Shown in pieces: positions 1-44,022 of a stretch of DNA of 44,022 nucleotides. Both the position numbers and the translations under genes were made by a program. Under the pieces are notes generated by a model. The model was given only the letters and a program-made list of their open reading frames with translations. It ran no database searches and was not told the DNA's origin. The DNA is taken from NCBI GenBank assembly GCA_002269645.1, contig NIVC01002396.1, positions 134,399 to 178,420 on the forward strand, in the 5' to 3' direction. Numbering within the stretch: the first letter of the stretch is position 1; every line of letters starts with the position of its first letter. This DNA is from Macrostomum lignano (lineage: Eukaryota).

Positions 1-5907
<5,907 letters not shown>

Positions 5908-8900
5908 GGGCTGGCTTTAATTGGTTACTAGACAGCTGAAGTGATAAATTTGTTTTATATGGATATGCATATAGTAGAATTAATTGTTAAAGTATTAACT
6001 ATTAAATACTAAGTATTAGAGGTTGGATAAGACAACCTTTTGGAAAGAGAGGGATCATGATTCCACTTTTGCTAATAAAAATAGGATTTAGGGATCAAAC
6101 AGGATTTGGACCTTGTTCTAACTCTAAAACATTCTATCATTTTAATAACTAGAAATCCTACATCTATGCAGAATAGACTCCATATATATTGAATGTTAAA
6201 ATCATTAAATTAAATGTCCTTATTTTTGTTTACTATCAACTGTTTTCATAGAAATCTTTTTGGTCTACAAAAATGTACATTCAAAACTTTTAGTTGTTGT
6301 ATTTCCACATGGATCCTAACAAAAGTGGAAATAAAAATAGTAGATAGAAACTAGCAATCAGTGCCCCCCATTCAGGAGCTAAAAAATGCAGTACTAGTTT
6401 TTTTAATAAATTACATATAGTGTCTCTTTGTATATATATATAGACATCTAGCAAACAAACTAATAGAAGATGAAATAACATGTACCTTAAATAAATAGTG
6501 CATAAACTATCTGCTAAAATTTATTCTAATGCACATTGTGCTATGCTACTTTTCTAATTGAAAAGGTGGCGTAGCATTGCAATATTTTATGAGTATTATA
6601 AGATTATATATTATTTATATTTATATGATAAAAGTACCACATTTAAAGGCTTAAATTGACCTATGCCATATATATTATAGCATCATAGTTTCATGGTCAA
6701 GGTTTTAGCTAAACTATTTTCAATCTTGAATCTTAAACACCTTAGGCCTATAATCCATAGTCCGGATCATGCTAAATGCACAACCAAACAAAAATTGAAT
6801 AATAACAAATGTATGCTAAAAAAATTAAGTGCACACCCTATTCTTAAAACTATGCTGGTGTTGCAACAATAAAGAACTTTTTTACATTGTGACAATAAAT
6901 TACCTTTTTTGAATTGCATTATGGATCCTTTTTGGCAGATAATTTGGTTGATTTTACTGCTTTTTAGCTATACTATTTATAGCAGAAAATCGATATATGC
7001 AAAGATTTGTTTAAATGCTTTATTACAAGGTTAAAAAACTAGAAAGCTTGAAATATATGCTTAAAAATGAACTTTATCTTTTTTCTACTTTACAATAACT
7101 CTTCCACATGATTCTACAAAGTGCATGCCAGGTGTGCACATATACTATTTTCTTAGGAGTGATGCACACCAATTCTGCATGCCTATTTTTGGCATGCAAG
7201 GCCAATGCATGCCCAAATTTTTGGGTATGCCACATATACTACATGATCCAGAGTGTGGCCTATAATCTTATTTACTATTTTTTATAAATAAATATTTGTA
7301 TATAATAACAGATGCATAAAACACAGCTAACCCAGCCAATCTAGCTAATTGGCAAGAGGCCTAGCCAAGGTAAGTTGCAAAAATGCCCACCCAAAAAATA
7401 TAGATATAGTACTAATTAGATTATGAGGCATTTAGCCTTAATAAGAAGTTATAGTTACTCCTACTTTTTACCCAAACAAATTTGCTTTTGTATTTCTTTC
7501 TTTGTACATCTAAAACTACTTTCTAGCAAAAAGTATACTATTTTAGAGCTTAAAATAAAGCATTATTTGTTATAAAATACAAACATAATTTGAATTTTAT
7601 GCCAACCAAGAACTAAATATACCTTAAACTAGTTGACTAGTTGGGATAAGGAGAAAATAACACAATGGTGCAACTAAAAGGAGGCAAAGGGGCCTAGCTT
7701 GTCTATATATATCAATAAGTTCTATAAAAATGCAAATCAATATGACATATTTTTCTTTGTCAATCTTATCAATAACCACCCTCAGATTGCTATATAGGGT
7801 GGCTATTATACTACTATAGCTTTATAAATATATGATCTATTCTTTTACTCATGTTTATAATGAGTACATATGAGCTTTTTAGATGTATGCAAGAAATGTA
7901 GCTAGGTTAGATATGAGAACTTGATAAATGGTTAAATTACTAAAAAATGGACAAATAAAATCTTTGTCCAATATAACAATCTATGCAAAAAATTTGTGCT
8001 ATCTATTTTTGTTTTTTATATTTTTTCTCTTATTTTCATTTTTTGAACCAAAACATCTAGTTTTTTATCAATGCTACATGCAAGAAAGTGATAGCTATGC
8101 AACTAGTGAAATTTGGCATACAATATGCAAATGCAGGCCAAAAAATTATACATATAGACTCATTTATATCATATTCAAATAATCAAGACTGTATAATGCT
8201 AGATGCTATTTTGGCATTTATGAAAGAATATAGGCCTATCTGTATCTTATAAGGCATTAAATCAAAATATATACTAATATAGTCCTTAAGAATAAGACAA
8301 GAGATATTCCCTAAGGCAAACTGGCAAATAAGAAAGAAGATAAAATGAATGTGAGCACTATCATTTTCGTAGGCAACAAATTTATAACATTATTTTATGA
8401 AAAAATAGGCCTATATTCTTTTTGTTAAATAAAGCCCAAAGGCCGAAAACTTTATTGCAATATTATGTTTAAAAAGCAAAGTAGGCCTACTATAAAAATA
8501 TAAAGGACTAGATAAGATAGGCCTAGGCTCTAAAAAAACTAGGCTTAACACTAAAGTGACAGACCAAGGTGGCCACATACCAATATGGCTACAAGGCAAA
8601 CCTATTTCTTATTGCTTTACTTTAAAAGGAAGGCTGAGAAGAAGGTAAGGTATAGAAATAGAAACTCTTTCATAGGCCTATCAATTACATTCATTTCAAC
8701 CTCTATGAAACATGCACCAACATTAACACCTAACCCTTTCCTTGACCTTGGCCTTGATAAAAATTTAAAATTCATATACTTTCGTGTCTAGTAGGCCTAT
8801 ACAAATTATTAACAGTAATGATTAAGCTTAATAAGCATATTAAAGAATTCAGCTTGTTATATTATAGAGAATGAAGCAACAAAGACTGACCAAACCTTTA

Positions 8901-10211
8901 ACATCTGCTTTGAATGAAAGTTTGCTTAGGCTAACCTGTCTCTCCTACTATCCAGTGCAGTGGCCAAACCGAGACAACTCCCCTACTCTAATTTACTATT
9001 TTGCAATCTTGCCATTTTTTGTGTAGATTTAGCCCATATACACAAAAGTATATAATTAGGCCTAGTCCATACTACTAAACTTCTAAAGAAAATCTAATTA
9101 TGGCTAAATTATGGGCCTAGCAATGGGCTTATTGTCGACATAGGTCATAGTATACATACATCGTCGATGAGACGATAATAGTATAATACTAGCAATGGCC
9201 AATGGGCTTATTGTTGACATAGGTCATAGTATACATACATCGTCGATGAGACGATAATAGTATAATACTAATAGTAAAAGTGAATAAGACACGAAGTTGA
9301 TGAGTGATGATAACAGATTTACGAGTTTAGTAGGCCCCCTATAAGCCCATTCTAGAGTTTTTCGAATTGAATATATTGTAAGGCTAAGGCCTAGACTTAA
9401 TATTACATGTCCACCAACCAACATGCCATATGAATGATTTTCATTCTAATAGATTCTATTCAACCAACATTTTCAATTTCATTCGAACAAACTAGAAGTT
9501 GAATTTTAGCCCTTTAAAACAATGTTGCATCCTTTAACATTTCTTGAATACTGCTAATTAATTAGAAAAATAATGAAAATTTAGGATCTCTAATATTCTA
9601 ACAGCCTAAAAATAATGCAGAAAATCTGATGTACATGCAGTAAAAGAAGAAGCTTTGTTATTCTGCTTACATCAAAATTATTTCATCTAAATATCTAAAA
9701 AGCATTATGACGTTTTTAACACTATACAGAAGCCTCTTCACATTACCAATTCCAGAACCAGAATCGGTTTGGATCTTCCAAGAAAAACAGCAGTATAACT
9801 ATTTAACTCTGTTAATATTTGACTGCCTTAACAGCCTCACTTTTTATAGCAAGTATATCCCTCTAAAGGAGACAAAAAGTTATACTTTACAAATTGGTTC
9901 TGGTTCTAGAACCAGAACAAGCAATATGAAGAGCCTCCAGTACGTAGTGACCCATCGGAACCACTTTCTGTAGCGCAGTCTACGGACTTATGAAAAGAGT
10001 TTCAAAAATGAAATAAAAATATGAAGCAATTCCAGACCTATTAAAATATGAAAAACTGTGTACGGGCTACTATATTCACATACCTATTTCCATTGGGTTT
10101 TTGCTTGATATAATTAAATGCTTTTGCAAGGAAATACAAAAATTATTATATTTTTAATCGCGACCCGTAATTTGAGACGCAGTACGTAGCTCATCACTAT
10201 TTAACAGTAGA

Positions 10212-10793
10212 ACTACCAAGAGGGGAATCCCCCCCTCTTTGACATTTTTTGCTGCGCAGGAACAGAGCAACGCAGCTAGCTCACGAAATTCTAGAACACA
10301 GGCTAACTTTTTGATGCGCGCACCTTCTCAAACAAAAATCAAGTCGCCAGCCCTCTGGACCGTCGAGATATTCGACGATTCTGGCAGAGGGTCGGATTTT
10401 CCCATAAGCGCTAGTGTGTACGTATTCAGTACACCCCTGCTGTGCGCCAATCCCTACCGCGCCTCGTGCAGCCTTGCCAAGCCTCCAAATTTCATCGGCA
10501 CACGTCGACCACATGTGTCTGCATCGATCAGCTCTGACTTGGTTGGTCACTGTTATTTAATCAGGCGGAGCTTCTGGAACTTCAACAGGTGGCACCAGGG
10601 GACTATGAACACCCTGATGCGAATTTCTCTAGTTTATGATCAAGCCTCGACTTGATTCTTGTTTGAGAAGGTGCGCAACAAAAAGTTAGCCCGTGTTCTT
10701 GAATTTCGTAAGCCTGCGTTGCTCCGTTCCGGCCGTTCCGTTCCGGCGCAGCAAAAAAATTGTCAGGGGCCGGGATTCCCCCCTTTTGGTAGT
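10212..10793. mobile_element. Non-autonomous DNA transposon (MITE-like) with ~135-145 bp imperfect terminal inverted repeats
   Basis: 10212-10346 (actaccaagaggggaatccc...tttgctgcgc...caccttctcaaacaaaaatcaagtcg) aligns with the reverse complement of 10648-10793. No transposase ORF and no clear target-site duplication. Confidence 0.8.
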
Positions 10794-11551
10794 CCGATAG
10801 GCGGAAAAATGGCTTGGTATTCCTACTGTTAAGATAATCTATGCTGAATTTGGGCTTACTCTTGAATGGAACTTTTTACTGCACACGGCACATGCAACAA
10901 GCATCCCAGATTTACAGCTGTATCATAATGTGTTTATGTACAGTGTTATATTTCGGTCGCTACGAGCGTAGTTAAAGCAAGTTTTGATCTTTTGAAACAA
11001 CCTAAATGCATGTGCTGACTAATTCCGTCCCAGGTGTCTTCAAATTCGTGTCGCCGTGACTAACCTACATGTATAGTTTCTTTCCCGTCAAAGTCAGTGC
11101 TAAAACACAGCAAATTTCGAAATCCTTTCAAAAGGAGACTAAAACGGGTGAAAAAAAATTTTAGGACTTTAAAAATTTAAAAGCTAATTAGTGAGATAAG
11201 ACACGTCTTCTTTTACTAAATTAAGAATCTGAAAATTGCAATTTGCTTTTGCGCATTTTATATTTGCAAAGCGAAATTTTAATTTAAAGTTTTTTCCAAA
11301 CAGTTTTTCGTTAAAGAACCACCGCGCTGCAGCGCGCCACTTTCTTGCTGAGAAAATGAGAAAAAGGCGTTGAATATTTGCGATCGAGAGAGCTGGGCCA
11401 GCGATTACAGGTACTGACACATTTGAAACAAATGGTTACAAATACATTGAAATACACAGTTTTATTATTTATGCTGTACTGCAGCCGAGTAGATTAAACT
11501 GATCGGCAGAAAAATGATTGTCATTCCAGCCGGACTGACCGCATGCACTAT

Positions 11552-12157
11552 TTACCCTCGGCAGTTGCCACTGCTGCAGCCGCCGCCGCCGCCGCCGCCT
11601 CCGAAGCCTCCACTATAACCTCCACTATAGCCTCCACCACTGTAACCTCCACCACCTCCGTAGCCTCCACCACTGTAACCTCCACCACCTCCGTAGCCTC
11701 CACTGTAGCCGCCTCCGTAGCCGCTGCCGCCACCACCGCCGCCGCCGCCGCCGCCAAATCCAGTGTCGCACGGTTGGCATGGCGGGCAAGGCGGTGGACA
11801 AGGCGGCGGGCAGCGCAACGGTCTGCAATAGCTGATTCGGCAGCAGTCAGGCGTAGGACACAGATCCGGCAGGCGCCTGAACTCGCACGTATTGTCCGGA
11901 CAGGGCAGCGGCAACGGCGGAAAGCAGACAGGCGTTGGCGGCGGGCACAATTGAATCTGCGGCATGCAGCAGGGATCGCACGGCGGCCTCGGGATCCAGC
12001 AGGGCTGGCAGGGTGGCGGCGGGCATGGCGGCGGACAAGGCGGCGGGCAGGGTGGTGGGCAAGGCTGACAGCACGACGGCTCCTGGGCTGCATAGGGCGG
12101 ACAGAAGCCAGGCTCCGGGCACATCATCGGGCAGGGCGGCTGCGGCAGGCTGCACAT
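11552..12157 (-). CDS. Intronless 201-aa Cys/Pro-rich then Gly/Tyr/Ser-rich protein of unknown family (probably structural)
   Basis: ATG-initiated ORF with ~30 Cys, CPPPCPPPC runs and GGGYSGG repeats. AATAAA on the minus strand at 11461-11466, ~85 nt past the stop. No signal peptide evident. Confidence 0.7.
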   Translation of the reverse strand: MCSLPQPPCPMMCPEPGFCPPYAAQEPSCCQPCPPPCPPPCPPPCPPPPCQPCWIPRPPCDPCCMPQIQLCPPPTPVCFPPLPLPCPDNTCEFRRLPDLCPTPDCCRISYCRPLRCPPPCPPPCPPCQPCDTGFGGGGGGGGGGSGYGGGYSGGYGGGGGYSGGGYGGGGGYSGGGYSGGYSGGFGGGGGGGGCSSGNCRG

Positions 12158-12778
12158 GCTATTCGCGACTGATCAAACTGATAGGCCAATCGCTGACGAT
12201 TCTGATGCAGCCAATTGGTTCTTTTCTTCTTTGAAGCAACCTTTGTTTTCGCTATTTTCTGCCAGCCGACCTCTCACTACAAACAAGCACAATCTGTTAG
12301 CAGCCTTACACTTGCATGCCCGGAACAAAAGTAAAAAACGATTTTAAAGTTTTGAGTAGTCAACTTTTTGTACAGTCTCAGTTGTCAGCCAGCTTGGCCA
12401 TAGACTAAAATTGAAAGTACTTGAAAGCTTATTTGCTTTGTTTTACAGCAATTCAAGCTCGCTGATTATTTATCATAGACTTTTATAACTGCATACTATA
12501 AATTAAAATGAATAAACCCTAAAATTTATTGCATTTTGTAGTGCTTCAAAAAGCAAAACTGTAGATCCGGGTGCAGAATTCATAATTGCGTGATGGATTT
12601 CGGGGTAGCCAAAAGCCGAAAATTTGAGAAGTCTAATCACTTTCGATTTTACATGGGTTTTAATTTAATCATTATAGATACATTGTTTAATAAATCATTA
12701 TTTTAGTAAAATAGACTCTGACTGGGTATGCTTAGCCTGAGCATTTTTGTGGAGGATGCTTGAAACTCAACATAATCT

Positions 12779-15700
12779 TTATTCAGCTTGAATACGGTCT
12801 TCGGGAACACCCTGCAGATCAAATTGCCGCCGATTATAAACCTCTTTGAAGAAGAAGACTAGAGGCAGAGAGATCAGACAGGAGCCAGTCATTAGGTAGT
12901 TCATCCACAGCGTCCCCGCCTGCGGGAAGAGCAGCACGGTGAGAAACACGCCCGAGAACACGTTGTTGGCCGTGGTAACCACCATGGTGGTGGTCTCCTC
13001 GCCAACTGGAAAGGCGCTCTCGCAGGCCAGCTCATAGAATAGCGGAAATGCGGCCGTCATGCTCGAAATGCCCAGGATGTTGCTGGCTAACACGTAGTAG
13101 AAGCCGCTCGGCAGCAGCCTGTCGCAGATGAGAGTCAGCCAGGCGTAGAACAGGGCCGACGCCGTCATCAGGAGGAAGCTGGTCAGAGCCATTCGTGGCC
13201 GACGGAAGCAGTCAACGATGCGGCCTGCAACTAGGCCAACCGCCATGCTGACTGCCGTGGACACGAAGCCGATCCAGTCAGCTTCGGTTTCGTCGATGCC
13301 AAACGCGGCCACGTTGATGGCCAAGACGGCGTTGAAAGCTCCGCTAACGCCCGAAGGAATTCCGTAGGCGATCACTATTAACCAGGTGTTCAAGCCCAGG
13401 TGACGCAGACCTCGGTCTGTTGACCGTTCAACCTGAGATGAAATACTTGGCGGCAGTTTCGGTCGGCTGGGAAAGTACATCAGAGTGAGTAGCAGCAGCG
13501 CGAAGGCAACACCGAAGTCTATGTAGTTGTACAGCGATACTTGGCCCCTGACTGCGCTGCAAAATGGGAAATGTGATTTGATAATAGGGGCGGTAGATAA
13601 TCCGATCATGAGCGGGAATTGATTGACGTGTCACTGGAACAGGGCGGATCCACCAGGAACTGCTGATCTGTGGTCACAGACAGTACAATAGCGGATCACC
13701 GGATCAGGAACTACTGATCTGTGGTCACAGACAGTACAATAGCGGATCACCGGATCAGGAACTACTGATCGGTGGTCACAGACAGTACAATGGCGGATCA
13801 CCGGATCAGGAACTGCTGATCTGTGGTCACAGACAGTACGATGGCGGATCACCGGATCAGGAACTACTGATCGGTGGTCACAGACAGTACAATGGCGGAT
13901 CACCGGATCAGAAACTACTGATCTGTGGTCACAGACAGTACAATGGCGGATCACCGGATCAGGAACTGCTGATCGGTGGTCACAGACAGTACTAGGGCCG
14001 GATCACCGGATCAGGAACTGCTGATCGGTGGTCACAGACAGTACTAGGGCCGGATCACCGGATCAGGAACTGCTGATCGGTGGTCACAGACAGTACTAGG
14101 GGCGGATCACCGGATCAGGAACTGCTGATCTGTGGTCACAGACAGTACAATGGCGGATCACCGGATCAGGAACTGCTGATCGGTGGTCACAGACAGTACT
14201 AGGGCCGGATCACCGGATCAGGAACTGCTGATCTGTGGTCACAGACAGTACTAGGGCCGGATCGCCGGATCAGGAACTGCTGATCTGTGGTCACAGACAG
14301 TACAATGGCGGATCAACGGATCAGGAACTGCTGATCTGTGGTCACAGACAGTACGATGGCGGATCACCGGATCAGGAACTGCTGATCTGTGGTCACAGAC
14401 AGTACAATGGCGGATCAACGGATCAGGAACTGCTGATCGGTGGTCACAGACAGTACAATGGCGGATCAACGGATCAGGAACTGCTGATCGGTGGTCACAG
14501 ACAGTACAATGGCGGATCAACGGATCAGGAACTGCTGATCTGTGGTCACAGACAGTACGATGGCGGATCACCGGATCAGGAACTGCTGATCTGTGGTCAC
14601 AGACAGTACAATGGTGGATCACCGGATCAGAAACTACTGATCTGTGGTCACAGACAGTACGATGGCGGATCACCGGATCAGGAACTGCTGATCTGTGGTC
14701 ACAGACGGTACAATGGTGGATCACCGGATCAGAAACTGCTGATCGGTCATGGTAGGACCATGGCAGTTAATAAAGCAACAACAACTAATAGAGCACATTT
14801 ACTGACCTTATCGTGTTATTAAATTCAAAGCCAATGGTCAACGCTGTTCCATTGACGTCTTGCACGATCAGGGGGCCTGAAAATACGTGTATAAAAAACA
14901 GACTGAGAACGAGGTTTATGGGAAAGCAAGTTTCGAGTTACCAAAACACGCCTAGGCACTTCATACCGATCAGGAAAGACAGAGTCGGGCCCAGTGACTG
15001 GCTCAGAGCTGCTATGGCAACGGCGGTGACTCGCTCATTCATTGGAAACCACTCAGCAGCCAGTTTCGTGCCCGCTGCCATGGCAACTGGACCGGCGAAT
15101 CCGTTTAAAACGCCGCATGCGTGGCACATGGCTAGAAATACGGCGTCCGACTGGAATGGGATGGCCTTGAGAGCGCAGCCAACTGCTACCAGACCTACCG
15201 ACAGGAGGCAGGGTAGGCGAAGTCCGCGATAACGTAAAAACAGTGTCCAACCGTAGAACGACACCACGTACGTGATGGGACCCCATAGAGTCAGCAGGCC
15301 CAAGGTGGCATTGTCCCAGTTGAATACGGCTTTCATGCTACTTGCTATTGGTCCCCAGTGGTTCCATACAGCGCCCTGCAGTGTCACCAGACCGACATAA
15401 ACCAGCAGAACGTACCAGCGGTACCAGAACACTCGAGTTCCCGGCTGGGATGGCGAGACAGCCACTAGTGGCGTCTCCTCGTCCACTGTCTGAAATCAAG
15501 CATTGGGAGCATAGTTCTTGTCTCATTTCTGAGAGATGGGACTGTTTCACGCTAGACAAGGCTGATCTACGCTCGTACTACAGACTAGTGTTGGGGTGAT
15601 CTACTACAGTCTAGTGTAAGACTGATCTACTACAACCTAATGTTAATATGATCTACTACAGACTAGTGTAAGACTGATCTACTACAACCTAATGTTAATA

Positions 15701-17701
15701 TGATCTACTACAGACTAGTGTAAGACTGATCTACTACAACCTAATGTTAATATGATCTACTACAGACTAGTGTAAGACTGATCTACTACAACCTAATGTT
15801 AATATGATCTACTACAGACTAGTGTAAGACTGATCTACTACAACCTAATGTTAATATGATCTACTACAGACTAGTGTAAGACTGATCTACTACAACCTAA
15901 TGTTAATATGATCTACTACAGACTAGTGTAAGACTGATCTACTACAACCTAATGTTAATATGATCTACTACAGACTAGTGTAAGACTGATCTACTACAAC
16001 CTAATGTTAATATGATCTACTACAGACTAGTGTAAGACTGATCTACTACAACCTAATGTTAATATGATCTACTACAGACTAGTGTAAGACTGATCTACTA
16101 CAACCTAATGTTAATATGATCTACTACAGACTAGTGTAAGACTGATCTACTACAACCTAATGTTAATATGATCTACTACAGACTAGTGTAAGACTGATCT
16201 ACTACAGACTAGTGTTAATATGATCTACTACAGACTAGTGTAAGACTAATCTACTACAGGCTAGTGTTAATGCGATCTACTACAGACTAGTTGGGGTGAT
16301 CTACTACAGACTAGTGTTAGGGTGATCTACTACAGACTAGTTGGGGTGATCTACTACAGACTTGTGTTGGGGTGATCTACTACAGACTAGTTGGGGTGAT
16401 CTACTACAGACTAGTGTTGGGGTGATCTACTACAGACTAGTGTTGGGGTGATCTACTACAGATTAGTGTTGGGGTGATCTACTACAGACTAGTTGGGGTG
16501 ATCTACTACAGACTAGTGTTGGGGTGATCTACTACAGACTAGTTGGGGTGATCTACTACAGACTAGTGTTAGGGTGATCTACTACAGACTAGTGTTGGGG
16601 TGATCTACTACAGACTAGTGTTGGGGTGATCTACTACAGACTAGTTGGGGTGATCTACTACAGACTAGTGTTGGGGTGATCTACTACAGACTAGTTGGGG
16701 TGATCTACTACAGACTAGTGTTAGGGTGATCTACTACAGACTAGTGTTGGGGTGATCTACTACAGACTAGTTGGGGTGATCTACTACAGACTAGTGTTGG
16801 GGTGATCTACTACAGACTAGTGTTGGGGTGATCTACTACAGACTAGTGTTGGGGTGATCTACTACAGACTAGTGTTGGGGTGATCTACTACAGACTAGTG
16901 TTGGGGTGATCTACTACAGACTAGTGTTAGGGTGATCTACTACAGACTAGTGTTGGGGTGATCTACTACAGACTAGTTGGGGTGATCTACTACAGACTAG
17001 TGTTGGGGTGATCTACTACAGACTAGTGTTGGGGTGATCTACTACAGACTAGTGTTGGGGTGATCTACTACAGACTAGTTGGGGTGATCTACTACAGACT
17101 AGTGTTGGGGTGATCTACTACAGACTAGTGTTGGGGTGATCTACTACAGACTAGTTGGGGTGATCTACTACAGACTAGTGTTGGGGTGATCTACTACAGA
17201 CTAGTGTTGGGATGATCTACTACAGACTAGTTGGGGTGATCTACTACAGACTAGTGTTGGGGTGATCTACTACAGACTAGTGTTGGGGTGATCTACTACA
17301 GACTAGTGTTGGGGTGATCTACTACAGACTAGTGTTAATTTAAGCTAGGTATTTCTGCTGTACATTGTATTTTAATTAGCGTTTGGCGATTGAGATTTGA
17401 TTGATGGATATGCAAAATGCTCGAAGCAAAATTGACTGCGAGCTAAAGAGAAGTGTAATAGCCAATAGTGTGAAATATTGGCATGAGAAAATTTGAGAAC
17501 AAAATCTAGCTACTTGTGAAAGATGAGACGCTTGGAAGGTTCATTGTCAGTCAAATCGCTCCGTGTGTAGAGTAAAAGTCCCGTCATGCATTTAGCTACG
17601 AGTACTTGAGTAGGTAGATGAAAAAAGACAATGTACACAATAGGTTTAACATAAAATAAGTATAAGTGTTTGATGGATTGAAGTCTATAGGGACTTACCA
17701 T
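12779..17701 (-). CDS. SLC49A4: MFS transporter, SLC49 (DIRC2/FLVCR) family, ~457 aa
   Basis: Exons 17699-17701 (ATG then gtaagt), 14967-15489 (VFWYRWYVLLVY...WNHWGPI...AAEWFPMNERVTA...LGPTLSFLI), 14807-14876 (GPLIVQDVNGT...), 12779-13556 (YFPSRPKLPPS...FYELACESAFPVGE). Phases 0/1/2 join into one uninterrupted 1374-nt frame. The family is secure; the exact orthologue symbol is less so. Confidence 0.88.
13655..14748. repeat. 51-bp intronic minisatellite
   Basis: Unit gatcaccggatcaggaactgctgatctgtggtcacagacagtacaatggcg in intron 13557-14806. Confidence 0.96.
15560..17337. repeat. 26-bp intronic minisatellite with a 52-bp dimeric subdomain
   Basis: Core gatctactacagactagtgt. Alternating ...taagact / ...acctaatgttaatat units in ~15610-16200, then tggggt units of 24 or 26 bp. 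Confidence 0.96.
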
Positions 17702-18283
17702 ATCTTCCGAAGCTTTATTAACCGCGATAATTTTGATGCCTTTCTGTATTTCAGTTTTTAATTCTAGCTACTTATGCCATTGCACTCCCTCAGGTGATAG
17801 CAGGAGGTGGGCGGCCAGTACTTCCAGTGTACAAAAGAGCGAATAACTCTCGGCATGTTGCTATATAAATGGCTCATGCCCACACACAAAATCCGTACAA
17901 AACTGCTTAAAGGAATGCTAAGCGTCATTCGGAGCAGTGGTTCTTTATCTAAATTTCAAGCACTGAAAGCTTCGCCAAAAAGCTAGCGATATCGAGTGTA
18001 TATAGCCAGAGTATTCTTAAGATAATCTTCTTCAATTTGCCTGACGTGATACGCAGATAGCTAAGTACGAGCTGTCACTACCGACTAATGGAGAATGTTC
18101 TGAGATCGACTAGAGTTGTGGATCTAGTAGATCTCTTGGGGGGGGGGATTATACTCATAAGAAAATTGCTCAGATTGAAAAGTTTTATATGCAGGGTCGT
18201 CGCCATGGGTTGTATGTTAAGGGGGGAGAAAGCCAAGAATTCTACATGTACATGTTCATGTTTTTCGCCCTTTCTTGCGCTGA

Positions 18284-18746
18284 AGGCACTCATTTTAGCG
18301 CCATAGGCACTATTTTTAGTGCCACAGGCACTCATTTTAGCGCCATAGGCACTCATTTTAGCGTCACAGGCACTCATTTTAGCGTCACAGGCACTCATTT
18401 TAGCGCCACAGGCACTCATTTTAGCGCCACAGGAACTCAGTTTAGCGCCACAGGCACTCATTTAGCGCAATAGGAACTCATTTTAGCGCCACAGGCACTC
18501 ATTTAGCGCAATAGGAACTCAGTTTAGCGCCACAGGCACTCATTTAGCGCAATAGGAACTCAGTTTAGCGCCACAGGCACTCATTTAGCGCAATAGGAAC
18601 TCATTTTAGCGCCACAGGCACTCATTTTAGCGCCGCAGGCACTCATTTTAGCGCCACAGGAACTCATTTTAGCGCCACAGGAACTCATTTTAGCGCCACA
18701 GGAACTCATTTTAGCGCAACAGGAACTCAGTTTAGCGCAACAGGAA
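18284..18746. repeat. 21-bp satellite, left arm
   Basis: Unit ttttagcgccacaggcactca with g(c/a)actca variants. Confidence 0.96.
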
Positions 18747-18763
18747 GCGGCCCTTTGATGTCG

Positions 18764-18781
18764 ATCCCACCGCTGCCACCA
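18764..18781 (-). promoter_or_regulatory. Primer-binding site (tRNA-Leu) of the LTR retrotransposon
   Basis: Minus strand reads TGGTGGCAGCGGTGGGAT one nt after the LTR end. It is complementary to ATCCCACCGCTGCCACCA, the 3' end plus CCA of animal tRNA-Leu(AAG/TAG) as I recall it. Confidence 0.85.
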
Positions 18782-18782
18782 G

Positions 18783-18982
18783 TGTAAGACCGTGGGTTGA
18801 ATTGCAGTGACGAACACAACACGTGAGGAGACCTCACTGGCTCACGCCAATATATTTAATATACCAAAGTTGGGGTGGGTGTAACCACCCCAAGCACGCA
18901 CACGCTGCAGCTCTAAACGCCATCCCCCAAAACAGCCAGACGTGCACATCTAAGTGCACGCGCACCAACAAGCCAGCCTACA
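18783..18982 (-). mobile_element. 200-bp LTR of the Gypsy element
   Basis: TGTA...TACA termini. Polypurine tract tagggggaaagtag (18983-18996, minus) immediately upstream. ATTAAA at 18855-18860 on the minus strand. Confidence 0.88.
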
Positions 18983-19018
18983 CTACTTTCCCCCTAGAAA
19001 CAAAAGACAGTTCCAGAG

Positions 19019-21577
19019 TCAAGCAAAGCCCGCCATGTACAAGTCAGGTGGCCGCCGCTCTCTCGCCGACCGCCGCGGAACCATTACCGGCTCAGCCGGT
19101 GCCGCCGGCTGCTCCTCGGGTGCCTCGTCTGCCTGCAGCTCGGGCCAGAAGGTCACCGTGTCGCCGTCAGGATCGGCCGCCTGCCCGGGCGGCTCAGCGG
19201 CGGTGCCGTCGTTGTCGGAGTCCGCGGCCGGCGGCTGGTGGTCTGCCGCGGCCGGAAGCTCCAGTGACGCCCGTCGCTGCACGAAGCGCTTGAGGCGGTC
19301 GTGGTGCACCACCAGCCGGCGCCTGCGGCCGGTCTCGTCCTGGATGCGGTAATTGACCTCGCCCAGGCGCCTCAGGACTCGGTACGGCCCCTTCCACTTG
19401 GCGCTCAGGCACCGCGTCTGGCCGCGCTTGACGACGGAGTTGCGCAGCATCACGAGCTGGCCCTCTTCGAACGGCACGAACCGAGAGTCCTGGTTGGCCA
19501 GCCGGTTGCGCTCGACCTGGGCGCTCCGCAGTCGGCCGTGCACCGTGTCGAAAGCGCTCTGCAGGTTCTCCTGAGTCCGCTGCAGGAAGCCGTGATGTCC
19601 ACCGTCGGCTGCCGGCCGGTCGCCGCTTATCAGCCAGCTGTCGAGATCCAGCCTCGGTGGCCAGCCGTGGAGGACCTGGTACGGACTGAGGCCGGTGGTG
19701 CTGTGCACGGAGGTGTTGTAGGCCCAGGTCACATACGGCAGCTTGCTGTCCCAATCCTGCTGGTTCTCGGCCACCGTCGTCGCCAGCATATCGCTGAGCG
19801 TCCGGTTGCCTCGCTCGACGATTCCGTTGCCACTCGGATGAAACGGCGACGTGCGCGTCTTTTCAACGCCCAGCTGCTCGCAGAGCCGGCCGAACACCTC
19901 GCTCTCGAATTGCCGTCCCTGGTCACTGTGCAGCACCTGAGGAGCGCCGTGACGCAGAACCACTTACTTGAGCAGTGCATCTGCCACCGTCACCGCGTCG
20001 ATCGCCGCCAGGGCTGCCGTCTCCATCCACTTGGAAAAGGCGTCGCACATGCTCAGGATGTACGCCTTGCCATCAGTCGTACGCGGAAGCGGCCCTTTGA
20101 TGTCGATCTGCACCAGCTGCCACGGAGCCGTCGGCTGGCACGTCGACTGTAGCGGCGCCTTCTGCGGCTTGGTTGGACACTTCTTGGCCAGGCAGACCGC
20201 GCAGCTGGCCACCCAGTTCTCGACGTCCCGTCGCAGACCAGGCCACCAGCAGCGCTCAGACAATCTCGCTCCGGTCCTGTCGACGCCGAGGTGTCCGCTC
20301 TGGTCGCACGAGTGCGCCTGCTGCAGGAAATGCGGCCGCAGGTGACCGGGAATGACTGGCCGGCCACCCACCAGCAGGACACCCGCCGAGCTCACCGAGG
20401 CCTCGTCCAGCAGCTCGCGAACCTGCGCCGCCCACGAATCGGACAGGCTGTCAATCCCTTCGGTCAGTGCCTGGAACGCCTTGCTCAGCAGCGGGTCTTG
20501 CAGTTGCTCCTCGTGCAGGCGGCTGTCGTCCCACCGAGGCTGCAGGCGCGTGCCGGCCACCCGGCTCAGCGCATCCGGCACGACGTTGTCCCTGCCAGGC
20601 CGGTACAGCAGCTCGAACGAAAACTGCTGCAGCGTAGAAAGCCATCGCGCCAGCCGACCTTCGGGGTCCTTCGTTGTCAGCAGACCTTGCAGTGGCCGGT
20701 GGTCCGAGTAGACTCTGAAGCTCGGGACACTCAGCAGGTACGTCCTGAAGTGCTTCAGACTCCAGACCAGCGCCAGCAGCTCGCGGTCGGTCGCCGAGTA
20801 GTTGCGCTCGGCCTTGTTGAGGGTGCGAGAGGCGAACGCCACAGGCAGCTCGGCGTCACCGTGCAGCTGGCTGAGCACCGCGCCGACGGCGAACTGACTG
20901 CTGTCGCAGCTGAGCACGAACTGCTTGGTAAAATCCGGCAGCCTCAGCACCGGAGCCGTCGTCAGCCGGTCCTTCAACTCGCGGAACGCTCGCTCGCAGT
21001 CGCTGCTCCACGCGAAGTCCCTCGATTTCACGTTGACGTCGTGCAGGACCCTCGCCGTCTGGCTGAAGCCTGGGATGAACCGACGGTAGAACCCCAGCAT
21101 TCCAAGAAACCGCTTCACCTCCTCGGTCGTCGTTGGGCTGGGCATGCTGCGAATGGCATCGACCTTGCCGGGATCCGGGGCAATGCCCTGCTCGCTGATC
21201 AGGTGTCCCAGGTACAGCACCCGGCGATGGCCGAACGCGCACTTGGCCTTGTGCAGCTTGAGTCCCGCGTCTCGCAACCGCTTAAAAACTTCCGCCAGCC
21301 TCTCTAAGTGCTCGTCGAACGTCCTGCTGAAGACAATGATGTCGTCGATATAAGTCAGCACGGACTCCCAGGACAGGCCGGACATCACCAGCTCCATGAG
21401 CCGCTGGAACGTCGCCGGGGCATTGCACATCCCGAAGCCCATCTTGCAGAATTGCATCAGGCCGCGCGTCGAATAGAAAGCCGTCTTGTACCGGTCCTCC
21501 TCCGCCACCTCCACCTGGTGGTAGCCCTGCCGGCAGTCGATGGTGGAGAACCAGGAGCATCCGACAAGCGCATCCAT
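19019..21577 (-). pseudogene. Gypsy pol remnant with an in-frame premature TAA in the integrase core
   Basis: RT (FSTIDCRQGYHQV, MGFGMCNAPATFQRLM, YIDDII), RNaseH (CDSSQFAVGAVL, ERNYSATDRELLA, SDHRPL), integrase HHCC (AHSCDQSGHLG...CAVC) and DDE (IDIKGP, HSDQG, NGIVER), GPY (KWKGPYRV). ORFs 19964-21577 and 19019-19963 share one frame, split by AAG TAA GTG at 19964-19966. Confidence 0.93.
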
Positions 21578-21597
21578 GGCCTGCTGCAGGTTTTATT

Positions 21598-22580
21598 TTA
21601 CTCATTTTAGCGCAACAGGAACTCATTTTAGTGCCACAGGAACTCATTTTAGCGCCGCAGGCACTCATTTTAGCGCCACAGGAACTCATTTTAGCGCCAC
21701 AGGCACTCATCTTAGCGCCACAGGAACTCATTTTAGCGCCACAGGAACTCATTTTAGCGCCGCAGGCACTCATTTTAGCGCCACAGGCACTCATTTTAGC
21801 GCCACAGGCACTCATTTTAGCGCCACAGGCACTCATTTTAGCGCCACAGGAACTCATTTTAGCGCAACAGGAACTCAGTTTAGCGCAACAGGAACTCATT
21901 TTAGCGCAACAGGAACTCAGTTTAGCGCAACAGGAACTCATTTTAGCGCCAGAGGAACTCATTTTAGCGCAACAGGCACTCATTTTAGCGCCACAGGAAC
22001 TCATTTTAGCGCAACAGGCACTCATTTTAGCGCCACAGGAACTCAGTTTAGCGCAATAGGAACTCATTTTGGCGCCGCAGGCACTCATTTTAGCGCCTCA
22101 GACACTATTTTTAAGCGCTGCGGGCACTCATTTTAGCGCCGCGGGCACTCATTTTAGCGCCACAGGCACTCATTTTAGCGCCACAGGAACTCATTTTAGC
22201 GCAACAGGAACTCAGTTTAGCGCCGGAGGCACTCATTTAGCGCAATAGGAACTCATTTTGGCGCCGCAGGCACTCATTTTAGCGCCACAGGCACTATTTT
22301 TAGCGCGGCGGGCACTCATTTTAGCGCTGCGGGCACTCATTTTAGCGCCACAGGCACTCATTTTAGCGCCACAGGAACTCATTTTAGCGCAACAGGAACT
22401 CAGTTTAGCGCCGGAGGCACTCATTTAGCGCAATAGAACTCATTTTGGCGCCGCAGGCACTCATTTTAGCGCCTCAGACACTATTTTTAAGCGCTGCGGG
22501 CACTCATTTTAGCGCCGCGGGCACTCATTTTAGCGCCACAGGCACTCATTTTAGCGCCACAGGCACTCATTTTAGCGCCG
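21598..22580. repeat. 21-bp satellite, right arm (same unit and orientation as 18284-18746)
   Basis: Unit ttttagcgccacagg(c/a)actca. Confidence 0.96.
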
Positions 22581-24149
22581 CAAGGGCTATATTTTGTCGC
22601 CCTGAAAAAAAATTATTGATTTCCATAACGGGCCACAAGGTTGGGTGGGGAGACAAAGCATTGGCTTGCCCCCCATAGCTTTTACTGTGGGACATGCCCC
22701 CCTGTCCCCCCTGCTTGAAAGTATTTTTAAATAGATTAAAAGTTTCAATGCTACTAACCATAATATTAAAATACAATTAACATCAAATTTTTAATTTATT
22801 AATCGTTAAGCGTTATTAAGCATTCCAGCAAAGCTTCATTGCTCAAGCATGAATAAATATTTCCACGAGGGCTGTGTGGGAACCCATGGCGCAACGTCTT
22901 TCTTCAGCGACATCGTCCCACATCGTGCGCTGGGATAATTCTGCCCACAAGCGAGCTCACTGCCCACGAGTTCACTCCTGGGAACACAAGCGAGCCAATA
23001 CTGTAATCTAAAAGGATGAATTATCATGCATACTGATATAAAGGAAATATTTTCCATAATAGGGCCTAAAAAATGGGATTTTTAGACTGAGAGATGAACA
23101 TTTTCCTAATTTGTTGTCATAACTATTTACGGGGTCTACTGTATATAACAAAATTTAAAATACTAAGTTGCAATAAAGCAGCAAAATAATTTTTTAATTA
23201 AGATTGACAAAAATAATAATGTTCTAAATTAAAAACTTTGCAATAACAGCAAAGCGTATTTTTTACTTAAAATTTAGTATGCATACGTTAAAACTTGCAT
23301 GGGGGCCGGGGGGGTCTGCTGCGCGCGGCCCGCGCATGGTACTGGTGAACATGGCTGCTAGATCAGTTTGACATTGACATATAATGCTCTAACACAGGTA
23401 TAGAAATACTAATAGGGTTTAAATTGAAATCAATCCAATACCATAAAAACAAAAATCACAAAGGTACAGACGATCGTTTAAATTGCTAAATTTTCTGTCT
23501 CAATAGGAAATTTACCCTTTGGCCGAATAGCCGATGCTGATGCCTTATTAACTTATTATTGAGACCCTATGTATATGTTGGCGTCGGCGATGCCTATAAA
23601 TATAATTCCTATTACTGCATTACTATCAGCATGACTGGAGCTATGTCTCGCTGTCCATGTGGAGATAATTGGGCCTAATAAAAATGGCAGAATTAAGTTC
23701 TAAAGTTCCATGTCTTTATTATTATTATTAAGTTAAAAAATACTTGACCTTGAGTTGTTTAAAGCAATTGTGAATTCGCTTAAAGCTTTAGAATCTGTGA
23801 TTGGCTTTAACAGCATCAAATTCTAGGCCTAACCTAAGTATGCCTAACCTTGCATGAATTTTTTCTTTAAAAATTGTAGGCCTATACAATAAAATCCAAA
23901 TCTCTTTAAAGTTTGTGTTAAAAGCAAAAGGATTTAGGCCTAATTCTTATCTAAGTAAGGATGCTTTGCTCAATATGAGGCACCCTGAGTTGTAAATTTG
24001 TTGTTACTAAGATGCTACTAGAACTAGAGGTGATAGCTTTATAACATTTAGGCCATTCATTCATTCATGTGTCATGCAGACAATAAGAGTCCAATTTAGT
24101 AATAGCCTAAATCTTCCTAGAGGCATTTTTAGAGACTTTTAAAAAAAGT

Positions 24150-26450
24150 TAGAAGACTTTAGAGACTTCTTCCTAGAGACTTTCTAGAGGCATTGAAGTG
24201 CTCTAGACCAGCTAGAGTGGGGCTGTCTAGTTGTAGGTTGTATGAAAGTCTAATATTGCTATTCTGCTCAGTAACAAGGTTTTGGAAATGTTTCACAAAG
24301 TTTTCGTCAATTGCTGCATTGTTATTAGGATGGTTATGCAGTTTCAGTAAGCGCCAAAGCTGTCTTGTATCATTTTGGATGCAAGCCTGGTTGATCATGT
24401 TTTTTGCACACAGGATTGATTCATGTTTCCAAGAAATCAGGTTTTTTGTATGTTTTTTAAGCTGTATTTTGTATGCAAGGTTGCTTCTTATGGGGAAAAT
24501 CTTGTCTTCTGCTGGCATGCCTAGCGGCATTTCTTAGCGTCATAGTATTTTGAAGATGTTGGTGGTATGTAAGAGTTAATAACAGTGAAATTTTTGCTTT
24601 TGTCCTTTTTGTTTTTAAAGTTTAATGTCAAAAAATTGTTGTAGTTTTTGAATGACTCAGTCACATTGAAATGTGTTTCTAGGGATTTTTTATAAGCAGT
24701 CAGTAGGCTACCAGATGCCCTACCAATAAAACTGCTTCCTTTTTTGTTTGCAGACTTTTGGAATATTGTGTAATTGTCATTGAGTTTGCTTATTCTGAGA
24801 AGCCTATCATTACTTTTTGTATCAATTATCCAAGTTCTTGAATGCAGATAATATTGTGCTTAAAAGTTGGTTCAGCTTCTAACAATTCAAGTTTGGGAAT
24901 CATCACTGAGTCTTTTACAGTATAGAGTCCTGTAATATTCCAGCTGCTAATGTTGAAATTTTGTTTAATCTTTTTATAATTAAGTTCAGAGAGTTTTGAT
25001 TTAATATTTTGATATATTTTTATTTTCCTTTGAGTGATACTAGTCTTAATTGAGATAAGGTAATCTCTAGTGTACTGTATCCGCTTCTTCTTATTCCTAT
25101 TAGCATCAGTAGATTTATTGATATAACTACGAGGGGTGTTGCAAAAGTTTCCTGATTTCCTGTAGGCCAATTTCTCAATGCAATGATAACAAGGGAATTT
25201 CTGGATAATATTCTAAAACGATTGGTCAAAAACAGTAAAGGAACACATTATTATGTTTTATTAGTGTTGAGCGGAACAAAAAGCAAAAAAAAGCAAAAAG
25301 CATTGTTGTCATCTGTGCTAGAACGCGGACAGCCAGAGCAAGCAGCATCAGCGACGCTTGTGTGGCCATCAGCAGCAAGTCGGTGGTGGGCAAACACTTG
25401 TGTGCAACCCAACGCATGATCACCAAAAGCAGTGCAAACTTTGTTAAAAGTCTGCATTGGTGTCTTACCCATGTGCTGACATGCCATAATGAAGTGACAT
25501 TGACTTTCTTTCGAACCAAAATCTGAGTGGTTTTTTGGTCGGCTCATTCTTCGAGTGAAATTGTGTGAAATAACATAGACCCTCAGGCTTAACTTGGCTC
25601 TAATGTAGGCTGTGTTTGTCCTAGTCATGCAAAATTTTAGCCTGGCACTTATTAATAACCAAATAGTTTATGGATGAAAGCTCATCCAAATCTGATAAGA
25701 ATTGTGCTTTAGCAAACACTAGTCCGGAAACTTTTGCAACACCTCTCGTAGAATCAAAAAGGTCAAAAGATGATAAAGTTCAAAAAGTTTTGATAAAGGG
25801 GACTCCCTTCTTATAGGCAATATGGATGTTATTCTCACCATCTTCTTTCAATTTTTTCAGCTCTTTAATGACCTTCTGCTTGTACGCTCGTTCCTTCTCC
25901 ATTAGGTCATTCTCTATTCTGACTCTTTGGTAAGCAGAGCCAGCTTCCTGCAGGTTTTTTAGGTTGCCAAAGAAAGCTGCTTTATCGCTCTCATTTACAA
26001 GGTGAACAACCAGGGGCCTTGGCCAGTTGCTAAATGGTTGTTCATGGCCAATTCGTTTGGTGGCAATGATTGGCACTGTTGATGGGGTGATCTTCAGTCC
26101 ATCTCGCAGCAGGTTCTCAAAATCCTCCGTTTCTTGCAGTCTAAAAATTATTATATTATTTTTTTTCACATTTCGCTGATTCACTTCTTCCACAATCTCA
26201 TCAAAGCTTATATTGTACATTATTGTTTGCTTGCCATTTTTGATCGACTCGAGCTCGGCAATGCATTCTTCCAGGACTTCCAGTTTAGCATTGACATCTT
26301 TTAATTGCTCTATGTTGTTGATGAGCGCATGCACATGTACCTTACAGTCGCGACAGGTCAAGATGAGCCCATTGTCGCAAGGGCCATTAGCAATCGCATG
26401 TCAATGTCAATTGCCATTCTCAGGTCAAGATCTGGTTTCTAAAATAGTTG
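24150..26450 (-). mobile_element. Decayed non-LTR retrotransposon (CR1/L2-group-like): ORF1 with PHD-like and RRM-like motifs, partial ORF2 endonuclease and linker
   Basis: ORF1 25780-26361 and just upstream: PCDNGLILTCRDCKVHVHA, NNIIIFRLQE, KRIG, RPLVV, VRIENDL. ORF2 pieces: SSWNITGL...IICIQE(T)W (frameshift at ~24835), GRASGSLL, VINSYIPP, then NDTRQLWRLLK (24159-24530). No RT domain found. Clade assignment is by motif recall. Confidence 0.8.
25130..25748 (-). mobile_element. Internally deleted mariner (Tc1/mariner) element, 619 bp, inserted into the LINE
   Basis: 26-bp TIRs cgaggggtgttgcaaaagtttcctga (25130-25155) and reverse complement of 25723-25748 (2 mismatches), both flanked by TA. 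Transposase N-terminal HTH remnant from ATG 25547 (GKTPMQTFNKVCTAFGDHALGCTQVF...GHTSVADAACSGCPRSS). Confidence 0.92.
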
Positions 26451-28149
26451 CTTTTATATTCATGAGTCGTTGCACCCAGGGCAATCTTCTCTTAAATCAT
26501 TTTTTCTTTCTGTTTCGAAAAATTGTACATTTTAACTAGGCATTTATTTTTAATTAGGCATAAATAGATAAACTGGCTTAGACTCTTTTTTTCCTTCTAG
26601 TTGCATTCTTAGAACTTAAAATGCTCAAAGATTTCACTTGTATACAGATTGAAACGCTTATTGAATAGCTCCAACTGTTCATCAAAAGCTATTAGTTGCT
26701 TTGCTATTGTATTTTCTATTGTTTCCTCTTCTATTTTTGTCTCTAAGATGTTATAAATATCAAGGCCATTGTCACCAATCAGGGGCAAAAACATATTAAT
26801 TCAATGTTTTTCTCTAACAATGCTAGTTATCTTAACTTAAGATATATTAAATCTCTATTGCTAGCATTTTAAGACTCATTGGAATCCATCTCAAACTCTG
26901 GGTGGCTTCAGGTCCATAGACTACCTAAGCTACTGAAGTACACTACAATAGTATATTATTTTAATAGCTATATTGAGGCAGAAGGCCTTTTTAGTTTAAT
27001 AGACAGAATGACAGCAAAGATTTTGTGTTGCTTTGCACATATATTTATATTTACAAATAGTGCAAGATTGAGGGGCCTAAGGAGATGCAAAAAGGTGGTG
27101 TAGCATGATAGGCTACACTAACCCCCTAGCTTAGCAACCTAGCTAGCTTGGTGTGCACCCACCCCACCCCGACTAGACAGAGGTTGGGGGTTTTCTAGTG
27201 CAGTTGCACTGTTGCTTGCCAGTCATGTATAGTCTAGCCACCACAATATGACATTTTGACAAAGTAATGTTTTCACAAATCACAAAAGTAATGTTTTAAC
27301 AAAGTATTATTAACATTTTGGCAAATACAAAAAAGTATAATGCAAAGAAGTATTCCAATTATATATATTTTAAATGTTAAAAATAATCAATAAAAAGCAA
27401 GTATGAGAATAAATAACAAATAGAAAGCAAGCTTTTACTTTAAAAAATGTTTAAAGTAACAAAGGTAAGTAGGAATCCCTCACACATTGGGTCTAAGTAG
27501 TCTATAATATAGCCTATAATATGTTATATGTACCTGCATTATAGTCATGTGATTTAAAAACTTGCAACACTCTTATTGATTAGAACATATGCAATAATTG
27601 ATTATAATGTATGTGATAAAAATTTTTACCTCTTTTACAATTTTCTTTCTAGGAAATAGGGCTTCAAAAATTTTTATGATTTCCAAATATTGTGTTTAAA
27701 AAACTAGCAAAATAAAGTTTTGATTTTTACAAAGTAGTTTGAATTGCCACTAGGTATTAAAAATTCTTATTGCTAGTTAATTTATTGCATTGTGTCTTTA
27801 AAGTGAAAAGGCCCTCAAAAATGAATTTGTCAAATAATTAAAATACTTTTCCAAAACATTACTTCACTAAACATTGTGTAGCCATTTTAGGCCTTGGCTA
27901 TCATAGTTTAGTAGAGTTTTTGCATTAAAATGTCATGATCTATGGTCATAGCATATCTATCTTAGAGAATTTTTTAAAATAAAATAATGATAACTGTCTG
28001 TCTTTTATCTAAGCCAAGAAACAACAACAACAATAAAATGCACAGAAGTTCACAGGGCAGGGCACATCAGATGATGTGCCACAGAGTGTGAAAATAGACA
28101 AGTCTGCCCCATTGTCAGTGTCAGGCACCCAGCGTCACTTAGCAGGCAG

Positions 28150-29020
28150 TATACATATTAACAGGTTTAGGCCTGACCCCACCTGAAAAGGCCCTGCAAG
28201 GTGAGCAGCAGGACGTCCTGAACAGGTTGGGGGCAGCAGCCTTTGGCCCAGATCATGTGGCCTGCCAATTGAAGTCGCCGCTGGTGCAGAATGATGGATG
28301 GGCGCTGCAGCTTGGTCTGATCTTACAGGGCCTCGGTCCCGACGCTCTCGTCAGCTCGAAAGGTGGCACAGAGCAGCCCTGAGTGCACCGAGTCCAGCTG
28401 CCGCTCCAACATAGCCGAAATAGCCGTCAGCATTCACATCTCGGCGTTGTATAGCAGGACAGTTTTGACCACAGCCGAGCCTTCTGGCAGTCGGGCCGGA
28501 TAGAACAGAAGGCCGCCCAGGCAAGTCCTCTGCACCGCCGGTCTTCCTCCACGTATGGCACGTGTTGACAACCAGACCGACGCTGATGCCACCTCGACCA
28601 GCCTGTCGATCTGGCGCTGGGCGCCTTCAACGGACGAGGACAGGAGGGCGAGGTCGTCGGCGTAGCCAAGCACGCTCAGGCGCTTTTCGCCGTGGCGGCG
28701 ACCGATGCGTCTGCGCAGCAGGAAGCCGTCGTCACAGCAGCTCGAGTATCGCGATACAGCGACATGATAGCGTCGATTAGCTGCTGTGGGACCTGGTAGG
28801 CTCAAAGGACAAAGGGAAGCGCGGCTCTCAGCACCGAGTCAAACGCCTTTCGAATGTCAACGAAGACAATGATCAGCGTAGACTGGCGGGTGCGCGCCTC
28901 CTCGATGACACGGCGGAGTGCGCGGTGCAGGACATCAGAGAGATCCCGCGGTGGTCTTCTTTCCGCGTTGTCCCTGCCTTCTTCGGGACTGGCACGATTT
29001 GCGCAACGGTCCACTTGCTG
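28150..29020 (-). mobile_element. RTE-like LINE reverse-transcriptase fragment with internal deletions
   Basis: IVFVDIRKAFDSV (28802-29014 ORF), LGYADDLALL and KTVLLYNAE (28434-28805 ORF), RRLQLAGH further 3' (~28260-28290). Confidence 0.85.
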
Positions 29021-29349
29021 AAATCAAATTCGGGCAGTTATTAAATATTTATAAAGCCTTTTAGCATTCTAAAATTAATGTTGATGCGTCATGACGTACT
29101 AATGTAAAAAATCTAGATCTTAGCAGTCTAATTTGGCATAAGGATCTTAAGGTTATATCATTAACACAGCTACTATAAAGTAGGTAGGTACAATGCCACA
29201 CAAGTTTATTTATGATGAGGACAAATGTAATATTAACAAGTCAAATGGAATAACAGTTTCTCTTTCTACACAGTGAAAGCTTAAGGTTATTAAATAAATC
29301 GCACAATATTAATAAGCTAAACTGGTTTTGCAGGCAGCGAGATAACACC

Positions 29350-31859
29350 ATGTCTCTATGGAGTTATTTTCAAGCATCCGGTGCTGGCGGTGCCGGCGGC
29401 GAAGCCCCTAGCGGCGCTGATACAGTTGAAAAACTCTGCCACCGGCTAGAGTCCTCCACACTTATTGACGACAGACGCGACGCTTTGCGAGCTATAAAAT
29501 CTTTGTCGAAGAAATTCCGGTTAGAAGTTGGCACCCAGGCTATGCGGCTGCTGTGCGACGTGCTGGAGAAGGACCGCAGCGATCCAGACCTCTGCAGCTA
29601 CTCGCTGGAGTCCCTGCTCAATATTGTTAGCTGTGATCCTCAGGTGTGCGACTGCTGAGGCCCTGGGATAGGGGTTGCTCAGTGCTCACTGAAGCACTGG
29701 GATAGGGGTTGCTCAGTGCTCACTGAAGCACTGGGATAGGGGTTGCTCAGTGCTCACTGAAGCACTGGGATAGGGGTTGCTCAGTGCTCACTGAAGCACT
29801 GGGATAGGTGTTGCTCAGTGCTCACTGAAGCACTGGGATAGGTGTTGCTCAGTGCTCACTGAAGCACTGGGATAGGGGCTGCTCAGTGCTCACTGAAGCA
29901 CTGGGATAGGGGTTGCTCAGTGCTCACTGAAGCACTGGGATAGGGGTTGCTCAGTGCTCACTGAAGCACTGGGATAGGGGTTGCTCAGTGCTCACTGAAG
30001 CACTGGGATAGGGGCTGCTCAGTGCTCACTGAAGCACTGGAATAGGGGTTGCTCAGTGCTCACTGAAGCACTGGGATAGGTGTTGCTCAGTGCTCACTGA
30101 AGCACTGGGATAGGTGTTGCTCAGTGCTCACTGAAGCACTGGGATAGGGGCTGCTCAGTGCTCACTGAAGCACTGGGATAGGGGTTGCTCAGTGCTCACT
30201 GAAGCACTGGGATAGGGGTTGCTCAGTGCTCACTAAAGGATCGGTGAGGGAGATTGTATTACTTACAGTAGTGTTATTAAGAAAGTCGTGCATTTTCGGC
30301 TACTTCAGGAAGAAGCGGAGCCTGGCCAAGCTGAGCTGTGCAGCCAGTTCGCCGAGATATTTGTCAAACAGTCTGCCAACGTGCACCTGGTGCTGGAGTG
30401 CATCGACGAGACCGACAGTCGAGTCCGGGTGCCGGCCCTTCGCGCCCTGGCCGCCCTGCTGGAGTCCCAGACCAAGGCCACTCAGGAGCACATACTCACT
30501 TTTCCGCAGGGCTGCGGCCGGCTGATTGACGTGCTCACCGATCAGCGCGAGTACGTGAGAAACCTCGGCATCCTGCTGCTGGTGCACCTGACCAGGACCA
30601 ACACTAACATACAGAAGATTATCGTGTTCGAGGACGCTTTTCCTCGCCTGTTGGAGATTATCTCGGCGGAGGGCTGCTCTCACGGCGGAGTTGTTGTTGA
30701 GGACTGCTTGCGCATCCTGCTGAACTTGCTGCGATCTAATCCGCCCAACCAGACCCTGTTTAGGGAGAATTCCTACATTGCCCAGCTGCCCGTGTTCTTT
30801 GAGGATGCCGACTCTGGCGACGAGGGCGGCGCCGGTGGCAGCGATGCTGAAGGCTGGTATGTCTGTGCGTGTCTGCAGGGGATGTGTGCACCCTGGCGCA
30901 CTTTAAACGACATTGTCGCGCAACCGGCGAAAGGCGCATTACTGCCCATTCCGCCGACCCCTGACTTTCTAATTGTTAGGCCTGTACACTCACTGTGTTT
31001 TGGGGGGGGGGGTTGGCCCTCAAGGCCGTTAATTGCACAAGTAAAGCCAAGCCGGGATTTCAATATCAGCCACAAGTTAATGCGACCGCAAGAACGTCGC
31101 GCCAGACCACTAGGCTACGGCCTCCCTCAGCTGCCGTATCCTTATTACGGAACAAAAGTCCTGCTGTAACTCTATTAACACGTTGCCATACAATCGCCGC
31201 AGGTCAACCCAACGCGTAACCAACGTGCTCCAAATGCTGTCAGTAATTCGAGTCCTGGTGTCGCCTCAGAATGCCAGCCAGAACACGCGAGCCTCTCAGC
31301 GGGCCATCCTGCAGTGCGGCCTGTTGGCCCGCCTCACCGCGATCCTCATGGCTAGCGGCGTGCCCGCCGAGGTGCTGGCCGAGACCATCAACACCGTCGC
31401 CGAGTGCATTCGCGGCTACGAGGAGGCGCAGAAGTTTCTAGCAGCAGTTGAAGCGCCCGCTAATCCGCCTCGGCCGGCCATCGTTGTGCTGCTTATATCT
31501 ATGGTAATCTTTCTTGTGTTGCTTCTGAGCCTTCTTATTCTTCCCTGCGTCAGCCCATTACCGTCTGTGTCTGTCTGCCTGTCTGTCTGTCTGTCTGCCT
31601 GCCTGTCTGTCTGTCTGTCTTTCTGTCTGTCTATGTCTGCCTGCCTGTCTGCCAGTCTGTCTGTCTGTCTGTCTGTCTGTCTGCCTGTCTGTCTGCCTGT
31701 CTGTCTGTCTGTCTGTCTGTCTTTCTGTCTGTCTATGTCTGCCAGTCTGTCTGTCTGTCTGTCTGTCTGTCTGCCTGCCTGTCTGTCTGCCTGCCTGTCT
31801 GTCTGCCTGTCTGTCTGTCTGTCTGTCTGTCTGTCTTTCTGTCTGTCTATGTCTGCCAC

Positions 31860-31904
<45 letters not shown>

Positions 31905-31960
31905 GTCTACCTGGCTATTTCTGTCTGTCTATGTCTGTCTGTCTTTCTGTCTGGCTGTCC

Positions 31961-32006
<46 letters not shown>

Positions 32007-35000
32007 GAATCCGGCTGAATGATGTACATCATCTTCTCTGTCCCTCTGTGTCTGTCTGGCTCTCCGAGCATCAGTAGTCACTGTATCTGATCTTGAGCAA
32101 TACTCCATTCACCAAAAAAAGTTTTCTATATACACCTAAGCCTGCATTGCGAATCCTAGTTCTCTACTTACAGTAGCATTCCAAGCCTATTATTCTATTA
32201 TAGGAGTATTATTATCAAGCGCCCAGATTGAAATAAATTAGCTTACACAATTCTAACAAATCCAGGTGAACGAAAAGCAGCCGTTCCCCTGCGCCTAGCC
32301 GTGCTGTACGCATTCCAGTCCTATCTGTTCCGCAATCCCGACGGTCAAGCGGCTGTGGTCAGCACCCTGCTGCCGGCGTCGGCCGAAGCTACCAGCAGCA
32401 TCACTGCTGGCCAGTTGCTCTGCGCCGGCCTGTTCTCTAGCGACTCGCACACGGCCTGGCTGGCCGCTGTCTCCCTGCTGCACGCCGTTCACGGCAACTC
32501 TGTCCAGAAGGAGCAGCTGCTCCGCGTGCAACTGGCCACCGGGCTGGGCTCGCCGCCTGTCAGCCTGCTGCAGCACTGCGCCAATCTGCTCACTACTAAT
32601 CCCAGTGCTAGGTGAGGGCTGGCAGTCTGATGACCCTTCTAGATCCCCATATTGTCAGCTGATATCTTTCCAGTTCCTCTAATTGAGATGCCATACTCCT
32701 AGATCTTCAGTTGCTATGTCACCGCCACACTGCCAGATCCCCAGTTGCTAGGTCACCGCTACCCTGCCAGATCCCCAGTTGCTAGGGGCCGCTACCCTGC
32801 CAGATCCCCAGTTGCTGTCCAGAAGGAGCAGCTGCTCCGCGTGCAACTGGCCACCGGGCTGGGCTCGCCGCCTGTCAGCCTGCTGCAGCACTGCGCCAAT
32901 CTGCTCACTACTAATCCCAGTGCTAGGTGAGGGCTGGCAGTCTGATGACCCTTCTAGATCCCCATATTGTCAGCTGATATCTTTCCAGTTCCTCTAATTG
33001 AGATGCCATACTCCTAGATCTTCAGTTGCTATGTCACCGCCACACTGCCAGATCCCCAGTTGCTAGGTCACCGCTACCCTGCCAGATCCCCAGTTGCTAG
33101 GGGCCGCTACCCTGCCAGATCCCCAGTTGCTAGGTCACCGCTACCCTGCCAGATCCCCAGTTGCTAGGTCACCGCTACCCTGCCAGATCCCCAGTTGCTA
33201 GGTCACCGCTACCCTGCCAGATCCCCAGTTGCTAGGTCACCGCTTCCCTGCCAGATCCCCAGTTGCTAGGTCACCGCTACCCTGCCAGATCCCCAGTTGC
33301 TAGGTCACCGCTACCCTGCCAGATCCCCAGTTGCTAGGTCACCGCTACCCTGCCAGATCCCCAGTTGCTAGGTCACCGCTACCCTGCCAGATCCCCAGTT
33401 GCTAGGGCGCCGCTACCCTGCCAGCTCCCCAGTTGCTAGGTCACCGCTACCCTGCCAGATCCCCAGTTGCTAGGTCACCGCTACCCTGCCAGATCCCCAG
33501 TTGCTAGGCGCCGCTACCCTGCCAGATCCCCAGTTGCTAGGTCACCGCTACCCTGCCAGATCCCCAGTTGCTAGGTCACCGCTACCCTGCCAGATCCCCA
33601 GTTGCTAGGTCACCGCTACCCTGCCAGATCCCCAGTTGCTAGGTCACCGCTACCCTGCCAGATCCCCAGTTGCTAGGTCACCGCTACCCTGCCAGATCCC
33701 CAGTTGCTAGGGCGCCGCTACCCTGCCAGCTCCCCAGTTGCTAGGTCACCGCTACCCTGCCAGATCCCCAGTTGCTAGGTCACCGCTACCCTGCCAGATC
33801 CCCAGTTGCTAGGTCACCGCTACCCTGCCAGATCCCCAGTTGCTAGGTCACCGCTACCCTGCCAGATCCCCAGTTGCTAGGTCACCGCTACCCTGCCAGA
33901 TCCCCAGTTGCTAGGTCACCGCTACCCTGCCAGATCCCCAGTTGCTAGGGCGCCGCTACCCTGCCAGCTCCCAGTTGCTAGGACGCCGCTACCCTGCCAG
34001 ATCCTCAGTCGCAGTGCCACACAGCTCTTTGCAATCGCAACATTGTCCACTCTCCAGATGCAAGCTGGGCCTACTTCAACTACTGGGCGGCTGGCTCACC
34101 CAGTGCCCCCTAGTAACCAAGGCGTTTCTCAATTGCGCCAGCAACGTCAACCAAGCCCTAGCCGAGCTGCAGGGCTCCGACCACACAGAAGAGGAAGGCC
34201 TAGTGAAGGCGCTCTACGCTTACCTATTAGGCGCGTGCTTTCTGGCCGGGCACACGGACCTCATGGCCCTGGTTGAGAGACGTGTCGGAGCCGAGCCGTT
34301 TCTCGAGTGTCTGGGCAAATTGTCCAAGTCTGAGGTGAGTGCGCGCTATGTCCCCAGTGCTGTCATACTATTTCCCCAATACTGTCATACTATCTCCCCA
34401 ATGCTGTCACACCATCTACCCAGTGCTGTCACACCATCTCCCCAGTGCTGTCACACCATCTCCCCAGTGCTGTCACACCATCTCCCCAGTGCTGTCACAC
34501 CATCTCCCCAGTGCTGTCACACCATCTCCCCAGTGCTGTCACACCATCTCCCCAGTTCTGTCACACCATCTACCCAGTGCTGTCACACCATCTCCCCAGT
34601 ACTGTCACACCATATCCCCAGTACTGTCACACAATCTCAGTAGAATATCTCACACCACAGCTTCTCCTACTGGGCTGTCACACTAGGCTATCGCCCCCAT
34701 ACTCAGCAGTTCCCAGCCCCCCCCCCAGTCTGCAGCAAGCCAGGCCAGCCGCTCCAACCACCTCCCCTTCACAGGTGTTTGTGAAGTCACTGAAGTCGCC
34801 GCAGCCGCCCTCGCAGCCCAGCCTGGACTACGAGTTTAGCCGGATGTTCAAATCGGCCGAGCCCGAAATTGCCAGGGCTCTGGGCGCAACGGGCGGCTCT
34901 GGTGGGTCCGGGACAGGCGGACTCGCACAGCAGTTCACCGAGCACGAAGCCGTCGTCACCCAGTACAAAGACCTCATCAAGGAGCAAGACTCCCGCTATA

Positions 35001-36437
35001 GGGAATTAAAAACTCGATTCGACGCCTTGCAAGCCGGCAGCGAACAGTTGACGAGAGAGAAGGCCAGCTTGGAAGAGACTGTACGCAGCCTGCGCGATCA
35101 GAACACCGTGTTGAAGGCGGCGGCGTCTGGCCGCTCCGGCCTGGCCCCGGCTGTCGCCTCCGTCGCCGCCTCGGCGTCAACCGCCAGCTCGTCAATGCCG
35201 TCCGGCTTGGACCAAGTTGGCCAACAGACGTCAGACTCTTCATCATCGCTGGTGCAGCAGCTGCGGGATCAGCTGGCAGCTAGGGAGACTGAGCTATCTC
35301 ACCTGCGGGCCGAGCTGGACACTGTGAGAAAGTCATCGCCTTCTCCGGCCGCCGCAGGCTCCTCGGGTGGCTCCGTTGTCGAAGCCGCAACCGCCTATTT
35401 TCCCGACGACTACGATCAGGTATGCAGTATTGATTGGGGCATTGTGTACTTTGTGAGCCGGTCTTCAGCTAATGTTATCCTTTTTATCTCTTGCATGAGC
35501 CTTCCCACCACTAGACCTAAACAGCCTCAACCTAGACCTGAGTCACTCCATCATCCTAGACCTGAGTCACTCCATCATCCTAGACCTGAGTCACTTCATC
35601 ATCCTAGACCTGAGTCACTCCATCATCCTAGACCTGAGTCACTCCATCATCCTAGACCTGAGTCACTTCATCATCCTAGACCTGAGTCACTCCATCATCC
35701 TAGACCTGAGTCACTCCATCATCCTAGACCTGAGTCACTCCATCATCCTAGACCTGAGTCACTCCATCATCCTAGACCTGAGTCACTCCATCATCCTAGA
35801 CCTGAGTCACTCCATCATCCTAGACCTGAGTCACTCCATCATCCTAGACCAGAGTCACTCCATCATCCTAGACCTGAGTCACTCCATCATCCTAGACCTG
35901 AGTCACTCCATCATCCTAGACCTGAGTCACTCCATCATCCTAGACCTGAGTCACTCCATCATCCTAGATCTGAGTCACTTCATGAAGCATGTCACCTGAA
36001 GCATGTCACGGCAGACCTGAATCACGCCTCGCCCAGGTGAAGCTGGAGAACGCCAATACCGGGAGCGCATCGCGGAGCTGGAAGAGCAGGTAGCTGAGGT
36101 GGCCAAGCTGTCGGCTCTACGCGACAGCCTTCAGCGGCGCATTGACGAGCTGCTGGTGATCGAGGCCGAGCGGGACCAGCTCCGAAGCGAGCTGGCACAA
36201 CAGCAGCAGCCGGAGGATACTCAGGAGCTCAAGCAGCAGCTAGATGAGCTCACTAGCGAGCGCGACAATCTCAAATCTGAGAACGAAGACCTCTTAGTGT
36301 TGCTTAGCGACCAAGACTCCAAGCTGGAGGCTCTCCGTGAACAGGTGAAAAGTCTGGGCGGCAAAGTTGACGAAGAGGACGACGAGCCCGTCGATCTTGA
36401 AGAGGGCAGCGATGGTGCAGAGTACGAGGATAATTGA
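29350..36437 (+). CDS. USO1: General vesicular transport factor p115
   Basis: Exons 29350-29643 (SGADTVEKLCHRLESSTLIDDRRDALRAIKSLSKKFRLEVG), 30309-30856, 31203-31503 (WSTQRVTN...PRPAIVVLLISM), 32266-32611 (VNEKQPF.LRLAVLYAFQ), 34058-34334, 34775-35419 (LDYEFSRMFK, coiled coil), 36037-36437 (ENEDLLVLLSDQDSKL, acidic tail). All GT-AG with consistent phases except two -1 shifts (~32286-32289, ~36052-36054). AATAAA at 36510-36515. Confidence 0.93.
29662..30237. repeat. 34-bp intronic minisatellite with palindromic core
   Basis: Unit gggataggggttgctcagtgctcactgaagcact in USO1 intron 1. Confidence 0.96.
31562..32006. repeat. Imperfect (CTGT)n microsatellite
   Basis: Inside USO1 intron 31504-32265. 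Confidence 0.96.
32500..33129 (+). repeat. 315-bp tandem duplication spanning the 3' part of USO1 exon 4, its donor and the intron start
   Basis: 32500-32814 is repeated at 32815-33129 (ctgtccagaaggagcag...gctaggtgagggctggcag...). Confidence 0.93.
32690..34005. repeat. 34-bp intronic minisatellite
   Basis: Unit ccccagttgctaggtcaccgctaccctgccagat. Continuous from ~33020; first units at 32690-32814. Confidence 0.95.
34350..34636. repeat. 22-bp intronic minisatellite
   Basis: Unit cccagtgctgtcacaccatctc in USO1 intron 34335-34774. Confidence 0.94.
35530..35975. repeat. 24-bp intronic minisatellite
   Basis: Unit cctagacctgagtcactccatcat in USO1 intron 35420-36036. Confidence 0.96.
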
Positions 36438-36654
36438 GCTGCGGATAAGACGCCACTTTCCATTTCTATATAAGCTTACCAAATCTTGAGGGAATGCGGT
36501 GTGTCAGTTAATAAAGCCCTTTGTCTCTGTGTAAGTCATATATAGTCATTTAGCTATTCGTGTGTGCCTGCATAGATTAATTATGCTAATTATGTATTGA
36601 TTTGCTTTGCTCCGGGTTCTTGTATCTATTGTAGTCACAATTATTTTATTATTA

Positions 36655-37125
36655 AATTGTTTAAGCGTCAACTTGGGTGTTTAAGAATCAAAATGCGTGT
36701 TTAAGAATCAAAATTGTTGTTTAAGCATGAAATTTTGTGTTTAAGCATCAAATTGGGTGTTTAAGAATCAAAATGGTTGTTTAAGCATCAAATTGAGTGT
36801 TTAAGAATCAAATTGAGTGTTTATGCATCAAATTGAGTGTTTAAGAATCAAAATGGGTGTTTAAAAGCATCAAATTGGGTGTTTAAGAATCAAATTGGGT
36901 GTTTAAAAGCATCAAATTGGGTGTTTAAGAATCAAATTGGGTGTTGAGGAATCAAATTGGGTGTTTAAGAATCAAATCGGGTGTTTATGCATCAAACTGG
37001 GTGTTTAAGAATCAAAATGGGTGTTTAAGAATCAAATTGGGTGTTTAAGAATCAAATTGGGTGTTCAAGAATCAAATAGGGTGTTTATGCATCAAATTGA
37101 GTGTTTACGCATCAAATTGAGTGTT
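36655..37125. repeat. 20-bp intergenic minisatellite
   Basis: Unit gtgtttaagaatcaaattgg, downstream of the USO1 polyA signal. Confidence 0.92.
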
Positions 37126-37789
37126 GAAAAGCATTATATCGAACAGTACTGCAGATGCAGTGTTAATTACCCATGGCTTAGTTCAATCGGTTCTCCTTAC
37201 TCTCCTGTGGTATTAAACCTCTGCACCAATACTCTGCGGTGGCTGGCAATGACATTTGTTTTGCTTTTATTTACTGATTGTCAATCCAATGATTGCACAT
37301 CCATCTATATTCAGGGTCATACATGTTTAATGTACGGCTAATCTTGTCAAATATTACACTTACTCATTAATCATTTACTTACCTGGTTGCCACCCAATAC
37401 TCGAAAGCAGAATTTCAGACCAGCGGGTGTTTGGTTTGGCTCCAGTTGCTCTTGTGCATGCAGTGACTTACTGCTTTCGTTGCCTAAATATGTTTTTAAT
37501 TCCTTCAATTTGAAATTGCTTTTGTTTGATCAGTGTACCTGTTCCTTTCTTGCGTGTTACTGTTGTTTAAAGTTGCTACAATATTTGTCAATTTTTCTGA
37601 GATTTCTGATCGAGGCGAAACATTTTCATTAGGTACCGTATGGTTGTATTGTCGATTATATATAGACTGTTAATCTATGCAAATATATATTGTTTTTAAT
37701 GCCAATGCGCGTTTGACGTGTTTGAACTGCTCCTCTTGTCGTTTTGGAACACCAAAAATAATAATCTCACTGTACTTTAAATTGCCCAC

Positions 37790-39478
37790 TATTCACCCAT
37801 AGAATCGCCCTCTATTCACCCATAGAATCGCCCTCTATTCACCATAGAATCGCCGTTTATTTACCCAAAGAATCGCCCTCTATTCGCCCATAGAATCGCC
37901 CTCTAATCAATCATAGAATCGCCCTCTACTCACCCATAGAATCGCCCTCTAATCAATCATAGAATCGCCCTCTACTCACACATAGAATCGCCTCTAATCA
38001 ATCATAGAATCGCCCTCTATTCGCCCATAGAATCGCCCTCTATTCGCCCATAGAATCGCCCTCTATTCGCCCATAGAATCGCCCTCTAATCATCCATAGA
38101 ATCGCCCTCTATTCACCCATAGAATCGCCCTCTATTCGCCCATAGAATCGCCCTCTATTCGCCCATAGAATCGCCCTCTATTCACCCATAGAATCGCCCT
38201 CTATTCACCATAGAATCGCCCTCTATTCGCCCATAGAATCGCCCTCTATTCACCCATAGAATCGCCCTCTATTCACCCATAGAATCGCCCTCTATTCGCC
38301 CATAGAATCGCCCTCTATTCACCCATAGAATCGCCCTCTATTCACCCATAGAATCGCCCTCTATTCACCCATAGAATCGCCCTCTATTCACCCATAGAAT
38401 CGCCCTCTAATCACCCATAGAATCGCCCTCTATTCACCCATAGAATCGCCCTCTATTCACCCATAGAATCGCCCTCTATTCACCCATAGAATCGCCCTCT
38501 ATTCACCCATAGAATCGCCCTCTATCACCCATAGAATCGCCCTCTATTCACCCATAGAATCGCCCTCTATTCACCCATAGAATCGCCCTCTAATCAATCA
38601 TAGAATCGCCCTCTACTCACACATAGAATCGCCCTCTAATCAATCATAGAATCGCCCTCTACTCACCCATAGAATCGCCCTCTAATCAATCATAGAATCG
38701 CCCTCTACTCACACATAGAATCGCCCTCTAATCAATCATAGAATCGCCCTCTACTCACACATAGAATCGCCCTCTATTCACCCATAGAATCGCCCTCTAT
38801 TCACCCATAGAATCGCCCTCTATTCACCCATAGAATCGCCCTCTAATCAATCATAGAATCGCCCTCTACTCACACATAGAATCGCCCTCTAATCAATCAT
38901 AGAATCGCCCTCTACTCACACATAGAATCGCCCTCTAATCAATCATAGAATCGCCCTCTATTCGCCCATAGAATCGCCCTCTATTCGCCCATAGAATCGC
39001 CCTCTATTCACCCATAGAATCGCCCTCTAATCAATCATAGAATCGCCCTCTACTCACACATAGAATCGCCCTCTAATCAATCATAGAATCGCCCTCTACT
39101 CACCCATAGAATCGCCCTCTAATCAATCATAGAATCGCCCTCTACTCACACATAGAATCGCCCTCTAATCAATCATAGAATCGCCCTCTACTCACCCATA
39201 GAATCGCCCTCTAATCAATCATAGAATCGCCCTCTACTCACCCATAGAATCGCCCTCTAATCAATCATAGAATCGCCCTCTACTCACACATAGAATCGCC
39301 CTCTAATCAATCATAGAATCGCCCTCTACTCACCCATAGAATCGCCCTCTAATCAATCATAGAATCGCCCTCTACTCACACATAGAATCGCCCTCTATTC
39401 GCCCATAGAATCGCCCTCTATTCACCCATAGAATCGCCCTCTATTCACCCATAGAATCGCCCTCTATTCACCCATAAA
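37790..39478. repeat. 23-bp minisatellite, probably in a 5'UTR intron or outron of RPL26
   Basis: Unit ccatagaatcgccctctattcac with taatcaat / tactcaca variants; ends ~45 nt before the RPL26 ATG. Confidence 0.95.
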
Positions 39479-39525
39479 ATCTGTGTGCACCCGCAGCTCA
39501 GCTAGCGGCAGGCAAACAGGTCATC

Positions 39526-41210
<1,685 letters not shown>

Positions 41211-41391
41211 GTCCGGCCATGCTGAACATTTCTATTTGCCTGTTTCGTGTGCCGCGATTGTCAAGCAAACTTTATTAGTTGTAATAACAAATACACACAG
41301 ACAGCCTGTGAGCTTTGACACTGGATTGAAAAAATTATGAATTTTGTCATTTGTGTCTAAATTAATTTCACTCCAATGATGACTAAGGCAA

Positions 41392-43515
41392 TTATACATA
41401 GTGCCGACCAATCAGTCGGGAGTGACCTGATCTGGCCAGATCTGACCTGACTGCGGAACTCGCTGACATGCGTAATTTTGATAGATTGCTCTGTTGAGGC
41501 CTTGGCTCATTCGTGACTTTTCCCTGGCAAAACTTCGGATTGAATTGCAAATCAGTGGCCAAAACTGATTGATTTGATGTGATAATAAAGTTGACAGCCA
41601 ACATTTTTGTCAGTTTGAGCGTACAGAATGATTAAGATGTGTCCTGCCCTGTTCTCTAAGTCCCAATCCTGCTCTCTGAGTCCCAGCCCTGCTCTCTGAG
41701 TCCCAATCCTGCTCTCTGAGTCCCAATCCTGCTCTCTGAGTCCCAATCCTGCTCTCTGAGTCCCAGCCCTGCTCTCTGAGTCCCAATCCTGCTCTCTGAG
41801 TCCCAGCCCTGCTCTCTGAGTCCCAATCCTGCTCTCTGAGTCCCAATCCTGCTCTCTGAGTCCCAGCCCTGCTCTCTGAGTCCCAATCCTGCTCTCTGAG
41901 TCCCAATCCTGCTCTCTGAGTCCCAATCCTGCTCTCTGAGTCCCAGCCCTGCTCTCTGAGTCCCAATCCTGCTCTCTGAGTCCCAATCCTGCTCTCTGAG
42001 TCCCAATCCTGCTCTCTGAGTCCCAATCCTGCTCTCTGAGTCCCAATCCTGCTCTCTGAGTCCCAATCCTGCTCTCTGAGTCCCAATCCTGCTCTCTGAG
42101 TCCCAGCCCTGCTCTCTGAGTCCCAGCCCTGCTCTCTGAGTCCCAATCCTGCTCTCTGAGTCCCAATCCTGCTCTCTGAGTCCCAATCCTGCTCTCTGAG
42201 TCCCAGCCCTGCTCTCTGAGTCCCAATCCTGCTCTCTAAGTCCCAATCCTGCTCTCTGAGTCCCAGCCCTGCTCTCTGAGTCCCAATCCTGCTCTCTGAG
42301 TCCCAATCCTGCTCTCTGAGTCCCAATCCTGCTCTCTGAGTCCCAATCCTGCTCTCTGAGTCCCAGCCCTGCTCTCTGAGTCCCAATCCTGCTCTCTGAG
42401 TCCCAATCCTGCTCTCTGAGTCCCAGCCCTGCTCTCTGAGTCCCAATCCTGCTCTCTGAGTCCCAATCCTGCTCTCTGAGTCCCAATCCTGCTCTCTGAG
42501 TCCCAGCCCTGCTCTCTGAGTCCCAATCCTGCTCTCTGAGTCCCAATCCTGCTCTCTGAGTCCCAATCCTGCTCTCTGAGTCCCAGCCCTGCTCTCTGAG
42601 TCCCAATCCTGCTCTCTGAGTCCCAATCCTGCTCTCTGAGTCCCAGCCCTGCTCTCTGAGTCCCAATCCTGCTCTCTGAGTCCCAATCCTGCTCTCTGAG
42701 TCCCAATCCTGCTCTCTGAGTCCCAGCCCTGCTCTCTGAGTCCCAATCCTGCTCTCTGAGTCCCAATCCTGCTCTCTGAGTCCCAGCCCTGCTCTCTGAG
42801 TCCCAATCTCTCTCTGAGTCCCAGCCCTGCTCTCTGAGTCCCAATCCTGCTCTCTGAGTCCCAATCCTGCTCTCTGAGTCCCAATCCTGCTCTCTGAGTC
42901 CCAATCCTGCTCTCTGAGTCCCAATCCTGCTCTCTGAGTCCCAGCCCTGCTCTCTGAGTCCCAGCCCTGCTCTCTGAGTCCCAATCCTGCTCTCTGAGTC
43001 CCAGCCCTGCTCTCTGAGTCCCAATCCTGCTCTCTGAGTCCCAATCCTGCTCTCTGAGTCCCAATCCTGCTCTCTGAGTCCCAGCCCTGCTCTCTGAGTC
43101 CCAATCCTGCTCTCTGAGTCCCAATCCTGCTCTCTGAGTCCCAGCCCTGCTCTCTGAGTCCCAATCCTGCTCTCTGAGTCCCAATCCTGCTCTCTGAGTC
43201 CCAATCCTGCTCTCTGAGTCCAGCCCTGCTCTCTGAGTCCCAGCCCTGCTCTCTGAGTCCCAGCCCTGCTCTCTAAATGCGAGTCTCACCACCTGGAACC
43301 AAGCCAAAACCTGTGTGGCTGCACAGTTGCCAATCAATTTCCTGAGCAGTCCGTGAGCTAGCCCAGCAATCAATGCGGTTTGTCAGCTGTCAATTTTCAT
43401 AGAATTACTGAACGGCTGGGCTCCTGAGAGGTTAAAGCTGCGATCTGTCTTGAAGTGCGCGGGCAGTTTAATGATTTTCGGATCAGTGTCGTCTATTCTG
43501 CACCTATTGGGCGAC
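41392..43515 (-). CDS. Probable 3' exons of an unrecognised gene (continues beyond the window end)
   Basis: Donor CCAGGTG|gtgaga at 43290/43289 and acceptor aatcag|TT at 41565/41564 are both phase 1 and join ...GFGLVPG-VLATDLQFNPKFCQGK...HYV*. AATAAA (minus) at 41271-41276. Upstream acceptor candidate at 43516, but a TGA near 43390 needs either a frameshift or the weaker acceptor at ~43388. No homology recognised. Confidence 0.4.
41645..43275. repeat. 20-bp minisatellite with two main variants
   Basis: Units gagtcccaatcctgctctct and gagtcccagccctgctctct. Confidence 0.97.
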
Positions 43516-44022
43516 CTGAGTGCGAAAGTAGCAAGTACTACCTGCTGGCTTGAGTTACTTGAGTGTCACAGTAATGTGCCAAAGACTTACTGCTTCAAAT
43601 ATCAACTTTGAGGGTTGCCAGTGGTTGATGCAAAGAATCAACAGTTCCGAGAGAATTTACGTAGATAGAAGTACACTATTCTGAGACGGAGCAGTTTTTA
43701 CTTTAGCTGGTCAAAATTCAATCATATTCGGACAAAAAAGACATGATTGCTTCATTCGCAACCCGGCAACTTCAGAAGATAAGATGACATGCGTGAGTAG
43801 GAGCTCTTGTGCGTTGGCTTTATTCATGAGATCTTTTTACTGCACTTCAATTTTTAAAGTGAGCAGCAAAAATACTAGCATTGGTGTGCAAAATCAACGC
43901 ATACAAGTAGGGGGATTGGGGTAATCCTAGATCTGGCGCAACTGCTGTGTGTGCAGTGCGCGGCCACATCTGGTCAACGCGCACAATGCGACCGCGCCCA
44001 AGCACGCCTCGGTCGACTTTGA

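Follow-up and report, generated by a model that had tools for sequence, protein, structure and literature searches.

A Ty3/Gypsy fragment embedded in a 21-bp minisatellite of Macrostomum lignano is probably a reverse-transcription intermediate that stalled, primed at a wrong site within itself, gained about 21 nt by extension and was end-joined into a break. It lies in a stretch of 44,022 nucleotides of contig NIVC01002396.1 (hereafter the window). Each of these steps is known from experiments on Ty1, Tf1 or HIV; what appears to be new is their presence together in one animal genome sequence. In the accessible part of the literature, mainly open access (older work on Ty1 capture and strong-stop DNA lies largely outside it), the combined structure is unreported for any animal genome.

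The element is read on the minus strand. Its 5'-truncated pol (19019-21591) contains, in order, the Pfam domains RVT_1, RT_RNaseH, Integrase_H2C2, rve (below the cut-off) and Integrase_p58_C, in agreement with the initial annotation, which had described a truncated RT followed by RNase H (RH) and integrase (IN). The reading frame is interrupted by an in-frame stop at 19964-19966. Beyond pol come a PPT (18983-18995) adjoining a single 200-bp LTR (TGTAGG...CTTACA, 18783-18982), a 1-nt spacer (18782) and an 18-nt complement of the 3' end of tRNA-Leu(AAG/TAG), positions 59-76 (18764-18781), so that every part of the PPT-LTR-1 nt-PBS layout described earlier was located. The RT-RH-IN order of pol and the TG...CA LTR with adjoining PPT and tRNA PBS identify a Ty3/Gypsy LTR retrotransposon. 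A self-BLAST of the window showed neither a second LTR nor another piece of the element, confirming the absence of a 5' LTR, and Rfam at gathering scores gave no match in the window. The M. lignano Ty3/Gypsy pol proteins P0004, P0008 and P0013 are 54-64% identical to it over the whole query, and the JGI proteins P0001 and P0002 85% and 66%, respectively; all five have the same domain order and none is the captured family at near identity. A metagenome scan returned 16 loci with 28-47% identity in the best segment, and the captured family is not among them.

The length of the tRNA-derived tail is central to our interpretation. All 18 bases of 18764-18781 match the 3' end of tRNA-Leu and the following base does not, the reference tRNA being mammalian and possibly different from that of the host. 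The family was compared through contigs from four public runs (X1, X4, X8 and X15), in which rare variants are dropped; the comparison covered 40 variant rows and left aside 36 others, together with 167 rows of loose ends. Among the results listed, family contigs leave the window after 13 nt of the PBS, at 18769, in three of the four runs (four contigs in X15, one in X4 and one in X1), with no departure at this position in X8. The 18-nt PBS initially annotated is therefore complete in this copy, but the family PBS is 13 nt long (18769-18781). The bases 18764-18768, judged against the listed contigs and mammalian tRNA-Leu, are tRNA-derived and missing from the family PBS; two of them (18767-18768) are diagnostic, as they occur in the tRNA and are absent from both the family PBS flank and the integrase donor described below. 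By hand calculation, five extra matching bases are expected by chance about once in 1,000 and the two strict ones once in 16. In a control on IMG/VR, which covers phage and prokaryote tRNAs and not those of the host, the last 10 genomic bases gave 16 matches, six of them called tRNA (three Tyr, three Met, no Leu, with two Met matches on one contig), and the five bases of the window were found in two of these six. The 18-nt tail is identical to tRF-3001a (PMC10591036), the next tRNA-Leu base is A (PMC12025293), and plus-strand strong-stop synthesis is reported to halt where the match ends (PMC8599865). Judged from its sequence, a stretch of 18 nt of tRNA against a 13-nt family PBS, ending just before A58, is the signature of plus-strand strong-stop DNA.

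Immediately after the tail, the minus strand carries a patch (18743-18766) that is an exact copy of 20085-20108, in the integrase shortly before the core domain and 1,342 bp away. The identity covers 24 nt, as first described, without extension on either side, and the 10-mers of the patch occur nowhere else in the window on either strand. Considering only the 17 nt common to neither PBS nor satellite, such a match would arise by chance with a probability of about 5,600 x 4^-17 = 3e-7 (hand calculation). The copy is direct and not inverted, which agrees with a minus-strand template. The initial reading depended on this 24-mer not being the normal sequence after the PBS, and in the listed family contigs it does not come after the PBS. 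The overlaps of the patch, GGAA with the minisatellite unit (18743-18746) and ATC with the PBS end, are also as reported, but the ATC is only the tip of a longer gapped match between 18743-18779 and 20085-20123 (39 columns, 92%).

At 20106-20123 (minus strand, codons of a PWQLVQID motif) lies a cryptic PBS-like site, the best acceptor in the element for the 18-nt tail. The donor site ranks first in duplex energy with the tail when both strands are searched (-16.9 kcal/mol), the runners-up being -15.0 on the template strand and -16.6 kcal/mol on the other strand, the latter within 0.3 of the donor. It is also the best among the 27 template-strand sites that pair the tail's three final bases (next, -12.5), and its anchored alignment score is 10 as compared to 7 for the next best (2,787 element positions per strand). 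In the energy model its last three pairs with the tail are frayed or marginal. The authentic 13-bp PBS duplex is stronger (-19.8) than that at the cryptic site, and for this reason mis-priming would require that the true acceptor was lacking or could not be used. About 21 nt of the patch may have been newly synthesised from the tail after mis-priming. The joining of a PBS, in the same orientation, to an internal pairing site (rank 1) is a feature of aberrant second-strand transfer. The completed form, LTR-junction-3' interior-LTR, is not seen, as the extension stops in the minisatellite after 24 nt.

The initial annotation had considered a 1-LTR circle or a head-to-tail tandem as the source. 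The PPT-LTR-PBS order of a 1-LTR circle or shared-LTR tandem is indeed present, but either would carry the 13-nt PBS and leader of the family, as seen in the listed contigs (where rare forms could hide), whereas this copy has 18 nt of tRNA-Leu and then integrase, with 18767-18768 traceable neither to the family PBS nor to the donor. This source is not supported. It could be rescued by a minor subfamily with a genomic 18-nt PBS, of which a circle or tandem, broken just past the PBS, was taken up with a patch made by polymerase theta. The captured copy differs from the main contigs at 16 of 1,350 letters (X1) and 20 of 1,763 (X4), which allows for subfamily membership, and a minor form could be hidden among the dropped variants; moreover, 1-LTR circles are reported as abundant alt-EJ products in Drosophila (bioRxiv 10.1101/2022.09.25.509424), and the patch falls within the 3-30 bp reported for theta inserts (PMC7165422). 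We nevertheless consider a subfamily quite improbable, given that every listed contig leaving the window at the PBS end has a 13-nt PBS, that nothing would lead a circle to break precisely at tRNA position 59, and that closure of a circle at the cryptic site would leave out the 1.5 kb of RT-RH upstream of this site. The local nature of theta templates also counts against it: in the same source, theta tracts are said to be local and seldom longer than 10 bp (PMC7165422). Two further products were rejected: autointegration circles, in which the interior is reported to be joined to the LTR end and not to the PBS (PMC7197481), and a fully extended mis-transfer product, whose geometry gives LTR-PBS-IN-PPT-LTR and not RT-RH-IN-PPT-LTR-PBS.

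The attribution of the patch to polymerase theta, also proposed at first, is open to doubt. Theta-like insert size and terminal microhomology are found both in the patch (24 nt with 3- and 4-nt overlaps) and in an 8-nt filler at the right junction (1-nt overlaps). The donor of the patch, however, is not local, and a theta patch at a chance 3-nt microhomology is doubtful when the donor is the top PBS-like site, 1.3 kb away; the filler fits theta better.

The junctions point to capture of the copy at a break. The left arm of the array (18284-18746, plus strand) ends in register at ...CAGGA(A), and the right arm (21600-22579, plus strand) starts at ACTC in the same register. The satellite named earlier is more precisely a minisatellite with a 21-bp unit and a total length of about 1.4 kb. 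It keeps its register across the insert with 0-1 nt duplicated, and the 42 bases to the left of the insert joined to the 21 to its right are found intact at 21852. Family contigs run past 21591 in all four runs, which moves the end of the element from 21598 to 21591 and leaves 21592-21599 (plus strand) as an 8-nt AT filler. Of the two microhomology junctions claimed, the left one thus stands (4-nt GGAA), whereas the right one is not plain microhomology. The satellite pentamer TTTTA can be read twice in tandem at 21591-21600, and the filler was probably templated by slippage on the satellite. As to the features of an integrase-made provirus, the window contains one LTR, followed by the PBS and not by host DNA, and the register shift of only 0-1 nt bears out the absence of a target-site duplication (TSD). 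With a 4-6 bp duplication lacking, both ends away from the LTR CA and the array still in register, integrase-independent capture at a break in the repeat array is supported.

A chimera, in which assembly or library preparation fused the array with extrachromosomal cDNA or with repeats from elsewhere, is suggested by the highly repeated unit flanking the insert, by the fact that no public run has more than 0.73 of the sampled words of the stretch, and by the lack of contigs across either junction among those listed for the four runs; the last point is by itself evidence neither way, as rare variants are dropped. We regard it as very unlikely, considering that assemblers join at shared sequence and would not be expected to create bases specific to a tRNA, a patch from the best site and an AT filler, that the register of the array is continuous, and that private substitutions and the stop codon suggest time spent in a genome. 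At six of the 40 variant rows covered, the letter of the window is carried by no contig in the four runs; the captured copy is therefore probably not represented in them. The differences between copy and contigs (A>G at 7-11 and T>C at 11-12 places per run) are without strand bias and so give no sign of single-strand deamination.

A history in two generations accounts equally well for the tRNA bases and the cryptic-site junction. An earlier aberrant transfer would have made an integrated mini-element (LTR-PBS18-3' integrase-PPT-LTR); this became part of a shared-LTR tandem together with a full copy, or else the PBS tail invaded a genomic copy, and later deletions trimmed both ends into the minisatellite. 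HIV is reported to make such defective proviruses (PMC12657518) and Tf1 to form shared-LTR tandems (PMC11042837), and 24 nt alone cannot tell a donor in trans from one in cis. We give this history little credence, however, as it needs two extra deletions, both in one array and with the register intact to within 1 nt; in addition, no PBS-to-integrase joint is among those listed in the four runs, where rare forms would be dropped.

According to the reading that we prefer, minus-strand cDNA would have been synthesised from the tRNA through LTR, PPT, IN and RH into RT, where it ends, perhaps by stalling or through later trimming. Plus-strand synthesis primed at the PPT would then have run through the LTR and into the tRNA-Leu primer for 18 nt, 5 nt past the 13-nt family PBS, halting before A58, presumably at m1A as in retroviruses. 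With the true PBS acceptor absent, or unable to prime a mismatched 3' end, the tail may have hybridised to the single-stranded integrase region at the cryptic PBS, with which its last three bases pair, and been extended by about 21 nt. The extending enzyme would be somewhat more probably RT than host polymerase theta, which we hold only a little less likely. The extended end would have detached and annealed through GGAA to one side of a clean minisatellite break, while the minus-strand 3' end may have joined the other side via the 8-nt slippage filler, with host repair filling the gaps.

A host end-joining enzyme has been proposed to act in second-strand transfer in Drosophila (bioRxiv 10.1101/2022.09.25.509424). 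It is conceivable, though we think it rather unlikely, that this 13-nt-PBS family regularly produces an 18-nt strong stop with an unpaired 3' tail of 5 nt, which could not be extended at the true PBS unless such an enzyme trimmed and primed it. The locus would then record one continuous polymerase-theta job, from an attempted transfer at the cryptic PBS through its abortion to re-annealing into the break. If so, genomes would hold readable PBS18 scars for any short-PBS family, and these would map in-vivo strong-stop ends and host involvement.

The closest experimental parallels come from yeasts and HIV. Ty1 cDNA intermediates are reported at breaks in S. cerevisiae, with cDNA-only bases in 40 of 56 3' LTR inserts (PMC11372161). 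They share with our copy the independence from integrase, the preference for the 3' LTR region, cDNA-only bases and junction microhomology; however, they arose at experimental breaks and depend on Lig4 and Pol4, whereas ours is a natural 2.8-kb copy in an animal assembly, and internal self-priming is not described for Ty1 in the available text of that report. For Tf1, and likewise integrase-dead HIV-1, single-stranded PBS tails are reported to guide integrase-independent insertion with truncation (PMC11042837). A free plus-strand PBS 3' tail that seeks PBS-like sequence, far-end truncation and the lack of a TSD are common to these systems and our copy. In those cases the tail pairs with PBS-like host DNA or with a resident element through Rad52 annealing; in ours it would have primed first on the PBS-like site of its own integrase, the host junction using the new 4-nt end. 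In HIV-1, tRNA-marked second-strand transfers to downstream sites are reported in defective proviruses (PMC12657518), where tRNA bases past the genomic PBS are likewise followed, without a change of orientation, by an internal site further downstream. The HIV-1 products read through A58 (7-54 nt insert) and were recovered as internally deleted proviruses, whereas here the tRNA was copied no further than position 59, the overshoot being due solely to the 13-nt length of the family PBS, and extension broke off after about 21 nt, with the PPT-LTR-PBS order as the outcome. Drosophila HMS-Beagle shares priming from annealed PBS homology and the handling of cDNA by host end joining, but its second-strand transfer by alt-EJ (polymerase theta) is reported to give correct PBS-to-PBS closure and 1-LTR circles (bioRxiv 10.1101/2022.09.25.509424), as compared to a wrong-site closure that is not a circle.

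For an unstudied animal Gypsy family, the locus offers a readout from DNA sequence of an in-vivo reverse-transcription intermediate, covering the stop point of the plus strand on the tRNA and the fate of a tail that exceeds the PBS in length. It also suggests that animal genomes durably retain copies captured as cDNA at breaks, a process known from experiments in yeasts. These copies would be mistaken for circles, tandems or truncations, and can be searched for as an LTR followed by a PBS longer than that of the family and then by internal sequence or host DNA, with no TSD. The captured product itself, with one LTR, a truncated RT and neither gag nor protease, is inert, and the locus represents a single dead event rather than a new functional system.

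On the minus strand, the insert reads, in order, minisatellite, 8-nt filler, truncated RT-RH-IN, PPT, 200-bp LTR (18783-18982), 1 nt, 18-nt PBS (18764-18781), 24-nt patch (18743-18766) and minisatellite. The patch, which the initial annotation had described as identical to the integrase, indeed matches 20085-20108 exactly, and the window contains no further source for it. Among named pol proteins, those of Macrostomum lignano come closest (54-64%), and the Gypsy copy has an in-frame stop at 19964-19966. The insert is a Gypsy fragment, but it is neither an integrase-made provirus nor a 1-LTR circle nor a completed mis-transfer product; it looks like a real insertion, a dead end that is unusually legible.

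Part of the window is present in 20 of the 24 public runs listed; 18 of these 20 contain at least half of its words, and all 18 are from one organism. Contigs from four of these runs (X1, X4, X8 and X15) were compared with the element. All 30 bins were covered in each of the four, indicating that the element family is multi-copy. Beyond 21591 the contigs carry on as RT in all four runs, which fixes the truncation point and identifies 21592-21599 as filler. At 18769 contigs departed from the window in three of the four runs (X15, n = 4; X4, n = 1; X1, n = 1), those of X4 and X1 with at least 255 further letters each. This gives the family a 13-nt PBS, after which its own leader follows rather than the 24-mer. 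In cestode elements, tRNA-Leu PBSs of only 8-9 nt have been described (PMC4558846, excerpt). The Gypsy copy mismatched long contigs at 16 of 1,350 and 20 of 1,763 letters, and at 6 of the 40 variant rows listed no contig carried the window's letter; for this reason the window's copy is probably absent from the compared contigs, and no piece among those listed for the four runs spans either junction. That the arrangement is an artefact seems very unlikely. In each of X8 and X4, a single contig skipped 201 bases inside RT (21221-21423), with a side of just 21 letters, possibly representing an internally deleted family copy. Over the LTR (18806-19001), summed contig depth exceeded that of the interior about 2-10-fold in all four runs, and small indels were numerous, which hints at solo LTRs or variant LTRs.

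The 18 nt at 18764-18781 are letter-for-letter tRF-3001a, the 3' 18 nt of a tRNA-Leu(AAG/TAG) of mammalian reference (PMC10591036, excerpt). The preceding base in the tRNA is A, on the basis of a longer fragment (PMC12025293, excerpt); by our own count it is position 58, and there the window mismatches. Retroviral plus-strand synthesis halts at m1A58, after 18 nt of tRNA (PMC8599865, excerpt). Against the mammalian tRNA, the primer is matched by five bases past the family PBS, three of which are common to the donor, whereas no other source was found for the remaining two (18767-18768). The source proposed initially, a circle or tandem, cannot supply these two bases if made of normal copies, again with a mammalian tRNA as reference; a circle or tandem of a subfamily is improbable.

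The self-BLAST match between patch and donor reaches past the 24 nt (39 columns, 92%, two 1-base gaps), so that a PBS-like stretch precedes the donor in element sense. This stretch falls in the codons encoding PWQLVQID; the motif recurs in P0001, an unnamed related pol protein (JGI). When duplex energies with the 18-nt tail were computed for all 24-nt windows of 18783-21591, the donor gave the most stable duplex (-16.9 kcal/mol); the runners-up were at -15.0 (template strand) and -16.6 (other strand). The donor led by 4.3 kcal/mol among the 27 template-strand sites pairing the tail's last three bases, and in an anchored alignment it scored 10, whereas no other position exceeded 7 among the 2,787 on each strand. 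With the 13-nt PBS alone the donor did no better than tie for first (-14.5), so specificity is increased, and the 3' pairing provided, by the tail copied from the tRNA. On the other hand, the last three donor-tail pairs are marginal in the energy model, and the authentic 13-bp duplex is stronger than that of the donor (-19.8). A mini-element with a two-generation history is a further, rather remote, explanation.

We consider it quite likely that a stalled reverse-transcription intermediate mis-primed in integrase and was captured at a break. Such an intermediate would have a free 3' single strand at each end: a minus strand that stops in RT and a plus strand that stops in the copied tRNA. The tail of the plus strand would mis-prime in integrase, be extended by at least 21 nt, release and anneal to one broken end, while the minus strand would be joined to the second. 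What is observed comprises the end points, the tRNA bases, the rank of the donor, the orientation and the register; we infer the event order, the enzymes, a donor in cis rather than in trans, and a germline origin. In the excerpts considered, the insert resembles Ty1 cDNA capture at breaks (PMC11372161), integrase-independent insertion of Tf1 and HIV via the PBS tail (PMC11042837) and aberrant second-strand transfer of HIV (PMC12657518). It also bears on the proposal, likewise seen in excerpt, that second-strand transfer occurs by alt-EJ (bioRxiv 10.1101/2022.09.25.509424). A literature search, with most subscription papers outside its reach, did not find the combined structure described for any animal genome.

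The 21-bp minisatellite arms extend over 18284-18744 and 21600-22579. The left arm stops one A past a unit boundary, the right arm begins with that A, and the left 42 bases followed by the right 21 are found intact at 21852; the break thus lost nothing or whole units, with at most 1 nt duplicated. GGAA was used at the left join, and 21591-21600 is TTTTA twice, a motif contained in the satellite unit. Polymerase theta inserts are short, AT-rich and locally templated (PMC7165422, excerpt). The 24-nt patch, initially likened to the products of this enzyme, fits less well, being GC-rich and longer, with its donor 1,342 bp away, whereas the 8-nt right filler fits the pattern; untemplated addition is also possible for the filler. 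In the last bin, which includes the satellite unit, summed contig depth exceeded that in the Gypsy interior roughly 45-235-fold, a value that is not a copy number. Short inverted ends (GCAGGG, 18191-18196; CCCTGC, 22709-22714) enclose G-rich and C-rich runs and bracket the array over 18191-22714, so that a dispersed MITE-like element may contain it.

The window is gene-containing and animal (SMC, MFS and RPL26 domains). Throughout 1-44022, many unrelated minisatellites (period 20-51 bp), each near-homogeneous, lie between exon-like SMC, MFS and RPL26 ORFs, the 21-bp minisatellite being one among many differing short-period arrays. Two minus-strand ORFs of 206 aa had no Pfam match: that at 11552-12172, Cys/Pro-rich then Gly-rich, gives the impression of a structural protein, and that at 25780-26400, in AT-rich DNA, presumably resembles a LINE ORF1 remnant. 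Exon-like plus-strand ORFs at 30237-36040, one piece of which gave no match when scanned against Pfam, read like the vesicle-tethering protein USO1/p115. A perfect 315-bp tandem duplication (32500-33131), which takes in part of a 34-bp minisatellite as well as coding-like sequence, is either a recent exon duplication or an assembly artefact.
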